Shown here piece by piece: positions 1 through 64,000 of a stretch of 64,000 nucleotides of DNA. The translations under genes were made by a program, and so were the position numbers. Within the stretch, counting starts at the first letter, position 1. Each line of letters opens with the position of its first letter. The notes below the pieces were generated by a model. It saw nothing but the letters and a program-made list of their open reading frames with translations. It did no database searches and was not told the DNA's origin. Source of the stretch: a virus. The stretch spans positions 32,001-96,000 of the IMG/VR virus record IMGVR_UViG_3300043823_000198. The stretch is one strand, 5' to 3'.

Positions 1-26
1 AGCGAGCGTTAAGTACGCATTCTAAT

Positions 27-293
27 ATGAATATTCAACCAATGAAAAAGTTCGTTCTTGTTGCAGAGAACGCAAGGAAAAATACCACTGATTCTGGTAT
101 TATCCTTGAGGGTGCTGGGTTTGATCAATCAAAAACAGGTACAGTCCTAGCCATTGGTCCAGACGTCACCGATGTAAAAGTCGGCGACGTCATCTATTTG
201 GAATGGAACAAAGGTTCGGTTGTTAAGATTGGTGATGCTCAACGTGTTATGATTAAAGAAGAATTCATTGTTGCTGTTGTAGATTCAGAATAA
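27..293 (+). CDS. groES: GroES/Cpn10 co-chaperonin (functional analogue of T4 gp31)
   Basis: 88 aa; mobile loop TTDSGIIL, GTVLAIGP, VKVGDVI, C-terminal IVAVV typical of Cpn10. Confidence 0.9.
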   Translation: MNIQPMKKFVLVAENARKNTTDSGIILEGAGFDQSKTGTVLAIGPDVTDVKVGDVIYLEWNKGSVVKIGDAQRVMIKEEFIVAVVDSE

Positions 294-820
294 TGAAGGC
301 TGCAGTTCTTTGCAATGGACCATCTAGAGTTGCTTACAAAGGCAGATTAGGGTATGATTATGTTATTGGATGTAACATACCTTGGACTGATGTTGATGGT
401 ACAGTAATATTAGACGGTAATGTTATCCATGCTTGGAGAGAAAACCCTTCTCTTATTAAATGTTCTGAAGATCAAATTTTTATTACAAAGAAAGCGTGGA
501 TGATTGCTGATGAGTTGAAGTTTAGAGATTTTATCACAAATAAATTTTCTATTCAACTTATTGATAAAGATTTTAACATACCAGAGATGTACAGCGCAGG
601 GCATGTTGCTGCTTCTATCGCATTAAATTTATACGTTGATCAGGTAGACATATATGGTTGCGATTCTTATTTTGAGCGAACAGTAGAAAGTTTCACAAAC
701 TCATATGTTAATGATGTTAACAAAGATTCTGAGCAACAAAGGATTGATAACTGGAGAAAGCACTGGATTAAACTTCAAGATAAGTATTCAGAAGTTATAT
801 TTAATTTTGTAAAGGTCTAA
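293..820 (+). CDS. Putative glycosyltransferase-like / MptE-like Rossmann protein
   Basis: N-terminal CNGPS, VIGCN and later IYGCDSY resemble the GNGPS..G.D motifs of GT29/GT42/MptE-like families; start overlaps groES stop (TAATG). Confidence 0.5.
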   Translation: MKAAVLCNGPSRVAYKGRLGYDYVIGCNIPWTDVDGTVILDGNVIHAWRENPSLIKCSEDQIFITKKAWMIADELKFRDFITNKFSIQLIDKDFNIPEMYSAGHVAASIALNLYVDQVDIYGCDSYFERTVESFTNSYVNDVNKDSEQQRIDNWRKHWIKLQDKYSEVIFNFVKV

Positions 821-821
821 T

Positions 822-1001
822 ATGAAAAAACAAATTTTACTTGCTGTTTTAATTGCAAATTTGGCATTGCCTGCTGTGGCTGAAACAAAAACACAAAAAG
901 CAAAGGTTGCTGGTAAACCAGCAGTTTCCAAGAAGGTTCAGACTCCAAAGGCTCCTCCTTCTGGTGTTAAACCAACCCCAAAGAAGAAAGCGCCTAAATA
1001 G
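822..1001 (+). CDS. Small secreted Lys/Pro-rich protein, 59 aa (below ORF-track cutoff)
   Basis: Hand translation MKKQILLAVLIANLALPAVA|ETKTQKAKVAGKPAVSKKVQTPKAPPSGVKPTPKKKAPK; Sec signal peptide with AVA cleavage site; abuts previous stop. Confidence 0.7.
   Translation: MKKQILLAVLIANLALPAVAETKTQKAKVAGKPAVSKKVQTPKAPPSGVKPTPKKKAPK
993..1000 (+). promoter_or_regulatory. T4-type late promoter-like motif (CCTAAATA)
   Basis: Variant of TATAAATA; the [CA]TAAATA core recurs upstream of many late genes in the window. Confidence 0.5.
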
Positions 1002-1009
1002 TATACAAG

Positions 1010-1038
1010 TGGGTTGATGGATCCCAATAAAACCATCA
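1010..1038 (+). promoter_or_regulatory. Predicted H-type pseudoknot in 5' leader
   Basis: UGGG(1010-13)/CCCA(1023-26) and UGAUGG(1015-20)/CCAUCA(1033-38), loop 3 AUAAAA. Confidence 0.5.
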
Positions 1039-1069
1039 TTTTACACATTACACAACACAGGAGGTAACT

Positions 1070-1348
1070 ATGTCAAATATGACACCGTTCGAGATTCGCC
1101 TTGAACTACTAAAAATGGCGAAAGATATGTTGGAACAAGAGTATCACGGCAAGCGTGAGCGAATGACCAATGAGTGGCATGCCTTAGTCGATAATGCTCG
1201 ACATTCTGGTACTGCTGTTCCTGGCCACCCAGAACTCCCAGCATTTCCAACCGAATCTGAAATTATCAAGAAAGCCACCGAGCTGAATAGTTTCGTTTCG
1301 CAAACTCCCACTAATACACAAGAAAAGACTAGCAAAAAGTCCACCTGA
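1070..1348 (+). CDS. Hypothetical phage protein
   Basis: Strong GGAGG SD; TPFEIRLELLKMAKDML...PTESEIIKKA pattern resembles small proteins of T4-like phages. Confidence 0.75.
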   Translation: MSNMTPFEIRLELLKMAKDMLEQEYHGKRERMTNEWHALVDNARHSGTAVPGHPELPAFPTESEIIKKATELNSFVSQTPTNTQEKTSKKST

Positions 1349-1358
1349 TATGGGATTG

Positions 1359-1381
1359 GAGGAGTGTACGCACTCCTCTTT
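1359..1381 (+). terminator. Hairpin / intrinsic terminator
   Basis: GAGGAGTG-TACG-CACTCCTC-TTT; 8 bp stem, UNCG loop, short U tract. Confidence 0.65.
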
Positions 1382-1400
1382 AACTAATTAAGGAGAAAAT

Positions 1401-1997
1401 ATGCGAACATACCGTATATACATACCATTAGTATTATTAATATTATCTGCTGTTTTTATTTCAAAAACATCATTCTCTGAGTCTATATTACTCGATGTTA
1501 AATATAACCAACTAACAAAAGAAACACAAAAACAAATTGATTGTCTCGCTGACAATATCTACCATGAGGCTGGTCATGAATCTGACGAAGGTAAAAAAGC
1601 AGTTGCACTGGTGACTCTCAATCGAACACAAGATCCAAGATTCCCAAAAGATATTTGTGGAGTCGTTAAACAAAAAACATTAAACACATGTCAGTTCTCG
1701 TGGTTTTGCGAACCAATTAGGAAAACAGAACCTGACCTGTATCAAAAATCAAAAGAAATAGCAATATTTGTTTACGCTAATTATGAAAAATTAAGCGATA
1801 TAACAAAAGGCGCATTATACTATCATGCAGATTATATAAATCCCAAATGGAAACTCGAAAAGACTACAGTAATTGGTAGACATATTTTTTATAAGGAAAG
1901 TGGAAAATACTATGATGCAAAAACTGAACTTACAACTGAAGGAAGAACAATCAAAACATTCCTTTTTACTTCTGATGGAGGATATATCTCTCAATAG
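1401..1997 (+). CDS. SleB-like cell wall hydrolase (Hydrolase_2) with N-terminal membrane anchor/signal
   Basis: CLADNIYHEAGHE, AVALVTLNR, FPKDICGVV, CQFSW, ALYYHADYINPKW, IGRHIFY. Confidence 0.9.
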   Translation: MRTYRIYIPLVLLILSAVFISKTSFSESILLDVKYNQLTKETQKQIDCLADNIYHEAGHESDEGKKAVALVTLNRTQDPRFPKDICGVVKQKTLNTCQFSWFCEPIRKTEPDLYQKSKEIAIFVYANYEKLSDITKGALYYHADYINPKWKLEKTTVIGRHIFYKESGKYYDAKTELTTEGRTIKTFLFTSDGGYISQ

Positions 1998-2469
1998 CGT
2001 AAAAACTGCTGTTGAGTGGATATTCGAAGCAAATTTTGCAGAAGAACGACCAGAATTATTAAATTTGATAATCACTAGTCCTGGTGGTGATTTAAATGCT
2101 GCATTTGCTTTAATTGATACGATGCGTGGTTCTGCCATTCCAATTAGGACAATTGGTCTTGGTCAAGTTGCTTCAGCTGGTCTTATGATTTTTATTGCAG
2201 GAACTCCTGGTCACAGAATTCTAACACCAAATACTTCAATTCTTTCTCATCAATACTCATGGGGCGCAATTGGTAAAGAACATGAATTATTTGCAACTGT
2301 AAAAGAATTCGATTTAACGACTAAGAAAATGATTGCGCATTACAAAAAATGTACTGGTCTTAGCGAAAAAGATATTCGAGATATGTTGCTACCTCCACAA
2401 GATATTTGGTTGAGCGCAATCGAAGCGAAGAAAATGGGTCTTTGTGATCAGGTAAAAGAATTATCTTAA
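1912..2469 (+). CDS. clpP: ClpP-family serine protease
   Basis: ITSPGG, GQVASAG (Ser), ILSHQ (His), DIWLSAIEAKKMGLCD; start reset to ATG 1912 after AAGGAAAG. Confidence 0.9.
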   Translation: MMQKLNLQLKEEQSKHSFLLLMEDISLNSVKTAVEWIFEANFAEERPELLNLIITSPGGDLNAAFALIDTMRGSAIPIRTIGLGQVASAGLMIFIAGTPGHRILTPNTSILSHQYSWGAIGKEHELFATVKEFDLTTKKMIAHYKKCTGLSEKDIRDMLLPPQDIWLSAIEAKKMGLCDQVKELS

Positions 2470-2480
2470 GGAGATATGTT

Positions 2481-2702
2481 ATGGAAAATACAGTATTCAA
2501 CGTAAATGTTTTTATTATTTCAGTATTAATTGGTGTACTTGCATTGATTTCTGCAATTTCTTTTAATTCATATTCAGAACTCAAATCTATGGAAAGAAAT
2601 ATAGAATCTGCAATTGTAAAGGGTATTGACCCGATTGCAGTAAGATGCGCATACAAACCTGACTATACTAATTGTGCAATTTATATAACCAAGTCAAAAT
2701 AA
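2481..2702 (+). CDS. Small membrane-anchored hypothetical protein
   Basis: AAGGAG SD, one N-terminal TM segment, two C-terminal Cys. Confidence 0.7.
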   Translation: MENTVFNVNVFIISVLIGVLALISAISFNSYSELKSMERNIESAIVKGIDPIAVRCAYKPDYTNCAIYITKSK

Positions 2703-2734
2703 CCTTAGAAACTGTAGGGTATTTAAAATATACC

Positions 2735-2763
2735 TTGACTTTTAGTAAAAATTATAGTATAAT
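2735..2763 (+). promoter_or_regulatory. Sigma70-type early promoter
   Basis: TTGACT-17 nt-TATAAT. Confidence 0.85.
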
Positions 2764-2796
2764 AATACCTGTGATAACAACTTTTGTTGATAAATT

Positions 2797-3147
2797 ATGC
2801 AAATAATATACACTACCTCTAAGAAGTCCAAGAAACGCAAGCCAACGGCAAAGCAACGAGAATTGCAAAATTCTTGGGAACTTCTACTTAAGAAGTATAC
2901 CCCAAAGACTGTTGCTCCTAAAAAAGAACAACAACTCGGGGATGTATACTCACTTGGGAAACCTGCTTGTCGTGAGACACCTAAGATTCCAAGTCTTCCA
3001 TTTACTGGCGCTCCCTGCACTAAAAAAGCAACACCAGTTTATACTGGAACTATGATAAAAGGTATTGGTACTATGCATAAATCAAATGCTGTGCCGATTT
3101 TTAGTGATGAGCAGGCAATTGAAATTGCAACTATGCGAAGAAATTAA
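2797..3147 (+). CDS. Basic hypothetical phage protein
   Basis: Follows sigma70 promoter; C-terminal YTGTMIKGIGTMHKSNAVPI motif seen in T4-like phage proteins. Confidence 0.75.
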   Translation: MQIIYTTSKKSKKRKPTAKQRELQNSWELLLKKYTPKTVAPKKEQQLGDVYSLGKPACRETPKIPSLPFTGAPCTKKATPVYTGTMIKGIGTMHKSNAVPIFSDEQAIEIATMRRN

Positions 3148-3149
3148 TT

Positions 3150-3177
3150 TTGAAATTGATATAAAATAGGGTATAAT
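3150..3177 (+). promoter_or_regulatory. Sigma70-type promoter
   Basis: TTGAAA-16 nt-TATAAT, 5 nt before ATG 3183. Confidence 0.6.
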
Positions 3178-3182
3178 ATATT

Positions 3183-3398
3183 ATGACTGATTATGTTGCA
3201 CAAAGAAATAGACTTCTTTCTGAAAAAATGAAGTTAGATAAATTTTTCACAATGTATCTGGATAAGTTTGAACGCAAGATGGATCCAGAAAATCCAAATA
3301 CACCTATTTGGAAATTGTTTAAAGAAAAGTCAAACCACTATAATAAAATTTGTCAGGAAATTCGTAATGCAGAATATTGGATCCGTAAAGCTGTTTAG
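3183..3398 (+). CDS. Hypothetical protein
   Basis: 71 aa helical ORF directly after promoter. Confidence 0.65.
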   Translation: MTDYVAQRNRLLSEKMKLDKFFTMYLDKFERKMDPENPNTPIWKLFKEKSNHYNKICQEIRNAEYWIRKAV

Positions 3399-3606
3399 TT
3401 CTTCAAATGAGTTTTCAATGCACATTGAACAGATAGTGCATGAAAAGAAGATTACATATATGGAAGCCGTTCTACAATATTGTAAAGAAAACTTCATTGA
3501 ACCAGAAGATATCGCAAAGTTGGTTAATAAATCACTCAAGGATAAACTTGAAGTAAATTTCCAAGATGAGAATTATTTACCAAAGAAAGCAACACTGAAT
3601 GTTTGA
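3367..3606 (+). CDS. gp33: Late-transcription co-activator gp33
   Basis: FSMHIEQIVHEKKITYMEAVLQYC..IEPEDIAKLVNKSLKDKL; position before gp59-gp32; start reset to ATG 3367. Confidence 0.85.
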   Translation: MQNIGSVKLFSSSNEFSMHIEQIVHEKKITYMEAVLQYCKENFIEPEDIAKLVNKSLKDKLEVNFQDENYLPKKATLNV

Positions 3607-3618
3607 AAAGAGTAATAC

Positions 3619-4227
3619 GTGGACGGATTTAAAGCATACCGATATTATCTAGCAATTAAACTACACTTCACAACAGATAAATTTAACGTCTTCGAAAATC
3701 GAGGTAATGTAAGAGGATCTCGTGAAGCATTTAATGCTCGTAATGACAGATACATATTTGAGAAAATAGCAAGAAAGTTTTCTTCAGATCGAGACATTGT
3801 TCAATTCTTTGTTGCAAATTTTGCGTATAGTACTGAACCTGCAATTTATGCAGGACAAGAAGCGGAAGATTCTCTTTTTGAGTGGAGCAGAAGAAAACAA
3901 AGTATTAGTAGAATTTTTATTGATGATCTAGCAAATATACTAAATTATGTTGAGATAAACAAATTACCAACTTCTTGTATTTTTGATTTTCAAAATAATG
4001 AGTATCCTGTAGCATTAAAACTATTTTTGGGTAAAAAGATTTCAATTGAAACCCTTGCAATAATCAATGAACTCGATCATGTTGTTGAGCATTGGATAAG
4101 TAATCCTACTGTGCAACATATTTGGGGTAATGAATTATTGCGAATAAAAAAGTTGACAGGTTTCGTTAAATACGATAAAATAAAACTTGGACAAATCTTT
4201 AAACATTTTGTAGAAGAATTAGACTGA
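3619..4227 (+). CDS. gp59: Helicase loader gp59
   Basis: GTG start; AYRYYLAIKLHFTTDKF, RNDRYIFEK; gp33-59-32 synteny. Confidence 0.9.
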   Translation: MDGFKAYRYYLAIKLHFTTDKFNVFENRGNVRGSREAFNARNDRYIFEKIARKFSSDRDIVQFFVANFAYSTEPAIYAGQEAEDSLFEWSRRKQSISRIFIDDLANILNYVEINKLPTSCIFDFQNNEYPVALKLFLGKKISIETLAIINELDHVVEHWISNPTVQHIWGNELLRIKKLTGFVKYDKIKLGQIFKHFVEELD

Positions 4228-4228
4228 T

Positions 4229-4450
4229 ATGGGTCGCACATATAATAAATCATCAAATTTCTACGATGATGAGAAATCTAGTGGTCGTTCGGGGAAGCAT
4301 GCTAGACATACCAGCGGTAAAAAAACTGGTGGTATGAGAACGATAAATAGATATGTTGAAGAAGATTATGATTTTAACGATGAACTCTTTGATGATGACG
4401 TTGAACTAAATGATAATATTTTTATACAACATACTAAAAATAAACCGTAA
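4229..4450 (+). CDS. Hypothetical protein (basic N-terminus, acidic C-terminus)
   Basis: 73 aa ORF filling the gp59-gp32 gap. Confidence 0.65.
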   Translation: MGRTYNKSSNFYDDEKSSGRSGKHARHTSGKKTGGMRTINRYVEEDYDFNDELFDDDVELNDNIFIQHTKNKP

Positions 4451-4476
4451 TACATTTTTATACAAAGGAAAATACG

Positions 4477-5397
4477 ATGGATATTCAAACACTCCGTAAA
4501 ATGCGCAATCAAGACTTCAGCAAAATCGCTGGAGAATTTGATAAGATCTCTAATCCCCAATCTGGCGAGAAGAAGTCATACGAAGATGACAGATTCTGGC
4601 GTCTAGAGGGCGACAAGGCTGGTAACGGAACAGCTACTATTCGATTCCTACCACGTGTTGAAGGCGACGAGCTTCCTTGGGTTCGTATCTTTTCTCATGG
4701 CTTCCAGGGTCCAACTGGCAAATGGTATATCGAAAACTCCCTAACAACTCTTGGCGAAACCGATCCTGTCGGTGAATTGAACACCCAACTTTGGAACTCT
4801 GGTTCTGAAGCAAACAAAGAGATTGCTCGTAAACAAAAGCGTAAGTTGAGTTTCATCGCAAATGTTCTTATCGTTTCTGATCCAAAGCACCCTGAGAATG
4901 AAGGACAGGTTAAACTGTTTAAATTCGGTAAGAAAATCTTTGATAAGATTATGGATAAGGCAAAGCCAACCTATGAAGATGAAACACCTGTAAACGTGTT
5001 CGACTTCTGGGAAGGTGCCAACTTCAAGTTGCGTATGCGCAAGAAAGATGGATATACCAACTACGACGAATCTGCATTCTTGGAGCCAGCAGCAATTGGT
5101 TCTGATGAGGAAATCGTTGCTGTTGCGAAAGCCCAGCATAAACTTGCTGAGTTTCTTGATCGTAAAAACTTCAAGTCTTATGATGAATTGAAGAAGAAAC
5201 TTGATCAGGTTCTTTCTGGCGATTCTTTTATTTCTAAATCTGCGGCAGATTTATCTGAAGATGAAATACCTTCAGCGCCTGCTCCAAAAATCGCATCAAA
5301 ACCTGCTCTTACTCTTACTCAAAAGACAGTTGATGTTGAAGATGATGAAGAAGAAGACGTTATGTCTTATTTTAAGAAAATCGCTCAAGAAGAATAA
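4477..5397 (+). CDS. gp32: Single-stranded DNA-binding protein gp32
   Basis: DDRFW, IRFLP, HGFQGPTGKWYIENS, FGKKIFDKI, GANFKL, acidic tail. Confidence 0.97.
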   Translation: MDIQTLRKMRNQDFSKIAGEFDKISNPQSGEKKSYEDDRFWRLEGDKAGNGTATIRFLPRVEGDELPWVRIFSHGFQGPTGKWYIENSLTTLGETDPVGELNTQLWNSGSEANKEIARKQKRKLSFIANVLIVSDPKHPENEGQVKLFKFGKKIFDKIMDKAKPTYEDETPVNVFDFWEGANFKLRMRKKDGYTNYDESAFLEPAAIGSDEEIVAVAKAQHKLAEFLDRKNFKSYDELKKKLDQVLSGDSFISKSAADLSEDEIPSAPAPKIASKPALTLTQKTVDVEDDEEEDVMSYFKKIAQEE

Positions 5398-5411
5398 TTG
5401 AGCTAAATGAG

Positions 5412-5437
5412 AAAAGGGAGCTTGGCTCCCTTTTTTT
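5412..5437. terminator. Bidirectional intrinsic terminator between convergent units
   Basis: AAAAGGGAGC-TTG-GCTCCCTTTTTTT. Confidence 0.85.
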
Positions 5438-7109
5438 ATGCGTAACGATTTGCCGTATATTTGTTAACGGAAGATTCTTGATTACGTATTGGAGATCTAA
5501 TAACCTGTGTAGTGTTAGAGTTATTAGTAACTGGCGCATTAACAACGCTAGTGTTATTTTTAGTTGACGGAGTTGCCGCTGTATTTGCATTGTCAGCAGA
5601 TTTTTGTTCTACAATATTACCCGCATTTGGTTGACTTGCTGCTTCTGGTTTTGGTTTTGAATCCATACCATCTGATTTAAATGGATAGAATGGACCAATA
5701 GAAACTTCTTTTCCAACTACTGGAATCTTAAATTTAATCTCAGGAATTCCAATCCCTTGAATGAAAGAAAGAAAACTATCTTTCATTGCGCTAAAAAACT
5801 CTCCGATCGGTTTTACGATATGATCATCAACCCAAGCAGCCATATCTCCTATGACTTCTTTTATCTTTTCTTTATCAAACAATCCAAAAGTTAAGAAATC
5901 TACTATACCAGCGAGACCAGCAATAAGAGCTTTCCCTATATCTCCTGTCTTCATAAACTCATCAAATCCATCCATAATACCTTCAAACAGAGCACCAACA
6001 ATTGCTCCTATCGCAAATGCTTTACCAAGAAATTTTAGTATTGTTTTTGGATTAAAGAAACTCTTTAAAGCCATCATTACTTCTGGACCTAAGAAATCAA
6101 TTATCTTATCAAATATTTTTTCACCATTATTTTCTGTTGGTTTTTCTGGAGTGGCTTTTTTATCATTACCTTCACCACCTCTAGTATTTTCCTCAATTTT
6201 TTGTAAGATTGAAGATTCTTTTTCTTGTTCGCGTTTACTTTCTTCAGCAACTTCTGCTCCTTGCATTGCTTCAGCTGCGGTTGATGTTGCAGTTTTTGCT
6301 GGTTCAACACCTTTCTGCATTTTTGCGCTTTCAGAAGGCAGAGCATTAAAATTAATTTCTCTTTCAGTCGCATCAGGTGTTAATGCCTTTGCGCTCTTAT
6401 CATATGAACGATATTGATTTGTTAGTTGCTCTTTCTTGAGCAACATCTCTTTACCAGCTGTAGATGCTTCAAATTCTTCATCGCTAATACCGTGCTTTGC
6501 TTTTAAAGCAGAGATTTTCTTATCGTGTGCTTTTATCTCTTTAGATGTATTATACGCACCCTCGGCATCTTCATCAGTAACCTCATTACCCAATGCTTTT
6601 TGTTTCGCTTTAAATGCATCCTTGGCCAGTGTTTTATTAAAAACACCACCAACATTCAATGCACCAAGAACAGTTTTCTTTAGACCACCATTAGCGATAC
6701 CAAACTTTTCTTTAACACCCTCCTTCTTTTCTTTTAGAGATTCTCCAAGTTTCTCTAAAAAATTACCACTGGTGTTGATTGCGGAAGCAAGTTCGGCGAG
6801 TTTAGCAGACTCCTCAAATGCGAGTCTGTCCATTTCTTCTCTTGTTTTCCAAAATGTTCTACTACCTTTTAATTGCTGTTTAGCAATATCAAGTATCATT
6901 TCTTGCGTTTTGGAAGAATCAATTCCACCATTCGCATTTTTTTGAAGTTTTTCGTTTTCTCTGGATAACTCAAGCAATTTTCTAATGCTAGATAACTCTC
7001 CCAATGATGCTTGTTGTGCTTCAAGTAGTTTACCAAATCCTTCTTCATTTGAGGATGTCTGCTGTCTAATGCTTGAATTTACTGAGCTATTACCTGTTCT
7101 TTTTGCCAT
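5436..7109 (-). CDS. Putative tape measure / baseplate hub protein (gp29 equivalent)
   Basis: 557 aa, helical and charged, with hydrophobic Gly/Ala segments; lies directly after gp26-gp51; size close to T4 gp29. Confidence 0.55.
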   Translation of the reverse strand: MAKRTGNSSVNSSIRQQTSSNEEGFGKLLEAQQASLGELSSIRKLLELSRENEKLQKNANGGIDSSKTQEMILDIAKQQLKGSRTFWKTREEMDRLAFEESAKLAELASAINTSGNFLEKLGESLKEKKEGVKEKFGIANGGLKKTVLGALNVGGVFNKTLAKDAFKAKQKALGNEVTDEDAEGAYNTSKEIKAHDKKISALKAKHGISDEEFEASTAGKEMLLKKEQLTNQYRSYDKSAKALTPDATEREINFNALPSESAKMQKGVEPAKTATSTAAEAMQGAEVAEESKREQEKESSILQKIEENTRGGEGNDKKATPEKPTENNGEKIFDKIIDFLGPEVMMALKSFFNPKTILKFLGKAFAIGAIVGALFEGIMDGFDEFMKTGDIGKALIAGLAGIVDFLTFGLFDKEKIKEVIGDMAAWVDDHIVKPIGEFFSAMKDSFLSFIQGIGIPEIKFKIPVVGKEVSIGPFYPFKSDGMDSKPKPEAASQPNAGNIVEQKSADNANTAATPSTKNNTSVVNAPVTNNSNTTQVIRSPIRNQESSVNKYTANRYA

Positions 7110-7112
7110 GTT

Positions 7113-7241
7113 TTATCTCTTGTTAGATTCTAATCTTTTCTTTTCTTCTTCCAAATAATTAATCAACATAGCAACATATACCTCACGTTCAAAAGGTATC
7201 ATATATTCAATCTCTGCTAAAGAGTATTTGTGGTATTGCAT
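7113..7241 (-). CDS. gp51: Baseplate hub assembly protein gp51 (may be made as a -1 frameshift extension of gp26)
   Basis: HESLANYYKLNFALMQYHKYSLAEIEYMIPFEREVY; frame stays open upstream past the T8 run at 7297-7304. Confidence 0.85.
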   Translation of the reverse strand: MQYHKYSLAEIEYMIPFEREVYVAMLINYLEEEKKRLESNKR

Positions 7242-7294
7242 AAGGGCGAAATTAAGTTTGTAATAATTCGCCAAACTCTCATGGCAGAGATTAA

Positions 7295-8017
7295 TTAAAA
7301 AAAACTTTGCATTCCCTCCAAAGTTTTCTTGTGGTGTCTTTGACAAATGGGACAATCATATTCAACTTCTTTTTTAATTCTAGGCATCGTCAAGAAAAAC
7401 TTTTGAATTTCACCAAATTGAGTTGCGTTTAGATTGTTTAAGAATTCAAGTAATTCAGATTTCTTTTGTTCTTTTGCATAATGAATTTTATCGCCATCGT
7501 AGATAAAATTAATACATTCAGAAACAATATCAAAAATGTCATCAATATTATCAGTATCAAGTTTCTCCATCTTATTCATAATCTGAATAGTTGGATATTT
7601 CATTACAACTCCAACATTATCAAATAATGGAATTTTATTAATATGATCTTCTGGTGTTTCTACTTGTAATTTTGTCAGATCAATACTTATTTTTACCTTT
7701 GCTTTATCGTTCTGTTCTCCATGATCCATATCGCATGGAAACAATAATTCAATTATTTCACCAACAGATTTTGCTCGTATTTGAGTAAAAATGTATTCAA
7801 GATCGAATGTTGCTAGAGACTCTGGATCAATTTTATCAAGAATACATGAAGAAATGATATTCTTTAATGTATCTACCATAACAACTGGATCTTCGCTCTG
7901 TTGAGCAATTAATAGCGCCTTCTCTTCTTTAACTAGAAATGGACGATATTTAACATTTTTTTTACTAGAGGGTATCACCAAATTATATGTTGGTGTATTC
8001 ATTACTGGTAATGCCAT
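7295..8017 (-). CDS. gp26: Baseplate hub assembly protein gp26
   Basis: MALP..TPTY, YRPFLVKEEKALL, IRAKSVGE, KYPT, FFLTMP, CPIC, LEGMQSFF. Confidence 0.93.
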   Translation of the reverse strand: MALPVMNTPTYNLVIPSSKKNVKYRPFLVKEEKALLIAQQSEDPVVMVDTLKNIISSCILDKIDPESLATFDLEYIFTQIRAKSVGEIIELLFPCDMDHGEQNDKAKVKISIDLTKLQVETPEDHINKIPLFDNVGVVMKYPTIQIMNKMEKLDTDNIDDIFDIVSECINFIYDGDKIHYAKEQKKSELLEFLNNLNATQFGEIQKFFLTMPRIKKEVEYDCPICQRHHKKTLEGMQSFF

Positions 8018-8436
8018 TATTTCTCTCCTTGCATATTCTTAATCATTTTACTTAATTCTGCTGTACTTCCTACGAAAACAGCATTATTGATCACTTTGTC
8101 AGCAACCTTACCATTTACACTATCAATCTTTTGTTTTTGCTGGTGAATATCTAGCAATTGTTGGTTTACATCAGCAAGTTGTTTCATTAAATTACCAACA
8201 ACTTCAAACGCTCTTGGATGTTCAGATTGTTTAGCAACTTCAAGCGCATGCATTAACGCATTCTGGCCAGTAATGAGAAGTTCTCTTAGATTATCTCTGG
8301 CATGTTCATAATCGTTTTCAATTTTACCCTCTGTAGTTTTTACAATCTCTCCAGTGGTATTATCAATCACTTCAGTTTTTGGTTTTTCTTGAGGTATTAA
8401 ATCAAATACCTCTGATAATGAATCATCAATTTTCAT
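8017..8436 (-). CDS. gp16: Terminase small subunit gp16
   Basis: DYEHARDNL, AKQSEHPRAFEV, NNAVFVGSTAEL. Confidence 0.92.
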   Translation of the reverse strand: MKIDDSLSEVFDLIPQEKPKTEVIDNTTGEIVKTTEGKIENDYEHARDNLRELLITGQNALMHALEVAKQSEHPRAFEVVGNLMKQLADVNQQLLDIHQQKQKIDSVNGKVADKVINNAVFVGSTAELSKMIKNMQGEK

Positions 8437-8437
8437 T

Positions 8438-8947
8438 TTATATGTCGTTTCTAGAGTTTCTCATTGGTGGATCTCCAGCAGTTGTATTTATTGTTGGACG
8501 TGGAATTGGAGTAGGCATTGGTCTTGGGATTGGTGCTGGTGTTGGAGCAGGTACACTTCCAACGCTGCTTGGTGTAGGTGCTGTTGGGGTTGCGACTGGC
8601 GTAGGTGTGCTAGGTGTTGTTGGCACTGTTGGTACGCTGGATGGAATTGAGAGGCCACCATTATTTGCTCCATTCAATTTCTCTTGAGTTCTACCGTAAG
8701 CTGCGATACCAAGAACAGCGCCCATGGCGACGTGAAATAAACCAGCACCTTGTAGCGTTAATGGCTGCCATTGTGTTTGAACTGAACCATGGCTTACACT
8801 TTGTAAAATACTCCATAAAATTGGAGCTAACATAAAGTCAAAACCACAAACAGCCATGTACATCCATCCCATCATTGGACGCCATTTACTATTCATCCAG
8901 TCTTCTTTTTTCTTTTCGCTTGCGCTCATTTCTTGATGATTTGACAT
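8438..8947 (-). CDS. Holin (GTA-type 3TM-like) with Pro/Thr-rich tail
   Basis: WRPMMGWMY..FDFMLAP, WQPLTLQGAGLFHVAMGAVLGIAAYGRTQEK. Confidence 0.75.
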   Translation of the reverse strand: MSNHQEMSASEKKKEDWMNSKWRPMMGWMYMAVCGFDFMLAPILWSILQSVSHGSVQTQWQPLTLQGAGLFHVAMGAVLGIAAYGRTQEKLNGANNGGLSIPSSVPTVPTTPSTPTPVATPTAPTPSSVGSVPAPTPAPIPRPMPTPIPRPTINTTAGDPPMRNSRNDI

Positions 8948-8948
8948 T

Positions 8949-9650
8949 TTAGAATTTAATTAAATTTGGAAGTTTTGATACCAGTGCTGCTCCAGCAGCA
9001 CCAATTGCGAAATTTGATAATCTAGATGTGAATGAAGATTGAATTGGATCTCCATTACTTGTTACATTAGCATAAGGATTAACAGGAAACGTATTATTGT
9101 GAACCTGGTATGTTGCTGTATTTGATTGCGTTATTTGTGGATATGTTTGATACCATTTATATGCAAAATTTACGGAGAGTTTCATTATATCTTTTGCTGC
9201 ATAATCTAATTGAACAGCACCAATACTTTTTGGATATGCCTCATATAAAGATACCATATATGTTGTGTTATCGAATGTGTCTTGAACGTATATGTCGATA
9301 TCAGTAACATAATTATCATAATAATTAAACTGACGTGTTACAGGATCCATAATTTGTGCTTGCCATTGATCAAATAAGTTTTTAACCTGCATGTCTTTAT
9401 CAACATAAAAAGACATATTGATGTCTTCATACAGTTTTTCATATGGAGCTTTTCTAACTTCTCCATATGTTCTTGTATCGCTTGTGTTATAATTTATACC
9501 AGGTAATTGTATTTGATCGCAAAACAAAAGAGCTGCTCTCAACGTATAGTTATCGAACTGAAAGGGTAAGTTTACATTAACAGCATACCTGTTAGTTCTT
9601 GCCATACCATTAGTTTTTACTTGAGCAATAAAATCGTTTATGTTAGCCAT
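8949..9650 (-). CDS. gp54: Baseplate-tail tube junction gp54 (tube-fold paralogue)
   Basis: GMARTNRY, CDQIQLPG, EAYPKSIGAVQLDY, VNFAYKW. Confidence 0.8.
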   Translation of the reverse strand: MANINDFIAQVKTNGMARTNRYAVNVNLPFQFDNYTLRAALLFCDQIQLPGINYNTSDTRTYGEVRKAPYEKLYEDINMSFYVDKDMQVKNLFDQWQAQIMDPVTRQFNYYDNYVTDIDIYVQDTFDNTTYMVSLYEAYPKSIGAVQLDYAAKDIMKLSVNFAYKWYQTYPQITQSNTATYQVHNNTFPVNPYANVTSNGDPIQSSFTSRLSNFAIGAAGAALVSKLPNLIKF

Positions 9651-10252
9651 TATGCTTTTCTTATAATTTTTCTGGAATCTGCCCAGACTTGTTGTTTAGA
9701 CGCTCCGACAAAACGCTCTACTGGTAACAACATAGCAGTTGCCCAATCCTCTGAGTATATTTGTCTGAATTGACTTCGTACATGACCAGATAAATAATGT
9801 TTTACGCAAGGTTTAGCTGCTGCGTACCTAGAAACACCATCAATTAACGCCCAGCTATATTTAATCTTTGTTGTTTTATCCCAACGACTGTTGTTTTTAA
9901 AAATAAGCAAATTATCAAGTAATTTAATTCTAAGATCGTAGGGTAGATAATGCATATTTAATCCAAGAAAACCATCTGGCATCTTTCTAAATGGAAAAAC
10001 CAGAGGAAATCTATCATAATAAGGTAGCTCTTCTTTCAACTTTGGATCATAAATATACATATACAGGCTTCCAGGCATAATCGCATTTTTCAGATCAGCT
10101 GGTTCACCTTTCAAGACTTTATTTGGTGTGATGTTCTGCTGCGCCATTGACGCTACTTGTTTTTCGAACCAGCTTCTAGATCTTTTAACAGCGGTCAAAA
10201 GATCGTATTTATTTTGGTCAAAAACGTCTTGAATTGGTTTTTTTATTGCCAT
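9650..10252 (-). CDS. gp2: DNA end protector gp2
   Basis: YDPKLKEELPYYDRFPLV, GLNMHYLP, CVKHYL. Confidence 0.93.
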   Translation of the reverse strand: MAIKKPIQDVFDQNKYDLLTAVKRSRSWFEKQVASMAQQNITPNKVLKGEPADLKNAIMPGSLYMYIYDPKLKEELPYYDRFPLVFPFRKMPDGFLGLNMHYLPYDLRIKLLDNLLIFKNNSRWDKTTKIKYSWALIDGVSRYAAAKPCVKHYLSGHVRSQFRQIYSEDWATAMLLPVERFVGASKQQVWADSRKIIRKA

Positions 10253-10258
10253 AATGAC

Positions 10259-10266
10259 TATTTAGT
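10259..10266 (-). promoter_or_regulatory. Late promoter-like motif (ACTAAATA) for gp2
   Basis: 6 nt upstream of gp2 ATG. Confidence 0.6.
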
Positions 10267-10703
10267 TAAATCAGTCCGAGTTCTTTCTCTGTTATGATTT
10301 TGAATTCCCAACCACGGTCTTTACAGTATTCTTTTGCAGCAGCCCATTTTGCTTGATTTTTTATGAATGTCATCGATTCAGTTAGATATCTTTTGGTTTG
10401 TCTACCAGGATAAACTGGTGGTTCACATTGTTTCGCTGGTTTTACCTCAACAAGATATCGCTTTAATGAACCATCTTTTTGTTTAACTTGGATATTAAAA
10501 TCCACAAAATAACGATGTATTTTGTCATCAGTTGGGCAACGATATGGAATAACAGTTTCTTCTGAATTCCATTTTAATATACTTGGATTATGATCGCACC
10601 AAGTGGCAAACCTAGTTTCCCAACTTGAACGCATTATAATATTTGTTGGATCTCCAATATACTTTTCTGGATGTAATGGTTTGTATACTCTTTTGTGAAA
10701 CAT
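10266..10703 (-). CDS. gp4: Head completion nuclease gp4
   Basis: PEKYIGD, RSSWE, WNSEE..IPY, HRYFVDF, EVKP, NQAKW, TEKEL (TnsA-like). Confidence 0.95.
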   Translation of the reverse strand: MFHKRVYKPLHPEKYIGDPTNIIMRSSWETRFATWCDHNPSILKWNSEETVIPYRCPTDDKIHRYFVDFNIQVKQKDGSLKRYLVEVKPAKQCEPPVYPGRQTKRYLTESMTFIKNQAKWAAAKEYCKDRGWEFKIITEKELGLI

Positions 10704-10739
10704 AAATATTGATTGTAAATAATAACCCTTCTATTTAGA
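10701..10739. promoter_or_regulatory. Divergent late promoter region between gp4 and gp48
   Basis: CATAAATA on + (10701-08) and TCTAAATA on - (10739-32) within ~40 nt. Confidence 0.65.
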
Positions 10740-10743
10740 TAAA

Positions 10744-11868
10744 ATGGCAAATACCGATCAACTTACCTCTGCTACTTCTGGTGGTTTACTTAATGTAGCA
10801 GCTACAGCAAACGGAGCACTAGCAGCATCCTCTCTTCGAACAGCAACTGGAACTGCAACTACGTTTGATTCAAACACGTACCAAACACAACAATATAGTT
10901 ACCCAGCAGACCTATTCGATCCAACAGGACAGTATGGTGGAAATTATGTAATTTTTTATATTAATGTATCTGCTGATTCAAAATTATATAAATCCAATCC
11001 AACAAATGTTGTTAATAACATATCTAAACGAGATCAGGGAGATTTAGTTGGTCAGAATATTAATCTAACAACTGCAAATGCCACAACTGGCGCTATAGAG
11101 GGTGCTGTTGGTGGTGGTTTATTGGCTGGTAATCTTAAAGGTGCTGGTGTTGGTGCTGCTACAGGTGCAGTTGCTGGTGCGGCTGTAGGTGGATTACTTT
11201 CTAGTATGGGAACATCAAGAGCAAATAAACGTCTTAAGACTGCGATTGCTTTACATATTCCAAACGATTTGTCTATTAGTTATGGTGTTCAGTGGTCGGA
11301 AGAAGATACTGCTGCTCTTGCAATGGGTGGTGCTGCGAGTGAAGAAGTTATTAAAGCAATCACAACTGGTGGTAAAAATTCAGACGTAACTGGTGTCGGT
11401 GCTGCGATTTTAGCGAACCTTGCTCTTTCAAAAGCGCCAAACGCTGGCGCCAATTCTGCTGCGACTGGCTTGGCAGCAAATCCAAAGAAAGAACAGGTCT
11501 TTAAGGGTGTTGATTTTAGGACATTCAGTTTTGATTATAAGTTTTTTCCAAGAAATTCAACAGAATCACAGTATGTTTTGAATATTATTCAGGAATTCAA
11601 ATATCACATGCATCCTGAATTCAAAGATACAAATAACTTTTTGTATATTTACCCTTCTGAGTTTGATATTATGTACTATCAAAATGGTACTGAAAATTTA
11701 AATTTACATCGTCACACTTCTGCAGTTTTGACGCATATGAGTGTTAACTATACACCAAACGGAATGTTCAATACGTTTGCAGATGGTATGCCAACGCAGA
11801 TTGATGTTAAATTAGATTTCCGTGAATTGGCTCTATTGACAAAAGATAAAGTTAAGGCAGGTCTATAA
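10744..11868 (+). CDS. gp48: Baseplate tail tube cap gp48
   Basis: YSYPADL, IALHIP, NPKKEQVFKGVDFRTFSFDYKFFPR, VNYTP, GMPTQI. Confidence 0.9.
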   Translation: MANTDQLTSATSGGLLNVAATANGALAASSLRTATGTATTFDSNTYQTQQYSYPADLFDPTGQYGGNYVIFYINVSADSKLYKSNPTNVVNNISKRDQGDLVGQNINLTTANATTGAIEGAVGGGLLAGNLKGAGVGAATGAVAGAAVGGLLSSMGTSRANKRLKTAIALHIPNDLSISYGVQWSEEDTAALAMGGAASEEVIKAITTGGKNSDVTGVGAAILANLALSKAPNAGANSAATGLAANPKKEQVFKGVDFRTFSFDYKFFPRNSTESQYVLNIIQEFKYHMHPEFKDTNNFLYIYPSEFDIMYYQNGTENLNLHRHTSAVLTHMSVNYTPNGMFNTFADGMPTQIDVKLDFRELALLTKDKVKAGL

Positions 11869-12362
11869 TGTATTTCGAAAATTTTCCACAAATGCTTTAT
11901 GATTACCAGGTTGGTAATAATATTGAAGTATTTTTAATGACAGATATTACAAGAAATATTCGTTTTAGAACAGAAGTTCTTAGTAATATTACTGTTTATG
12001 ATTATTATGATATTATTGATGGCGAAACACCAGAGATTATTTCAGATAAAATTTATGGAACCCCAGAGTATCATTGGGTAATAATGCTGGCGAATGATCT
12101 TTATGATTATAGAGCAGATTTTCCATTGTCATATGATGCTCTTGAACAATACATAACAGACAAGTATGGTTCAAATGCAGATTCAATTCATCATTGGCAA
12201 GATCCAACTGGTCAATTCGTTGTTGATCAAACATATAGTGGCGCAACTTCAGTTTCAAACAGACAATATGAAGAAACGTTGAACGAAACAAAACGAAGAA
12301 TTAAAATAATATCACCATCTTTAATTCAACAAGTATTAATGAATTATCAAGATCAACTATAA
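11868..12362 (+). CDS. gp53: Baseplate wedge gp53
   Basis: MYFENFP, DGETPEIISDKIYG..YHWVI, NETKRRIKI (LysM-like). Confidence 0.93.
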   Translation: MYFENFPQMLYDYQVGNNIEVFLMTDITRNIRFRTEVLSNITVYDYYDIIDGETPEIISDKIYGTPEYHWVIMLANDLYDYRADFPLSYDALEQYITDKYGSNADSIHHWQDPTGQFVVDQTYSGATSVSNRQYEETLNETKRRIKIISPSLIQQVLMNYQDQL

Positions 12363-13648
12363 TGCAATCAGGATCAACCAAACTTCGCTTTGCTGGCGAT
12401 GTAAGTATAGATAAAGCGTTAATTGTTACTCGTGCTGGCGTTCAGCAAGACGTAACAGCTCAGATTATCGCAGTATCCATTTATGAAGATATATTTTCTC
12501 AATTCATGACAGGTTCTATTATTTTAAAAGAATCTTTTGATTTTGTAAATTTATTTCCATTTGCTGGAGAAGAAACCCTTAGATTACAAATTTCAACACC
12601 ATCGCTAAATGTTGGTAATATTGTTGGAGATTTTTATATCTACAAATTATCAGATAGAGAATTGATTGGTGATAGAAATGTTGTGTATCAATTACATTTT
12701 ATATCAATGGAAGCTATTGTTGATCTTAATAAGAAAATTAGTAAGGTGTATAGTGGCGCTCCATCAGATATCGTTAAATCAGTTATTACTGATAAAATAA
12801 ATGGGCTTGAGAGTGGAAAACGAGTTCAGGTTGAACCAACTTCAAGAGACATTGCTTTTATTTCTAATTTTTGGCAACCATCGAAAATTATTCAATATGC
12901 AACAGATATTGCTATTAACAAAAACAATTCTCCTAGTTATGTGTTTTTTGAAAATAGAGATGGTTTCTATTTTGCCAGTCTAGATACTTTATACGCAAAC
13001 CCTGTTTATGCTGAGTTTGTGTATGACAAGTATACGAGAGATGCTCTACCAATGGGAGAAGACGTTCGTGATGTTGTAGAAGATTTCAAACGCATTGATC
13101 ATATAAGCATTCCTACTGGTTTTGATTACATGGACAGAATTAGAAGTGGATTGTTTTCTTCTAAAATCGTTTCTTTTGATTTAACAAAAAAACAATATAA
13201 TGTTAAAAATTTTACAATGTTTGATAATTTCCAGAAACAGAATCATCTAAACAAATACAATATAGCAAACACAAATTCAATTTTTAAAACAAATTCATTG
13301 CTAATAAATTATCCAAGAGATAACGCAAACTTCAGTGGATTTAATGATGTTACTAATTATAAAAATGAACAACAAAGAATATCTTTATTAAAAGCAGCAG
13401 AAGCAAATAAGATTCAAATTGTGGTTCCAGGAAGATGTGATTATACTGTTGGACAAAAGATGAAAATTACTTTATATAAAGTTGACCCAACTTCAGCGAA
13501 AGATAGCGATTCTGATCTTGTGGATAAGATGTTTTCTGGAAATTATATTTTATCTGCAATAAATCACTATATTACAAGAGAAAGACATGAATGTAATATG
13601 GAACTAATAAAAGACACTCTAATGATGAGTATTGATGGAACCAAATAA
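12362..13648 (+). CDS. Baseplate hub protein (gp27-like)
   Basis: IYEDIF..MTGSI, GEE.L, YVFFENRDGFYF.SL, SGNYIL.AINH; lies between gp53 and gp5. Confidence 0.75.
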   Translation: MQSGSTKLRFAGDVSIDKALIVTRAGVQQDVTAQIIAVSIYEDIFSQFMTGSIILKESFDFVNLFPFAGEETLRLQISTPSLNVGNIVGDFYIYKLSDRELIGDRNVVYQLHFISMEAIVDLNKKISKVYSGAPSDIVKSVITDKINGLESGKRVQVEPTSRDIAFISNFWQPSKIIQYATDIAINKNNSPSYVFFENRDGFYFASLDTLYANPVYAEFVYDKYTRDALPMGEDVRDVVEDFKRIDHISIPTGFDYMDRIRSGLFSSKIVSFDLTKKQYNVKNFTMFDNFQKQNHLNKYNIANTNSIFKTNSLLINYPRDNANFSGFNDVTNYKNEQQRISLLKAAEANKIQIVVPGRCDYTVGQKMKITLYKVDPTSAKDSDSDLVDKMFSGNYILSAINHYITRERHECNMELIKDTLMMSIDGTK

Positions 13649-16600
13649 TGATATACACAGGAATTGTTGAAAATAGATCAGATCCTCTACAACTTGGTCG
13701 TTGCCAAGTTCGTATCGTAGGATTACATACTCATGACAAAACACAGTTAACAACATCTCAGCTGCCATGGGCAACACCAATTCAATCTATCTCTTCTGCA
13801 GCGATGAATGGTATTGGATTTACGCCTCTTGGTCCAGTTGAAGGTACTACTGTTATTATTGTGTTTGCAGATTATGATAAACAACAACCATTAATTGTTG
13901 GTACTGTTGGTGGTATCCCGCAAACACCTGTTGCTATCTCAGCTGATGATAATGATGTTGCTGTAAATGCATCAACAAAAGTTTCTGACATATCTTTAAC
14001 AACTATTGTTGGTCCAGTTACAGGAAAACAATTAACATTTACAGATCCAACTGGTAATACAAACCTAACAACAGGTCTTACAGCAAATATGTTTGTTGTT
14101 GGTTATGGATTATCCAGTACTTGTTTCATTGTTTCTGTTGATAGTGGAACTCAAATTACGATCAGCGAACCAGTTACTGGTTATGGTCAAAATATTATTA
14201 CATTTAAAGCAGCGCCAACTAATCTTGCAGCTGTTGCTCAAAGTAAGGCATTAAATGTTGTTACTGACAGTTCAGGAAACCCTGTTGTTTCTGGTAATGG
14301 CCAACCTGTAACAACAGGAACTACTTCTGTTACTCCGAGCGCAGTTAATAGTTCCATTCCAACAGTGCCTCCACCAAAGTCTGTATCAAACACAGCAATG
14401 GCAACTGCAGGTATTAATGCTTTAATCGCCGCATGCGATAAAGTTGGTCTAACAACTAAAGAACAAAAGTGTTCATTGCTCGGTATCGCAGGTGGTGAAA
14501 GTGGATGGATACCTCAATTAGAATCTTACAATTATTCTAAGACTAGACTTAAACAAATCTTCTCTTTCTTGAGCGATGCTGACGTTGAACAATATTCAGA
14601 TGCGCAAAAGAAAGGATTAACAAGAGAACAATTCTTCAGCGTTATCTATGGTCCAACTCGTAGAGGTAAAGGATTCCTAGGAAATCTTACTGACGCTGAC
14701 GGTGGTATGTATTATGGTCGTGGGTTTATTCAGTTGACAGGTCGTGGTAATTATAAGCGATATAATGATCTAGCCAATAATATGGGTTTGAATATTGATA
14801 TTCTGAATAACCCAGATTCTCTTGATGCAGATTTGAATGTTTCAGCGATAGTTGCTGCTCTTTATATCAAAGATCGTGTTCCTTCGGCAGTAAGTCCAAC
14901 TGATAATCCTGGATTTTTCTATGCTGCAAAAAAAGCAGTTGGTGTTAACTCTCCAGATATTGCTGCCAGAAAACTTTCTTACTATCAATATTTTTATGGA
15001 GCAGAAGCAACTGGTTCTGTTGAAAAATCTGCTGGTTCTCCAGCGCCAGAACCACCACCAAATAATGCGCCAGTAACTCCTGGACCATCTCCTGATAGTA
15101 TTGCTCGTGGGACAGATAATACTGGTTTCAGAGACCCAAATAACAAATATCCTTTACCAGATTATGTAAATGAACCAGATACAAATCGTCTCGCTCGTGG
15201 TATTATAAAAGGAACTGTCGTTGAATTAAAAGATGGAACTAGGGATCAGGGTATTCCAATTGCGCTTGATGGTGGAACATGGGATCAACCTCTTTCTGCG
15301 TATGGTTCAAAATATCCATTCAATAAAGTAATGGAAACTGAGTCAGGACATATTCAAGAATTTGATGACACTCCTGGACAAGAACGTATACACACTTATC
15401 ATAGAGCAGGAACTTATCATGAGATTGACCCAAATGGATCTGAGACAGTATTTATCAATGGTGAATCATATGTCATTATGCTCAGAAACAATTTCGTTCA
15501 TATTCAGGGTGATTGTAATTTAACTGTTGCTGGTAATGTAAACATATACGCTCAATCTGATGCAAACATTCAAGTAGAAGGCGACGCTACATTACAGGTT
15601 GGAAATAATCTGGCAGTTGGTGTTGCGAATGATTTTAGTTTGGCTGTGGGTGGGGATATTCAGATTAAAGCAGCTGGTAATTTTGACATTGCTGCTGATA
15701 ATATGACAGTCAACTCTACTAATAATTTGTTAATGCAATCTGGAGAAGAAACTAGTATTAATGCTGATTCTGTTAATATTGAATCATCAGCTGACACTAA
15801 TATTCTTGCTGGTGGAACTTTATATGCAGATTACAGTCAGGGTCAGTTTGGTAACGGAGCTGAATCTGCTGAAACTGTTGATGACTTCGATTTACCACCC
15901 CCAGATCCTGGTAATCCTCTTTACCCAGATGTTCCAGAATTACAACCACCAGATCGAGAAACTGAACAACTTGCTGCTGCTGAAACACCAGAAGATTATG
16001 CAACACCTGAAGGTAGGGCATTTGCTAATACGCAGGCTCAGGATACAGGAGTTCCAAATCCAACTCCACCAGCAGTTGATACTTCTGCTCAAACTACACC
16101 GACAGGTGGTTCAAACAACAACGTTCCTGTTGATTGTAAAGTGATTTATGGAACAACTAACTTTACAGACGACTATCGTTTATCTCCAAACTTTACACTT
16201 GGAATGTTAATTTCTGGTGGTTTAGCTGGTCCACATAAACTCGTTGATCAGGTTCTTAAGGATTCGCCAACTGCCCAAGAACGTGTTTACACTGTACAAG
16301 AAATTGTATGTAATATGGCAATGCTCGCGCAGAATCTACTTGAACCAGCTCTTGCAGTTCTTCCAGGTGGAATTGGTGGATATGGTAAACAATGGAAAGT
16401 TACTTCTGGGTATAGATTAAAAGGTGTTGTTAAACAAGAATCTCCAACATCAGATCACTGTAAAGGTATGGCAGTTGATATTGCGTTAATGTTACCAGAT
16501 CGTTATAATGCCACATACAATATGATTCAACAGATTGAACCAATAGTTCCTTATGATCAATTGATTCTTGAGTATCGTTTCAAAGACCAAGTTTGGATGC

Positions 16601-16722
16601 ATATGTCATACAAATCTAAAGGTTCTAGAAAGATGGCGTTTACTATGGCGAACGATAAAACATATCAAACAAACGGATTTGCCCTATTAACTGATGGCGC
16701 ATCTCCTCCACAGAAAGCGTAA
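13648..16722 (+). CDS. gp5: Baseplate spike gp5 with GH19-like muramidase and C-terminal M15-type peptidase
   Basis: OB fold GIVENRSDPLQLGRCQVR; YYGRGFIQLTGRGNY; YPFNKVMETESGH..EFDDTPGQERIH; beta-helix repeats; TSGYR, SDH..GMAVD, WMHMS. Confidence 0.92.
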   Translation: MIYTGIVENRSDPLQLGRCQVRIVGLHTHDKTQLTTSQLPWATPIQSISSAAMNGIGFTPLGPVEGTTVIIVFADYDKQQPLIVGTVGGIPQTPVAISADDNDVAVNASTKVSDISLTTIVGPVTGKQLTFTDPTGNTNLTTGLTANMFVVGYGLSSTCFIVSVDSGTQITISEPVTGYGQNIITFKAAPTNLAAVAQSKALNVVTDSSGNPVVSGNGQPVTTGTTSVTPSAVNSSIPTVPPPKSVSNTAMATAGINALIAACDKVGLTTKEQKCSLLGIAGGESGWIPQLESYNYSKTRLKQIFSFLSDADVEQYSDAQKKGLTREQFFSVIYGPTRRGKGFLGNLTDADGGMYYGRGFIQLTGRGNYKRYNDLANNMGLNIDILNNPDSLDADLNVSAIVAALYIKDRVPSAVSPTDNPGFFYAAKKAVGVNSPDIAARKLSYYQYFYGAEATGSVEKSAGSPAPEPPPNNAPVTPGPSPDSIARGTDNTGFRDPNNKYPLPDYVNEPDTNRLARGIIKGTVVELKDGTRDQGIPIALDGGTWDQPLSAYGSKYPFNKVMETESGHIQEFDDTPGQERIHTYHRAGTYHEIDPNGSETVFINGESYVIMLRNNFVHIQGDCNLTVAGNVNIYAQSDANIQVEGDATLQVGNNLAVGVANDFSLAVGGDIQIKAAGNFDIAADNMTVNSTNNLLMQSGEETSINADSVNIESSADTNILAGGTLYADYSQGQFGNGAESAETVDDFDLPPPDPGNPLYPDVPELQPPDRETEQLAAAETPEDYATPEGRAFANTQAQDTGVPNPTPPAVDTSAQTTPTGGSNNNVPVDCKVIYGTTNFTDDYRLSPNFTLGMLISGGLAGPHKLVDQVLKDSPTAQERVYTVQEIVCNMAMLAQNLLEPALAVLPGGIGGYGKQWKVTSGYRLKGVVKQESPTSDHCKGMAVDIALMLPDRYNATYNMIQQIEPIVPYDQLILEYRFKDQVWMHMSYKSKGSRKMAFTMANDKTYQTNGFALLTDGASPPQKA

Positions 16723-17016
16723 ATGGGAAATCTAGCATACAAAGGTGTTATGAGTACAGGGAAGAATGGTGGTGGACCATCTGCTCTTACACATAAAATA
16801 CAATGTACCAAAAGTTATGTTGGCGGTATTATAATCGGTGTTGTTGGAGATCAATTCGACACACAACCAATAACAAATGATCATGACAGTCAGAGACAGA
16901 TAGTTGCAGGAGCATCGAAAACATTTTTTGAAGGAAATGCCGCTGCAAGGATAAACGACCCCCTCCAAGATGGCGATTCTATTGCTCAAGGTAATGCAAA
17001 AACAACTGTAGAATAA
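16723..17016 (+). CDS. PAAR spike-tip protein (gp5.4-like)
   Basis: GASKTFFEGNAAARINDP..GDSIAQG; directly after gp5. Confidence 0.8.
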   Translation: MGNLAYKGVMSTGKNGGGPSALTHKIQCTKSYVGGIIIGVVGDQFDTQPITNDHDSQRQIVAGASKTFFEGNAAARINDPLQDGDSIAQGNAKTTVE

Positions 17017-17024
17017 CCTAAATA
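17017..17024 (+). promoter_or_regulatory. Late promoter-like motif (CCTAAATA) for gp25
   Basis: Fills the intergenic gap, 5 nt before ATG. Confidence 0.6.
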
Positions 17025-17029
17025 AGCAT

Positions 17030-17422
17030 ATGGCAATCAATACAAGAACATTTTCAGATATAGATTTTAATTTTATTCCAAATCCTGTAACTGGTGATTT
17101 GGTTCTTCGTTTGGACGACGATGCAGTTAAAAATTCAGTTAAAAATCTTATTCTTACTTCTTTTTACGAGAGACCTTTTCACAGCGAAGTTGGTGCTCCG
17201 ATAAAAAGTATGCTATTTGAGCCAGCAACTCCAATGCTTGGTTCTATGATAAAACAAGCAATCATTAACACGATTAACAATTATGAACCAAGAGTCAACC
17301 TTTCTGATGTTATTGTTAACTCATCACCAGACGATTACTCGGTGTATATTACCATTGAATATACAATTTTAAATAGCACTGAACCACTTACCCTAGACTT
17401 AACATTACAAAGATCTCGATAA
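17030..17422 (+). CDS. gp25: Baseplate wedge gp25
   Basis: FSDIDFNF, AVKNSVKNLILT..YERPF, NYEPRV. Confidence 0.95.
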   Translation: MAINTRTFSDIDFNFIPNPVTGDLVLRLDDDAVKNSVKNLILTSFYERPFHSEVGAPIKSMLFEPATPMLGSMIKQAIINTINNYEPRVNLSDVIVNSSPDDYSVYITIEYTILNSTEPLTLDLTLQRSR

Positions 17423-19266
17423 TGTCTAATAACCAAAAAATTTCAACAACAGATCTAGATTTTGACGACATCAAGTCAAATTTAATTACATATTTACAGG
17501 GGCAAACCCAATTTCAAGATTATAATTTTGAAGGTTCAGCGTTATCTGTTCTCTTAGATGTTCTTGCCTATAATACTCATTATAATGCTCTGTATAATAA
17601 CTTGGCAATTAATGAGATGTTTCTTGATTCTGCCAGAAAACGCAACAGTGTAGTTTCTCTTTCAAAAATGCTTGGCTATAGACCTAGATCAGCAGCCTGC
17701 GCGACAGCACAGGTTACTTTAACTGTTACTGTTCCAACTGGTTCTAATGTTCCAACAACATTAACACTCCCAGCTCTTTCTGCATTTAATACTAATGTGA
17801 ATGGAACGACATATTCGTTTTATAATCAACAATCTATTACAGTATCACCTTCTGGAAACACATTTACGTTCTCGAACATTACAATCACAGAAGGTACTCC
17901 TTTAACCAACACATATACATACGAAACAGGAACAGTTATTCAAATCCCTAATCAATATGCGGATTTAAGCACACTAACTGTTTCAGTTCAAGATAATGCA
18001 TCTTCATCTGTTTATAATTACTTTAAACCAGCAGACACATTAGTCAACGTCGGTCCAACATCCAATGTGTATTGGGTAAAAGAAATCGATGATGGATTAT
18101 ATGAAGTAGATTTTGGAGATGGTAATCTTGGAACTGCTCTGGTTCCAGGTAATGTTGTATATTTAAATTATTTTGTTTCTGATCTAGATGCTGTAAATGG
18201 AGCAAATTCTTTTACATATAATGGACCACAACTAATAAGCGCAGCACCAACAACTGTTACAACTTTATCTGCTGCTATAAATGGTTCTGATGTAGAGACT
18301 ATTGATAGTATTCGTTTCAATGCACCTAAGTTTTACTCTTCTCAGAATAGAGCTGTCACTGTTGATGATTATAAAGCAATTATATATTCTAATGTCCCAG
18401 TTGCTCAATCCGTTTCAGTATGGGGTGGTGAAGATAATGTTCCTCCTGTATATGGTCAAGTTTTTATTTGTATAAAACCTTATAATGTATCAGTATTAAC
18501 TTCTGTTCAAAAGACTGATATCATAACAAATATTCTTAAACCAAGAGGGATTGTTTCTATAATTCCAAATATTGTTGATCCGGACGTTATCAACATTGAG
18601 CTTACAATAACTGCATATTATAACGATCAAATTACAACTAAATCTCCATCTGACCTTGCAACTATTATTACCAATGTTGTTAGCGATTATAACAATTCTG
18701 ACTTACAGAATTTTGATGGAGTATTTAGATTTTCAAAATTAAGTAGATTAATTGATGAATCTGATGATTCAATTGAAAGTAATATCTCGACTTTAGTTCT
18801 TCAACGAGAAATCGCTAATCCACAATATAACACTTCTGCTGAATATACAATTAACCTTATTAATCCAATTCGTGAAACAGGAACTCCTGATAATGCTATT
18901 TTGAGTAGTGGTTTCTATATTCCTGGAAGCACTAATGTTTATTACCTAGACGACGATGGTCAAGGAAATATTCGCCTATTCTACTATGGCCCAGATGGTT
19001 CTAAAGTTGTGGCAAACGCTTCTATTGGAACAGTTACATATACTACAGGATACATTGATATTAAGAACCTAACAATTTCTTCTTTATATGATTCATCTTT
19101 ATATTTTACAATTAAACCACTTTCCAACGATGTAGTATCAGCCCTTTCTCAATATGTGCAAATTGATATGGCCAATTTGGTTGTCAATGTAATCCCTGAT
19201 CCAACTGCATCAGGATTGCTTGGTGGTGGAAACAACTACATATTTACTCCTAGTATTGTTGCGTAA
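17422..19266 (+). CDS. gp6: Baseplate wedge gp6
   Basis: LDFDDIKSNL, DYNFEGS, LAYNTHY, FGDG, QNRAVT.DDY, WGGE. Confidence 0.95.
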   Translation: MSNNQKISTTDLDFDDIKSNLITYLQGQTQFQDYNFEGSALSVLLDVLAYNTHYNALYNNLAINEMFLDSARKRNSVVSLSKMLGYRPRSAACATAQVTLTVTVPTGSNVPTTLTLPALSAFNTNVNGTTYSFYNQQSITVSPSGNTFTFSNITITEGTPLTNTYTYETGTVIQIPNQYADLSTLTVSVQDNASSSVYNYFKPADTLVNVGPTSNVYWVKEIDDGLYEVDFGDGNLGTALVPGNVVYLNYFVSDLDAVNGANSFTYNGPQLISAAPTTVTTLSAAINGSDVETIDSIRFNAPKFYSSQNRAVTVDDYKAIIYSNVPVAQSVSVWGGEDNVPPVYGQVFICIKPYNVSVLTSVQKTDIITNILKPRGIVSIIPNIVDPDVINIELTITAYYNDQITTKSPSDLATIITNVVSDYNNSDLQNFDGVFRFSKLSRLIDESDDSIESNISTLVLQREIANPQYNTSAEYTINLINPIRETGTPDNAILSSGFYIPGSTNVYYLDDDGQGNIRLFYYGPDGSKVVANASIGTVTYTTGYIDIKNLTISSLYDSSLYFTIKPLSNDVVSALSQYVQIDMANLVVNVIPDPTASGLLGGGNNYIFTPSIVA

Positions 19267-21167
19267 TGATTACCAAACCTAATGTTTCTACTTTAGTTCC
19301 ACAACAACTTCCTGAATTTGTAAGGAATGAGTATGGAACATTTGTGTCTTTTTTACAAGCATACTATGATTATCTTGAAACAACTCAGGTTGATGTCACA
19401 ACAGCCAGAGATGTAGATTCAACACTAGACACATTCCTTACATATTTTAGAGATGAATTACTTTCAAAATTTCCCTTAGAAACAGTATCAGACCAACGTT
19501 TCATTATGAAACGTGTCAAAGATTTGTACCAAGCAAAGGGTACTGAATCCGCTGTTAAGTTGTTGTTTGAACTTATCTATGGTAAACAAGTAAGTGTATT
19601 TTATCCTTCAACGCAAGTTCTTCGCCCATCTGACAATACTTGGAATCAAGATACATCTCTATTTGTTCAGATTAACAATGGTAACCCAGACGATATCGTT
19701 GGAGCAATTGTTCAAATTATTTCTAACGATAAGATAACAGAAGTAACAGTTCAGGGTCGCCAGAACGTACAGATTGAAGTTGATAGAGCAATTGAAGTTT
19801 CTACAACAATTTATGAATATCTTATCGATCGTAGATTTTTTGGTAATATCAGTATCGGCGATATCGTTCGTTATCAAAACACAGAAACTGGTGTAGATTT
19901 CTCAGGAACTATTTTACCAACAACTTCTGGTTTACAAATTTTAGAACCAGGTACTGGTTTCAAAGTTGGTGATGTATACCCAATAACAAACTTCAACGGA
20001 ACAGGAACCATGTTAAAGGTTTCTCAGGTTGACAGTAATGGTGGTATTACTAAAGCGCAGTATATTCAATTTGGTACAAATTACACAACTAACTTCACTC
20101 AAACAATTTCTTCAACAACTGGAACTGCCGCTGTTGCACAAACAACTGGTGTCCAATTAACAAGAAGCGTAACCGAAACATTAAATGGACTTGGTGTTTA
20201 TGTTGCGACATATAACATCGGTATCTCTGAATTCACAAATGGTTTTGCTGAAGATGGTGTGTTCAACACAGTTGATTATGAATATGCGCAAAACACAAGC
20301 GTTATGGAATGGGATCCATCATATGCTGGTGCTATTCTAAGACAATTTGGCCTAACATCTACCCAGGCTATTACCTCATCTTCTTCTGAATATACTTCTG
20401 CCTTGGTTCAGGTTAATCTTGGTGCAGTTGCCACATATCCAGGATATTGGTTAACGAATGCCAGCTTTTTAGATGATGCTATTTTTATTCAAGATAGTCA
20501 TTTCTATCAGGCATTTTCTTATGTTGTCCAAATCGATGAAAAACTAGACACATATAAAACAGCTGTTAAGAATTTGATTCATCCTGCAGGTATGGCATTA
20601 TTTGGTGAATATAATGTACAGAATACATTTAGTTTGAATGTCCAGTTACAGTCTATTCTTAAGATTCTGAATGAATCGTTGAATGATAGTGTAACGATGC
20701 TTGAGTATGCTCAGTTGTTTACAACTAAACCATTGGCAGATTCTCAAACATTATCAGATTTCACTAAGTTGACAACAACTAAACCATTGACAGATTCTCA
20801 AACACTGTCAGATATTTTAGTAAAGCTAACAACAAAGGCGCTTACAGACAGTCAGACACTTACTGATGTAATCACATCTAAGATATTCGGTAAACTTCTT
20901 ACTGATTCTCAGACAATGGCAGAAAGTATTGGTCCATTTAGAACAACAAAAGCATTGGCAGACGCTCCTGTTATGTCTGACACGACAGGAACTAACCTAA
21001 ATAGAACAAACCCCCAAATAGTTTATACTACTAACGTAACTAATCAATCGTCTTCAAGTGTAACAATGTCCAGCGCAGGATTTATTGAATTGAATCCTTA
21101 CACATTAGCTGGTTATTTTACTGATGACACTGGATATTACGTTGGTTCACCAACTTCAATGAGTTAA
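19266..21167 (+). CDS. gp7: Baseplate wedge gp7-like protein with C-terminal repeats
   Basis: QLPEFV, FLQAYY, YQAKGTE, IQDS.FYQ.FSY, HPAG; lies between gp6 and gp8. Confidence 0.8.
   Translation: MITKPNVSTLVPQQLPEFVRNEYGTFVSFLQAYYDYLETTQVDVTTARDVDSTLDTFLTYFRDELLSKFPLETVSDQRFIMKRVKDLYQAKGTESAVKLLFELIYGKQVSVFYPSTQVLRPSDNTWNQDTSLFVQINNGNPDDIVGAIVQIISNDKITEVTVQGRQNVQIEVDRAIEVSTTIYEYLIDRRFFGNISIGDIVRYQNTETGVDFSGTILPTTSGLQILEPGTGFKVGDVYPITNFNGTGTMLKVSQVDSNGGITKAQYIQFGTNYTTNFTQTISSTTGTAAVAQTTGVQLTRSVTETLNGLGVYVATYNIGISEFTNGFAEDGVFNTVDYEYAQNTSVMEWDPSYAGAILRQFGLTSTQAITSSSSEYTSALVQVNLGAVATYPGYWLTNASFLDDAIFIQDSHFYQAFSYVVQIDEKLDTYKTAVKNLIHPAGMALFGEYNVQNTFSLNVQLQSILKILNESLNDSVTMLEYAQLFTTKPLADSQTLSDFTKLTTTKPLTDSQTLSDILVKLTTKALTDSQTLTDVITSKIFGKLLTDSQTMAESIGPFRTTKALADAPVMSDTTGTNLNRTNPQIVYTTNVTNQSSSSVTMSSAGFIELNPYTLAGYFTDDTGYYVGSPTSMS
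20680..20982 (+). repeat. ~18-19 aa tandem repeats (TTKPLxDSQTLSD) in gp7-like protein
   Basis: Five to six imperfect copies visible in the translation. Confidence 0.85.
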
Positions 21168-21181
21168 AATAGGAGAAATTT

Positions 21182-21643
21182 ATGGAATTATTAGACAATA
21201 CACTTAAGATTAAAGGCGATGTTGAGATCGTTCTCTTTGGCGCAGATGGACAGAAAAAAGACGCACGTCAGGTTAAGAACCTTGTTGTTACAGTAGGTAA
21301 GGCTTGGATTGCTTCCCGTATGCTAGTTGACGCTGGTGGTACTGGTGGTGTTCCTTTGATGTCATATATGGCTGTTGGTACATCTTCAACAACTCCAGCT
21401 GTTGGTGATACAACTCTTGGAACTGAAGCAGGTCGTGTGGCTTTAGCATCTTCTTCAGTAACTGGAACTGCAATCACTTACACTGCTACGTTCCCAGCTG
21501 GTACTGGTACTGGTGGTCTACAAGAAGCTGGTATTTTCAACGCTTCTTCTTCAGGCACTTTACTATGCCACACTACTTTCCCAGTTGTTAATAAAGCAGC
21601 TGGCGACACAGTTGCTATTACTTGGACAATCACAGTAAGTTAA
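21182..21643 (+). CDS. Virion structural protein (baseplate/fibre attachment-type)
   Basis: AGGAG SD; NLVVTVG, MAVGT, LGTE..R, EAGIFNA pattern common to phage tail-fibre base proteins. Confidence 0.65.
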   Translation: MELLDNTLKIKGDVEIVLFGADGQKKDARQVKNLVVTVGKAWIASRMLVDAGGTGGVPLMSYMAVGTSSTTPAVGDTTLGTEAGRVALASSSVTGTAITYTATFPAGTGTGGLQEAGIFNASSSGTLLCHTTFPVVNKAAGDTVAITWTITVS

Positions 21644-21658
21644 TATTAGGTAGATTAA

Positions 21659-24532
21659 ATGCCAGCACTATTAAAATCTGAATTACATAATTCCGTAGCC
21701 AAATTATTGTATACGGAGATTCAGAACAATACATCGAAATTTTATTATTTCTTGGGACAGACTTTACCGCCATCTGCGTGGCCAGATCCAACAAACCCAC
21801 CTGCTCCTGTTGATAGTGCTAATTATGAATTCAATACTCGTAATCAAATTATTACGATGAAGGAAATTAATTCTACTGATGTAACATATGTTATTCCTAG
21901 AGTAAACTGGACTTCTGGTACTATATACGATATGTATGATGATCAATATAGCACAGAAGTACAGGGTATTAATCTAATTTCTGGTGGATATGGTTACACA
22001 ACTGCCCCAACAGTAACAATTACTGGTGGTAATGGATCTGGAGCAACAGCAACAGCAACAGTTAGTAGCGGTCAGATTGTTGGGATAACTCTTACTGCAA
22101 GAGGTATTGGTTATACAGCAATTCCAACTGTTACTATTACTGGTGGCGGTGGTACTGGTGGCGTAGCGACTGCCGTTGTTACTATCGCTCCATCTGGCGC
22201 CCAACAAATTGAAGCTACAAATTCTGTTGTGTTAACAACAGACTTTAACGTATATAGATGTCTGGACAATTATAATAATTCAGCTTCTACATATCAACCT
22301 ATCGGCACTGTTGTAGATCCAGTTATCATGCCAGATGGTTATATGTGGAAATACTTGTATAGTATTCCTATCGCATTAAGAAATAAATTTCTAACTGATC
22401 AATATATGCCAGTTGTTAATGCGCTAACAGATCAATTCTTTGAAAATGGTCAGCTGCTTAATATCGGTATTCAATCTGGTGGTTCAGGATACACATATGC
22501 AACTGTCACATCAAATGGTGATGGATATCGTTCTTCTGACCCAGTTATTATTTCTAACACAACAATTACAAATCCTGGAACAGGATATACTGGTGGAGCA
22601 ACTCTAACTGCATCTCCACCGATTCCCAATGCTTCTGCATGGGTTGCTGGAAATCAAATCCTTCTTGGTCAATATGTAACATATGGTAATAATGAATATG
22701 TTGCTACCCAAACTGGTATTCTAGCAACACCTGCCCCGACGCATACAACTGGCATTGTTCAGAACGGTACTGCTGCTTTACAATATGTTGGATCAACAGT
22801 AACTGGTATTGTTAACGTAACAGCTGGTGCTGTTACAGGTATCACATTAAACGGTAGCCTTTATGACTTTAACATCACCAATGGTGGTTATGGTTATAAT
22901 GCTCCTCCTGTTGTTAACGTCGCTGATACAAATGATACTGGTGGTGAAGGATCTGATGGCGAACCTTCCGGAGAAGATTCTGATGATTGGGCGGGAACTG
23001 CTTTAATGAGCGGAACGTCTGTTTCTTCTATTCAAACTTCTAATCAGGGATATAACTATCGCACTGCCCCAGCAGTAACTTTCGGTAACCAATGGGCTGC
23101 TTCAACTGCAGTAACAGTTGGTTCTCAATATTATACGTCTAATAGACTTTATACTGTTCTTCAGTCTGGAACTACAGGAACAACTGCACCAACTGCTGTT
23201 TCTAATAGCATCCAAAGTATTGAGGTATCTTCTGGTGGTGCTGGATATATCTCTGCCACTGTTACTATTTCTGCTCCTGATATTGCTGGTTCAACGCAGG
23301 CAACTGCAACTGTTACTATTTCTGCAGGTGTAATTACTGCAATTAATATCACTAATCCAGGAAGTGGTTACGTAAATACTCCTACTGTTACAATCAATAA
23401 TACAGGCAATAATACGCTTGGTGCTATTGCTCAGGTTGGTAATATTCAGATTGGCTTTACTGATGGAACTGCTAAACTTACCTATGTTGGTTGGCCAGCA
23501 ACTGCAACTTCAATTCTAAAATACGGTTCAGGATATACTGCCGCTCCAACATTGACAATCAATGCAGTATCTGGTGGTACTGGCGCTTCAGCATATTTCG
23601 TTGTCGCTAAATCAGAAGCAAAGTTAATTCCAATTATTCAAAATGGTCAAATTACTGGAGTTAATATTTTAGATCCAGGAATTGGATACACATATTCAAA
23701 CCTAACAGTTACTGGTGATGGTTCTGGCGCAATTCTTCAGGCAAACTTAAGTCCTGGAGACTTAACTACACTTCAGGCAAATACTGAGTTGTTGACACCA
23801 GACGGACGTATCATGGCTTACCCAGTTATCTCTGGAGGTTATGGGTATGGTCCAAACCCAACAGTAACAATTACTGGCGACGGTACTGGTGCCGCTGCTC
23901 ATGCTATTGTTACTAATGGTGCTGTGACAAAGATTGTTGTTGATAATTATGGTCTTGGATATCGTTGGGCAAATATAACAATTTCCGGAACTGGTTATGG
24001 TGCAACTGCTCGTGCTATCATGGCTCCATTCGGTGGTCATGGTAAAGATCCAGTCACCAACTTATTTGCCAATACATTGATGTTTTTCACTGATATCTCT
24101 CAAGATCAAAATCAGGGATTTACTGTCAATAATGATTATCGTCAACTTGGTGTTATCGCCAATCCTAGAATTTTTGGAGCTTCAACTCTTTTAAATTCAG
24201 AAATTGCTTCAGCTTGTTATGTTGTTACTGGTGTCTTTAACACATCTCAGTTCCTACAAAATATGACTTTGACTGTTGGAACAAGTTCAGGTCCAAGATT
24301 TGTCGTAGTTTCGATTACATCGACTGGTATGTTGCTTCAGTCGCTTGATAATTATTATCCTAAAGTTGGGGATACTTTCTTAAATCCTGCTGGAAATACT
24401 TTTAGCGCAAGCGGTGTAACTCCACCAACAGTAGATAAATATTCTGGTAATATGTTCTTTATTGACAATAGAGAAGGGTTTACTCCTACTTCTAACCAAA
24501 CAGTTACGCTAAGAACTGTGCTTCAGTTCTAA
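21659..24532 (+). CDS. gp8: Baseplate wedge gp8, enlarged by inserted repeat domains
   Basis: [46 protein letters not shown]. Confidence 0.88.
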
Positions 24533-24556
24533 CAATAGATACCTTAAAGAGTAAAA

Positions 24557-27500
24557 ATGACAATAGATTTTAATACCCAACCGTATAACGACGACTATAA
24601 CGAAGACAACAGATATTATAGAATTCTCTATAAGCCATCGTATGCGGTTCAGGCTAGAGAACTAACTCAAATGCAGTCTATTCTTCAGAATCAGATTAAG
24701 CGTTTTGGGGATAATGTATTTAAACAAGGTGCGATGGTTATTCCTGGACAGGTTTCTGTTCAGACAATAACGCAACCAAATTCTGGTATCAATTACGTTA
24801 AACTACAATCATTAAACTCTAATGGTATTGCAGTTGAAACATTCCTATCATCATTAGTTGGTAAAACTATTGTTGGTCAAACTACAGGTGTTACTGCGCA
24901 AGTAACACAAGTCGCTCATGCTTCTGGTTCAGATCCATCTACAATTTATGTAAATTATACTGCATCTGGAACTAATAATAGCACAAGTATTTTTGCTGAT
25001 GGTGAAATTATCTCAACATCAGATTCTCTTTACACATTTAACGCATATGGAACCAGTGGTTCTGGATTAACAACTGCAACTGGTCTTGGTTCTGGTGCAA
25101 GTATTCAAAGGGGTGTTTATTACTTCAATGGCTACTTCTGTTTAGTTGAAGCTCAATCAATAATTCTTGACAAGTATGATAATACTCCTTCTAAAAAGAT
25201 TGGTTTAATTTGGAGTGAATCAATTGTTGATTCTAGCGAAGACGCTTCTTTGTTGGATAACGCCCAGAACTCATATAACTACGCAGCTCCAGGAGCTGAT
25301 CGTTATTTTATTGAACTTACTCTTGTTAGTTATAATTTAACTGATACAACTGACCCGTCATTTGTTGAGTTAATTCGTGTCACAAATGGTGCAATTTTTA
25401 CTTTAACAAATACCACTTCTTATAATGACCCTGCAGCGGCAATTGCTCAAGCGATCTATGATACAGAAGGTAACTATACTGTTAATCCATTTTTGCTTGA
25501 CATTCGCGAGGACAGAACAAACAATCGTGGAACTTGGGCTTCTAACACAGCGTATTTGATTGACGATATTGTAACTTACAATGGTAATACGTATGTTGCT
25601 CAAAATAGTGGAACATCAGTTTCAACTCCACCGACACAAACTAACGGAACTGCCTACGACGGTCCATCTAATACTGGTATCAACTGGTTATATAATGCAA
25701 ATCCTGCATATAACAACGGTATCAATGTTGGTGGCAGCGTAAACAATTTGGCTGTTGGTCTAGAGGCTGGTACAGCATTTGTTCAAGGTTATGAATTTAC
25801 TAAACTTGGAACAACATATCTAACAGTTCCAAAACCAAGAACAACAGTTCAATTAACAAATTTTGTTATTCCTGGCCCAGATGATGTTGGTAACTATGTG
25901 TTAGTTTCTAATCTTCATGGTCTTCCACCAATCAACGATGGTACGCATGCTCCTTATCAAACAATAAATTTGTATGATACAATTACTGGTGCGGCTCCAG
26001 GGTCTGCTCCTTCTGGTGGAACTTTGGTTGGTACTGCTCGTGTTCGTTATATTGAATTCCACAGCGGAGATGATCCTTTTGATTCAAGTACAGTATATAA
26101 ACTTGGATTATTCAACGTTCAGATGCTCCCTGGATATACATTCAATCAGAATGTTAAGTCTTTCTACTATGGAACATTTAGCTCTGATATCTCTCCAGTA
26201 ATAACACAACAAACTGGTTCAGCTACAACATCAGGAACTTCAGTTACTGGCTACGGAACATCTTTCCAAACAAACTTTGTTGTTGGCGATCTAATTGTTT
26301 TTAATATCGGTTCTTCTCAAGAATTTGGTAAAATTACTGCCATTAACAGTCAGACTTCTATTACTCTTGCAGCAGCATTAACGACTGCAGAATCAAGTCA
26401 AGTATCTATTGGACGTTGTACTACACAGATTCTTGAACCAAACAGTAATTCCCTAATATTCCCTCTTCCAAATTATGCCATTAATTCAGTAAGAACATCA
26501 ACAGGAACAATTAATGCAAATTATACTGTATATGAACAGTATACAGCAAATGCATCTGGAACTTCTGTAACATTTACAACTTCAAATGGAACATTTGAAT
26601 CATATGCTGGTGTTTCTAATTATGTGTTTTGTAATATTACCACTGGTGTAGTTTTTACCCCAGCTGCGAGTCAGGTTTCTATTTCTGGAACAAGTTTAAC
26701 TGTTTCTAGTTTGACATCTGGACAGGCTGTTTCCGGAAACGTAATAAGTGTTATTGCTGGAGTTACTCGTTCAGGAACTGGTAACGAGAAAACCAAAACT
26801 CTTGTTACAACAACAGTTGTAATTAACTCGCAAGCGCAGGCTCAGGGTAATATTGTTACTCTTCCAAATGCTGACTTGTTTAAAGTAATAAGCATTAGAC
26901 AAGCAGATGGACAGGCATGGGGTTCTACACCAACATCATCTCAGTGGGTTACAGATATTTCTGAAAATTATACTGTTAATAATGGTCAAACAAATGAGTA
27001 CTATGGATTGGCATCATTAGTATTGAACCCTTCATATAACGTACCAACTGCCCCTATTCAAGTAACATACCAATATTTTACTCATGGTCAGGGTGACTAC
27101 TTTACTGTTAACTCATATAACAGTATTGCTTATACAGATATTCCACCAACCCTAAGAGATTCTCTAGATTTTAGACCACGTGTAGCTGACTATTCAGCAG
27201 GAACAGCACCAAACTTTAGTAGTTCTGGTTCTTCTTTTACAACTACACCGAAACGTGGTGTTTACTTTACCGCTGACTACAGTTATTATCTTGGTAGAAC
27301 TGATGCTATTGTTATAGACATTAATGGTAATTTCAGCGATATACAAGGTGTTGCTTCCCTTCAACCAGCAGCCCCATCTATCCCAACAAATTCAATGGGA
27401 TTATACTCATTGAGTTTGGAACCATATGTATTTGGAACAAGTTCAAGTAGTATTGTTCCAACGACTATATCATCTAGAAGATATACAATGTCTGATATTG

Positions 27501-30500
27501 CTAAATTGGATACTCGTATCTCCAATTTAGAATATTACACATCATTGTCAATGCTTGAACAATCAACACAATCTCTTACAACTACAGACAGTACTGGTCT
27601 GAACAGATTTAAAAATGGTTTCGCTGTTGATAATTTTTCTGGTCAAAATGGTCTCGGTAACCCAACTGATCCAGATTACCTATGTTCAATTGATTCACAG
27701 AACGGAATTCTACGTCCATTCTACTCAATGGACAACGTAAACCTTATTGAATTAAATTCAAATACAGCACAAAGAACTGCTTCTAATTATCAGGTTACTG
27801 GTGATATTATTACATTACCATATACAACTGCTCCTTTTATCACACAGAGCGTTGCATCTGAATTAGAAAATATCAACCCATTTGCTGTGTATACATTCTT
27901 GGGTTCTGTTAATCTAAATCCACCATCAGATGATTGGTTTGAAACAACTTCTTTACCAGACATTGTTAACAATGTAATGGGTAATTACAACTCAATTCTT
28001 GCAGCTTTCCAGGCAGCAAATATTGTTGGCGCTAACGGAGTTGGTACTGTTTGGAACGCATGGCAAACTATTTGGAGTGGCGCATCAACTATCACTGGTG
28101 TTAATGTAACATCTGGTAATACCATTTACTCTGCATATTCTCAATTAACTACTGGTATTCTTAACGGAACTATCACAAACGGAAGTAATTTCAGTGCCAA
28201 TCCTGGTGTTACAAGCACAGCTCAACATGGTTGGAGTATCGATGCTGGACAATATACTGCAAATGTAACTACAGCTACTCAGGTTGGACAAACTAGAACT
28301 GGTGTTGCATATAGTGTGCAGAGCGAAACTGATTATCAAACAGTTGGAACAAGCGTAGTTTCAACTGCTGTTATTCCTTATATCCGTTCAAGAAATGTTT
28401 TGGTTCAGGTTAAGGGATTAAAACCGCTGACACAAGTTTATCCATATTTTGATAGTGTTTCTGTTGCTTCTTACTGCACACCTTCTGTTAAGATGGTTTA
28501 TACACTATCATCAGGATCATTTGATTGTACTACAAATGCTGGAGCTCAGGCTTCTGCTTCAGCAAGACAAATTGCTGGTGATTCTCAGGTATGTTTAAAT
28601 ATTGGTGATGTTATAACAGGTACTGTTTCTGGTGCAACTGCTGTTGTAATTAATAAGTATACTGATTATTCAACAAGCGCATTATATCTAGAACTTGCAA
28701 ATGTAATTGGAACATTCAACGCCAACGAAACTATTACTGGTTCTATCAGTAGCGCAGTTGGTGCCGTAGTTTCTGTTACTATTCCAAGTAATAATAATCT
28801 AGTAACAAATAAACTCGGTGAATTAAACTTCTTATTTGATATTCCAAATAATTCATCATTACAGTTTAGAACTGGAACTCGCACGTTTACTCTATTAGAT
28901 ACTAATACGTTTACTGGTGATTATACAACAAAAGCATCTGGTACATATGAAGCCACTGGTATTCTAAACACAACACAAACTACTATTAATGCTGTTCAAA
29001 ATGCTAATGTAGTTCAGGAACAGGTTACTGATAATCAAACTGTCTATCAAACAAGCACTAATACTATAACAGCAAATGGTTGGTATGACCCTCTTGCAGA
29101 GTCTTTTTATGTGTCTTCAACTGGTGGAGCTTTCCTAACATCAATTGATATTTACTTTGCTTCTAAAGATTCAAATGTTCCTGTAACATTACAAATTAGA
29201 AACATGGTAAATGGAAATCCTGGTTCTTTAATTCTTCCATTCTCTGAAGTAACATTGACACCTGATCAGGTTAATATTTCTTCTAACGATGTTGTAATTG
29301 CAGATGGTTCGTCATGGCCAACATTTGATACACCTACTACATTTACTTTTGAAACACCAGTATATGTTCAAGATCAAACTGAATATTGTTTCGTTTTAAA
29401 ATCTGATTCTAATGGATATAATGTTTGGGTTTCAAACATGGGAGATTTAATCCCAGGAACTGATACATATGTAACTGAACAACCATATGCAGGTGTTATG
29501 TTCTTGTCTCAGAATGCGTCAACATGGACACCAGATCAAAATCGAGATATTAAATTTACTATTAATCGTGCAGTATTTAACACTAGCGTTGTTGGTAACG
29601 TTGAATTTACTAATGATATTATTCCTTTAGACGTTTTAGAAAACAATCCTTTCCAAACTAATGTTGGTTCAACTACTGTTCGTATATGGCATCCTGCGCA
29701 TAATATGCCAGCGAACTCAACAGTTAAGATTGATGGGTTTAATGCTGCCAATAATATTACTGGAACAATTACAACTTCTTCTACATCATCAACTGTTACA
29801 GGAACAGGAACTGCATTTAGTACTCAACTTGTAGTTGGTTCATGTTTATATGATGATAACATGAATCTAATTGGTCAGGTTGCTTCTATTTCATCTAACA
29901 CATCTTTGACATTGACTGCAAATGCAACAGAAGCATTAACTGGTTATCAACCAAATTATATTAATCCGATCAGCGGAATTCCTGCCTCTCAGATAATCGG
30001 GACACATATAATTTCTAATGTATTATTCGATGCTTACACAATTACTGTTTCAACTGCAGCTACTGTTGCTGGTTATCAGGGTGGCGCTGGCTGGAGAGCT
30101 TCCAAGAATGTACAGTTTGATGTTCTCAATCCAACAATTCAAATGCAAACATTCCCACAATGTACTACTAGCTTCTCAGCTAAGACTACTAGTGGCCAAT
30201 CTATCAATGGTTCTGAGACACCATATATTACAAGCAGCACATTTAACCCATGCATAATTGGTAACAATAATAGTTACTATTCTCCACAGATGATCGCTTC
30301 TTCTGTTAATGAAGCAGCGAATCTAAGTGGTAACAAGTCCTTGACATTCTCTGCCACAATGCAGACTAGCATTGATACTGTTTCTCCAGTAATCGATACT
30401 ACTCGTGCAAGTTTAATCTGTATCAATAATGCGATTAACAAACCAACAGAGTCTAACACTGACTTGGCTGCTCTTGATGTTATCTCTGTATTCAGTGGAT

Positions 30501-31144
30501 CTACTGGTGCATTTAACCTAAGTGGTTCTACTATTACATCTACTAACTACGCTGTTCGCGCAGCAATGGCAACCATTACTCCAGGCAGCTATATAACTAT
30601 ATCAAGCGCAACAAATGCTGGTAATGATATTACTGTAATGGTAACTGGTTATTCTGATACCAACCCAGGAATCTTTACTTCTGGCTCCACTGGAACTGGT
30701 ACTCTAACAGTGAATGGTTCATTCATTAGCGAGTCTACTTCTCCAGCAACAGTTTCTCTGCGTCAATTGTTTGTTGATGAAACTGGACCAAGTGGTAGCT
30801 CATCAATTAGTAAGTATGTGACACAACCAATTAAATTGGCAGCAGCTTCTACATACACTAAGGTTATGTTCTCTGCAAATATTCCTATTGCAGCTAACGT
30901 ACTGGTATATTATAAGACTTGCGTTGGAGACTCTTCTCAGTTGGCAACAACTGATTATGTGTTAATGACACCAGATTCTAATATTCCATACAAACAAGTC
31001 GGAGATCTATCGTTTAGTGATATTACTTACACTGTATCAAATGGTGTTCCATATGATACAATTACCATTAAACTTGTTATGAATTCAACTTCTAGTTCTC
31101 AAATTCCGTTAATTAAGGATTTCAGGGTAATTTCTTGTGCATAA
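24557..31144 (+). CDS. Large virion structural protein (DUF4815/VrlC-like)
   Basis: PYNDDY, VQARELTQMQS, APGADR, LEYYTSLS.LE, RFKNGF.VDNF, NPFAV, DPLAESF. Confidence 0.88.
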   Translation: MTIDFNTQPYNDDYNEDNRYYRILYKPSYAVQARELTQMQSILQNQIKRFGDNVFKQGAMVIPGQVSVQTITQPNSGINYVKLQSLNSNGIAVETFLSSLVGKTIVGQTTGVTAQVTQVAHASGSDPSTIYVNYTASGTNNSTSIFADGEIISTSDSLYTFNAYGTSGSGLTTATGLGSGASIQRGVYYFNGYFCLVEAQSIILDKYDNTPSKKIGLIWSESIVDSSEDASLLDNAQNSYNYAAPGADRYFIELTLVSYNLTDTTDPSFVELIRVTNGAIFTLTNTTSYNDPAAAIAQAIYDTEGNYTVNPFLLDIREDRTNNRGTWASNTAYLIDDIVTYNGNTYVAQNSGTSVSTPPTQTNGTAYDGPSNTGINWLYNANPAYNNGINVGGSVNNLAVGLEAGTAFVQGYEFTKLGTTYLTVPKPRTTVQLTNFVIPGPDDVGNYVLVSNLHGLPPINDGTHAPYQTINLYDTITGAAPGSAPSGGTLVGTARVRYIEFHSGDDPFDSSTVYKLGLFNVQMLPGYTFNQNVKSFYYGTFSSDISPVITQQTGSATTSGTSVTGYGTSFQTNFVVGDLIVFNIGSSQEFGKITAINSQTSITLAAALTTAESSQVSIGRCTTQILEPNSNSLIFPLPNYAINSVRTSTGTINANYTVYEQYTANASGTSVTFTTSNGTFESYAGVSNYVFCNITTGVVFTPAASQVSISGTSLTVSSLTSGQAVSGNVISVIAGVTRSGTGNEKTKTLVTTTVVINSQAQAQGNIVTLPNADLFKVISIRQADGQAWGSTPTSSQWVTDISENYTVNNGQTNEYYGLASLVLNPSYNVPTAPIQVTYQYFTHGQGDYFTVNSYNSIAYTDIPPTLRDSLDFRPRVADYSAGTAPNFSSSGSSFTTTPKRGVYFTADYSYYLGRTDAIVIDINGNFSDIQGVASLQPAAPSIPTNSMGLYSLSLEPYVFGTSSSSIVPTTISSRRYTMSDIAKLDTRISNLEYYTSLSMLEQSTQSLTTTDSTGLNRFKNGFAVDNFSGQNGLGNPTDPDYLCSIDSQNGILRPFYSMDNVNLIELNSNTAQRTASNYQVTGDIITLPYTTAPFITQSVASELENINPFAVYTFLGSVNLNPPSDDWFETTSLPDIVNNVMGNYNSILAAFQAANIVGANGVGTVWNAWQTIWSGASTITGVNVTSGNTIYSAYSQLTTGILNGTITNGSNFSANPGVTSTAQHGWSIDAGQYTANVTTATQVGQTRTGVAYSVQSETDYQTVGTSVVSTAVIPYIRSRNVLVQVKGLKPLTQVYPYFDSVSVASYCTPSVKMVYTLSSGSFDCTTNAGAQASASARQIAGDSQVCLNIGDVITGTVSGATAVVINKYTDYSTSALYLELANVIGTFNANETITGSISSAVGAVVSVTIPSNNNLVTNKLGELNFLFDIPNNSSLQFRTGTRTFTLLDTNTFTGDYTTKASGTYEATGILNTTQTTINAVQNANVVQEQVTDNQTVYQTSTNTITANGWYDPLAESFYVSSTGGAFLTSIDIYFASKDSNVPVTLQIRNMVNGNPGSLILPFSEVTLTPDQVNISSNDVVIADGSSWPTFDTPTTFTFETPVYVQDQTEYCFVLKSDSNGYNVWVSNMGDLIPGTDTYVTEQPYAGVMFLSQNASTWTPDQNRDIKFTINRAVFNTSVVGNVEFTNDIIPLDVLENNPFQTNVGSTTVRIWHPAHNMPANSTVKIDGFNAANNITGTITTSSTSSTVTGTGTAFSTQLVVGSCLYDDNMNLIGQVASISSNTSLTLTANATEALTGYQPNYINPISGIPASQIIGTHIISNVLFDAYTITVSTAATVAGYQGGAGWRASKNVQFDVLNPTIQMQTFPQCTTSFSAKTTSGQSINGSETPYITSSTFNPCIIGNNNSYYSPQMIASSVNEAANLSGNKSLTFSATMQTSIDTVSPVIDTTRASLICINNAINKPTESNTDLAALDVISVFSGSTGAFNLSGSTITSTNYAVRAAMATITPGSYITISSATNAGNDITVMVTGYSDTNPGIFTSGSTGTGTLTVNGSFISESTSPATVSLRQLFVDETGPSGSSSISKYVTQPIKLAAASTYTKVMFSANIPIAANVLVYYKTCVGDSSQLATTDYVLMTPDSNIPYKQVGDLSFSDITYTVSNGVPYDTITIKLVMNSTSSSQIPLIKDFRVISCA

Positions 31145-31376
31145 TAGATACTTGAAAGTCAGAGGATATGAGGGTCTTGTTAGAGACACCTCCTCTGGTG
31201 CTATTATAAATACAAATACAGCTGAACTGCAGAATTATTTACGCCAAAGAGAGTTGGCGGAACAAAAAGATCTTCAAATTTCTAAACAATCTGAAGACAT
31301 AAATAATATGAAAGAAGAAATTCAGGAAATAAAATCGTTGATTTATCAACTATTGGACACTAAGGGTAACAAATGA
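31137..31376 (+). CDS. Small coiled-coil phage protein
   Basis: GTG start overlapping previous stop; LVRDTSSGAIINTN plus coiled coil; contains TATAAATA at 31205-12. Confidence 0.75.
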   Translation: MHNRYLKVRGYEGLVRDTSSGAIINTNTAELQNYLRQRELAEQKDLQISKQSEDINNMKEEIQEIKSLIYQLLDTKGNK

Positions 31377-32608
31377 CAACATATACAGTAGGTGCACCAA
31401 CTCTGGTTTTAAGAGCTTCCAAAGGAAGTCCACTATTAAACTCAGAAGTTGATGCTAACTTTACCAATTTAAGTAATGCGGTACAAACATCTCTATTGGC
31501 AAGCACTTATACTGCTGCAGATGTTCTTTCTAAATTAAACTCTGTCACTGCATATAACCAATCTTCTGGTTTAAATGCTGACACTTTAACTTGGAATGGT
31601 GGCAATAGAGCTGCAAGTAGCGCCAATACAGCAAATACAATTGTTGCAAGAGATGGTAATGGAGCATTTACTGCCACTACTATTAACGCAACTACATTCA
31701 ATGGAACATTCTCTGGAACTGCTGCAATTACTTCTGGTTCTATCGCTTTAAGTACTGCCTTGGCAATTACTTCTGGTGGTACTGGAGCTACTTCTGCTTC
31801 TGCCGCAAGAACTAACCTTGGATTGGCGATTGGTTCAAACGTAGAAGCATGGAGCGCTAACTTAGATGCGCTTTCTGGAGTTTCTTCTTCTGCAAACGTA
31901 CTTCCATATTTTACTGGTGTGGGAACTGCATCTGTTACATCGTTCCCATCATACGCTCAATCTCTTGTAGGGTCTAGTTCTGCATCAGCTGCTCAGTCTA
32001 CTCTTGGTTTAGTTATTGGTACCAACGTTCAGGCTTATTCATCAAATTTGGCGGCAACATCTAGTGTTTCTTCTGGTATTATCGCAATGCAAGGAACAGG
32101 ATCTGCTTCTGGTGTAACAATCACGGCTGGCTCTGGTATCTCTGTTTCTAACGGTAACGGTGTTGGTGGTAACCCAACTATTTCTGCAGCTGTTACATCT
32201 GTTCAGGGTATGACTGGCGCAGTTTCTGTTTCTGTTCCTGTTACTTCTGTTCAGGGTATGACTGGAAATTTGACAGTTACTAATATTTCTGGTAGTGCTG
32301 GATACGCATCTTCAGCTGGATACGCATCTTCAGCTGGATACGCATCTTCAGCTGGTGGTGGATGGCCAGGTGCGTTATCATCATTCCATAATAACTTGGG
32401 TAACTATGGTGGATGGGTTCCGCATGGAAATAAGGGAACTGGCAACAACCCTAGCAATGCATGGGGGCGTAACGCTGGAGCATATAATCATGGTCATATT
32501 CCTGGTTCTCACCACTCATATAACTGTCACAATCAAATGCATTTAGACACAGGTCAAGGATTGGATCACTATCACCATTTCATTAATTGCAGAAATTGTA
32601 ACTGCTAA
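31373..32608 (+). CDS. Tail fibre-like protein with His/Cys-rich C-terminal tip
   Basis: KGSPL..EVDANF head, GGTGA..AARTNLGL and VTSVQGMTG fibre repeats; ends HYHHFINCRNCNC. Confidence 0.8.
   Translation: MTTYTVGAPTLVLRASKGSPLLNSEVDANFTNLSNAVQTSLLASTYTAADVLSKLNSVTAYNQSSGLNADTLTWNGGNRAASSANTANTIVARDGNGAFTATTINATTFNGTFSGTAAITSGSIALSTALAITSGGTGATSASAARTNLGLAIGSNVEAWSANLDALSGVSSSANVLPYFTGVGTASVTSFPSYAQSLVGSSSASAAQSTLGLVIGTNVQAYSSNLAATSSVSSGIIAMQGTGSASGVTITAGSGISVSNGNGVGGNPTISAAVTSVQGMTGAVSVSVPVTSVQGMTGNLTVTNISGSAGYASSAGYASSAGYASSAGGGWPGALSSFHNNLGNYGGWVPHGNKGTGNNPSNAWGRNAGAYNHGHIPGSHHSYNCHNQMHLDTGQGLDHYHHFINCRNCNC
32297..32350 (+). repeat. Perfect 18-nt tandem repeat x3 (AGYASS)
   Basis: GCTGGATACGCATCTTCA three times. 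Confidence 0.97.
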
Positions 32609-32618
32609 GGAATAATAA

Positions 32619-33551
32619 ATGTCAATAAAATATGTAACCCAGAAAGTTGACCCATTAAGATTATCGTATCCAGGTAGATATGGAACACAGTCGTTTGTTT
32701 CTCAATCGTATGTCGATCAAACCACAGATCCAACATCAACATTTGAAGCTCAACTTAATACACCACAAGCGCAAAGAAAAACGACAACATCGAATTGGCA
32801 TACTACTCCAATTCAATTTGAGTATAAATTTGATACTGTTGATGCAAATAACATTCAAGTTACATTCACAAATGTAACTGAGAATAAAATATTTTTCACA
32901 TATATTATTAATTTTACTCAAACTCTTCTAAATACATTTGTTGCACAGACAGTTTATGGAGTAGCAACAGAGTATCATGCAGAAAATAATGGCAAAACAG
33001 AAGTTGTAAGTCCTGGAGATATTGTTAATTATTCTGATACTACATTTTCAACCAAAGATGAAGCGCCACATTTTGTTGGTAAATCTATTGTAAAATTCTT
33101 TTGCACAAAAAATAATCCAACAATCAATGATTTGATTTTTATGGTTTATGCTCCAGTGGCACCAAATGATCCTTCTGCGCCAAATACATATGGCGCACAA
33201 AATGTAGATCCAACATGGGCGCCACATACTATAACAGTCGATGGAACTGCAATTGATTCGACTTCTTTCGTAAAAGAAATTGCTTCTATTAAAGATTTAT
33301 TATATCCAATCACAACTTCTTACACTACTTCTGGAAATGTTATTACAGTTAATGTTACAACAAATCCAGCAATTACAGAAGTATATTTAAGTTCTACTGT
33401 TGGATATATTGCTAAGACTGTAGTTCCAATAACAAATGGAACTGGAACATTCAATGTTGTTACTACTGGCTTAAATTCTGGTGATGTTGTTAATGTTAAA
33501 ATTGGTTATAAATATTGGAGTAACGTAGTTACTTTTAATACAACAATCTAA
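32619..33551 (+). CDS. Hypothetical protein with beta-rich/Ig-like C-terminus
   Basis: AAGGA SD; 310 aa; C-terminal VYLSSTVGYIAKTVVPITNGTGTF..GLNSGDVVNVKIG. Confidence 0.75.
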   Translation: MSIKYVTQKVDPLRLSYPGRYGTQSFVSQSYVDQTTDPTSTFEAQLNTPQAQRKTTTSNWHTTPIQFEYKFDTVDANNIQVTFTNVTENKIFFTYIINFTQTLLNTFVAQTVYGVATEYHAENNGKTEVVSPGDIVNYSDTTFSTKDEAPHFVGKSIVKFFCTKNNPTINDLIFMVYAPVAPNDPSAPNTYGAQNVDPTWAPHTITVDGTAIDSTSFVKEIASIKDLLYPITTSYTTSGNVITVNVTTNPAITEVYLSSTVGYIAKTVVPITNGTGTFNVVTTGLNSGDVVNVKIGYKYWSNVVTFNTTI

Positions 33552-33571
33552 TTTAAACAACTTGGAATGAT

Positions 33572-34963
33572 ATGGCGAAATTTGTTATAACTGTAAAACA
33601 CCCTGAAAAAGATGAACTTAAAAAAGTAGTATACGACAGCTCCATCAGTACCTTAACATGGGAAGATGGAACTCCTGTTGTAGAAAATACTCTTACTCAA
33701 GTAGAAGTTCAAAACCCTGCTAAAATTGAAAATGGAAAGAAAGACCTAAAGACTGTAAAAATACAGCTAGGTCTTTCATGCAATTTTGAATGCGATTATT
33801 GTAATCAGAGATTCGTACCTCATGCAGATTCAACTAATCCAGAAGACGTTCAGCCGTTCGTTGATAATATGTCTTCATGGTTTCCAGGTGGGAGGGATGG
33901 TTTAGGCAATGGTACTAAAATTGAATTTTGGGGAGGAGAACCATTAGTTTATTGGAAAACTCTAAAACCATTGGCAGAAGCATTAAGAGAAAAATATCCA
34001 AATGCAATTTTTGGTATAGTAACAAATGGTAGTTTGTTAGATTCAGAAAAAAATGCATGGTTAGACAGACTTGGTTTTGGAGTCGCAGTTTCTCATGATG
34101 GTCCAGGTCAATTTGTTCGAGGACCAGACCCTCTACTAGACGAATTATCAAAATCTGGAATTATTGAATTATATAAAATTCTTGCGCCTAAAGATAGGTT
34201 TACATTTAATTCTATGATCAACTCTAAAAATATTAGTAGAGCTGATATTGAACAGTTTTTTGTAAAATTTGTATCAGAAAATATCGGAGAAGAATATCTT
34301 GAATATTTAATAATTGGAGAGGGCGGTTTCGTTGATGCTTATGACGAAGGTGGAATGGCTAATTCTTTATTAGACGAAGAAGAAGATATTCGATATCGAA
34401 ATATTGCATTAAATGATCTTCGTTCTGGAAATGTAAAACGATTTGAAGTTATACAAAGCAAATATCATGAGTTTGCTAATACAATTATGAATGGTATTCG
34501 AATAGAATCAGTTCCACAAAAATGTGGTATGGACAAATCTAATCAGATGGCAGTTGATCTAAATGGTAATGTTCTGACATGTCAGAACGTCAGTGCTGTT
34601 TCTAATAATCCAGCAGGAGTTTCACATAAAATTGGACATGTTTCTGATTTATCTTCTGTAGAATTAAAGACAGCCACTCATTGGAGCGATAGAAGCGAAT
34701 GCCCAAACTGCCCAGTAGTTCATATATGCAAAGGAGCATGTATGTTTCTCAGTGGTGATCTTTGGGAAGCGAGTTGTAACAATGCGTTTAGCGACAATAT
34801 TTTAATATTCACTCTTGCTATTGAAGATGCTACAGGTGGTTGGATTCCAGGATATATTGATGGTCCATTAAGGGAAGATAGAAAAGATATCTACTGGTGG
34901 ATCAACGGTAAGCCAGAAAAAACACGAAAAGCAAAGAAATTTATTCCTATAATGGCGGTTTAA
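33572..34963 (+). CDS. Radical SAM enzyme with SPASM domain
   Basis: CNFECDYC, WGGEP, TNG, SHDG; SPASM C-x18-C ... CPNCPVVHICKGAC ... C. Confidence 0.95.
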   Translation: MAKFVITVKHPEKDELKKVVYDSSISTLTWEDGTPVVENTLTQVEVQNPAKIENGKKDLKTVKIQLGLSCNFECDYCNQRFVPHADSTNPEDVQPFVDNMSSWFPGGRDGLGNGTKIEFWGGEPLVYWKTLKPLAEALREKYPNAIFGIVTNGSLLDSEKNAWLDRLGFGVAVSHDGPGQFVRGPDPLLDELSKSGIIELYKILAPKDRFTFNSMINSKNISRADIEQFFVKFVSENIGEEYLEYLIIGEGGFVDAYDEGGMANSLLDEEEDIRYRNIALNDLRSGNVKRFEVIQSKYHEFANTIMNGIRIESVPQKCGMDKSNQMAVDLNGNVLTCQNVSAVSNNPAGVSHKIGHVSDLSSVELKTATHWSDRSECPNCPVVHICKGACMFLSGDLWEASCNNAFSDNILIFTLAIEDATGGWIPGYIDGPLREDRKDIYWWINGKPEKTRKAKKFIPIMAV

Positions 34964-34964
34964 T

Positions 34965-35234
34965 ATGAGTTACATTGACGGATATTTGGTTGAGATAAAT
35001 CAGTTTCCAAGATTTGGAGAAAGGTTTACAATAAAAAGTTATTTCTATTACAACTCAAATACAAAAGAATATGGTTACAGGGATACAGTTATCCCAAAAG
35101 AACAAATTATAAATAATGATGATATGACGGAAGAATTAGTTGCAAACATTATAAATAATAATATACCTGCAATGAGAAGGGTCATTGACCCAATAAATTT
35201 AACAGAAAGTTGGATTTTTGAGCCAACAGCATAA
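34965..35234 (+). CDS. Hypothetical protein
   Basis: 89 aa, starts 1 nt after the rSAM stop. Confidence 0.65.
   Translation: MSYIDGYLVEINQFPRFGERFTIKSYFYYNSNTKEYGYRDTVIPKEQIINNDDMTEELVANIINNNIPAMRRVIDPINLTESWIFEPTA
35108..35157 (+). promoter_or_regulatory. Two perfect TATAAATA late promoter motifs upstream of dctP-like gene
   Basis: TATAAATA at 35108-15 and 35150-57. Confidence 0.55.
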
Positions 35235-35244
35235 GGAAAACAAA

Positions 35245-36192
35245 ATGAATTCTAAACATGTAAAATGGGTTATTGCTCACGAACCTATTGGTTTGTTTTT
35301 AAAAGTAGCCGAACATTTTGCTAAAGAAGTTAACGAAAAAACCAACGGTATGTTTAATATCGAAGTTCTTTCATTGTCTGATTATACAGCAAAATACAAT
35401 GATGGCAAAGCAATTACCAAGTATGATCTAATGGAATTGATCAATACTGGTAAGATCGAAATGAGTCACATCTATACCACTTGGCTTGGCGATTATAACA
35501 AAGATCTACATGCTTTAGATCTACCATTCCTATTCCGCGACCATGCTCATGCTGACGCTGTTTTAGAAGGTGAGGTTGGTGCTGAGTTATTAGCTGGCGT
35601 TTCTAAGAATAGCAATATCCATGCTATGTCTTTCACTTACTCTGGTGGTTATCGTGTTGTTCCAGCGAACTTCCGTGCTGACACTGTTGAGTCATGGAAA
35701 GGTCAAGCTGTTCGTACTTCTCGTTCTCCAGTTGCTGTTGAAACATTCAAGCTACTTGGCGCTGAACCAAAAGAGAACATCGCTCTAGAAGAAATGAACG
35801 AATTTGCCGATCGTGGCGAAATCGCTGCTGGTGAATCAACATACGTTCGTATTTTCCCACTCGATCAATATAAGTCGTTCAAGGTTGTTAATGACACTGC
35901 TCACAGCTTGTTCTTAACTTCTATTATTGTTAACAAAGATTTCATGGCTCAATTCGATAAGCAGACTCAAGAGATTATGGCTCAGGCTGCATTTAATGCT
36001 GCTCGTGCTGAACGTCGCGAATCTGTTGCTGATATTCCTAACATTCTTGCTGAATGTAAAGAGAAGGGTGTTGAAGTTGTTCGTATGAATGAAACCGAAG
36101 AGAAGAAATTTAAAGAGATTACTTCTAAGGTTTATGATGTCTTCGCTGATTATTTTACACCTGGACTTGTGCATAAGATCCAATTACATTAA
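35245..36192 (+). CDS. dctP: TRAP transporter substrate-binding protein (DctP family), no signal peptide
   Basis: FAKEVNEKTNG..IEV, LDLPFLFRD..HA..VLEGEVG..LL, GYR, VR, LGA.P; start reset to ATG 35245 after AAGGA. Confidence 0.9.
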   Translation: MNSKHVKWVIAHEPIGLFLKVAEHFAKEVNEKTNGMFNIEVLSLSDYTAKYNDGKAITKYDLMELINTGKIEMSHIYTTWLGDYNKDLHALDLPFLFRDHAHADAVLEGEVGAELLAGVSKNSNIHAMSFTYSGGYRVVPANFRADTVESWKGQAVRTSRSPVAVETFKLLGAEPKENIALEEMNEFADRGEIAAGESTYVRIFPLDQYKSFKVVNDTAHSLFLTSIIVNKDFMAQFDKQTQEIMAQAAFNAARAERRESVADIPNILAECKEKGVEVVRMNETEEKKFKEITSKVYDVFADYFTPGLVHKIQLH

Positions 36193-36209
36193 TCTGAATG
36201 ATGATAAAT

Positions 36210-36233
36210 AAAGGGAGCTTCGGCTCCCTTTTT
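36210..36233 (+). terminator. Intrinsic terminator with C(UUCG)G loop
   Basis: AAAGGGAGC-TTCG-GCTCCCTTTTT. Confidence 0.9.
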
Positions 36234-36248
36234 ATTTTGAGGAAAATT

Positions 36249-37295
36249 ATGGAACAAGATTTTAAAGAATCAATTTTATACTATGATAAGAAGAATGTGT
36301 CTAATTTTGCGCAAAACGATTATACAAAAATTTATAGATTTTTGAATCCAATCACGGATTATAAAGTTTTTCACACATATCTAAGACTTGGTTTAATGGA
36401 ACACAATGCTGTTTATGATAGGAGTGGAGAAATCCCACACTTTCTTAATATGGCAGAAGATTTACATCCATTACCAAAACACATAGAAGGTTATAACAAA
36501 TCTTTTTATGAAGTCGCAGAAAATAGAGCAAAAGAACTACTAGCGTTAAATCAACCGATTAATGTTATGTGGTCTGGTGGTCTTGATAGCACATTCGCAT
36601 TGTTCATGTTACGTAAATTTGCAAACGACAAAGATCAAGTTCGAGTATATGGAACATATAACTCTATCATTGAATCTGGCGACATGTTCGACCGTGTCAT
36701 TAAAGATAATTTCAAATACGAGATATCAACTGCAACACGCAACGACTTAAATTTAAATTCTGAAGGAATTTACGTTAGTGGTATGTGTGGTAATCAATTG
36801 TTTGGTCCAACAGATGATATGTTTGGTAATAATATGTTATTTCATCATACACTTGGAACACCTGAAACAATTTATGAATCATATGAAAAAAATATTGATC
36901 CAGAGTTACTTGAATTTTTATATCCAGCAATTAAGGTTAGCCCAAGAAAAATTGAAACAGTTGCAGATTTAAGATGGTATTGTATATTTAATTTAGACTG
37001 GTATACAGCAATATACGAACATAAAATTTTATTACCAAAAGAAAAAGCTGAGAAAATTTATGGATTTTTTGATTCTATTGAGTTTCAGGAATGGGCTGCT
37101 AACACAAAAGAACCTTTTACAAAAGTGCAAGGAGATCCAAATACTCATCGCTGGCAAATGAGAGAGATTCTTAGTGATATTTTTGGTGAAGTTGAATATG
37201 CAAAAAATAAAGAAAAGAAAATCTCTAATTTTTCAATAACTGAACCAGGCTGGATTGCGCTTTTAGAAGATTATCGAAATGTTTTTATCGATTAA
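36249..37295 (+). CDS. PP-loop ATP pyrophosphatase, asparagine-synthetase C-domain-like
   Basis: MWSGGLDS PP-loop; VSGMCGNQLFG resembles the AsnB SGEGADELFG motif; no glutaminase domain; start reset to ATG 36249 after GAGGA. Confidence 0.75.
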   Translation: MEQDFKESILYYDKKNVSNFAQNDYTKIYRFLNPITDYKVFHTYLRLGLMEHNAVYDRSGEIPHFLNMAEDLHPLPKHIEGYNKSFYEVAENRAKELLALNQPINVMWSGGLDSTFALFMLRKFANDKDQVRVYGTYNSIIESGDMFDRVIKDNFKYEISTATRNDLNLNSEGIYVSGMCGNQLFGPTDDMFGNNMLFHHTLGTPETIYESYEKNIDPELLEFLYPAIKVSPRKIETVADLRWYCIFNLDWYTAIYEHKILLPKEKAEKIYGFFDSIEFQEWAANTKEPFTKVQGDPNTHRWQMREILSDIFGEVEYAKNKEKKISNFSITEPGWIALLEDYRNVFID

Positions 37296-37315
37296 TAGCA
37301 TTAAATTGCATATAT

Positions 37316-37323
37316 TATAAATA
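37316..37323 (+). promoter_or_regulatory. T4 late promoter
   Basis: Perfect intergenic TATAAATA. Confidence 0.8.
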
Positions 37324-37353
37324 AAAGGGTATAGAAACATTGGGAAATAGTAA

Positions 37354-37686
37354 ATGGCGACAATTAGCAACCTTTTTGTTGATGCGGGGAGCGACTACAG
37401 CAACATAATTACTGTTGCTGGAAGTAATGGCCAAGCATTGAATTTGACTGGTTATACTGTGGCTTCTCAGATGAGAAAGTCATATCTTTCATCGACTTCA
37501 TATCCATTTACAGCTTCAATTTACAATGCTACAACTGGTCAGGTAAGTATACAGTTATCTTCTGCTTCTTCAGCTGCTATGTGGCCAGGAAGATACCTTT
37601 ACGATGTAGAAATAACATCACCGTCTGGAACACGAACAAGAGTCGTTGAAGGCATTGTAACAATTACCCCTGAGATAACAAAATAA
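37354..37686 (+). CDS. Small virion/fibre adaptor protein
   Basis: NLFVDAGSDY, LNLTGY.VASQMRKSY, GRYLYDVEI..RVVEGIVTITP. Confidence 0.75.
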   Translation: MATISNLFVDAGSDYSNIITVAGSNGQALNLTGYTVASQMRKSYLSSTSYPFTASIYNATTGQVSIQLSSASSAAMWPGRYLYDVEITSPSGTRTRVVEGIVTITPEITK

Positions 37687-37937
37687 TGACAGACGTAGTA
37701 GCAACAGTAACACCAGTAAGTACAGTTACAGTTTCAGTATCTTCTGCAGATCTTATTACAGCACAATCAAATTTAGCATCACCTTCTGTTGTTGAGTCAA
37801 TATCAGATATCGCCAACGTAGACACAACAACAAATGGTGTTGAGCAGGGATCGGTTTTGGTGTACCAAACAGCAACAAACAAATGGACATCTTCCACTAT
37901 TCTGCAAGATCAGGATATGGAAGGTGGCGAATTTTAA
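37686..37937 (+). CDS. Small fibre-associated protein
   Basis: ISDIANVD..GSVLVY..KW repeat unit; ends MEGGEF. Confidence 0.7.
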   Translation: MTDVVATVTPVSTVTVSVSSADLITAQSNLASPSVVESISDIANVDTTTNGVEQGSVLVYQTATNKWTSSTILQDQDMEGGEF

Positions 37938-37951
37938 TCGGAGAATAAAAG

Positions 37952-40888
37952 ATGGCATCAACAATTAGAATTAAAAGATCATCGGTTAATGGTAACCCAA
38001 GTACCCTTGCCGCAGGTGAATTAGCGTATTCATCATATACTGGCTCAGGTGGTAATAGACTTTACGTTGGTACTGGAACAGAAACTGCAGGTAACGCAGC
38101 GAACCACGTTGTTATTGGCGGTCAATACTACACTGGTCTTATCGATGCATCCACTGCTGGCACATTAACAACAAACCAATCTTCAATTCCTGTTCTTTCT
38201 GCAACTGGTACGATTAATCAGTGGTTGGTTGGTAACTTAGGTCTTACTGGTAATACACTAAGCTCTACTAACACCAATGGTAATATTAATATTGCTCCAA
38301 ATGGATCTGGTGCAGTTCAAATTTCTGGTGCTTATACATTACCTACTACTGCTGGCACTAACGGATATGCTCTTATTACCAATGGTAGCTCTGCTGCTTC
38401 ATGGCAAGCAATTTCAACTATCCTTAACTTGGCTGCTGGTGGTGCCACTACAAGCTCTGTAAACCTTCTTAACCAGACACTAACAATTGCTGGTGGTAAC
38501 GGTATTACCACTTCTGTTTCTGGTCAAACTGTTACAATTTCTTCTATTGGTGCGGGTGGTTACACTTCTACTGCAACTGGTGGAACTACAACTACTTTAA
38601 CATCAAGTTCTTCAGCTAATCAATTCTTTGTTGGTACAACTACTCAGACTGTTAAGTTACCTGATTGTACAACTCTTACAATTGGTCAAGAGTATATCAT
38701 CACTAACAATAGTACTGGTGCTCTAACAATTCAAACATCTGCAGGTGGTGCTCTTGCCACAATTAACGCTGGCACTCAAGTAACATTCACTGTTGCTTCT
38801 ACTTCAACTCAGACTTGGGTCCAAGAAATTACTGGTTTCAATAGTTCAACTGGTACTGGTGCTGCTGTATTTGCTTCTAACGCATCATTAACTGGCACTT
38901 CAATTACTAATGCCAGCTTAACAACTCCAACTATTGGTTCTGCTGGCGCATCATTCTCTGGTTCTACATCTGGAACTACAACTCTTGTTGCTTCAGCCAC
39001 TGCTTCTGGTACTCTAACATTACCAGCTGCAACTGATCAGTTGATTGGTCGCGCAACAACTGACACATTAACTAACAAGACATTTGATACTGCTGGAACT
39101 GGTAACGTATTAAAGATTAACGGAAACCAAGTATCTTCTTACACTGGTTCTGGCGCCAATGTTATGTTGTCATCCCAGCCATCTGTTACTGGTGGTATTA
39201 ACTTTAGTGGATCTGGTTCTGGTCAGACTACTGTTTCTGCATCAGCTACTGCTTCTGGTACTCTAACATTACCAGCTGCAACTGATACTTTAGTTGGTCG
39301 TGCCACTACTGACACGCTAACCAATAAAACGATTAATCTTACTAGTAACACTCTAGTTGCCACATCAGCTCAACTTAGATCAGCAGTTAGCGATGAAACA
39401 GGTACTGGTTCATTAGTATTCGCCAACACTCCAACTCTTGTAACTCCAGTTCTTGGTGCAGCAACTGCCACTAGCGTTGTCGCTTCTGCTGGTTTAGTTT
39501 CTACTGGCGCATTTGGTGGTACGTTCTCTGGTGGTATCGTTCTTGATTATTCTGGAAGTACTGGTCGTATTTCTGTTGGTTCAGGTAGCGGTATTGCGTT
39601 ATACAACAATACTGATACTACTCGACAGGCTATATTTGCTGTTGGTTCCACTGGCGCAGTTACGCTTCTAGGTGGTTCAATCACTGGTACTACAGCAGTT
39701 ACAATTAACGCTGGTGGCACAAACTCAAATATCAATTTTGTTCCAACAGGAACTGGAACTGTTGACGTTGGTAGCGCAAGAATTACTTCAGTTGCAACAC
39801 CAGTAAATGCAACTGATGCTGCTAATAAAGCGTATGTTGATGGTCTCAAATCTGGTCTAGATGTTAAGTACCCAGTTCGTTTAGCGACTACTGGTTCTAA
39901 TCTTACAGTAACTGCCTCTGGTTCTGGTGCAGGTAAAACACTTACTAACTCTGGCACTCAAGCAGCCTTTACTCTTGACTCTGTTCCAGCTAATGTTGGC
40001 GACCGTATCCTTGTTAAAGATCAGTCAACTGCCAAAGATAATGGTATCTATACTGTTACTAACATTGGTTCTTCTTCTACAAACTGGGTTCTTACTCGCG
40101 CAACAGATGCTGATGGTTCATCTACCACTGCCACTGTTACTCCAGGTATGTTCTGTTTCGTTACAGAAGGTACTCTGAACGCCAACTCTGGTTATGTTCT
40201 AGCAGAATTCTCTGCTGACGTTGCCACTATCACTGTTGACACTAACCCACAAAACTGGATGCAGTTCTCTGGTGCTGGTGAAATTAACGCTGGTTCTGGT
40301 TTATCTAAGTCTGGTAACACTCTAAGTGCAGTTGTTGATAACTCAACTCTTGCTATCGTAAGCAATCAGTTACAAATTAACTCATCTTACGTTGGTCAAT
40401 CTTCTATCACTACTCTTGGTACTATTACTACTGGCACTTGGCATGGTGGTGTAATTGGCGCAACTTATGGTGGTACTGGTGTTAATAATGGTTCTAATAC
40501 TATTACTCTTGGTGGTAATATTTCTACTGCTGGTTCATTAACTACTACTGGCGCATATTCTCTAGGTCTAACAGTTACTGGCGCAACTAGCGTAACATTA
40601 CCAACTTCTGGTACTCTTGCTACTCTAGCCAACAGCGAAACATTAACTAACAAGACACTTGGTTCTGGTTCTACTTGGAATGGTAACACTGTTGCTGTTG
40701 GTTATGGTGGTACTGGCACTACTTCTTTCACTGCAAATGGTATCGTTTTTGGTAACGGTACTGGTGCTCTTCAGGTTACTGCCGCTGCATCTGGTGGAAC
40801 TGGTAGTGATTACAGCTATCAAATTTTGACAGTGAATGCTTCTGGTGTTCCGCAGTGGTCAAGCTCAATTGACGGTGGCACGTACTAA
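37952..40888 (+). CDS. Tail fibre protein
   Basis: N-terminal IRIKRS..GELAYS; TLTNKT repeats; DAANKAYVD; GDRILVKDQ..NGIY; ends IDGGTY. Confidence 0.85.
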   Translation: MASTIRIKRSSVNGNPSTLAAGELAYSSYTGSGGNRLYVGTGTETAGNAANHVVIGGQYYTGLIDASTAGTLTTNQSSIPVLSATGTINQWLVGNLGLTGNTLSSTNTNGNINIAPNGSGAVQISGAYTLPTTAGTNGYALITNGSSAASWQAISTILNLAAGGATTSSVNLLNQTLTIAGGNGITTSVSGQTVTISSIGAGGYTSTATGGTTTTLTSSSSANQFFVGTTTQTVKLPDCTTLTIGQEYIITNNSTGALTIQTSAGGALATINAGTQVTFTVASTSTQTWVQEITGFNSSTGTGAAVFASNASLTGTSITNASLTTPTIGSAGASFSGSTSGTTTLVASATASGTLTLPAATDQLIGRATTDTLTNKTFDTAGTGNVLKINGNQVSSYTGSGANVMLSSQPSVTGGINFSGSGSGQTTVSASATASGTLTLPAATDTLVGRATTDTLTNKTINLTSNTLVATSAQLRSAVSDETGTGSLVFANTPTLVTPVLGAATATSVVASAGLVSTGAFGGTFSGGIVLDYSGSTGRISVGSGSGIALYNNTDTTRQAIFAVGSTGAVTLLGGSITGTTAVTINAGGTNSNINFVPTGTGTVDVGSARITSVATPVNATDAANKAYVDGLKSGLDVKYPVRLATTGSNLTVTASGSGAGKTLTNSGTQAAFTLDSVPANVGDRILVKDQSTAKDNGIYTVTNIGSSSTNWVLTRATDADGSSTTATVTPGMFCFVTEGTLNANSGYVLAEFSADVATITVDTNPQNWMQFSGAGEINAGSGLSKSGNTLSAVVDNSTLAIVSNQLQINSSYVGQSSITTLGTITTGTWHGGVIGATYGGTGVNNGSNTITLGGNISTAGSLTTTGAYSLGLTVTGATSVTLPTSGTLATLANSETLTNKTLGSGSTWNGNTVAVGYGGTGTTSFTANGIVFGNGTGALQVTAAASGGTGSDYSYQILTVNASGVPQWSSSIDGGTY
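38999..39286 (+). repeat. Perfect 39-nt direct repeat (38999-39037 and 39248-39286)
   Basis: ACTGCTTCTGGTACTCTAACATTACCAGCTGCAACTGAT twice, 249 nt (83 codons) apart. Confidence 0.9.
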
Positions 40889-40934
40889 TAAATAAAACAG
40901 GTGGGTGTAAGCCCCACCCTCAGTATATACTGAG
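40888..40934 (+). promoter_or_regulatory. Late promoter-like motif, hairpin and 16-bp perfect palindrome
   Basis: ATAAATA 40888-94; GGTGGG/CCCACC stem 40900-18; CTCAGTATATACTGAG 40919-34. Confidence 0.65.
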
Positions 40935-40962
40935 TAATGATTTTCTAAATAGAAGGTAGATA

Positions 40963-43536
40963 ATGGCAACGCCACTATTATTAAAACGATCATCCGTTCA
41001 AGGAAAAGTCCCAGCAACAACTTCGCTTCAGTTGGGTGAACTTGCACTTAACACGTATGATGGTAATATTTTCTTTAAGAAATCTCCAAATGGAACAGAC
41101 TCTTTAATTACTGTTTCAACAAACAATAATCTACTTTCTTACATTGTTGTAACATCAAATACAACAGCAGTCGCCAGACAATCCTATATTGCGAATACAT
41201 CTGCAGGTAATTTTACAATTACATTGCCAGCTACACCCAACTCTGGTGATTGGGTAGTTGTTGCTGATGGTGCAAATTTTAGCACAACTCCAGTAACAAT
41301 CGGAGCGAATGGTCAATCTATTGACGGTATCTCTCAAAACTTAAATCTAGACATCGCTGGTGTTTCAGTTACATTGACTTTCAACGGAACAACTTGGTTA
41401 GTATATACTCAGGTTGGCGCCAACGGTGGAGTTGCTAGTGGAGGTGGTTCTGGATCAACATCTTGGACAAGCATAACAGGTAAACCTACATTCGCAACTG
41501 TTGCCACTAGCGGTAGTTATACTGATTTAATAAATCAACCAACTCTGGCACCTTCAGCTACTACTGATACAACAAATGCTTCTAATATTACAAGCGGAAC
41601 ATTGCCAAACGCTCGTCTGAGTTCAGTTCCTAATTCTGCTCTTGCTAATAGTTCTGTTACTATTGGCACAACTACTATCGCATTAGGCGCTTCCAGCACT
41701 ACTCTTACTGGTTTAACATCAGTAACTTCTACATCTTTCGTTGGCGCTTTAACTGGTAATGCGTCAACAGTAACTAATGGTGTTTATACTACTGATACTG
41801 GCACAGTAACCAACACTATGCTTGCTGGTTCAATCGCTAATGCTAAATTAGCAAACAGCACAATTTCTGGTGTTTCTCTTGGTTCAAACTTAAATACATT
41901 GACGTTTGGAACTGGGTTAACAGGAACATCGTATAATGGATCAAGTGCAGTTACTATTGCTCTTGACACAACTGCAGTTAAAAACCTATTCAGCGTTACA
42001 TCTAACTCTGCTGGCACAGAGGCTCTATCATATAGTGGTGGTGTGTTTACATTCACCCCATACGCATTACCAACAGCAACAACATCAACACTTGGTGGTG
42101 TAACTGTTGATGGATCTACTATTACTATCTCTGGAAGCACAATTAGTGCAACATCTTTCCAACCTAATGGTGTATATAATATTACATCATCGGGTGGAAC
42201 AACAACGCTTACTGCTTCCACTGCAACTAACGTAACAGTTACTGGTTCTGCAACGCAAACTATTAAGATGCCAGATGCAACTACGCTAAAGGCTGGTTGG
42301 ATATTCCGTATTAACAATAACACATCATCTGCATCAAGTTTAAATCTACAAGATAGCACTGGGGCTCAAATTGGAACAGTACCTCAGGGTGGTGATTCTC
42401 AGGTAATTCTGTTAACCAATTCCACTGCCGCTGGAACATGGGACGTGCATGGTTGGATTCCGTCCAACATATTAATGGGCTCAAGTATACTACAACTTGG
42501 ATCAAGTAGTTATAGTATCGGTCCATATAATTCATCATTAACCATTGGCTCGGCAAGTTCAGTATCAACAACATATAACTTTGGTACTGGGGCTACTACT
42601 AGCGGAAACACTAAAGCGATTAACATCGGCACAGCTGGTGTTAGTGGCTCAACTACTACAATTACATTGGGCAGCAACGTAAGTGGCGCTACTTCTTCTA
42701 CGGTTGTTAACGGATCGCTTTCCGTAACAACAAGCGGATCAACTGGTTCAATAACAGTTACTGATACTGGAACAAACGGTGGCAATATTGCATTAGTTGG
42801 CAACGGTTCAACTACTCCCAACAAATATCTTCGTTCTTACAATGGTAGCTTTGGAATTGTTAACAGTGGATATACAGCAAGCATAATTAACATTTCTGAT
42901 GCTGGTATGATTTCAACAGGTGGTGCATCCACCGCAAGTAATAATATACCAACTGGTAATGCGATTTCGTTGAATAGTAATGGTTACATCAGTGATGACG
43001 GTAACCTTCACATTACAAGTAGTAGTGGTTCTATTTGGATTAATCCAGTGGATAGTTCCGCAGTTCGCATTGGAACACAATACAATAGCGGATCTGGCGC
43101 AGGTTTAGTTGTTCAGGGTGGTATCACATCTAATACAACAGATCCATCGCAGGGAACTTACTTTACCAAAGTTCAAACCAATTGGAACGTTAATCAACCA
43201 TCACTGGCTATGGATAACTTAAACGTGAGGTTGAATAATAGTAGTGGGAATAACTTATTGATACAGGCCAGTGCAGTCAGTGGATCATTTACTGCTTATA
43301 TAACTACTTTTGAAAGCTGTGCAGGAAATCCACTTACTAGCCAAACCAACTCTGGTGGTATTACATTTACAGCAGGAACTTGGACCAGCATCAATGCCGT
43401 TCACACATTAAGTTCTGGTGGTGATGTTATCTTTTTCTTTCTTTCTGATACTACATCTGGTAAAATATATCGTGTTACTTGTTTACACACCAATGGCGCA
43501 ACCAATGGATCTATCTTTATTGAGCGTATGGTGTAA
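40963..43536 (+). CDS. Tail fibre protein
   Basis: LLLKRSS..GELALNTYDG; TITLPATP..GD.V; WTSITGKPTFATVATSGSYTDL; Thr/Ser/Gly rich. Confidence 0.85.
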   Translation: MATPLLLKRSSVQGKVPATTSLQLGELALNTYDGNIFFKKSPNGTDSLITVSTNNNLLSYIVVTSNTTAVARQSYIANTSAGNFTITLPATPNSGDWVVVADGANFSTTPVTIGANGQSIDGISQNLNLDIAGVSVTLTFNGTTWLVYTQVGANGGVASGGGSGSTSWTSITGKPTFATVATSGSYTDLINQPTLAPSATTDTTNASNITSGTLPNARLSSVPNSALANSSVTIGTTTIALGASSTTLTGLTSVTSTSFVGALTGNASTVTNGVYTTDTGTVTNTMLAGSIANAKLANSTISGVSLGSNLNTLTFGTGLTGTSYNGSSAVTIALDTTAVKNLFSVTSNSAGTEALSYSGGVFTFTPYALPTATTSTLGGVTVDGSTITISGSTISATSFQPNGVYNITSSGGTTTLTASTATNVTVTGSATQTIKMPDATTLKAGWIFRINNNTSSASSLNLQDSTGAQIGTVPQGGDSQVILLTNSTAAGTWDVHGWIPSNILMGSSILQLGSSSYSIGPYNSSLTIGSASSVSTTYNFGTGATTSGNTKAINIGTAGVSGSTTTITLGSNVSGATSSTVVNGSLSVTTSGSTGSITVTDTGTNGGNIALVGNGSTTPNKYLRSYNGSFGIVNSGYTASIINISDAGMISTGGASTASNNIPTGNAISLNSNGYISDDGNLHITSSSGSIWINPVDSSAVRIGTQYNSGSGAGLVVQGGITSNTTDPSQGTYFTKVQTNWNVNQPSLAMDNLNVRLNNSSGNNLLIQASAVSGSFTAYITTFESCAGNPLTSQTNSGGITFTAGTWTSINAVHTLSSGGDVIFFFLSDTTSGKIYRVTCLHTNGATNGSIFIERMV

Positions 43537-43538
43537 TA

Positions 43539-44129
43539 ATGTCTAATACTCTATTATCCAACATTGTTGCTCCTAGTTCTATTGTTCAACTAACAGCAGC
43601 ACAAACTCTTACAAATAAAACTCTTACCAGCCCTACGATTAACAGTGGTACTGAAAATAATTTAACTCTCACTGGAAGTCTTACTGCTGGTGGTAGCACT
43701 GGAACCGCTGGGCAATTTTTACAAACAACAGGAACTGGCACCACTTGGGGATACCCAACGACATTCGGTTCTGGTACAAGTACTTTACAATTTGGAACAG
43801 ACAGTAGCGGTAATCCAACTCTAGTATTTACTCTTGCTAATAGTGTAATTGCCACAATGACAGTTAATGGTCTGACGATGTCTCAGCCTATTAACATGAG
43901 TAACAATACAATTTCTGCTCTTGGCAATCCAGTTCTTTCAACTGATGCAGCCACTAAGGGATATGCCGATGGCGCTGCCACGGCAAGCCAATATCCTAGT
44001 GGGGATTATGGTGGGTTCTCTGCTACAACAGAAGATGCTTTTGGTGTAAGTTTGACACCGATTATTCAATACGATAACATGTCGCCATCTGGGACTCTAC
44101 TTGCAGTAGATTTTGGCGTATTAACATAA
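43539..44129 (+). CDS. Short fibre/adaptor protein
   Basis: QTLTNKTL, GTAGQFL, DAATKGYAD; C-terminal GDYG..DAFGV..DFG. Confidence 0.75.
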   Translation: MSNTLLSNIVAPSSIVQLTAAQTLTNKTLTSPTINSGTENNLTLTGSLTAGGSTGTAGQFLQTTGTGTTWGYPTTFGSGTSTLQFGTDSSGNPTLVFTLANSVIATMTVNGLTMSQPINMSNNTISALGNPVLSTDAATKGYADGAATASQYPSGDYGGFSATTEDAFGVSLTPIIQYDNMSPSGTLLAVDFGVLT

Positions 44130-44141
44130 TAAGGAATAGAA

Positions 44142-46895
44142 ATGCCAACACAAGTACAGTTACGAAGAGGTACGGCTTCTCAAAATAATGCGTTTACTGG
44201 CGCACAGGGTGAACAAACAGTAGATACAGATAATTATATCATTCGTCTACACGACGGTAGTACTCCTGGTGGTCATCAGGTTGCGATGGCAACAGCGACA
44301 CAAACCCTTACCAATAAGACGCTAACAACACCAACTGTTACATCTCCAGTAGTTTCTGGTGGTACAATTGATAATGCTGTTATTGGTGGAACAACACCAG
44401 CAGCTGGTACATTCACAACAATTACATCTACTGGACTTACAACTGTTAACTCGTTGTTGGTTCAAAACCAAATTCAAATCGGTGCGACTCAAATTACTGG
44501 TTCGTTGATTCTTTCTCCAAATTATATGTTGTCAGGTGGATCATCCACTGTAACGTCACCAACCACACAGAACGTAGGATGGAACTACGCATGGGGTTAT
44601 AATATTACAAATTATGTATATGAATTTACTGGTAATGGTTCAACTACTGTAACTGTAACATTAACTGGTTCTGGTGTAACAAATTCCTCTCTTGGTATCA
44701 CTGTTGGACAAATTATTAACTTCACTGGAACTGGTGTAACTAATTTAGATGGTACTTGGACAGTTAATAATGCAACTGCAGGAGCCACATCCTTTGCTGT
44801 AACAACCAACTCTGCTGTTGCTCCTGGTGTATATGTGCAACCTGTTAATTTGGTGGCAACTCTTAGTAAGAAGGGTTGGTTTGGTGTTGGGTCTGATAGA
44901 ATTTTCTCAGTAATACCAGATGCTTCTGGCTTCACAAATCAAATTTTAAGTGGACAATTAGGCGACGCTCGTTTCGGTAATTTAGCATTAAATGGAAGTT
45001 ACAGTGGACCAGTTACACTATCAACGACAGCAACTACTGCTAACGTATTTAATACTGGAGCAACAACAGTAAATGCATTCGGTGCTGCCACTGTATTATC
45101 TCTTGGCGCAACTACTGGTACAACAACAATAAACAACCCAACTGTTCTTGGTTCACAAACTACTCAGAACCTTTGGAATACTGTTGCGACTACTATTAAC
45201 TTTGCTGGTGCTGCAACTACTCTTTCTGTTGGTGCTTCTACTGGTACAACTACCGTTAATAATAACTTATCAGTATCTGGAACTTCTTCTCATACTGGTA
45301 ATGCAACGTTCAGTGGAACACTTGGTGTTACTGGTGCGACTACTCTAAGTTCTACTTTAGGTGTTACTGGTCAAACAACTTTATCAAGTAACCTAGCAGT
45401 AAATGGTGGCAGTATTACTACCACAGCAACTACTGCGAATTTGATTAACAGTACAGCAACTACTCTTAACATTGGTGGCGCTGCGACTTCCATCAATATG
45501 GGCGCATCTACTGGTACAACTACTGTTAATAATGCGCTGTATACACTTAGCACATTATATGTCGGTTCTGGTTCTACAACAACAGCATTAACAAGCCCAA
45601 TTAGTATTTTCCGTGGTACAAGTTCAACTGGTGCTGGTAATCAGTATACACAATCTGCTCTATTGAACGGAACATCAACTGGTTCTACTGACTTTATTGC
45701 TTATGGCGATAACTATCCAGGTCCAAGTAACGACCATGGCTGGGTTGATGTGGGTTATACTGGTTCAGCGTTCAATGACCCAGACTTTACAATTACAGGT
45801 AAGAACGATGGTTATTTGTTTGCTGGTGCGGTGTCTGGCGCTTCTGGCGCAACAGGTAACTTAGTTCTAGCAACAGACTCTACTGGTAGTACTGCCGATA
45901 TCGTATTGGCCACTGGTGGTTTCTTATCGTCGAACGAAAAACTACGTTTAGTAAACTCAACTGGTGAACTTAAATTCAAGACACCAACATTAACATCTTC
46001 TGGCGCAACTACTGCAAACGTATTCAATGCAGTTGTTACGACTCTAAACATTGGTGGCGCTGCCACTACTATTGGTATCGGTGCTTCTACTGGTACAACT
46101 ACTGTTAACAATAACTTAACTGTTACTGGTAACTTAACTGTTAACGGAACAACTACCACTGTTAACCAAACAACTACTAATACGTCGTTTGTTGCCACAC
46201 AAGGTCTTGAGATTTCTGGATCCTATACTGGTTCTTATTCTGATGGTCTATTGTTAGATTATTCATCAGGAAATGGTCGTATTACTGTTGGTGGTGGTGA
46301 TGGTCTAACAATCTATAACAATGGCGATACAACTCGTCAGGCTCTATTAACAATTGACCAATACGGTAATACTACTCAACTTGGTGGAACAATTGTTTCT
46401 GGCGCAACTACTGCAAACGTATTTAACACTACATCAACTACTGTTAATGCGTTCGGTGCGGCAACTACGTTAAATATTGGTGCTTCTACTGGTACAACTA
46501 CTGTTAACAATAACTTAACTCTTGGTTCCAACACTTTAACTGTATCAACAATTACTGATAGTATCCGTAAGAAACAAACATTTACGTTAACAACTTCTGG
46601 AACATCACCAATCTCTATGTATACTTGGTCGATTGGCGCATATCGTTCTGGCGAACTTTTAATGTCTGTAACTAACGGAACTGTTTATGAAATTCTACGA
46701 TTAATGATTGTTCATGATGGAACAAACGTATATCTATCACAGAACTATGATGCAACAAACCAAGTTCAATCTTCGCAATCTGCCTCTAACGTGGCATTTA
46801 CATCAAGCATTACTGGTGGCATATTGACTGTTTACGCAGCATGCGCCAGTGGCACTGCTACAATCAAGGGCGAAGCAACTATTTTCGCTATCTAA
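44142..46895 (+). CDS. Tail fibre with Mtd-N-like N-terminal domain
   Basis: QVQLRRGT..FTGAQGE.TVDTD..HDGSTPGG; five GAxTGTTT(V/I)NN repeats; C-terminal YRS..VHDGT domain. Confidence 0.85.
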   Translation: MPTQVQLRRGTASQNNAFTGAQGEQTVDTDNYIIRLHDGSTPGGHQVAMATATQTLTNKTLTTPTVTSPVVSGGTIDNAVIGGTTPAAGTFTTITSTGLTTVNSLLVQNQIQIGATQITGSLILSPNYMLSGGSSTVTSPTTQNVGWNYAWGYNITNYVYEFTGNGSTTVTVTLTGSGVTNSSLGITVGQIINFTGTGVTNLDGTWTVNNATAGATSFAVTTNSAVAPGVYVQPVNLVATLSKKGWFGVGSDRIFSVIPDASGFTNQILSGQLGDARFGNLALNGSYSGPVTLSTTATTANVFNTGATTVNAFGAATVLSLGATTGTTTINNPTVLGSQTTQNLWNTVATTINFAGAATTLSVGASTGTTTVNNNLSVSGTSSHTGNATFSGTLGVTGATTLSSTLGVTGQTTLSSNLAVNGGSITTTATTANLINSTATTLNIGGAATSINMGASTGTTTVNNALYTLSTLYVGSGSTTTALTSPISIFRGTSSTGAGNQYTQSALLNGTSTGSTDFIAYGDNYPGPSNDHGWVDVGYTGSAFNDPDFTITGKNDGYLFAGAVSGASGATGNLVLATDSTGSTADIVLATGGFLSSNEKLRLVNSTGELKFKTPTLTSSGATTANVFNAVVTTLNIGGAATTIGIGASTGTTTVNNNLTVTGNLTVNGTTTTVNQTTTNTSFVATQGLEISGSYTGSYSDGLLLDYSSGNGRITVGGGDGLTIYNNGDTTRQALLTIDQYGNTTQLGGTIVSGATTANVFNTTSTTVNAFGAATTLNIGASTGTTTVNNNLTLGSNTLTVSTITDSIRKKQTFTLTTSGTSPISMYTWSIGAYRSGELLMSVTNGTVYEILRLMIVHDGTNVYLSQNYDATNQVQSSQSASNVAFTSSITGGILTVYAACASGTATIKGEATIFAI
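46080..46520 (+). repeat. Perfect 42-nt direct repeat (46080-46121 and 46479-46520), with further imperfect copies near 45231 and 45501
   Basis: GGTGCTTCTACTGGTACAACTACTGTTAACAATAACTTAACT. Confidence 0.9.
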
Positions 46896-46905
46896 GGATA
46901 ATTAA

Positions 46906-48003
46906 ATGGCCATTCCAACAACTAGAGAAGAATTTAAGTGGTATTGTCTTAGAACTCTTGGCGCACCTGTCATTGAGATTAACGTTGATGACGATCAAAT
47001 TGAAGATCGTATCGACGAGGTTCTAGACTACTGGCAACTATATCACTATGATGGCATTGAGCAATTATACATTGCTCAGGCTATTAGCGCATCATCAATG
47101 TTTCTTACTACAAATAATGCGCAGAATTTTAATGATAACGATACTATTACAGGATTAACTTCTGGTGCGCAGTGTACAGTAACTCAAGAAACTGTTAGAA
47201 CATCAAACGGTAATCTACTTCTTGTCAAGAATTTTACCAGTACAGTTAATGCTCCAACAGAAAATATTTACTATTCAAACCAAACATTTGATCCAACAAA
47301 ACCAGGTGTTACTTACGGTAGTACCTTGGCTCCATTTGGCGGATTTCTTCCAGGCGAAACTATCACAAACGCAATTCCAGGTCCAGGAGGTTTAACTCCT
47401 GCGAATCCTGTTACTGCTACATTAAATGCAACTACTCCTGTCTCTTACGGTCAATATGATAATCGCTATATAACTTTACCAGATAACATTTATGGTATCA
47501 AGAAAGTTTATAGCATTGGTCAGGCATCTTCTTCTAAGAATATTTTCGACCTTCAGTATCAGTTACGTTTGAATGACTTATATGATTTAACATCTACATC
47601 TATTGTTTATTATAACACTGTTATGAATCATCTAGATCTATTAGATTTTGAGTTGAATGGTCATGATCTTTATCGTTTTAATAGATTACAGAATCGTTTA
47701 TACTTAGATGTTAATTGGGCAACAGATTTAACATTTGGTCAATATGTTTTGATTGAAGGATACGGTATTATGGATCCAAATAATTGGTCAAATATATGGA
47801 ACGAAAACTGGTTGAAGCGTTATGGTGTCGCTGTTTTCAAACGTCAATGGGCAACTAATATCAAAAAATTCTCTGGTATACAACTTCCGGGCGGTGTAAC
47901 TTTAGATGGTGATAAATTATATGCTGAGGCGATCTCTGAAATTAAAGAATTGCAAGACGAATTGCAGAACAAATCTGCTCCATTAGATTTTATGATGGGA
48001 TAA
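46906..48003 (+). CDS. gp13: Neck protein gp13 with inserted domain
   Basis: CLRTLGAPVIEINVDDDQIEDRIDE, QWATNIKKF.GIQLPGGVTLDG. Confidence 0.95.
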   Translation: MAIPTTREEFKWYCLRTLGAPVIEINVDDDQIEDRIDEVLDYWQLYHYDGIEQLYIAQAISASSMFLTTNNAQNFNDNDTITGLTSGAQCTVTQETVRTSNGNLLLVKNFTSTVNAPTENIYYSNQTFDPTKPGVTYGSTLAPFGGFLPGETITNAIPGPGGLTPANPVTATLNATTPVSYGQYDNRYITLPDNIYGIKKVYSIGQASSSKNIFDLQYQLRLNDLYDLTSTSIVYYNTVMNHLDLLDFELNGHDLYRFNRLQNRLYLDVNWATDLTFGQYVLIEGYGIMDPNNWSNIWNENWLKRYGVAVFKRQWATNIKKFSGIQLPGGVTLDGDKLYAEAISEIKELQDELQNKSAPLDFMMG

Positions 48004-48004
48004 T

Positions 48005-48910
48005 ATGAGTACCGTAAACGTATACTTTACGCAAGGAACAAGTGGTGAGCAAGAACTCATCGAGGATATTATCATTGAATCATTAAAGATTTATGGTAAT
48101 GAGGTTTTTTACATTCCAAGAACACTCGTTTCTTTGGACAATGTGCTCGGCGAAGATCGTTTATCTCAATTTAAAACAGCATTCCCAATTGAAATGTATT
48201 TTGAAAATGTTGATTCATTTAGTGGACAGGGTGCATTTATTCAGAAGTTCGGTTTAACTATTGAACAATCAGCTACACTTGTTGTTTCTCGTAGACGTTG
48301 GCAACAGTTTATTGGTCGCTATAATGTAACCAATATCCCAACAAGACCAAACGAAGGCGATTTAATCTATTTCCCACTATCAGGTGGATTGTTTGAAATT
48401 AAATTCGTGCAACACCAAGACCCATTCTATCAATTGGGTAAATTGTACGTATACAAACTACAGATTGAATTGTTCCAATATTCTTCAGAGTTTATCGATA
48501 CTGGTGTTCCTGAGATCGATGCGTTTGAAACTCTTAAGACTTTCAATACAAATGTTACACGAAATGGTTTCGGTGGAGTTGCTGCCATTACATTAACTAA
48601 TGGCGGATCTAATTATTCAGCTACTCCTACTATTATAATAACAAGCCCAACTGGTATTAATGCAGCTGCAACAGCAACTGTTACTAATGGCGTTATTACT
48701 GCGATTAATGTAACAAACGCAGGAACTGGATACCAAACAGCTCCTGTTATAACAATCACAGACACCACTGGGACTGGTGCGCTTGCAACAGCAAGTGTTG
48801 GTATTGACGTTGATCAATCAGATGGTTTCGGAGAAAATACTACATTTAAATCAGCTGCATCGCCAGTTTTGAGTTTCAGTGAAACTAATCCGTTCGGAGA
48901 AATACAATAA
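48005..48910 (+). CDS. gp14: Neck protein gp14
   Basis: EQELIEDIIIESLKIYG, RPNEGDLIYFP, PFYQLGK, FSETNPFGE. Confidence 0.95.
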   Translation: MSTVNVYFTQGTSGEQELIEDIIIESLKIYGNEVFYIPRTLVSLDNVLGEDRLSQFKTAFPIEMYFENVDSFSGQGAFIQKFGLTIEQSATLVVSRRRWQQFIGRYNVTNIPTRPNEGDLIYFPLSGGLFEIKFVQHQDPFYQLGKLYVYKLQIELFQYSSEFIDTGVPEIDAFETLKTFNTNVTRNGFGGVAAITLTNGGSNYSATPTIIITSPTGINAAATATVTNGVITAINVTNAGTGYQTAPVITITDTTGTGALATASVGIDVDQSDGFGENTTFKSAASPVLSFSETNPFGEIQ

Positions 48911-49656
48911 TGTTAAGCGGAAATGTTTACTATCATGGTTCTATAAGAAAAGCAATTGTAGCCTTTGGTCGCCTATTCAGCGATGTTTATATTGACCGCA
49001 GACAGGGCGACTCTGTCAACGGAACTGTTCTTGAACGTCTACAAATACCCATCACATATGCTCCAAAAGAGAAGTGGTTGGTGCGTATTGAACAACAACC
49101 AGATATTGAAAACAATGTCACAATGGTGTCATTACCAAGAATGTCGTTTGAGATAAATGGTTATCAATACGACTCTAATCGTAAACTTGGTAAGATGACT
49201 CAGATTAAAACATCTGGCACCACTACAACTCCAACAGTGTATACCCCAGTCCCTTACAATTTAGACCTTTCTTTGTATGTTATTACAAAAACTCAAGAAG
49301 ATGGTCTTCAAATTATTGAACAAATTCTTCCAACATTTACGCCAGAATACACACTTCAGGTTAACATGGTTCCTGAGATGGGTATTACTATGGACGTACC
49401 AATTATTTTAAATAGTGTACAGGTTGTTGATGAGTTTGATGGGAATTTCCAAGACAGAAGATATGTGACTCATACGCTAAATTTTGAAATGAAACTTAAT
49501 CTATATGGTCCAGTTAGTAATCAGGGTGTTATTACTCAGGTTAATGCTAATATTGGAGAAAACGAATCAACAGGAACGCAGACAATCTATACTGCCACTG
49601 GCGATGTTACTACAGCAACAGTAACATCGGAACAATGGACTGGTCAGGGGTTATAA
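48910..49656 (+). CDS. gp15: Tail sheath stabiliser/terminator gp15
   Basis: IRKAIVAFGRLF, PITYAPKEK, LPRMSFE, QIIEQILPTFTP. Confidence 0.95.
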   Translation: MLSGNVYYHGSIRKAIVAFGRLFSDVYIDRRQGDSVNGTVLERLQIPITYAPKEKWLVRIEQQPDIENNVTMVSLPRMSFEINGYQYDSNRKLGKMTQIKTSGTTTTPTVYTPVPYNLDLSLYVITKTQEDGLQIIEQILPTFTPEYTLQVNMVPEMGITMDVPIILNSVQVVDEFDGNFQDRRYVTHTLNFEMKLNLYGPVSNQGVITQVNANIGENESTGTQTIYTATGDVTTATVTSEQWTGQGL

Positions 49657-51234
49657 TTGGCTGAAATTTATAATTCGAATTCGAACTTAAAATCTGCTGG
49701 CGTTTCGTTTAATTTTACACCAGAACAAGTACAAGAGTATGTTAAGTGCGCTCAGGATTACATATACTTTATTGAAAACTATTGCTACATCGTTACACTT
49801 GACCATGGTCTACAGTTGTTCAAATTGTATGACTGTCAGAAAAATAAACTAAATGTAATCCATAATAATCGTAGAGTTATTCTTATGGAAGGACGTCAGC
49901 AGGGTAAAACGACAACTTCCGCTGCGTATATTTTATGGTACACTCTTTTCCAAGAAAGTAAAACAGTTGCTATTCTTGCCAATAAGGCAACTGCTGCTCG
50001 CGAGGTTTTGGATCGTTATCAAACTATGTATGAACAGCTTCCATCTTGGATGCAGGCTGGTGTCACTGGTTGGAACAAGGGTGATATCGAACTAGAAAAT
50101 GGTTCAAAGGTATTTACTGCTGCCACTGGTAAATCTGGTATTCGTGGTAAATCTGTTAACATGCTTTATGTTGACGAGGCTGCGATTATCCCAAACAATG
50201 TTGCCGAAGAATTTTTCACTTCCGTTTATCCAACTATTTCTGCTGGTCAAACAACTAAGATTCTACTGTCTTCAACTCCACTTGGTTATAACCATTTCTG
50301 GAAATTTTGGACAGATGCCGAAACAGGAAGAAATGGTTTCGTTCCACTATTCATCCCTTACTGGGAAATTCCAGGACGCGACGATAAATGGGCTGCTGAA
50401 CAAAAGGCGATGCTTGGTGAACTTAAATATAACCAAGAGGTTGCATGTAAATTCCTTGGTTCTAGTTTAACATTAGTATCTGCCGATGTTATTGCAAGAA
50501 TGCCAATTGATATAAAAATCTACGAGAAAGATGGTCTTGATGTATATGCAAGACCACAGGCTAAACATACATACTGTATAATAGCTGACGTAGCGAAAGG
50601 TGTTGGTGGAGACTATTCCGCATTCCAAGTAATTGATATCACAGAAGTTCCATATAGAATAGTTGCTAAATACAGAAACAATGAGATTAGTCCACTTTTG
50701 TATCCTAATGTGTTATACAAAGTTGGTAAAGAATATAATGAAGCGTATCTCTTAATTGAGATTAACGCAAGCGAACAGGTTGCGCATATTATTTACAACG
50801 AATTAGAGTATGAGAATATTTTGTTTGTAAATAGACACAATCAGGGTCAATATGTTGGTGGGGGTTTCGGTGGGGGTAAAACTCAACTCGGAGTTAACAC
50901 TGATAAAAAAGTAAAACGAATTGGTTGTCACAATTTTAAATCCTTGGTGGAAGAGAATAAACTTCTAATTATGGACGCTGATACTATTTCAGAAATCTCA
51001 ACTTTTATTGAGAAAAAAGGATCTTACGAAGCGGATGAAGGATATCATGATGACTTAGTTATGCCGTTGGTCTTGTTTGGTTGGCTTACAACACAGCCAT
51101 ATTTTAAAGACCTAAATAACATAAACCTTAGAGAGATTATGTATCAGAAACAGATTCAAGCAATTGAAGATGAACTGACTCCTTTTGGATTTTATGACGA
51201 TGGAAAAGGTGATTCAGACCCATTAAACTTTTGA
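49657..51234 (+). CDS. gp17: Terminase large subunit gp17
   Basis: TTG start; Walker A GRQQGKT, Walker B YVDEAA, SSTP.G, ADVAKGVGGDYS, HDDLVM. Confidence 0.97.
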   Translation: MAEIYNSNSNLKSAGVSFNFTPEQVQEYVKCAQDYIYFIENYCYIVTLDHGLQLFKLYDCQKNKLNVIHNNRRVILMEGRQQGKTTTSAAYILWYTLFQESKTVAILANKATAAREVLDRYQTMYEQLPSWMQAGVTGWNKGDIELENGSKVFTAATGKSGIRGKSVNMLYVDEAAIIPNNVAEEFFTSVYPTISAGQTTKILLSSTPLGYNHFWKFWTDAETGRNGFVPLFIPYWEIPGRDDKWAAEQKAMLGELKYNQEVACKFLGSSLTLVSADVIARMPIDIKIYEKDGLDVYARPQAKHTYCIIADVAKGVGGDYSAFQVIDITEVPYRIVAKYRNNEISPLLYPNVLYKVGKEYNEAYLLIEINASEQVAHIIYNELEYENILFVNRHNQGQYVGGGFGGGKTQLGVNTDKKVKRIGCHNFKSLVEENKLLIMDADTISEISTFIEKKGSYEADEGYHDDLVMPLVLFGWLTTQPYFKDLNNINLREIMYQKQIQAIEDELTPFGFYDDGKGDSDPLNF

Positions 51235-51248
51235 GAAAACCAATAAAA

Positions 51249-51256
51249 ACTAAATA
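51249..51256 (+). promoter_or_regulatory. Late promoter-like motif for gp18
   Basis: ACTAAATA, intergenic, followed by TAGACA/TGTCTA hairpin and AGGAG SD. Confidence 0.65.
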
Positions 51257-51312
51257 AATGGTAGACACGAATTTCTGTCTAAAGTAAAACTTATTAAACA
51301 AGGAGAATTACA

Positions 51313-53490
51313 ATGCCTTTTCAATTATCTCCAGGCGTTGCAGTCGTAGAAAAAGATTTCTCAGCGATCGTTCCAGCTATTTCTAGTTCAGCAGGTGCAT
51401 TCGTTGGCGCATTCCAATGGGGTCCAGTTATGGCTCCGACTCAAGTTGTTTCCGAAAACGACTTAGTTAATCAGTTTGGTCAACCAAATGATTTAAATTG
51501 CACATCTTTCTTTACTGCAGCTAACTTCCTAAGCTACACTAATAATATGTTAGTGGTTCGTGCTGACACTGCAGGGCAACGTAACGCTGTTGCGTCACAA
51601 TCTGGTGGTATTACTTCTATCGTTAAAACTTCTGCTGGAACTGGATATACTTCAGTACCAACAGTAACTATTAGCGCACCAAATGTTACTGGTGGTATTC
51701 AAGCAACTGCCACTGTTACTTTAACAGGTGGTGGTGTTACTGCCGTTGCTATTTCTGCTGGTGGTACTGGTTATACTGGAACTCCAACTGTTGTGTTTAG
51801 CGCACCTCAGGTTAGCGGTGGAACTACTGCTACTGGTACTGTAACAACTTCTGCTGGTGTTATTACTGGTATAACTATTACTAATGCAGGTTCTGGTTAT
51901 ACTTCTGCTCCTACTGCCACTATTACTGGTGTTGGTACTGGTGTTGTTATCGGAACAATCACTATTTCTGGTAGTGGTATCAACACTATCACTATTACTA
52001 ATGCAGGTTCTGGTTATACTACTAACCCAACAGTTACTGTTACTGGCGGTAATGGAAGTGGTGCTGTATTAACTGCAACTGCAACTGAATCTGGTGTTAA
52101 GATTAACAACAATACAGTTTATCTAACTGAATTCTCTACTGGTCAGGGAACATATGGTTCTTTTGCTGCCAAGTATCCAGGTTCTCTAGGTAACTCTATT
52201 CAAGTTCAATTGGTTGATTCTGCTTCTTATACTGGTTGGCAGTATGCCTCTAGCTTCCCAGTTGCTCCAGGAACTTCTAACTACGCTGCTGGTGTTGGTG
52301 GATCTAATGATGAATTGCATGCTGTTGTTATTGACGAATTAGGATTATGGACTGGTACTCCTGGTACTGTTCTAGAAACTTTTGCGTTTATGTCTAAGGC
52401 TTCTGATGCAGTTGGTTCAGATGGTACTAATGAATACTACGTAAACGTACTTAACGCACAATCAAACTACATTTGGTGGATGGATCATCCACAAGGTGTT
52501 GGCACTAACTGGGGTAATACTGCTCATAACACTTCATTCTCTCAAACAACTACTGGTACTCCATTGGTATTCCAATTATCAGGTGGTGTTGACGACTACG
52601 CTCTAACTGATGCTATGTTAGAAAATGGTTGGGCTTTATTCCTAGATGATGCTACTTACGACATCAATCTATGCCCACTAGGCGCTGCTTCTTCTAACGT
52701 GGCAAACTACGTTATTAACAACATCGCTGAAGTTCGTCTAGACTGCGTTGTATTCTGCTCTCCACAAAACTCTGATGGTTCACCAATCATCGGTTCTGGT
52801 TCAGCTGCAACTACTCCAATGATCGCTTACCGTAACGCTCTTCCAAGCACTTCTTATGGTGTTATGGACTCTGGTTGGAAATATCAGTATGATCGTTATA
52901 ACGATAAGTATCGTTTTGTTCCATTGAACGGCGATATTGCTGGTCTATGTGCTCGTACTGATTACACTAATGACCCATGGTTCTCACCAGCTGGTCTAAA
53001 TCGTGGTCAGATTAAGAATGTTGTTAAGTTGGCAGTTAACCCATCTCAAGCTGATCGCGATACTCTATACTCTGCTGGTATTAATCCTGTTGTTACATTC
53101 CCAGGAGACGGTACAGTTCTATTCGGCGACAAGACTTTAATGGCTAAACCAAGCGCATTTGATCGTATTAACGTTCGTCGCTTGTTCATCGTTCTTGAGA
53201 AATCAATTGCAACTGCTGCTAAATTCCAGTTGTTCGAATTTAACGACAGCTTCACTCAAGCTCAGTTCAACAACCTAGTAACTCCATTCCTACGCATTGT
53301 TCAAGGTCGTCGTGGTATTACTGATTTCTTGGTTGTTTGTGATGGAACTAATAATACACCTGACGTTATAGACGCAAATCAATTCGTTGGTGATATTTAC
53401 ATCAAGCCAAATCGTTCTATCAACTTTATTACTCTGAACTTTATTGCTGCTCGCTCTTCAGTAAGTTTTACTGAACTTGCAGGTGGTTAA
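51313..53490 (+). CDS. gp18: Tail sheath gp18
   Basis: QLSPGV..EKD, FQWGP, WFSPAGLNRG, FDRINVRRLF, KPNRSINFI. Confidence 0.97.
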   Translation: MPFQLSPGVAVVEKDFSAIVPAISSSAGAFVGAFQWGPVMAPTQVVSENDLVNQFGQPNDLNCTSFFTAANFLSYTNNMLVVRADTAGQRNAVASQSGGITSIVKTSAGTGYTSVPTVTISAPNVTGGIQATATVTLTGGGVTAVAISAGGTGYTGTPTVVFSAPQVSGGTTATGTVTTSAGVITGITITNAGSGYTSAPTATITGVGTGVVIGTITISGSGINTITITNAGSGYTTNPTVTVTGGNGSGAVLTATATESGVKINNNTVYLTEFSTGQGTYGSFAAKYPGSLGNSIQVQLVDSASYTGWQYASSFPVAPGTSNYAAGVGGSNDELHAVVIDELGLWTGTPGTVLETFAFMSKASDAVGSDGTNEYYVNVLNAQSNYIWWMDHPQGVGTNWGNTAHNTSFSQTTTGTPLVFQLSGGVDDYALTDAMLENGWALFLDDATYDINLCPLGAASSNVANYVINNIAEVRLDCVVFCSPQNSDGSPIIGSGSAATTPMIAYRNALPSTSYGVMDSGWKYQYDRYNDKYRFVPLNGDIAGLCARTDYTNDPWFSPAGLNRGQIKNVVKLAVNPSQADRDTLYSAGINPVVTFPGDGTVLFGDKTLMAKPSAFDRINVRRLFIVLEKSIATAAKFQLFEFNDSFTQAQFNNLVTPFLRIVQGRRGITDFLVVCDGTNNTPDVIDANQFVGDIYIKPNRSINFITLNFIAARSSVSFTELAGG

Positions 53491-53531
53491 TTCGAAGATA
53501 AATAAAGAAGAAGAATAACAAGGAGATATAA

Positions 53532-54125
53532 ATGGCAAATATTGCTGATTTCAAAGCCCAGATGATTGGTGGGGGTGCTCGCCCTAACCAATTCTACGTG
53601 CAGTTAACTTTCCCAACTTTCGTAACTCTTGGAGCTGTTGCTGGGCAAAGAGCACAGTTCCTATGTAAAGCTGCTCAACTACCAGCTTCTACTATTGAAA
53701 ACATCGGTCTATTATACAAGGGTCGTCCAGTAAATTTCGCTGGCGAACGTACATTCCAACCATGGACTGTAACAATTTATAACGATACTAGTTTCGGTAT
53801 CCGTAATGCCCTTGAGCAATGGCAGTCTGGCATTCAAAATTACGACACAACAGATGGTCGCGTAAACCCAGTTGATTACCAAGTTGACTTGGCTGTTTAT
53901 CAATTAGATCGTTCTGGTTCAATTATTAAGACTTACAACTTTGTTGACGCATTCCCAACTAACATTTCCGCTATTGGTTTGGATTACGAACAACAAAATG
54001 CAATTGAACAGTTTGACGTAGAATTCCAATACAACTACTTCACTTCTGATACTGGTGCTCAGTCTGGATTTGGTGCTTCTGCGGCGGTAAATACCCCACT
54101 AGGCACTTTCCCAGTCAGCACTTAA
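53532..54125 (+). CDS. gp19: Tail tube gp19
   Basis: GGGARPNQF, CKAAQLP, AGERTF.PWTVT, FPTNIS.I; ATAAATA upstream at 53498. Confidence 0.96.
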   Translation: MANIADFKAQMIGGGARPNQFYVQLTFPTFVTLGAVAGQRAQFLCKAAQLPASTIENIGLLYKGRPVNFAGERTFQPWTVTIYNDTSFGIRNALEQWQSGIQNYDTTDGRVNPVDYQVDLAVYQLDRSGSIIKTYNFVDAFPTNISAIGLDYEQQNAIEQFDVEFQYNYFTSDTGAQSGFGASAAVNTPLGTFPVST

Positions 54126-54147
54126 TTTTAACTGAAGGTCTTATATA

Positions 54148-55737
54148 ATGCAACTATTTGGTTTCGAGATATTACGTAAAAAAGATAGGGGCGTTGATAC
54201 AATCGTATCTCCGTCTCCATCCGATGGATCGACCGTAATCAACACTGGCGTAAATGCTGGTGGGTATTATGGTATGGTCATGGATCTTGATGGTGTTATC
54301 AAGAATGAAAATGATTTAATTAGACGTTATCGTGAGATCTCTCAATATAGCGATTGTGACAATGCAATTGAAGACATTGTTTCTGAGTGTATTGTTTATG
54401 ATGAAGAAGATCAAACAGTTACAATCAATTTAGATGATACCAATTTATCTGAAACGATTAAGAAAAAAGTTCGCGACGAATTTAATAAAGTTTTAAAGTT
54501 ATTAAAATTTTCTGAAAAGGGGCATGATATTTTCCGTTCATGGTATATTGACGGAAGAATTTATTATCATGTTCTTCTTGATGAGAAAAATTTAAAAGCT
54601 GGTATTCAAGAGTTACGTTACATTGATCCACGTAAAATTCGTAGAATTAAGAACGTAATTAAAGAGAGAACTCCGCGAGGAGTTGAAGTCGTTAAACAGA
54701 TCGAAGAATTTTATCTGTATAATGACAAAGGTATTACTGAGCAGACAACTCAAGGTGTTAAACTGTCACTAGATTCTGTTGTTTATGTACCATCAGGATA
54801 CATGGACGCAAATACTGGTATGATGATGTCTTATCTACATAAGGCAATTAAACCAGTGAACCAACTAAAAATGTTAGAAGACTCAATGGTCATCTATCGT
54901 ATTAGTCGTGCTCCTGAACGTAGAATTTTCTACGTTGACGTTGGTAATCTACCAAAAATTAAAGCCGAACAGTACGTAAACGACATTATGAATAAATTTC
55001 GTAATAAGATTGTTTATGATGCTGACACAGGCGAAACAAGAAACGATCGTCGCCATCTGTCAATGATGGAAGATTTCTGGATGCCTCGTCGCGAGGGTGG
55101 TAAAGGAACTGAAATTACTACACTTCCAGGTGGCCAAAACTTGGGTCAGATCGAAGATATCGAATACTTCCAAAAGAAATTGTATCATGCTCTAAACGTA
55201 CCTATTGGTCGTATGCAAGAGCAACAAGGCTTCAGCATTGGTCGTTCTCAAGAAATTAGTCGCGATGAAGTAAAGTTCAATAAATTCATTGTGCGTATTC
55301 GTAATAAATTTGCATCATTATTTACTGAAGCATTACGAGTTCAATTAATTGCAAAAAATATAATTCTTCCTGAAGAATGGGATGATATTGCAGCAGATAT
55401 TCGTTATAATTATGTTGAGGATAATCATTACGCTGAATTAAAAGATGCTGAAGTGATGGGTGGTCGTTTAGCATTACTTCAACAAATTGAACCATATCTC
55501 GGTAAATTCTATTCTATGGACTGGGTTCGTAGAAATGTTCTTCAACTTACAGAAGATGAGATTGAAGAAATGCAGAAGGAAATGGATTCAGAAGAAGAAT
55601 ATCATATGGATAATGCTGAGCGAGATGGTATTGTTGCTGGTGCTACGCAAGCAGCTCAACAAAATTATTTACAGAAATACGCACCACAGGCAGCTGAAGC
55701 ACCAACTGGTGATGCACCTCTGCCAATGGGTCAATAA
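54148..55737 (+). CDS. gp20: Portal gp20
   Basis: LFGF, WYIDGR, IDPRKI, RAPERRIFYVDVGNLPK, EDFWMPRREGGKGTEITTLPGG. Confidence 0.98.
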   Translation: MQLFGFEILRKKDRGVDTIVSPSPSDGSTVINTGVNAGGYYGMVMDLDGVIKNENDLIRRYREISQYSDCDNAIEDIVSECIVYDEEDQTVTINLDDTNLSETIKKKVRDEFNKVLKLLKFSEKGHDIFRSWYIDGRIYYHVLLDEKNLKAGIQELRYIDPRKIRRIKNVIKERTPRGVEVVKQIEEFYLYNDKGITEQTTQGVKLSLDSVVYVPSGYMDANTGMMMSYLHKAIKPVNQLKMLEDSMVIYRISRAPERRIFYVDVGNLPKIKAEQYVNDIMNKFRNKIVYDADTGETRNDRRHLSMMEDFWMPRREGGKGTEITTLPGGQNLGQIEDIEYFQKKLYHALNVPIGRMQEQQGFSIGRSQEISRDEVKFNKFIVRIRNKFASLFTEALRVQLIAKNIILPEEWDDIAADIRYNYVEDNHYAELKDAEVMGGRLALLQQIEPYLGKFYSMDWVRRNVLQLTEDEIEEMQKEMDSEEEYHMDNAERDGIVAGATQAAQQNYLQKYAPQAAEAPTGDAPLPMGQ

Positions 55738-55752
55738 TTAAAGGAGAATAAT

Positions 55753-56088
55753 ATGAGCACAACTTTAGATTTGGTACACGCTATTATCAACAAAGACGCA
55801 GTTGCAACTGAAACTGCATTTAATGCAGCAATGGCAGAAAGAATTTCTGCAAATATCGATACACTAAGAACAGATATTGCCCAATCAATGTTTAATACTG
55901 TTAGCGAAGAAGACCTATCTGAAAAGAACTGGATCGCTGGGGCAATCAAGCACCCAGGAGCTGAAACAAAAGCTGCACATAAAGCTGGTGAATCTACTCA
56001 TGAGTATATGGAAAAACATAAACATGATTCTGGTAAAGCAGGTAAGCGTGCTCGTCTTGGTTTAACCTTATCTAAACTGAATAAGTAA
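55753..56088 (+). CDS. Prohead core protein (gp67-like) with basic C-terminal extension
   Basis: Position after portal; helical N-half; C-half KNWIAGAIKHPG..GKRARL. Confidence 0.6.
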   Translation: MSTTLDLVHAIINKDAVATETAFNAAMAERISANIDTLRTDIAQSMFNTVSEEDLSEKNWIAGAIKHPGAETKAAHKAGESTHEYMEKHKHDSGKAGKRARLGLTLSKLNK

Positions 56089-56552
56089 TGCAGTACAGTC
56101 AGTTTATTTCTTCTCTAAAAAATACTTCTGGATATAAAACATTAGAAGAAGCGAAGAAACACACTAAAGAAACAACGCAAAAACAAAAGCTGGCAGAGGC
56201 AATCGCTAAAGATAATTATCAAGAAATTTCAGAACATACTATTGCCAGTATTATTAAAGAATATCACGAAGTTAAAGTTACCGATACGCTAATTGAATCA
56301 TATTTAGATTTCGCTTCTTCTAATACGTTTACTATTGATCCAGTTGTTCATAAGATTCGTTCTTTGAATAAACTTGATAGAGTTGTTGAAGGTAAGTTAC
56401 ACTACGTGCTTACTGATGGTTCTACAGTTGCAATAAACGAGGCAACACAAGATAACCTAAATAAATTATTGGAAAATGAAAAAGAGATTATCGAGTTCAT
56501 GAGAGAATCTAAAGAAAATTTCTTTTATGTGCTTGAACAAATAGAGGAATAA
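56088..56552 (+). CDS. Hypothetical protein, possibly prohead core (gp68 position)
   Basis: 154 aa between portal and protease; LTDGSTV..MRESKENF. Confidence 0.6.
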   Translation: MQYSQFISSLKNTSGYKTLEEAKKHTKETTQKQKLAEAIAKDNYQEISEHTIASIIKEYHEVKVTDTLIESYLDFASSNTFTIDPVVHKIRSLNKLDRVVEGKLHYVLTDGSTVAINEATQDNLNKLLENEKEIIEFMRESKENFFYVLEQIEE

Positions 56553-56554
56553 AA

Positions 56555-57043
56555 ATGGCTGTTTTATTTACAACTGTTAAAAACACAAACCAAGAAGTAA
56601 TCATCCACTTTGATACAGTGGCTGCTGAAACTGGTACAATCGCATTAAACACACTTGGGGCTGCTACTCAAACTCTAACTCCAGGAGGCACTCCCACTGT
56701 TAATATCGTTAAGTTCTTCTCTACAGGTGAACTTGGCGCTGGTCTAAGAATTACTCGTAACAGTGGCGCTAAAAACATTATCGCATGCGCACCAGAAAAC
56801 GCACCATTCTTGGATTTAAATTCAAATGGTTTTTCTGACACAACTTATAACACAACTGACATTCAAGTAACTAACGATGTTGCTAAACCAGTAACTGGTT
56901 ATCTAGTTCTACGTAAAGTTTCAGGTTGGGATACTAATGTTGAAACTGCATGGTACGGTGCTTATGACGATCCAACTGTTGTTGGCGCTTCTTCAACTTT
57001 ATCTGGTAGTCCAGGCGCTCCAGGTGCAACTCCAATAGGTTAA
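56555..57043 (+). CDS. Hypothetical virion protein
   Basis: GAGGA SD; beta-rich, GYLVLRKVSG; located in head module. Confidence 0.65.
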   Translation: MAVLFTTVKNTNQEVIIHFDTVAAETGTIALNTLGAATQTLTPGGTPTVNIVKFFSTGELGAGLRITRNSGAKNIIACAPENAPFLDLNSNGFSDTTYNTTDIQVTNDVAKPVTGYLVLRKVSGWDTNVETAWYGAYDDPTVVGASSTLSGSPGAPGATPIG

Positions 57044-57046
57044 TAG

Positions 57047-57700
57047 ATGAAACTAATTAGAGAAGAGTTTAACGATACTCATCTTATCGTTGAAGAAAAA
57101 TTAGGTAAAGGTAAAACATACTTCATTGAAGGTGTTTTCCTTCAATCTGAACTTGTTAACCGTAATGGTCGTATGTACAAAGAAAGCACAATGGATCGCG
57201 AAGTAAGTCGCTATCTAAAAGAAGCTGTTCTATGTAATCGTGCGTATGGCGAACTTGGTCATCCAGAAGGTCCAGGTATTAACCTTGATCGCGTATCACA
57301 CATTATTACTTCATTACGTAAAGAAGGCACAAACTATATTGGTCGTGCCAAAATTTTAGAAACCCCAATGGGTAACATCGCTCGTGGTCTCTTAGAGGGC
57401 GGTGCGAACCTTGGAGTTTCAAGCAGAGCAATGGGATCACTCGTTCAAAATAACGAAGGTGTTCAAATTGTTCAAGACGATTTTCATCTAGCAACTGCTG
57501 CTGATATCGTCGCTGATCCTTCTGCTCCAGATGCTTACGTACGTGGCATTATGGAAGGTAAGGAGTGGACATTTGTTGATGGAAAGTTTGTGGAACAAAA
57601 CATTGAAGAGACTAAAAAGTTTATTAAGAAAACTTCTTCTAGAAAATTAGAAGAAGCAAAAATTCTGGCTTTCCAACACTTTCTGAGCAAAATCAGATAA
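57047..57700 (+). CDS. gp21: Prohead protease gp21
   Basis: MKLIRE, NRNGRMY, GELGHP, GVSSRAMGS, DIVADPSAPDA. Confidence 0.97.
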   Translation: MKLIREEFNDTHLIVEEKLGKGKTYFIEGVFLQSELVNRNGRMYKESTMDREVSRYLKEAVLCNRAYGELGHPEGPGINLDRVSHIITSLRKEGTNYIGRAKILETPMGNIARGLLEGGANLGVSSRAMGSLVQNNEGVQIVQDDFHLATAADIVADPSAPDAYVRGIMEGKEWTFVDGKFVEQNIEETKKFIKKTSSRKLEEAKILAFQHFLSKIR

Positions 57701-57702
57701 TT

Positions 57703-57710
57703 TATAAATA
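57703..57710 (+). promoter_or_regulatory. T4 late promoter
   Basis: Perfect intergenic TATAAATA before gp22. Confidence 0.8.
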
Positions 57711-57741
57711 ATTACAGAACTATCCAGTTAGGAGAATAACA

Positions 57742-58938
57742 ATGTCAATCGAACAAAAAATCGCTGAAATTTTAGCAGAGTCTAGAAAGAAACAATTAGA
57801 CGAAGCTAATCCAGCTACTAAGAACGCAGAACCAGGTGATCAAAAGCCTGTCCACAAAGGTCCAACTTCTGATCAAAGAAGCAAAGAAGTTAAGCCAACT
57901 GGATCTGGCAATACACCAGCTGAACACAGCCACTTATTAGATCAAGGTTCTCATGAAGCCAACCCTGATAACGCACGTGGATTCCTAGATCACGAAGACA
58001 ATCTTGGCAACGAAGGCGACGAAGGCGAAGTAGTGCAGAATGACGTACAAGATAAACGTGGTTCTAATCCAGCTTCTCGTAATGCCGTTGCTGGCGATAA
58101 AGCAGTTGTTCGTAAGGGCAACGCTATTGACCGTGGCGATGAAGAAAAAGGCGATGGACCAATGGTTCCATTTCGTCCAACTGGAAAAGTTAACGACAAG
58201 AAAGATCACAGCGACGAAGGCATTAAAGAAGATATCGATGCTATGTTAGCTGGCGAAGATCTATCAGAAACATTTAAATCTAAAGCTGCTACTATTTTTG
58301 AAGCGGCAGTTATGTCCCGTGTAAACCGTGAAGTTGCACGTTTAGAAGAAGAGTTTGAAGCAACTGTTGCTGAGACAGTTGCCGAACAAATTGAGGGTAT
58401 TGTTGAGCAAGTTGATGGATATCTTGGCTATATTGCCGAGCAGTGGATGGCACAGAATGAAATTGCCCTTGAGCGTGGTGTTAAGAATGAAATTCTTGAG
58501 AGTTTTGTTGGTGGATTGAAAGATCTATTCGAAGAACACTATATTGATATTCCAGAAGAAAAGTATGACCTACTTGGCGAAATGGAAGAAACAATTAGCG
58601 AATTAGAAGAAAAACTAAATGAAGAAGTTGCTACTAATGTTGAATTAACTAAGCTAGTTAGTGAAGCAAAACGTAACGAAATCATTGCTTCTATTAGCGA
58701 AGGTTTAACAGCTACTGAAACTGAAAAGTTCAATAGTCTTGTTAACGAAATCGCCTTTGAAGATACTGAATCTTTTGAAACAAAAGCAAAAACTATCCGT
58801 GAATCTTATTTCGTTAAAACTACATCAGGTGTTAAATCCGTTGTAACTGATGCTCCAGTTGAAGTTCTAACTGAATCTGGCGCTAAAGTTGTTGACGCTA
58901 AAATGTCAGCTTATCTATCAGTGCTTAACAACAAATAA
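57742..58938 (+). CDS. gp22: Prohead scaffold gp22
   Basis: LSETFKSKAATIFEAAV, VDGYL.YIAEQW, LKDLFEEHYI, IRESYF, MSAYL. Confidence 0.95.
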   Translation: MSIEQKIAEILAESRKKQLDEANPATKNAEPGDQKPVHKGPTSDQRSKEVKPTGSGNTPAEHSHLLDQGSHEANPDNARGFLDHEDNLGNEGDEGEVVQNDVQDKRGSNPASRNAVAGDKAVVRKGNAIDRGDEEKGDGPMVPFRPTGKVNDKKDHSDEGIKEDIDAMLAGEDLSETFKSKAATIFEAAVMSRVNREVARLEEEFEATVAETVAEQIEGIVEQVDGYLGYIAEQWMAQNEIALERGVKNEILESFVGGLKDLFEEHYIDIPEEKYDLLGEMEETISELEEKLNEEVATNVELTKLVSEAKRNEIIASISEGLTATETEKFNSLVNEIAFEDTESFETKAKTIRESYFVKTTSGVKSVVTDAPVEVLTESGAKVVDAKMSAYLSVLNNK

Positions 58939-58960
58939 TCAATTAAAAGGAAATCCAAAA

Positions 58961-60265
58961 ATGGATCGTAAAGACTTATTAAAAAAATGGGCTCCAATCC
59001 TTGAACATGAAGGTTCAGCCCCAATCCGCGATAACTATCGTAAAGAAGTTACAGCCGTTCTTCTAGAAAACCAAGAACGTGAAATGCAAAAACAAGCTGA
59101 GGCAATTTTCGAAGCTGCTCCAGCTAACAGCGTTGGTTCATATCCAGACGCTGGTGGTATGGCTAAGTTTGACCCAGTGTTGATCAGTCTAGTACGTCGT
59201 GCTATGCCACAATTGATCGCTTATGATATCGCTGGCGTTCAACCAATGACTCAACCAACTGGTTTGATCTTCGCGATGAAATCACGTTATACTACACAAA
59301 GTGGTACTGAAGCGTTATTCAACGCAGCTAACACTGCTTTCGCAGGTACTGGTACTGATTCTGGACCATTTACTTTCTCTGGTTCAGATACTACTGGTTC
59401 TGGTCTAATTACTTCTGCAGCTGAACGTCTTGGTCAAGGTGGTTCTGGTGATGGTTCTTTTGCTCAAATGGCATTCTCAATCGAGAAGTCAAGCGTAACT
59501 GCTAAGACTCGTGCTCTAAAAGCTGAATACTCAGTTGAATTGGCACAAGACTTGAAATCAGTTCATGGTCTTGATGCTGAAGGCGAACTAAGCAACATTC
59601 TCTCTACTGAGATTCTTGCTGAGATCAACCGTGAAGTTATCCGTACTGTTTACACTTCATCTGTTCCAGGTGCTGCTGTTGGTACTGCTACTGCTGGTAC
59701 TTTCGACTTAGACGTTGACTCTAATGGTCGTTGGTCTGTTGAGAAATTTAAAGGTCTAATGTTCCAAATTGAACGTGAAGCTAACGCTATCGGCGAACAA
59801 ACTCGTCGTGGTCGTGGTAACTTCATCATCACTTCTGCTGACGTTGCGTCTGCATTAGCGATGGCTGGAGTTCTAGACTACAATTCTGGTCTAACAGGTA
59901 AAAACAATCTGACTGTTGATGATACTAGCACTACTTTCGCTGGTGTTCTAAATGGCAAGTACAAAGTTTATGTTGACCCATATACTTCTAACGTATCTGC
60001 TACTCAGTTCTTCGTTGTTGGTTACAAAGGCGCTTCTGCTTTTGATGCTGGCTTGTTCTACTGCCCATACGTTCCATTACAAATGGTTCGTGCTGTTGAT
60101 CCAGAAAGTTTCCAACCTAAGATTGGCTTCAAGACTCGTTACGGTCTAGTTGCTAACCCATTCGTTGATCTAGACGATGGTACTGGTACTTCTGCTCTTG
60201 GTGGCACTATTACTGCTAACAAGAACTACTACTACCGTAAAGTTAAGGTTGTAAACTTACTGTAA
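58961..60265 (+). CDS. gp23: Major capsid protein gp23
   Basis: KWAPIL, LLENQ, DPVLISLVRR, GVQPM, ALKAEYSVELAQDL, FYCPYVPL, GFKTRYG; start reset to ATG 58961. Confidence 0.98.
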   Translation: MDRKDLLKKWAPILEHEGSAPIRDNYRKEVTAVLLENQEREMQKQAEAIFEAAPANSVGSYPDAGGMAKFDPVLISLVRRAMPQLIAYDIAGVQPMTQPTGLIFAMKSRYTTQSGTEALFNAANTAFAGTGTDSGPFTFSGSDTTGSGLITSAAERLGQGGSGDGSFAQMAFSIEKSSVTAKTRALKAEYSVELAQDLKSVHGLDAEGELSNILSTEILAEINREVIRTVYTSSVPGAAVGTATAGTFDLDVDSNGRWSVEKFKGLMFQIEREANAIGEQTRRGRGNFIITSADVASALAMAGVLDYNSGLTGKNNLTVDDTSTTFAGVLNGKYKVYVDPYTSNVSATQFFVVGYKGASAFDAGLFYCPYVPLQMVRAVDPESFQPKIGFKTRYGLVANPFVDLDDGTGTSALGGTITANKNYYYRKVKVVNLL

Positions 60266-60305
60266 TAGTAAGGACAACGGAAACCTACTTAAAGATAGGT
60301 ACTTC

Positions 60306-60331
60306 AAAGGGAGCTTCGGCTCCCTTTTTTT
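60306..60331 (+). terminator. Intrinsic terminator after gp23, C(UUCG)G loop
   Basis: AAAGGGAGC-TTCG-GCTCCCTTTTTTT. Confidence 0.92.
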
Positions 60332-60335
60332 CCAT

Positions 60336-60343
60336 TATAAATA
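60336..60343 (+). promoter_or_regulatory. T4 late promoter for gp3
   Basis: Perfect TATAAATA 5 nt before ATG. Confidence 0.8.
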
Positions 60344-60348
60344 ACAAT

Positions 60349-60870
60349 ATGACAATAACATCTCTACCTGCTGGCTTAAATCCATTATCGCCGAATGGGT
60401 TTAATTTCGCCATTACAAAAATTCCAGACGTAACTTTCTTCTGTCAAGAGGCAAACCTTCCAGGTATTACTCTTGGAGATCCTGCGTTTTCAACTCCATT
60501 TGCAACTGCTCCAATTCCAGGAGATCATCTTTCATACGACACTTTACAAATTAAATTTTTGATCGATGAGCAAATGTTAAACTATAACGTAATCTATAAC
60601 TGGATTGTTGCTCTTGGTTTCCCTAGCTCATACAGCCAATATATAACACTACTATCTGGTGATACGACTGCTTATGGTGACTTGGCAGCGAATTACTCTG
60701 ACGCCACTATGCAGATTCTTGACTCAAATAACAATGCAATTAGAACAATTACATTTACTGATTGTTTTCCAGTTTCTTTAGAATCAGTTACCTTCGCATC
60801 AACTAACGACGGTGTCAACTATCTTGTTGGTTCCGCTACATTTAAATTTACCCTATACGAATTCGCATAA
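60349..60870 (+). CDS. gp3: Tail tube terminator gp3
   Basis: LSPNGF.F, FFCQEANLPGI, IPGD.L.Y, FLIDE, YSDAT.QIL, FPVSL. Confidence 0.93.
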   Translation: MTITSLPAGLNPLSPNGFNFAITKIPDVTFFCQEANLPGITLGDPAFSTPFATAPIPGDHLSYDTLQIKFLIDEQMLNYNVIYNWIVALGFPSSYSQYITLLSGDTTAYGDLAANYSDATMQILDSNNNAIRTITFTDCFPVSLESVTFASTNDGVNYLVGSATFKFTLYEFA

Positions 60871-60900
60871 ATATTAAATTAATGATATATTGAGGTTATT

Positions 60901-61338
60901 ATGAATCTTGAACAATTACAAGAAGCGTGGGACATTGACTGTCAGATAGACGATAACTATCTTGGCGAAACTACTACAGCAACTCCAAAACTCCACGCAA
61001 AGTATTTAAAAATACTGGTCAATATCAAACTCAAGCATACCAAGCTAAGTTCTGATTACAACATACTCCGTAAAAATAAATTCAGACTTTATCGTGGGGA
61101 ACTCTCACGTCAAGAATTAACTGATCTTGGATGGGAACAATGGCAGGGCGTTAAACCATTAAAGAATGAGATGGACGAATTTCTTTCTGGCGACAACGAT
61201 CTTAACGTAATGCGTGTTAAAATTGACTATCTTGAAACAATGATATATTTCCTTGAGTCAGTTCTTGGGCAAATTAAAGCAAGAGACTGGCAAATTAAAA
61301 CAGCAGTTGAATGGAAAAAATTCCTATCTGGAATGTAA
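60901..61338 (+). CDS. uvsY: Recombination mediator UvsY
   Basis: W..DCQID, PKLHAKYL, RDWQIKTAVEW.KF. Confidence 0.93.
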   Translation: MNLEQLQEAWDIDCQIDDNYLGETTTATPKLHAKYLKILVNIKLKHTKLSSDYNILRKNKFRLYRGELSRQELTDLGWEQWQGVKPLKNEMDEFLSGDNDLNVMRVKIDYLETMIYFLESVLGQIKARDWQIKTAVEWKKFLSGM

Positions 61339-62813
61339 TGAAATTAAAAATTGAAAAACTTGATGAGGTCTTTGTTCGTGTCTTTTCAGAACCAGGTATT
61401 GAAAAAGAATTAGTAGACTTCTTTACTTATGAATATCCAGGTGCTAGATTTACACCTCAATTTAGAGCACGTCTATGGGATGGTAAGGTAAGATTATATG
61501 ATGCTCTAAGAAAAACACTTTATCTTGGTTTGGTTCCATACGTTGAACAATTCGCAATTAATAATGGATACGAACTCGAATATGTTAATCAGGTAAACAA
61601 TAAAAACAACATAACACCAGCTGTTATGACTAAGTTCGTTACTGCTCTAAACTTACCAGAAAAGATTGAAATCCGCGACTATCAAATTGAGGCAATGACA
61701 GTTGCCGTTGATGAAGAACGCACACTACTTTTATCGCCAACTGCCTCTGGTAAATCTTTTATTATCTATTCTATCATGCGCTGGCATCTTAACGCTGGAC
61801 GTAAATGCATTATTATTGTTCCAACTACATCGTTGGTTGAACAGTTATATGCTGACTTTAAAGACTACTCAGAAATAAACCAATGGTTAGTTGATGTCCA
61901 TTGTCAAAAACTTTACAGTGGTTTCAGTAAAGATTTTTCTAAAGACGTATTGATTACAACATGGCAGTCTGTCTATCTACAACCAAAGTCATGGTTTAGG
62001 CAGTTTAATGTAATGTTTGGAGATGAGGCTCATAACTTTAAGGCGAAATCCCTTACAACAGTTATGGAAAAGATGGATACTACTCGATATCGTATCGGAA
62101 CCACAGGTACGTTAGATAATAAGAAGGTTCATAAACTTGTTCTGGAAGGTGTGTTCGGTCCAGTCCATAGAGTTACAACTACCAAAAAATTAATGGATAG
62201 TGGAAAACTCGCTGACCTAAATATTATGTGCGTGGTACTGAAATACAATGATGAGATTCGTAAAGAACGAAAAAACAAAACGTACCAAGAAGAAATGGAT
62301 TGGCTTGTGTCTTGCGAACCAAGAAATAAGTTTATTCGAAACTTGGCAATAAAATCTAAAGGTAATACGCTGGTTCTTTTTCAATACGTTGAAAAGCATG
62401 GCAAAGTTCTTTATGATCTAATCAAAAATAAAGTACACGAAGATAGAAAAATATTTTTTGTGTATGGTGGAACTGAAACTTCTGATAGAGAAGCAATCCG
62501 TCATATAACTGAAGGCGAAAGCGATGCGATAATAATTGCATCATTTGGAACCTTTAGTACTGGTATTAATATACCATCAATCGAAAATGTAATTTTTGCT
62601 TCGCCTTCTAAATCCAAGATTAGGAATTTACAATCTATCGGTAGAGGTTTGCGTTTGAAAGATGGGAAAAGTAAGTGTAATTTGTATGATATCGCAGATG
62701 ATCTGCACTGGAAATCTTGGAAAAATCATACATTAAATCATGCAGCAGAGCGTTATAAAACTTACGCTGAAGAAGAGTTTAAAATTAAACTTGTTGAGGT
62801 AGAATTATGTTAA
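61338..62813 (+). CDS. uvsW: SF2 DNA helicase UvsW
   Basis: WDGKVRL, RDYQ, SPTASGKS, DEAH, TTGT, QSIGRGLR; start reset to ATG 61338. Confidence 0.97.
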   Translation: MKLKIEKLDEVFVRVFSEPGIEKELVDFFTYEYPGARFTPQFRARLWDGKVRLYDALRKTLYLGLVPYVEQFAINNGYELEYVNQVNNKNNITPAVMTKFVTALNLPEKIEIRDYQIEAMTVAVDEERTLLLSPTASGKSFIIYSIMRWHLNAGRKCIIIVPTTSLVEQLYADFKDYSEINQWLVDVHCQKLYSGFSKDFSKDVLITTWQSVYLQPKSWFRQFNVMFGDEAHNFKAKSLTTVMEKMDTTRYRIGTTGTLDNKKVHKLVLEGVFGPVHRVTTTKKLMDSGKLADLNIMCVVLKYNDEIRKERKNKTYQEEMDWLVSCEPRNKFIRNLAIKSKGNTLVLFQYVEKHGKVLYDLIKNKVHEDRKIFFVYGGTETSDREAIRHITEGESDAIIIASFGTFSTGINIPSIENVIFASPSKSKIRNLQSIGRGLRLKDGKSKCNLYDIADDLHWKSWKNHTLNHAAERYKTYAEEEFKIKLVEVELC

Positions 62814-63256
62814 CTGGTAACGAATATTATGTTGTAATTAAATTGAACACTGGTGAACAGATCATGGGAGTTCTTGAAACTGAAGATGAAAATATATTTC
62901 AGATTGTTGATCCAATGATTATTAGAACTATACCTGTTATAAGTGAAGGTAGAGAACACATTACAGCTCATCCGTACTGCCAATTCACAGACGATAATGT
63001 ATTTGATATAGATAAGAAGAATGTGATTTTTATTAAACCTCTTAAAGAGATTATGATTCCACATTATAAAAGAATCGTTATGCAACATGTTGCAGAAGGG
63101 GAAGTGCAACAAGAGAGAATTTCTCCTGAAGAAGCAAGAGAGCGCATCAAAATGCTCGTTGACGTTTTCGGACAAAAGCTAGAGGACGAATATGACGAAG
63201 ACCCTGTCCCTGACGAAATGGGATGGTTTGTAGAAGGAAACGATACTAAACACTAA
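62807..63256 (+). CDS. Conserved T4-like hypothetical protein (Sm-like fold plausible)
   Basis: VIKLNTGEQIMG, DPMII; lies between uvsW and gp55. Confidence 0.7.
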   Translation: MLTGNEYYVVIKLNTGEQIMGVLETEDENIFQIVDPMIIRTIPVISEGREHITAHPYCQFTDDNVFDIDKKNVIFIKPLKEIMIPHYKRIVMQHVAEGEVQQERISPEEARERIKMLVDVFGQKLEDEYDEDPVPDEMGWFVEGNDTKH

Positions 63257-63280
63257 TCTATCATCAAACCCAACATGGTT

Positions 63281-63309
63281 ATTATACAGGGTTTCAAAAA
63301 TTAAAGCAA
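63281..63309 (-). promoter_or_regulatory. Sigma70-type promoter pointing antisense, no downstream gene
   Basis: Minus strand TTGCTT-17 nt-TATAAT. Confidence 0.6.
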
Positions 63310-63344
63310 ATTTATTTTAATTGTATTATTGCAATAATTTAAAT

Positions 63345-63373
63345 TTGCTTTATTTATTTGGATGTAGTATACT
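63345..63373 (+). promoter_or_regulatory. Sigma70-type promoter for gp55
   Basis: TTGCTT-17 nt-TATACT. Confidence 0.7.
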
Positions 63374-63408
63374 TCTACTATGTTAAATTTTTAGGATATT
63401 AAAATGTT

Positions 63409-64000
63409 ATGGCTCACTATGTAAACAATGCTGACTTTCTCGCAGCACTTGTTGAGATGAAAGAAAAAATAAAACATGCTGAAGAAAATGGTTTACCTAA
63501 ACCAATTGTTAGCAATTATATTGGTGAGTGTATTTTAAAGATTGCAACACATCTTTCTTACAAACCAAATTTTATAAACTACTCATATCGCGATGATATG
63601 ATTCTAGATGGAATTGAAAATTGCATTCAATACATCGACAACTTTGATCCCACTAAATCTAAAAACCCTTTCGCTTATTTTACTCAAATAATATATTACG
63701 CATTCTTACGTAGAATTGCTAAAGAAAAGAAACAATCTTATATTAAGGGTAAATTAATTCAAAACATGCCTTTTGAAGCGTTTGAGTTGCAGGAACAAGA
63801 TGAGAGTGGAGAATTTCATAATGCCTATCTTGAGTTTATGCAACAAAATAATAATTTTGATGATTTTATTGACAGGAAAAAAGAAAAAGCTGGAAAGAAA
63901 AATCAAAATTCATTGAACGAATTTATTGAAGAGACTGATAATGGGAACATCAACACAATCGATACAACAATGGTTAGCGAACCTGACGGCATCGACTCGG
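63409..64000 (+). CDS. gp55: Late-transcription sigma factor gp55 (runs off the window; absent from ORF track)
   Basis: Hand translation MAHYVNNADFL..YIGECILKIATHLSYKPNFINY..DGIENC..NFDP.KSKNPFAYFTQIIYYAFLRRI.KEKKQ; no stop before 64000. Confidence 0.96.
   Translation, partial: MAHYVNNADFLAALVEMKEKIKHAEENGLPKPIVSNYIGECILKIATHLSYKPNFINYSYRDDMILDGIENCIQYIDNFDPTKSKNPFAYFTQIIYYAFLRRIAKEKKQSYIKGKLIQNMPFEAFELQEQDESGEFHNAYLEFMQQNNNFDDFIDRKKEKAGKKNQNSLNEFIEETDNGNINTIDTTMVSEPDGIDS

Follow-up and report, generated by a model that had tools for sequence, protein, structure and literature searches.

A radical SAM/SPASM enzyme paired with Asn-Cys-ended tail fibers in phages and prophages, and its probable action on the fiber tip

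Introduction

Several virion proteins are reinforced or matured after translation, among them the HK97 capsid with its isopeptide chainmail, the T4 gp37 tip with its His-coordinated iron, and fibers that fold with S74 chaperones. These cases are autocatalytic or metal-coordinated, and none is known to have a dedicated radical enzyme. A radical enzyme that works on a folded protein is QhpD, a radical SAM/SPASM enzyme that cross-links Cys to Asp or Glu carbons in the subunit QhpC with no peptide released. NxxcB, from a streptococcal RaS-RiPP system, joins Cys to Asn through a beta-thioether and also accepts Ala, Gln, or Asp in place of the Asn (PMC9389541). The locus described here is found in a 64,000-nt stretch, the window, from the complete 165.6-kb genome of an uncultured freshwater phage. 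It places a radical SAM/SPASM gene among the tail genes, downstream of a fiber that ends in an Asn-Cys ladder. Fiber tips set phage host range and are engineered for phage therapy and diagnostics. A literature search found no paper describing such a system, a fiber-tip modification step, or a dedicated radical enzyme for phage structural proteins.

Results

The first-pass annotation of the window saw six tightly packed, co-directional genes amid the structural block and proposed that they form one island building a modified fiber tip. All six ORFs are there, on the + strand with short gaps between them and virion genes on both sides (Table 1). As judged by conservation across related loci, the core system is three genes, namely the Asn-Cys-ended fiber, a 310-aa Ig-like protein, and the radical SAM/SPASM enzyme, and the 89-aa, DctP, and AsnB-like genes are a separable, optional unit.

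Table 1. Features of the locus in window coordinates
Feature	Position	Strand	Evidence or remark
TATAAATA, T4-type late-promoter-like	31205..31212	+	exact; 161 nt 5' of fiber start, within gene of 79-aa virion protein
Tail fiber, 411 aa, proposed substrate	31373..32608	+	PHROG tail fiber families, E 4e-7
His-rich distal tip, residues 339-402, 11 His, 1 Asn-Cys	32387..32578	+	
Asn-Cys ladder NCRNCNC, last 7 fiber residues	32585..32605	+	alignment of 25 tips
310-aa partner protein	32619..33551	+	AF2 model, Ig-domain match, homologs
TATAAATA	33507..33514	+	58 nt 5' of radical SAM start
Radical SAM/SPASM enzyme, 463 aa	33572..34963	+	phrog_1802 E 1e-65; TIGR04085
89-aa protein, constant partner of PP-loop enzyme family	34965..35234	+	22 aligned members
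Two TATAAATA copies, at 35108 and 35150	35108..35157	+	5' of DctP
Leaderless DctP-type TRAP solute-binding protein, 315 aa	35245..36192	+	Pfam PF03480 E 1e-40
Terminator-like hairpin between DctP and PP-loop gene	36210..36231	both	9-bp GC-rich, then T run
Glutaminase-less AsnB-like PP-loop enzyme, 348 aa from corrected start	36249..37295	+	SGG-DST motif, AF2 model/Foldseek
TATAAATA	37316..37323	+	31 nt 5' of next tail gene

The fiber holds all of its 11 His and 4 Cys (385, 406, 409, and 411) in its final 73 residues, and Asn precedes each Cys. Homologs 42-76% identical are found at the equivalent position in related loci, and an alignment of 25 fiber tips has an invariant terminal NC-NC preceded by a tip that is hypervariable in length and sequence. 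The fiber had been singled out as His/Cys-tipped, and of that description the terminal (Asn-Cys)n ladder turns out to be a general signature, while the His-rich stretch belongs to a subset of relatives only. Among ORFs of at least 100 aa in this genome, a search for the (N/D/S/Q-Cys)x2 repeat found none besides the fiber. Across loci the ladder has 2-11 X-Cys units, with the residue before Cys being Asn in 82% of viral and 59% of bacterial cases, then Ala and Asp. A free C-terminal Cys ends the ladder in 44 of 48 distinct tails of the phage's own clade.

What carries the ladder varies. It is a fiber of 290-440 aa in the window phage and in RSP15 (gp048), a separate protein of 84-134 aa in other loci (L083-L094, L096, L107), and a tandem of three 87-aa proteins in one (L038), and in Achromobacter phage 2-1, a Burkholderia paludis prophage, and locus L154 the ladder is internal with a Hint autoprocessing domain directly after it. 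Neighboring fibers in related loci have S74 chaperone domains.

Downstream of the fiber, the 310-aa protein had been passed over as an unknown, which underrated it, as it is the third constant member of the core. It has a variable N-terminal domain (residues 1-228) and a conserved C-terminal Ig-like domain (residues 229-310, DNA 33303-33548). The AF2 model has a pLDDT of 88, and the C-terminal domain resembles intimin/invasin Ig domains with Z = 9.5 and rmsd 2.4 over 79 residues; a relative of the protein has a Pfam Big_1 match. It is 39% identical to RSP15 gp047, and its HMM matches nearly every locus with the radical SAM gene. Most likely, it is either a partner bound to the tip, as an adhesin or a cap, or a substrate adaptor.

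Downstream of that is encoded the radical SAM/SPASM enzyme, an identity already assigned by the first-pass annotation and borne out by the family matches and the cysteines. TIGR04085, the SPASM model, scores 32.3 bits over a cut-off of 27, and Pfam PF04055 scores 28.3 bits, slightly below its cut-off of 29.5. In 14 divergent homologs, the CX3CX2C cluster motif (C70, C74, C77) is invariant, as are seven SPASM Cys (C318, C337, C377, C380, C386, C390, C402), with no eighth, in the form C-x-G-x4-C ... C-x2-C-x5-C-x3-C ... C. Going by the CteB and anSME structures, seven such Cys would leave an open site on one auxiliary cluster. The enzyme is 46% identical to RSP15 gp045 and 43% identical to those of Achromobacter phages JWF and 2-1. 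It comes nowhere near the cut-off of any curated maturase family in NCBIfam, so membership does not reveal its reaction; the nearest similarities there are to thioether and cyclophane maturases (PapB, QhpD, and others).

Cultured carriers are Ralstonia phage RSP15, Achromobacter phages JWF and 2-1, and prophages of Limnohabitans isolates.

How regularly the enzyme is found with a ladder was examined in viral and bacterial loci. The viral set has 50 distinct radical SAM loci, and the count was limited to the 40 whose upstream sequence extends for 3 kb or more. A same-strand, ladder-tailed ORF lies within 6 kb in 38 of the 40, as against 8 of 1420 opposite-strand ORFs in the control, and a same-strand ladder protein is present in 53 of 54 bacterial loci, mostly Burkholderiales prophages. 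Hence radical SAM homologs without Cys-tipped fibers, the case named beforehand as speaking against a modified fiber, hardly occur. Conversely, the enzyme is encoded downstream of 42 of 47 NCNCNC-ended proteins, as against none of 13 short frames that match by chance. The 5 others of the 47 are of other protein families with no such enzyme downstream, so the ladder can exist without it. The ladder protein, Ig-like partner, and SPASM enzyme lie on the same strand within a few kb at 31373-34963, and the trio is also present in about 90 further loci of phages and prophages. Its synteny is kept in myovirus-like, siphovirus, and prophage backgrounds, and the pairing of enzyme and ladder is kept despite the changes of carrier from fibers to small, tandem, or Hint-linked proteins.

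The motif TATAAATA has 12 + strand copies genome-wide, 5 of which are within these 6.1 kb versus about 0.4 expected, several of them 31-88 nt 5' of gene starts. Motifs of this type had been listed at 31205, 35108, 35150, and 36203; the first three are exact, and the search for an exact copy at 36203 found none. Two more exact copies are at 33507 and 37316. The tail gene after the copy at 37316 has a 110-aa, fiber-assembly-like product. Going by the motif, TATAAATA would act as a promoter, and the core genes may be expressed late.

The last three genes of the six are the 89-aa, DctP, and PP-loop genes. The DctP start is most likely the ATG at 35245, as this codon comes with an AAGGA ribosome-binding site and yields a protein of the same length as its homologs. 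The PP-loop start is most likely the ATG at 36249, preferred over 36198, which would add 17 unconserved residues and overlap the terminator hairpin. DctP had been called leaderless, and correctly: it scores 140 bits with PF03480 (cut-off 23.4) and 109 bits with NF037995 (cut-off 50), matches TRAP binding proteins of the PDB at E = 2e-16, and begins about 8 residues before its first strand, which leaves no room for a signal peptide. Searches of the complete phage genome for DctQ/DctM, with positive controls included, gave no match. The Arg codons are 9 CGT, 2 CGC, and 0 AGR, GC3 is 0.30, and DctP is 64-87% identical in lineages whose radical SAM enzyme reaches only 36-38%. It is best read as an autonomous cytoplasmic carboxylate binder that is probably strongly expressed.

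The 89-aa protein has no Pfam, PDB, or Atlas assignment and no detected PqqD/RRE similarity, and its gene sits before PP-loop paralogs in many phage contexts. The PP-loop enzyme has SGGLDS, with SGG-DST invariant among homologs. Its AF2 model (pLDDT 86) finds as best Foldseek matches the domains of asparagine, carbapenam, and beta-lactam synthetases (E = 2e-4, TMq 0.34-0.42), and the nearest Atlas structures belong to Pfam Asn_synthase (PF00733 clusters, TM 0.59-0.65). The AsnB-like label thus holds, and it holds at the fold level only, as a Pfam sequence search at E 0.01 had no hit. An N-terminal Ntn glutaminase domain was looked for with no GATase hit, and only about 90 residues precede the PP-loop. 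Together, the 89-aa protein and the AsnB-like enzyme probably activate a carboxylate by adenylation and make an amide.

Discussion

We consider it likely, from the gene neighborhoods and the tail alignments, that a RiPP-type radical SAM enzyme has a structural fiber as its substrate, and enzymatic modification of the phage's own host-recognition fiber at its tip is very probable in this group. The earlier proposal of the fiber as such a substrate has therefore gained strong comparative-genomic support, but not its six-gene scope. The best overall explanation, which we hold with somewhat more belief than doubt, is that the ladder is modified late by the radical SAM enzyme, with the 310-aa protein as partner and the accessory module as a separable addition. 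Late in infection, the (Asn-Cys)n ladder would be the substrate; a ladder Cys thiolate would bind at an auxiliary Fe-S cluster, by analogy to NxxcB, PapB, and QhpD; the enzyme would take a hydrogen from a carbon of the neighboring Asn (or Ala or Asp); and Cys-S-C thioether bridges would form. The fiber would thereby gain a small, rigid knot free of thiols at its extreme C-terminus, or its three chains would be cross-linked to one another. By that analogy, Cys-to-Asn thioether cross-linking is the likeliest chemistry, on which we are evenly divided. The fuller picture, a Cys-Asn thioether stack in the last fiber residues making a knotted or trimer-locking tip that docks the variable Ig-like protein, possibly followed in this clade by an AsnB-like carboxylate-activating step, is tentative, and we lean slightly against it.

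The accessory genes may instead belong to one pathway with the core. The AsnB-like enzyme, its substrate presented by the 89-aa protein, would adenylate the ladder carboxylate, of C-terminal Cys or Asp, and then amidate, cyclize, or ligate it before or after cross-linking, and DctP would hold the carboxylate or supply a small-molecule ligand. The PP-loop gene adjoins the radical SAM gene in at least 5 gene orders and across deep divergence (34-83% identity to the window enzyme), which argues that the module may cooperate with the core. Its fold is of the carboxylate-adenylating AsnB/beta-lactam synthetase class without the glutaminase domain, the clade's tails mostly end in a free Cys, and other lineages have, in place of the free end, Hint domains, whose action is to activate this C-terminal carbonyl. 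However, the module is missing from about a quarter of close relatives (L004, L007, L009, L019, L022-24, L028, L029) and from the bacterial loci, save one weak PP-loop match in L182 (25% identity), and fiber tails are alike with or without it. The same module, at 61-63% identity, is also found beside IscU, IscA-like, NrdAB, and glutaredoxin genes with no radical SAM gene within 6 kb, and the 89-aa/PP-loop pair in tandem arrays and beside AhpC/AhpD-like genes. Most members of the wider family, which occurs in over 479 viral stretches, have non-structural neighborhoods, and DctP comes with promoter-like motifs, a terminator, and a codon usage of its own. It is this distribution that parts the six-gene island into two units, and a single pathway is unlikely, though worth keeping in mind.

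Rather unlikely as well is that the enzyme acts on the ladder by other chemistry, such as formylglycine formation from Cys as in anSME, alpha-thioethers (sactionine), epimerization, or C-C or C-O links, in which case bridges to the Asn beta-carbon would be the wrong assignment. The enzyme is outside every curated family and has weak matches to the anSME, DynA, and YhhB models, and the GenBank record of JWF labels its homolog an anaerobic sulfatase-maturating enzyme. But the anSME model TIGR03942 gives 33.3 bits versus a cut-off of 349, the conserved SPASM Cys are only 7, and the strong preference for Asn before Cys is directly precedented only in NxxcB chemistry.

It is very improbable that the ladder and the His stretch form an unmodified metal- or Fe-S-binding tip, as compared with the His-iron of T4 gp37 and the Cys-X-Cys of metallothionein, and that the enzyme targets something else. 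The Cys-X-Cys pattern and the 11 His would fit, as would the accessory module being beside Fe-S assembly genes in other phages, but over 90 loci pair the SPASM enzyme with the ladder, whichever of the two the test starts from, which this reading would leave unexplained, and the His stretch is not conserved. That the genes are unrelated auxiliary metabolic genes which merely settled at a tolerant site among the tail genes is hardly credible and is excluded for the core trio by its synteny across backgrounds, while it may hold for the accessory module, DctP and the PP-loop pair behaving so in other phages.

If the fiber ladder is indeed modified by the enzyme, RiPP-type chemistry would extend past secreted peptides into virus assembly, and infectivity may depend on the host supply of Fe-S and SAM. 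For a class of phages needing an Fe-S radical enzyme for their fiber, heterologous expression or swapping would fail without the enzyme. A thioether tip, if true, would mark the first case of a radical enzyme modifying a virion structural protein after translation. The reaction would be RiPP-like, with the entire fiber in the place of the "leader", and would offer a natural route to small thioether knots, fused to proteins, that resist proteases and redox. A RiPP in the strict sense has a short precursor, a removed leader, and a small product; here the ladder is on a 411-aa fiber, or on 84-134-aa proteins elsewhere, with no protease or exporter.

The locus can be compared to several known systems. 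With the HK97 chainmail, the T4 gp37 tip, and the S74 chaperones it would share a virion protein reinforced or matured after translation. The accessory pair resembles lasso B1 (RRE) and C (AsnB-like cyclase) and the beta-lactam and carbapenam synthetases in having a glutaminase-less, AsnB-type adenylating fold with a small partner of about 90 aa, but differs from the lasso system in the lack of a Pfam Asn_synthase sequence hit, of PqqD/RRE similarity, of a protease, and of a lasso precursor. Among maturases, PapB of the PapA (freyrasin) system has the best NCBIfam similarity to the phage enzyme at E = 8e-16, although the score is 58.2 bits versus a cut-off of 340 (NF047865). PapB and the ranthipeptide and sactipeptide maturases (CteB/SCIFF) likewise have a 7-Cys SPASM and place several Cys-to-acidic or Cys-to-amide thioethers in a repetitive core, whereas the phage cassette has a structural-protein substrate and no RRE domain, leader peptidase, or exporter. 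The QhpD model TIGR03906 reaches E = 9e-12 and 44 bits versus a cut-off of 453, and QhpC is of another substrate family and biology. NxxcB and NxxcA offer a radical SAM/SPASM-type enzyme with an Asn-x-x-Cys substrate, which the phage NCNC fits as N-x-x-C, and the acceptor tolerance of NxxcB for Ala, Gln, and Asp parallels the natural variation of phage ladders. NxxcA carries its single motif on a short leader-core peptide and gives rise to a small released product, whereas the phages have their 2-11 units at the end of a virion fiber or fiber-like protein.

Locus organization

The parent virus record is complete at 165,633 bp, with about 36% GC and almost all genes on the + strand. The six-gene cassette is flanked upstream by genes for a 2195-aa virion protein and a 79-aa virion protein (phrog_473), and downstream by a series of fiber and fiber-assembly genes. 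The first-pass annotation had described six tightly packed genes among the virion genes, and this is borne out, with gaps in order of 10, 20, 1, and 10 nt, then 56 nt, then 58 nt. The start of DctP was re-set to an ATG at 35245 with an AAGGA ribosome-binding site, giving 315 aa as in all homologues. The start of the PP-loop (AsnB-like) enzyme was re-set to the ATG at 36249, because the stretch from 36198 lacks conservation and runs into a hairpin. Nearly every related locus keeps the gene order of 37354-43536, whether or not it has the accessory module of 89-aa protein, DctP, and PP-loop enzyme, which makes the cassette a point of insertion within a stable fiber block. Megablast of the region against GenBank phages finds no near-identical DNA.

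TATAAATA is the T4 late-promoter consensus. There are 12 copies on the + strand of the genome, 5 of them between 31205 and 37323, and this cluster makes it plausible that the cassette is co-expressed late with the virion genes. A site that had been listed at 36203 has no exact match to the motif.

Features in the window and in related viral and bacterial loci (L-numbers)
Feature	Location	Strand	Remarks
Fiber gene	31373-32608	+	Core
310-aa partner gene	32619-33551	+	Core
rSAM/SPASM gene	33572-34963	+	Core
89-aa protein gene	34965-35234	+	Accessory
DctP gene	35245-36192	+	Accessory
Strong hairpin and T run	36210-36231		Within the 56-nt gap between DctP and PP-loop genes
PP-loop gene	36249-37295	+	Accessory
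TATAAATA copies		+	58 nt before rSAM; 88 and 130 nt before DctP; 31 nt before the next tail gene, within the 58-nt gap 3' of the PP-loop gene
Fiber block	37354-43536		Genes of 110 aa (L-shaped-fiber-assembly-like), 83 aa, 978 aa, 857 aa
RSP15 gp046	L001:7078-7944		288 aa, between partner and rSAM
Tandem ladder proteins	L038:2799-8371		Three of 86-87 aa, shared N terminus, each ending NCNCNC
Internal ladder and Hint	L002:5733-7175		Achromobacter phage 2-1
Internal ladder and Hint	L177:4733-6259		Burkholderia paludis prophage
Internal ladder and Hint	L154:4229-5356
NCNCNC-ended protein, no rSAM	L246:2672-3226
NCNCNC-ended protein, no rSAM	L251:11273-11881	-
NCNCNC-ended proteins, no rSAM	L240, L276, L296
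PP-loop array	L115:397-5397		Three or four paralogues, 89-aa-family gene heading each set; non-structural region
PP-loop array	L120:5637-9080		As L115
Accessory module beside IscU	L049:4246-7738; also L057, L063		With DUF2061-like small membrane protein; directly upstream of IscU and IscA-like genes, downstream of NrdA/NrdB/glutaredoxin

A conserved trio around a Cys ladder

The 411-aa fiber matches PHROG tail-fiber families. It has no His or Cys before residue 339; all 11 His and 4 Cys fall within its last 73 residues, every Cys directly after an Asn, and the C-terminal end is NCRNCNC. We refer to such (X-Cys)n runs as the ladder. In all 28 distinct fibers from viral rSAM loci, the extreme C terminus is (NC)2-4 or a close variant of it, and the tip ahead of it is hypervariable, being His-rich in some relatives only. 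Ladders have 2-11 X-Cys units (median 4), and Asn is the commonest residue ahead of Cys (82% of viral cases, 59% of bacterial ones), with Ala and Asp next.

By tblastn against GenBank phages, the rSAM enzyme has homologues in Ralstonia phage RSP15 (46% identical) and in Achromobacter phages JWF and 2-1 (43%). In RSP15, the rSAM gene comes after those for a "side tail fiber" whose sequence ends in NTNCQCGN and for a 310-aa-protein homologue. The additional RSP15 protein gp046 has no Pfam match, and its H-x-D...H-like motifs hint at a cupin or oxygenase. Among 39 viral loci collected by rSAM similarity, the order fiber, 310-aa homologue, rSAM is found in every one with enough flank.

Homologues lacking a Cys-tipped fiber had been named beforehand as the observation that would speak against a fiber-directed enzyme. 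Of 40 distinct viral rSAM loci whose upstream flank is 3 kb or longer, 38 have a same-strand ladder-tailed ORF within 6 kb, against 8 of 1420 opposite-strand control ORFs, and a ladder is present in 53 of 54 bacterial genome loci. Of the two viral exceptions, L079 is unexplained and the other is the Hint case. The converse search started from a DNA pattern with 112 matches in viral contigs, 88 of which end an ORF of at least 60 aa. An rSAM gene follows on the same strand for 42 of the 47 such ORFs that end in (NC)3 and TAA and have 3.5 kb downstream, and for 0 of 13 chance short-frame matches; the 310-aa family HMM matches all but one of the rSAM-positive loci. The rSAM family also occurs in 228 stretches of bacterial genomes, mostly Burkholderiales, including Limnohabitans isolates, Polynucleobacter, Polaromonas, Rhodoferax, Burkholderia paludis, and Paraburkholderia. 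Judged by gene content and order, the core system is thus a conserved trio of fiber, 310-aa protein, and rSAM enzyme.

Ralstonia jumbo phages RP12 and RP31 were set aside as too distant, with an rSAM protein 24% identical that lies beside virion genes and no ladder. Two further families of Cys-rich phage proteins, of about 185 and 203 aa, end in NCNCNC without a downstream rSAM of this family, and one of these proteins precedes a 2230-aa protein with 62 Cys.

Ladder architectures

The ladder is carried by full fibers, by separate proteins of 84-134 aa that come after a fiber bearing its own S74 chaperone, and in L038 by three tandem small proteins. The latter are followed by two Ig-like partner paralogues, three 2OG-Fe(II) oxygenases (PF13759/PF13640), and the rSAM, a richer tailoring set that possibly includes Asn hydroxylation.

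In Achromobacter phage 2-1, a 480-aa fiber-like protein upstream of the rSAM carries NCNCDCNCSC with a Hint domain directly after it. Here, in the B. paludis prophage, and in L154, the Hint/intein-like module starts at most 1-2 residues past the end of the internal ladder, so Hint-type autoprocessing would put the ladder at a new C terminus. This argues both that the ladder must be terminal and that it remains on the structural protein and is not released. The Hint nucleophile may be the ladder's final Cys, in which case the ladder would acquire a C-terminal thioester.

The 310-aa partner

The model of the 310-aa protein is confident (pLDDT 88) and shows a variable N-terminal domain; the C-terminal domain is Ig-like and resembles those of intimin/invasin (Z = 9.5), and a relative has a Big_1 match. 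Foldseek and VIA-align give no convincing match to residues 1-228, matching only the Ig-like domain. Across the family, the N-terminal domain evolves fast (mean column identity 28%) and the Ig domain is conserved. The partner seems closer to an adhesin or a tip protein exposed at the surface than to an RRE. Complex prediction of the 84-aa fiber tip with the 310-aa protein yielded no answer (score 0.00) and speaks neither for nor against binding.

The rSAM enzyme and its proposed chemistry

The 463-aa enzyme has a CX3CX2C motif and a full 7-Cys SPASM domain, and matches phrog_1802 (E = 1e-65). Curated maturase families all score far under their cut-offs (bits/cut-off: PapB 58/340, QhpD 44/453, anSME 33/349); it is a radical SAM/SPASM protein that belongs to none of them.

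NxxcB joins the Asn and Cys of an Asn-x-x-Cys motif by a beta-thioether, with an auxiliary cluster activating the thiol, and Ala, Gln, and Asp can also serve as acceptors (PMC9389541). The NCNC of the ladder is such a motif. Only seven SPASM Cys are kept in the phage enzyme; going by the CteB and anSME structures, a site on one auxiliary cluster would then be open to a substrate thiolate. On these grounds, the fit to the NxxcB motif and acceptor range together with the presumed open cluster site, we propose that the enzyme would form thioether cross-links in the ladder, either intrachain or linking the three fiber chains to one another. We consider it very probable that the ladder is the substrate; for a thioether as the product, argued by analogy, we put the chances at about even. 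Formylglycine formation, alpha-thioethers, or other radical chemistry on the ladder is possible instead.

The accessory module

The first-pass annotation had treated all six genes as one system. The fiber/rSAM core stands as conserved, but the accessory trio is separable: it is absent from nine loci (L004, L007, L009, L019, L022-24, L028, L029) whose tails look alike, and from 80 bacterial loci bar one weak PP-loop match (25% identity). The 89-aa protein belongs to a real family, with no Pfam, PDB-profile, or Atlas assignment. The PP-loop enzyme has an invariant SGG-DST motif, and its model (pLDDT 86) is nearest to the synthetase domains of asparagine, carbapenam, and beta-lactam synthetases and also to Asn_synthase clusters of the ESM Atlas; it has no glutaminase domain, no Pfam match by sequence, and no tblastn match in GenBank phages. 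Its family is large (over 479 viral stretches; virus-only Atlas clusters), an 89-aa-family gene lies ahead of every member, some members form arrays of three or four paralogues, and many lie in non-structural regions near AhpC/AhpD-like proteins and secreted binding proteins.

The module is more likely auxiliary, perhaps tied to Fe-S or redox supply. A full orthologous trio (PP-loop 61-63% identical) adjoins genes for IscU, an IscA-like protein, NrdA/NrdB, and glutaredoxin; the 6 kb around it contain no rSAM, and these loci are fragments of other phages that are probably very large. Whole contigs with the module but no adjacent rSAM yielded no rSAM, but they are at most 11% complete and one may lie elsewhere in those genomes; the window's genome yielded no IscU. 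Alternatively, the AsnB-like enzyme could be a second fiber-tailoring step, adenylating a carboxylate for amidation or ligation. Its gene keeps its place beside the rSAM in no fewer than five gene orders and where the rSAM is as little as 34% identical, and carboxylate activation would echo carbonyl activation by the Hint domains, but we regard this as unlikely given how many close relatives with look-alike tails, and nearly all bacterial loci, do without the trio.

DctP is a bona fide TRAP solute-binding domain without a leader, and the window's genome has no DctQ or DctM. Two TATAAATA copies lie upstream and a terminator directly downstream; Arg codons are CGT or CGC only, and GC3 is 0.30 versus 0.14-0.24 in its neighbors. 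In lineages whose rSAM and PP-loop enzymes share 34-38% and 43-49% identity, respectively, with those of the window, DctP is 73-87% identical. It is far more conserved among phages than the surrounding genes, yet shares only about 25% identity with host-type TRAP binding proteins. Recent acquisition from a host is ruled out by identities of at most 27% to Limnohabitans binding proteins. DctP thus behaves as an autonomous cytoplasmic binder of a ligand, is probably abundant, and may be a "sponge".

Comparison with known systems

Full-text literature searches found no paper linking radical SAM enzymes with phage tail fibers. Known covalent or metal reinforcement of virions, as in HK97 chainmail, the T4 gp37 iron tip, and S74 chaperones, is autocatalytic. 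The phage system differs from a strict RiPP pathway in having no short leader-core precursor, protease, or exporter. It would work as ranthipeptide or NxxC maturation does, and, as with QhpD, the enzyme would act on a protein subunit.

Follow-up and report, generated by a model that had tools for sequence, protein, structure and literature searches.

Association of a conserved terminal Asn-Cys repeat of phage tail fibres with a radical-SAM/SPASM enzyme family

Radical-SAM (rSAM)/SPASM maturases are known as enzymes of small secreted peptides, and the needle of the T4 long tail fibre, gp37, is known for HxH motifs that hold Fe on the axis of the trimer. To our knowledge gp37 has no dedicated rSAM enzyme, whereas the fibre described here has one. 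CxCxC together with clusters of His is a classic metal-ligand pattern, and metallothionein uses CxC. The streptococcal RaS-RiPP enzyme NxxcB links the Cys sulfur to the Cβ of an Asn three residues upstream, with Asn, Asp, Ala and Gln tolerated as acceptors (PMC9389541). In pelagimyophages, tail fibres and 'cassettes related to radical SAM proteins' of variable content lie downstream of VrlC, the cassettes being left uninterpreted (PMC7029224).

The locus analysed here lies in a 64,000-nt stretch of phage DNA (the window) and encodes a tail fibre with a terminal Asn-Cys tail, an Ig-like partner protein and an rSAM/SPASM enzyme (Table 1). As with NxxcB and NxxcA, an rSAM/SPASM enzyme adjoins a candidate substrate with repeated Asn and Cys; the N-x-x-C spacing is contained within NCNC, and the acceptor tolerance of NxxcB fits the residues found before Cys (N, D and A). 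The candidate substrate here is, in contrast, the C-terminus of a 411-aa virion protein and not a short leader-core peptide, and it is encoded in a phage module that has an Ig-like partner and lacks a quorum-sensing context; the two enzymes are likened by description only. Of the features usual in a RiPP precursor, repeated Cys with a fixed N-x-x-C acceptor are present, whereas the place of a short leader and core is taken by the 411-aa fibre, with small versions of 87-176 aa in other phages. PapB (freyrasin) and CteB (SCIFF) are similar in that PapB is the best NCBIfam match of the enzyme, CteB (5WGG) is a PDB match, and both act on Cys-rich substrates that are cross-linked repeatedly; they differ in score (58 vs 340 bits for PapB), in substrate motif (CX3D and six Cys in 45, respectively) and in genetic setting, which is here a phage structural module. 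The tip resembles that of gp37 as the C-terminal, receptor-side end of a T4-like fibre with His clusters and one HGH, but there is no detectable sequence relation, and the His positions here swap with Tyr, Cys or Asn. The pelagimyophage clusters share the giant VrlC/DUF4815 protein followed by fibres and rSAM cassettes, but in that study the rSAM was not connected to a fibre C-terminus or to a Cys motif (PMC7029224). No description of rSAM-modified fibre tips was found in the literature searched, which was that outside subscription journals.

The fibre gene, its tip and its relatives

The source is a complete IMG/VR virus record with a genome of 165.6 kb. The genome is that of a T4-like myovirus and encodes sheath, portal and scaffold besides baseplate proteins like gp5, gp6 and gp7; the fibre gene lies in the baseplate/fibre block. 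The portal is closest to that of Methylophilales phage Melnitz (56%) and to those of cyanomyoviruses. The fibre ORF matches the PHROG tail-fibre families phrog_11303 and phrog_24210, and its residues 146-222 match annotated tail fibres of Caulobacter, Rhizobium and Puniceispirillum phages (tblastn); judged by this similarity to known fibres and by its position in the tail/baseplate module, the 411-aa protein is a tail fibre. Searches of Pfam and NCBIfam found no family for the fibre, and a blastn comparison of the fibre-to-rSAM stretch with phage records gave no match.

Table 1 Features of the fibre, partner and rSAM locus (positions in the window)
Feature	Position	Strand	Basis or remark
VrlC-like giant structural protein, 2195 aa, DUF4815	24557..31144	+	PF16075 1.1e-47; phrog_358; precedes host-recognition cluster
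Virion structural protein, 79 aa, directly 5' of fibre	31137..31376	+	phrog_473 4.8e-20; syntenic in clade
Tail-fibre gene, 411 aa	31373..32608	+	Shaft rich in Ser/Ala/Gly/Thr, then His/Cys tip
Conserved entry motif of tip, L-S-x-F-x-N-x-L-G-N-Y-G-G-W, residues 335-348	32375..32416	+	26-tip alignment
His/Cys-rich tip, residues 339-411	32387..32608	+	Translation is the last 73 residues and the stop
Terminal Asn-Cys tail, N-C-R-N-C-N-C, residues 405-411	32585..32605	+	Invariant N/C columns; presumed rSAM target
Partner protein, 310 aa	32619..33551	+	N-terminal domain and C-terminal Ig-like (Big/intimin-like) domain, residues 229-310
Radical-SAM/SPASM enzyme, 463 aa	33572..34963	+	CX3CX2C and seven-Cys SPASM array; phrog_1802 at 9.5e-66
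Optional cassette: 89-aa ORF, DctP-like protein and 365-aa protein	34965..37295	+	About two thirds of the related loci have it
Leaderless DctP-like binding protein	35218-36192	+	DctP Pfam match 1.2e-40
365-aa protein	36198-37295	+	Part of optional cassette

A first-pass annotation of the window had described a fibre with all 11 His and all 4 Cys in its tip and an Asn before every Cys. The translated ORF bears this out: His is found at positions 339, 351, 373, 375, 380, 381, 386, 390, 399, 401 and 402 and Cys at 385, 406, 409 and 411, residues 1-338 contain neither, each Cys is preceded by Asn (4/4), and the tip contains every motif named in that annotation (HGH, HH, HYHH, NCH and the terminal NCRNCNC). 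Under random placement, confinement of these 15 residues to the last 73 of 411 has a probability of about 5.5e-12, and the occurrence of all four Cys after Asn has a p of about 1e-3 even given the tip's own 19% Asn. The fibre ORF is the only one with such a tail in the genome. An AF2 monomer model of the tip from 26 sequences had a pLDDT of 42.9, and a trimer prediction using the last 120 residues and three Zn gave an ipSAE of 0.00-0.01 with a partner pLDDT under 50; neither of the two models is usable.

An exhaustive HMMER search with the tip gave only a handful of true relatives, and locus mining added many more. Conservation of the NC motif, proposed at the outset as the decisive test, was found throughout the resulting alignment: N405, C406, N408, C409, N410 and C411 are identical in 26/26 tips, against a mean column identity of 47%. 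The entry motif is also nearly invariant in this alignment; repeated copies of it occur in unrelated, long fibre-like proteins (P0004, P0009, P0011 and P0012), indicating that it is a generic fibre element. The 45-55 residues from the entry motif to the tail are variable among the relatives.

Homologous fibres have between 0 and 16 His each, and the median for their last 60 aa is 1. HGH (373-375) and HYH (399-401) are the only HxH-type motifs in the tip, and conserved, repeated HxH motifs as in the gp37 needle were not found across the 26 tips: column 373 is His in 5 and Cys in 21, column 375 is Asn, Gln or Ser in 23/26, column 399 is Pro in 14/26 and column 401 is His or Tyr. His alternates with Tyr in columns H390 and H400-402, and in the relatives the columns of H375, H380, H381, H386 and H399 hold mainly Asn, Ile, Pro or gaps; H351 is retained in 21/26 tips. 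As read from the alignment, His richness is a sub-lineage trait and not part of the conserved system, and it is the terminal N-C-x-N-C-N-C that stays invariant throughout the family. The one remaining hint of a metal ligand, and a suggestive one, is the Cys-to-His swap at residue 373; the His-rich segment may be a lineage-specific variable surface, possibly metal-binding. The notion that the tip is in essence a metal needle with HxH motifs like those of gp37 is not supported by the relatives, in 21/26 of which the HGH column holds Cys or Asn and in which H390 and H400-402 swap with Tyr. The first-pass annotation had spoken of a needle that is metal-loaded and/or cross-linked from Cys to Asn, and here the comparative evidence favours the cross-linking part, whereas the lack of His conservation leaves the metal needle as a lineage-specific addition at most; its further idea, possible mimicry of a metal complex at a TonB-type uptake receptor, has no support.

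The rSAM/SPASM enzyme and its association with the tail

The radical-SAM motif of the enzyme (C70-x3-C74-x2-C77) is invariant in 14 diverse homologues, as is the SPASM array (C318, G332-x4-C337, C377, C380, C386, C390 and C402). The PF04055 match (2.3e-06, 28.3 bits) lies slightly under Pfam's cut-off of 29.5 bits, and TIGR04085 (SPASM) scores the enzyme at 32.3 bits vs a cut-off of 27. Among named families, peptide maturases are the closest, headed by the thioether-forming PapB (NF047865; 7.8e-16, 58.2 bits vs a cut-off of 340) and all other NCBIfam matches lower; the cyclophane formers DynA, YhhB and FxsB and the anaerobic sulfatase-maturating enzyme (anSME) give scores as weak as those of the thioether formers. 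The best solved relative is 8VPO, a cyclopropylglycine synthase (E 3e-8), which is cited in a paper on radical-SAM cyclopropyl synthases (PMC10878394), and CteB is among three PDB sequence matches. By score, the enzyme falls outside the characterised thioether-forming families PapB, CteB and QhpD. The label of a homologue in phage JWF, anSME, was rejected for this enzyme (TIGR03942 33.3 bits vs a cut-off of 349; 4K37 E 0.0098); the sulfatase motif C/S-x-P/A-x-R is absent from the fibre tip sequence. No RiPP recognition element was detected. Due to the full SPASM array, the peptide-maturase relatives and scores far below the cut-offs, the enzyme was placed in the RiPP-maturase branch, in no characterised family. 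Its homologues diverge to 38-46% identity.

A scan of IMG/VR with the rSAM sequence gave 39 loci at 59-83% identity. An (NC)n-tailed protein is encoded upstream of the enzyme in nearly all 39, and in every one with enough upstream DNA. In the T4-like clade the gene order at every locus with enough upstream DNA is VrlC-like protein, small structural protein, (NC)n-ended fibre (364-442 aa), partner homologue and rSAM, and the tail variants among the IMG/VR fibres include NCxNCNCNC, NCNCVCNC and CNCNCNCNC. An apparent exception (L042) encodes three tandem ORFs of 86-87 aa, each ending in NCNCNC; downstream of them come two genes resembling the partner, then three 2OG-Fe(II) oxygenases and the rSAM. 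In the cultured Ralstonia phage RSP15, gp048 ('side tail fiber') terminates in ...NC...NCQCGN, and is followed by a partner homologue (gp047) and then by the rSAM (gp045; 46% identity). The fibre gp028 of the cultured Achromobacter phage JWF carries NCNCDCNCNC immediately before a Hint domain (Hom_end_hint 3e-12), with the rSAM (gp030) two genes on, and an (NC)n run is likewise found directly before an autoprocessing Hint domain at two further loci (L195 and L216). Since the Hint domain autoprocesses right after the (NC)n run, the mature protein would again end at the tail, and these fusions suggest that the tail must be, or become, a free C-terminus.

A scan of prokaryotes, using one genome per species, gave 239 rSAM relatives, mostly from freshwater Burkholderiales. 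The kept loci with a full 6 kb upstream (n=47) were not selected by motif, and a same-strand ORF with an (X-Cys)n end was found 0.05-3.7 kb 5' of the rSAM in 46/47. Two of these 46 are Hint fusions, and one has the tail followed by an acidic extension. In the remaining bacterial locus (L174) the rSAM is present and no tail was found within 6 kb. The residue before a tail Cys is N in 68-83% of cases, then D and A; in the bacterial tails it is Asn for 68% of the Cys, with Cys, Asp and Ala next in frequency, and 43/53 tails from the bacterial loci end in Cys.

The association was also followed from tail to enzyme, by searching IMG/VR DNA for a pattern encoding NCNCNC and a stop codon TRA, a pattern that covers tails with a TAA or TGA stop. 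At least 118 stretches matched; ORFs of at least 90 aa were counted as real, and matches in short ORFs as chance. Among the matches listed, about 42 NCNCNC-ended ORFs have the rSAM family in the locus, usually with a partner homologue, about 14 have less than 1.5 kb of downstream DNA, and 7, which belong to three small protein families, have no rSAM in the locus, so that an rSAM is nearby for about 42/49 of the listed ORFs with sufficient flanking DNA. One of the rSAM-less families occurs in a phage genome with a completeness rating of 100%, and no rSAM was found when the entire record was searched. New carriers from the motif scan include proteins of 127-176 aa whose last 60 residues hold as many as 18 Cys, almost every one preceded by Asn; the rSAM lies 35-79 nt downstream of these, with the partner after the rSAM.

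The window fibre has no significant similarity, besides the tail, to RSP15 gp048, JWF gp028 or the small 87-176-aa proteins, and the fibre P0003 (locus L004) differs in its N-terminus. The carriers comprise at least five unrelated architectures, among them T4-like fibres, the 87-aa tandem proteins and the Hint-fused JWF fibres. As the carriers are alike in the tail only, tail and enzyme move as a pair and the remainder of the protein varies. On the evidence of gene content, the tail marks a widespread module in which a fibre protein with an (X-Cys)n tail is joined by an Ig-like partner and by a radical-SAM/SPASM enzyme; much of the co-occurrence inside the T4-like clade is shared ancestry. The early remark that the Cys motif resembles an rSAM substrate has gained weight, with the NC motif conserved and the (X-Cys)n tail co-occurring with one rSAM/SPASM family across unrelated carriers.

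Possible chemistry of the tail and competing explanations

The terminal Asn-Cys repeat is probably the target, or at least a recognition element, of the rSAM/SPASM enzyme encoded two genes downstream. Both the action of the enzyme on the tail and its chemistry are what we infer from the motif, its conservation and the two-way gene association, and the likeliest mechanism is that the tail Cys are cross-linked as thioethers by radical chemistry, by analogy with NxxcB acting on Asn-x-x-Cys. As in NxxcB, PapB and CteB, the thiolate of a tail Cys would bind an auxiliary Fe-S cluster of the SPASM domain, and the 5'-deoxyadenosyl radical would take a hydrogen from an adjacent residue, for which the Asn Cβ is a natural candidate because NCNC contains N-x-x-C. 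A thioether would be formed and the reaction repeated along the tail, so that the fibre would end in a cross-linked knot, rigid and redox-inert, that might staple the three chains together. The Ig-like partner could be an adaptor or chaperone for the modification, or else an adhesin that sits distally, docked to the tail after its maturation. The window tail, which with 3 Cys is the shortest of its family, contains one N-x-x-C only (N408-x-x-C411), while the longer (NC)n tails of relatives hold overlapping N-x-x-C. A fuller version, which we regard as possible although doubtful, is that the rSAM thioethers join chains and so covalently lock the three subunits, with the Ig-like partner as substrate adaptor and the His and Cys adding a metal site here.

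Three other explanations were weighed. The tip may be metal-loaded without enzymatic cross-links, with axial Cys, and in this lineage His, holding Zn, Fe, Cu or an Fe-S-like cluster, and with the rSAM serving otherwise. The CxCxC and His clusters of the tip, the His/Cys exchange at residue 373, which is typical for metal ligands, and the retention of H351 would fit such a site, but the His are unconserved in number (0-16 per fibre) and position, giving way to Tyr at H390 and H400-402 and to mostly non-ligand residues at H375, H380, H381, H386 and H399. It also leaves the accompanying rSAM unexplained (46/47 bacterial loci; about 42/49 among the matches listed), and this explanation is considered unlikely. 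Alternatively, the rSAM could modify the tip by another chemistry or at another site, such as an aromatic-to-aliphatic cyclophane in the His/Tyr/Trp-rich segment, conversion of Cys to formylglycine or epimerisation, with the (NC)n tail as a docking handle or 'follower' peptide. The segment before the tail is, however, hypervariable in sequence and composition, with some tips having no His and few aromatics, even though aromatics immediately precede the tail in most window-type tips; and while the NCBIfam scores of DynA, YhhB, FxsB and anSME lie in the same weak range as those of the thioether formers, and anSME 4K37 is matched, conservation is limited to the Cys and the preceding residue, and the tip lacks the sulfatase motif. 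A modification of this kind is judged improbable.

The gene order might also carry no enzyme-substrate meaning, with the rSAM acting on the partner, a nucleotide or a host component and riding in the host-recognition cluster. In pelagimyophage host-recognition clusters 'radical SAM cassettes' do come and go as accessory genes (PMC7029224), and phages of Erwinia, Cronobacter and Campylobacter carry other rSAMs with unrelated roles, which match the rSAM core only. However, the association of tail and enzyme outlasts changes of carrier protein and of host phylum, and the pairing stays when the gene order shifts, the rSAM being found before or after the partner (L058 and L067) or 5' of the tailed protein (L130). 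The DctP cassette is optional, whereas tail, partner and rSAM remain together, making coincidental synteny very unlikely.

Cross-linking of the tail by the rSAM/SPASM enzyme, the preferred explanation, suggests that phages chemically cross-link their fibre tips as bacteria mature peptide antibiotics, with the same enzyme class appearing to be dedicated to a viral structural protein at the end with which phages usually contact the host. If true, this would be a new post-translational chemistry in phage assembly, would account for a gene trio that is unannotated yet very common in aquatic T4-like phages, prophages of Burkholderiales and the cultured phages RSP15 and JWF, and would provide a natural system for protein-terminus stapling. 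Were the links also inter-chain, the fibre would be the first virion protein cross-linked enzymatically by radical chemistry, a RiPP pathway re-used for the virus particle. The prediction of host range would be affected, since within the module it is the tip and the partner that evolve fast. To this family the present locus contributes a His-rich tip variant, the Cys/His swap at residue 373, the shortest tail, an optional DctP cassette and a fast-evolving partner.

Partner protein, optional cassette and gene neighbourhood

The spacing is 10 nt from fibre to partner and 20 nt from partner to rSAM, all on one strand, and no terminator-like site was found from the fibre stop to the rSAM gene. A strong terminator-like site follows the DctP-like gene at 36210-36231. 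The late-promoter motif TATAAATA occurs 7 times in the window vs 7.06 expected by chance; all of the sites are on the + strand and five lie shortly 5' of gene starts in 31.2-37.3 kb, and a role of TATAAATA as late promoter of the block is suggestive only.

The AF2 model of the partner had a pLDDT of 87.8 and a pTM of 0.85. Its last 82 residues (229-310) match an intimin Big domain (VIA-align Z 9.5); a wide VIA-align search gave only a generic Ig/Big fold for these residues and no match for the first 228, and a Foldseek search of the PDB with the model gave no match at E <= 0.001. Pfam and NCBIfam hold no family for the partner, the 89-aa ORF or the small NC-tailed proteins. In the related loci the partner is always located between fibre and rSAM or directly after the rSAM. 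It is the fastest-evolving gene of the block, with 47% identity between the window and its closest relative (L007), compared with 76-83% for the fibre, rSAM and VrlC-like proteins.

The 365-aa protein was considered as an AsnB-like PP-loop enzyme, for which the matches were only faint (asparagine synthase E 0.06). A functional tie of the DctP cassette to His-rich tips is not borne out, as all very His-rich tips have the cassette and so do His-free ones. The cassette is missing from about 10 loci that retain tail, partner and rSAM, and at one locus (L034) it is located between the partner and the rSAM.

Asn-Cys tails on small proteins and the order of their genes

Beyond the tail fibres, Asn-Cys tails are carried by small proteins in several relative loci (Table). 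In four of these (L058, L067, L128 and L152), a protein of 127-176 aa holds 14-18 Cys in its last 60 residues, with Asn before nearly every Cys (N-C-x-N-C, NCNCNC and so on). The small-protein gene lies 35-79 nt from the start of the downstream radical-SAM/SPASM gene (rSAM), and the partner gene, encoding the protein with a C-terminal Ig-like domain, is located after rSAM rather than before it. In L042, two partner-like genes and three genes for 2OG-Fe(II) oxygenases separate the 86-87-aa ORFs from the downstream rSAM. A 2OG-Fe(II) oxygenase gene also adjoins rSAM in L004, and the oxygenases of both loci might hydroxylate Asn or Asp.

The NCNCNC tail alone is not fully diagnostic because, among the matches listed, three small protein families (185-203 aa) with this ending lie in loci where this rSAM family is missing. 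In the case of L118, rSAM was sought in the entire record (completeness rating 100%) and none was found.

Features of the window and of relative loci
Feature	Source	Position	Strand
Three tandem 86-87-aa ORFs, each ending NCNCNC	L042	within 2799-6998	
Small Cys-rich protein, NC tail	L058	4364-4891	
Small Cys-rich protein, NC tail	L067	3129-3530	-
Small Cys-rich proteins, NC tail	L128, L152		
NCNCNC families without rSAM	L118, L059, L139; L062, L127, L150, L100; L106		
ORF with Hint autoprocessing domain directly after (NC)n run	L006 (phage JWF gp028)	3670-5121	
Same	L195	near 3850	
Same	L216	near 4708	
TATAAATA, T4 late-promoter type	window	31205, 33507, 35108, 35150, 37316	+
G-Y-A-S-S-A x3 in tandem, linker from shaft repeats to tip	window	32297-32350 (residues ~309-326)	
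Optional cassette: 89-aa ORF, DctP-family solute-binding protein, 365-aa protein	window	34965-37295	
Strong terminator-like site, 3′ of DctP gene	window	36210-36231	

Hint domains behind the Asn-Cys run

In all three Hint fusions, Cys is residue 1 of the Hint domain adjoining the run, within the pattern C-F-P-x-x-T...M-A-D-G. Cleavage, possibly via a thioester intermediate, would place the Asn-Cys run at the C-terminus of the mature protein.

Variation and candidate expression signals of the fibre module

When the window is compared with L007, its closest relative, partner identity is low at 47% (32619-33551 vs 4626-5588), versus 76-83% for the fibre, rSAM and the giant structural protein VrlC. 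Together with L043, where the fibre shaft is retained (79%) with a tip of another type, this sequence comparison suggests that tip and partner have been exchanged in mosaic fashion. The copy number of the linker hexapeptide also differs between relatives, and approximately two thirds of related loci carry the DctP cassette. The DctP-domain match starts at residue 29 of the solute-binding protein, and the 365-aa protein has no more than a faint PP-loop/asparagine-synthase match (E 0.06).

The five copies of TATAAATA at 31.2-37.3 kb are each located shortly 5′ of gene starts (fibre, rSAM, DctP and a 110-aa ORF), all on the same strand; the count over the whole window equals chance expectation.

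Outside the window, at genome positions 129388-135461, three further ORFs have 13-15 His+Cys per 73-aa stretch, and are probably metal or Fe-S enzymes.

Follow-up and report, generated by a model that had tools for sequence, protein, structure and literature searches.

A leaderless DctP-family protein of a T4-like phage that may serve an AsnB-like synthetase instead of a TRAP transporter

What does a T4-like phage gain from a solute-binding protein of the TRAP transporter family that has neither a leader for export nor membrane subunits to work with? The question is raised by a 64,000-nt stretch of IMG/VR virus record IMGVR_UViG_3300043823_000198 (positions 32,001 to 96,000; the whole stretch is called the window below), in which a DctP-family gene stands between a small open reading frame and the gene of a PP-loop enzyme. 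The source genome, a 165,633-bp record rated complete, is T4-like and encodes homologues of gp6, gp18 (sheath), gp20 (portal), gp22 (scaffold), gp23 (capsid) and UvsW. An initial annotation had proposed that the gene product is an abundant cytoplasmic ligand sponge or sensor, a carrier for neighbouring enzymes or a virion-attached binding protein, and that it is not a transport AMG. The following features of the window are referred to throughout:

33572-34963, plus strand: radical SAM/SPASM enzyme
34965-35234, plus strand: g89, 89 aa, an open reading frame which carries both upstream TATAAATA motifs and occurs in the T4-like clade only; no match in Pfam, NCBIfam or PHROG
35108-35115, plus strand: first TATAAATA, resembling a T4-type late promoter, inside the g89 coding sequence and 137 nt 5' of the DctP start
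35150-35157, plus strand: second TATAAATA, also T4-type late-promoter-like, 95 nt 5' of the DctP start
35233-35237, plus strand: Shine-Dalgarno sequence AAGGA, 7 nt 5' of the ATG, by sequence reading
35245-36192, plus strand: leaderless DctP-family solute-binding protein P0001, 315 aa, starting MNSKHVKWVIAHEP
36210-36238, plus strand: intrinsic terminator with a 9-bp stem (AAAGGGAGC / GCTCCCTTT), a UUCG loop (stem-loop 36210-36231) and a T-run
36249-37295, plus strand: AsnB-family PP-loop synthetase-domain protein, 348 aa, with SGGLDS and without a glutaminase domain
37354-37686: tail-fibre-assembly-like protein, 110 aa (PHROG L-shaped tail fibre assembly protein, E 2e-21)

The assignment of the 315-aa product to the DctP family holds at the level of both HMMs and predicted structure. 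It matches Pfam PF03480 over residues 20-300 with an E-value of 1.1e-40 and 140 bits (cut-off 23.4) as well as NCBIfam TRAP_S1 with 109 bits (cut-off 50). An AF2 model computed from an alignment of 50 relatives has a pLDDT of 97 and adopts the two-lobe type II binding-protein fold, and in Foldseek more than 40 TRAP binding proteins of known structure superpose on it with TM-scores of 0.84-0.88. Two arginines which had been singled out in the initial annotation, R137 in a GYR motif and R157 in a VR motif, indeed align with Arg residues of the solved TRAP binding proteins 4xfe, 4ovr and 4p8b, and position 137 is Arg in 42 and Lys in four of 50 subfamily members. R137 is the equivalent of Arg-147 of SiaP, the carboxylate selectivity filter of the family, which is present in 96.8% (PMC4646407). 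Since these carboxylate-binding arginines are retained, the phage protein most likely closes around a small organic acid. The subfamily also has typical residues of its own, namely E13 and E197 (each in 39 of 50 members), Q/H75, T199 and an extra Arg at position 202 (47 of 50), together with a specific motif, (K/R)W(V/L)(I/L)AHEP. H12, H102, H220, E256, R257 and R202 are nearly invariant, and the sole cysteine, C271, is not conserved. As a guess, the subfamily residues could accommodate an acid that bears another anionic group and perhaps also an amine, so that the ligand is possibly an amino-dicarboxylate. In the fold alignments, even the closest proteins of known structure share just ~19-24% identity with the phage protein.

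The lack of a signal peptide, the point on which the initial annotation had built, is seen at several levels. In the AF2 model the first beta-strand comprises residues 4-10; the fold thus begins at residue 4 and leaves no room for a leader. Upstream of the start codon, the open frame extends by no more than nine codons, all hydrophilic (TTG at 35218), and the highest 10-residue hydropathy of the N-terminus is 1.29, compared to 2.4-3.6 in relatives with signal peptides. Of the 63 distinct viral copies, all but one are leaderless (62 of 63), and a signal peptide was seen in none. In contrast, the TctC binding proteins encoded in the same phage loci have textbook signal peptides, and these phages therefore encode leaders where export is needed. 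Together, the leaderless copies across relatives and the leaders of TctC indicate that the missing leader is a property of the protein and not a gene-calling artefact.

Cognate membrane subunits are missing as well. The initial annotation had noted their absence from the window, and this now extends to the whole 165,633-bp genome and to five related phage genomes (four of them complete, with terminal repeats), none of which has a DctM or DctQ match at E<=1. No TctC or TctA was found in the source phage genome either. When prokaryotes were scanned with a motif seed, at one genome per species, 63 bacterial loci of the same subfamily emerged; no DctM or DctQ match was present among the neighbours checked in these loci, and DctM is absent genome-wide from four of five Bdellovibrionota MAGs which hold the subfamily. 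Suspected TRAP membrane genes beside distant homologues in loci L084 and L089 proved to be Kup and DsbB. The phage protein therefore has neither the signal peptide or lipobox of a TRAP periplasmic subunit nor, within the six phage genomes searched, a cognate DctQ and DctM. These observations support the view of the initial annotation that the gene is not a transport AMG, and they suggest that its product takes no part in a TRAP transporter.

Relatives of this DctP are found on 491 viral contigs, and more than 120 of them share above 80% identity, all with a length of ~315 aa. Among the cultured phages in INPHARED there is no close relative (seven protein hits at 22-27% identity, none by DNA). 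PHROGs holds the protein only in a family of 'unknown function' and without structural annotation, and we found no paper on leaderless or phage-borne DctP. The bacterial loci belong nearly all to Bdellovibrionota, with some in Elusimicrobia and a few in Myxococcota, and about half of the bacterial proteins have a signal peptide and about half do not. In a maximum-likelihood tree, the signal-peptide forms are basal under midpoint rooting. One leaderless clade (SH-aLRT 97) comprises 60 viral and 12 bacterial sequences, and within it the T4-like copies interleave with those of other phage types. The leaderless state is thus common to phages and Bdellovibrionota, and the tree does not place the loss of the leader in phages. 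For the same reason we see no support for the earlier notion that the protein was repurposed by the phage. Three contigs with leaderless DctP (L050, L054 and L055) were binned as Polynucleobacter, which provides a lead to a host; other Burkholderiales and Bdellovibrionota are further candidates.

Several signals argue for late and abundant synthesis of the protein. The two TATAAATA motifs upstream of the gene are present at 35108 and 35150 as initially annotated, although the seven occurrences in the window correspond to chance level (shuffle mean 7.06). Enrichment of the motif was therefore discarded as an argument; what speaks for the motif is its strand, its position and the fact that it recurs in relatives. 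All seven occurrences in the window are on the coding strand, and N-ATAAATA is located 37-160 nt 5' of DctP in 53 of the 63 distinct viral copies, falling within the poorly conserved g89 reading frame in the T4-like clade. Moreover, NATAAATA upstream of DctP recurs in related loci. A -10-like element which lies upstream on the coding strand and recurs in relatives is what a T4-type late unit displays, and the TATAAATA motifs would here act as a late promoter. At the other end of the gene, the terminator recognized at the outset consists of the 9-bp stem, UUCG loop and T-run listed above; a comparable terminator follows 43 of the 63 viral DctP copies but only ~10% of other ORFs. The sequence of the stem varies from locus to locus. 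Two further motifs were observed in the vicinity: one TATAAATA lies 38 nt upstream of the tail-fibre-assembly-like gene, and GATAAATA is found at window positions 36202-36209, between the DctP stop codon and the terminator hairpin, where it might provide the PP-loop gene with a late-type transcription start, the hairpin being read through.

Codon usage points in the same direction. As had been stated from the sequence of the window, the Arg codons of DctP are all CGT or CGC (11/11) like those of the capsid gene (19/19), whereas these codons make up 1/16 in the radical SAM gene, 4/14 in the PP-loop gene and 0/5 in g89, with a genome average of 48%. With capsid, sheath, scaffold and tube genes as reference, the CAI of DctP ranks sixth among 194 ORFs. 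Across the 63 viral copies, CGY accounts for 86% of Arg codons compared to 41% in the rest of the locus, and the DctP value is the higher one in all 63 loci. In addition, the protein is conserved on a par with the major capsid protein (MCP), with DctP/MCP identities of 81/89, 86/81, 82/81, 78/77 and 77/73 in five related genomes. The combination of codon bias with promoter and terminator elements that recur across relatives gives good support to the proposal of an abundant late protein.

Which protein could require such an abundant binder? A census in which all ORFs of 152 loci were clustered and 86 viral loci were counted revealed the PP-loop gene as the most constant neighbour of DctP, present within 3.5 kb in 68 of the 86 loci. 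The radical SAM gene (48 loci) and g89 (47 loci) follow, the former in a looser association. The pairing of DctP with the PP-loop gene spans at least six viral architectures and the bacterial loci L034, L036 and L037. Besides the T4-like tail module, the architectures include an f33-PPloop-[TctC]-DctP-f23 cassette in other phages, PPloop-TctA-x-DctP, doubled genes, and f33-PPloop-DctP in the bacterial L036 and L037. In the remaining 18 viral loci, a PP-loop gene is missing from this range. Truncation applies to some of them, though not to L009, L016, L031 and L121. Thus, of the three roles initially offered, that of a carrier for the neighbouring enzymes is the one we favour, with the difference that the steady partner is the PP-loop enzyme downstream and not the radical SAM enzyme.

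The PP-loop protein itself has no match in Pfam, NCBIfam or PHROG. Its SGGLDS motif is invariant in an alignment of its relatives (A2). VIA-align places the model closest to human ASNS (Z 14.0), followed by TsnB9 (13.3), beta-lactam synthetase (12.5), AsnB (11.8) and a fifth hit at 11.4; all five belong to the AsnB family, and generic PP-loop folds score 9.8 or less. The match to human ASNS covers 216 aligned residues and the synthetase half only (chain residues 177-484), and residues 1-71 of the PP-loop model are of low confidence. In the Atlas, the protein reaches TM-scores of 0.59-0.65 to Asn_synthase clusters, while its own clusters are 78-100% viral. It therefore has the PP-loop SGGxDS motif and synthetase fold of the AsnB family but not the class II glutaminase N-terminal domain. 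QueC, NadE, LarE and TilS were rejected as identities, as they match only around the PP-loop motif and have fold scores below those of the AsnB family. AsnB-type enzymes adenylate a carboxylate and then form an amide. One observation counts against a joint function: the PP-loop gene comes after the terminator and its codon usage is ordinary, which implies very unequal production of the two proteins. Prediction of a complex between the PP-loop protein and DctP gave scores of 0.06, 0.33 and 0.01, which speak neither for nor against physical contact.

The wider neighbourhoods contain importers. MFS transporters stand beside leaderless DctP in six Bdellovibrionota loci, and an exported TctC is encoded near leaderless DctP in 17 viral loci. 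The phage TctC proteins (Bug family) are ~300 aa long with clear signal peptides, and up to three copies occur per locus (loci with TctC include L009, L011, L016, L027-L029, L031, L098, L101, L141 and L144). Bug expansions are typical of Burkholderiales. A full-length TctA is present in phage contig L144 (9802-11220, plus strand; Pfam E 7e-140) and also in L139. In L144 it adjoins a 138-aa ORF, an exported TctC, leaderless DctP and two PP-loop genes; the 138-aa ORF might be TctB, and L144 may thus carry a complete phage-borne TTT importer.

Other neighbours are more varied. In L148, which is from another phage lineage, f33-PPloop-DctP lies between genes for an FkbM-type methyltransferase and for a fatty-acid-desaturase-like protein (2837-3865 and 8338-9150). 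In the Bacteriovoracaceae loci L048 (10861-12231), L051 and L074, chromosomal homologues with 34-35% identity to the radical SAM/SPASM enzyme of the window are located 4-5 kb from a signal-peptide DctP. Signal-peptide members of the subfamily in Bdellovibrionota were also observed in Dlt-like clusters (L025, L026, L036, L043-L046, L058, L059, L061 and L079). These clusters hold an AMP-binding enzyme, a 72-86-aa ORF without Pfam match which may encode a carrier protein, and a 334-aa protein, along with an MBOAT in L025 (by Pfam) and multi-TM ORFs of similar size in the others. AMP-binding enzymes are another carboxylate-activating class. Neither Pfam nor PHROG gave a match for the recurrent neighbours f33, f24, f19, f13, f23, g89 and g310, and f33 matched nothing in the Atlas; hhalign found no link of g89 to f23 or f19, nor of g310 to f33, f24, f27 or f19.

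Based on these data, our preferred explanation, which we consider quite possible although short of probable, is that the phage DctP is an abundant cytoplasmic acid-binding protein which works with the AsnB-like synthetase, and that the gene has no part in TRAP transport. A late promoter and a terminator of its own would drive the synthesis of large amounts late in infection, and in the cytoplasm the protein would close around a small organic acid. We infer that it could then serve as a stoichiometric intracellular trap or holder for the acid substrate or product of the PP-loop enzyme, which would adenylate the carboxylate and subsequently form an amide. Where TTT or MFS importers are encoded next to DctP, as in other phages and in Bdellovibrionota, these might take up the acid. 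The resulting pathway, in which TTT or MFS import is followed by capture by abundant leaderless DctP and hand-over to a virus-typical AsnB-like ligase, is a tentative extension that we regard as rather doubtful. If true, hundreds of aquatic phages, along with predatory bacteria, would have a kind of import-trap-ligate pathway that has not been described before. To our knowledge, no SBP-fold protein handing its substrate to a cytoplasmic ligase has been described.

Abundance and retained binding residues would equally be expected of a free-standing metabolite sponge or sensor, with the PP-loop gene as an incidental neighbour, and the 18 viral loci without a nearby PP-loop gene fit such a role. 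We nevertheless consider it unlikely: the pairing with the PP-loop gene persists across at least six architectures and in bacteria, and late-type promoters suit a sponge poorly, given that one directed against host defences should act early. Moreover, the phage sponges known to us have other folds.

A virion-associated or fibre-assembly protein, which might decorate the particle, chaperone a fibre or bind an acidic sugar of the host surface, is suggested by the setting of the gene. In the window, fibre genes flank the DctP region (31373-32608 and 37952-43536), the tail-fibre-assembly-like gene at 37354 is close by, and DctP has late-type promoter motifs as well as a codon bias and a conservation that resemble those of the capsid gene. 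A contribution to fibre modification or assembly would likewise agree with the tail-fibre setting and the adjacent radical SAM maturase. However, other phage lineages, whose DctP is 55-80% identical, keep the gene away from structural genes and among replication genes, an FkbM methyltransferase, a desaturase-like gene or TctC/TctA, and a virion role is less likely for this reason. Close leaderless relatives also reside on Bdellovibrionota chromosomes beside MFS transporters, PHROGs offers no structural annotation, and Venus-flytrap pockets enclose free ligands and not polymer-bound residues. The virion-attached protein of the initial annotation thus seems a poor candidate.

Transitions from SBPs to enzymes are known, such as cyclohexadienyl dehydratase and MqnA, and the near-invariance of H12, H102, H220, E256, R257 and R202 could reflect catalysis by conserved His, Glu and Arg residues. 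Alternatively, DctP could be the protein substrate of neighbouring maturases, as the order of a highly expressed gene, a terminator and enzymes resembles RiPP operons. Both variants are improbable in our view. Alignments show that several of these residues are general to the DctP family, and expression at such a level would be unusual for an enzyme. A substrate for thioether or other Cys crosslinks is ruled out, since C271 is not conserved. Finally, an ordinary transport AMG that reaches the periplasm by an unrecognised route or after lysis and feeds a host DctQM, which is conceivable if the host encodes these subunits, and which has a precedent in cyanophage PstS as a phage binding protein without membrane parts, appears highly improbable in view of the 62 leaderless copies among 63 next to TctC proteins that do have a leader, the four of five MAGs of the closest cellular relatives without DctM and the lack of DctM or DctQ among the neighbours checked in 63 bacterial loci.

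We therefore return to the cytoplasmic acid binder paired with the AsnB-like synthetase and to what it would mean. Annotation pipelines and virome studies, as seen in source names, label the gene 'TRAP-type C4-dicarboxylate transport', and it can thus be counted as a transport AMG; by the evidence presented here this label is wrong for a family found on 491 viral contigs. If the protein is a cytoplasmic acid trap that cooperates with an AsnB-like ligase, this would be a new use of the binding-protein fold and would indicate that widespread freshwater phages need one particular metabolite late in infection. As DctP is a small and soluble protein with a confident model, identification of its ligand should be easy, and this ligand would also give the substrate of an as yet unassigned viral enzyme family.

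Among known systems, the TRAP binding proteins such as H. influenzae SiaP and R. capsulatus DctP share with the phage protein the two-lobe fold, the HMM family, the carboxylate-selecting Arg and the second Arg, and 4xfe, 4ovr and 4p8b are the closest solved members by sequence. In contrast to these proteins, the phage DctP lacks a signal peptide, and DctQ and DctM are absent from its genome and from most genomes of its closest relatives; furthermore, it has the motif (K/R)W(V/L)(I/L)AHEP, Arg 202 and an AsnB-like partner. Cyanophage PstS and phage TctC are likewise cases in which a phage carries only the soluble binding component, but they are exported and use a membrane permease of the host, whereas the phage DctP cannot be exported. 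Orphan Bug/TctC proteins of Bordetella and other Betaproteobacteria similarly lack, or far outnumber, cognate membrane genes; some reach high abundance, and roles outside transport have been suggested for them (PMC5812351). As members of the TTT family, these Bug proteins reside in the periplasm, whereas the phage protein is of the DctP family and predicted to be cytoplasmic, despite the definition of such binding proteins as extracytoplasmic in the review literature (PMC5812351). On the side of the partner, the product of 36249-37295 shares the PP-loop SGGxDS motif and the synthetase fold (Z 11.4-14.0) with AsnB-family synthetases, which include asparagine synthetase B, beta-lactam synthetase, carbapenam synthetase, TsnB9 and the lasso-peptide cyclases. 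It differs from them by the missing N-terminal glutaminase, by the lack of Pfam, NCBIfam and PHROG matches and by Atlas clusters that are 78-100% viral. The chemistry of the AsnB family starts from a carboxylate, which would well suit a carboxylate binder as a gene neighbour.
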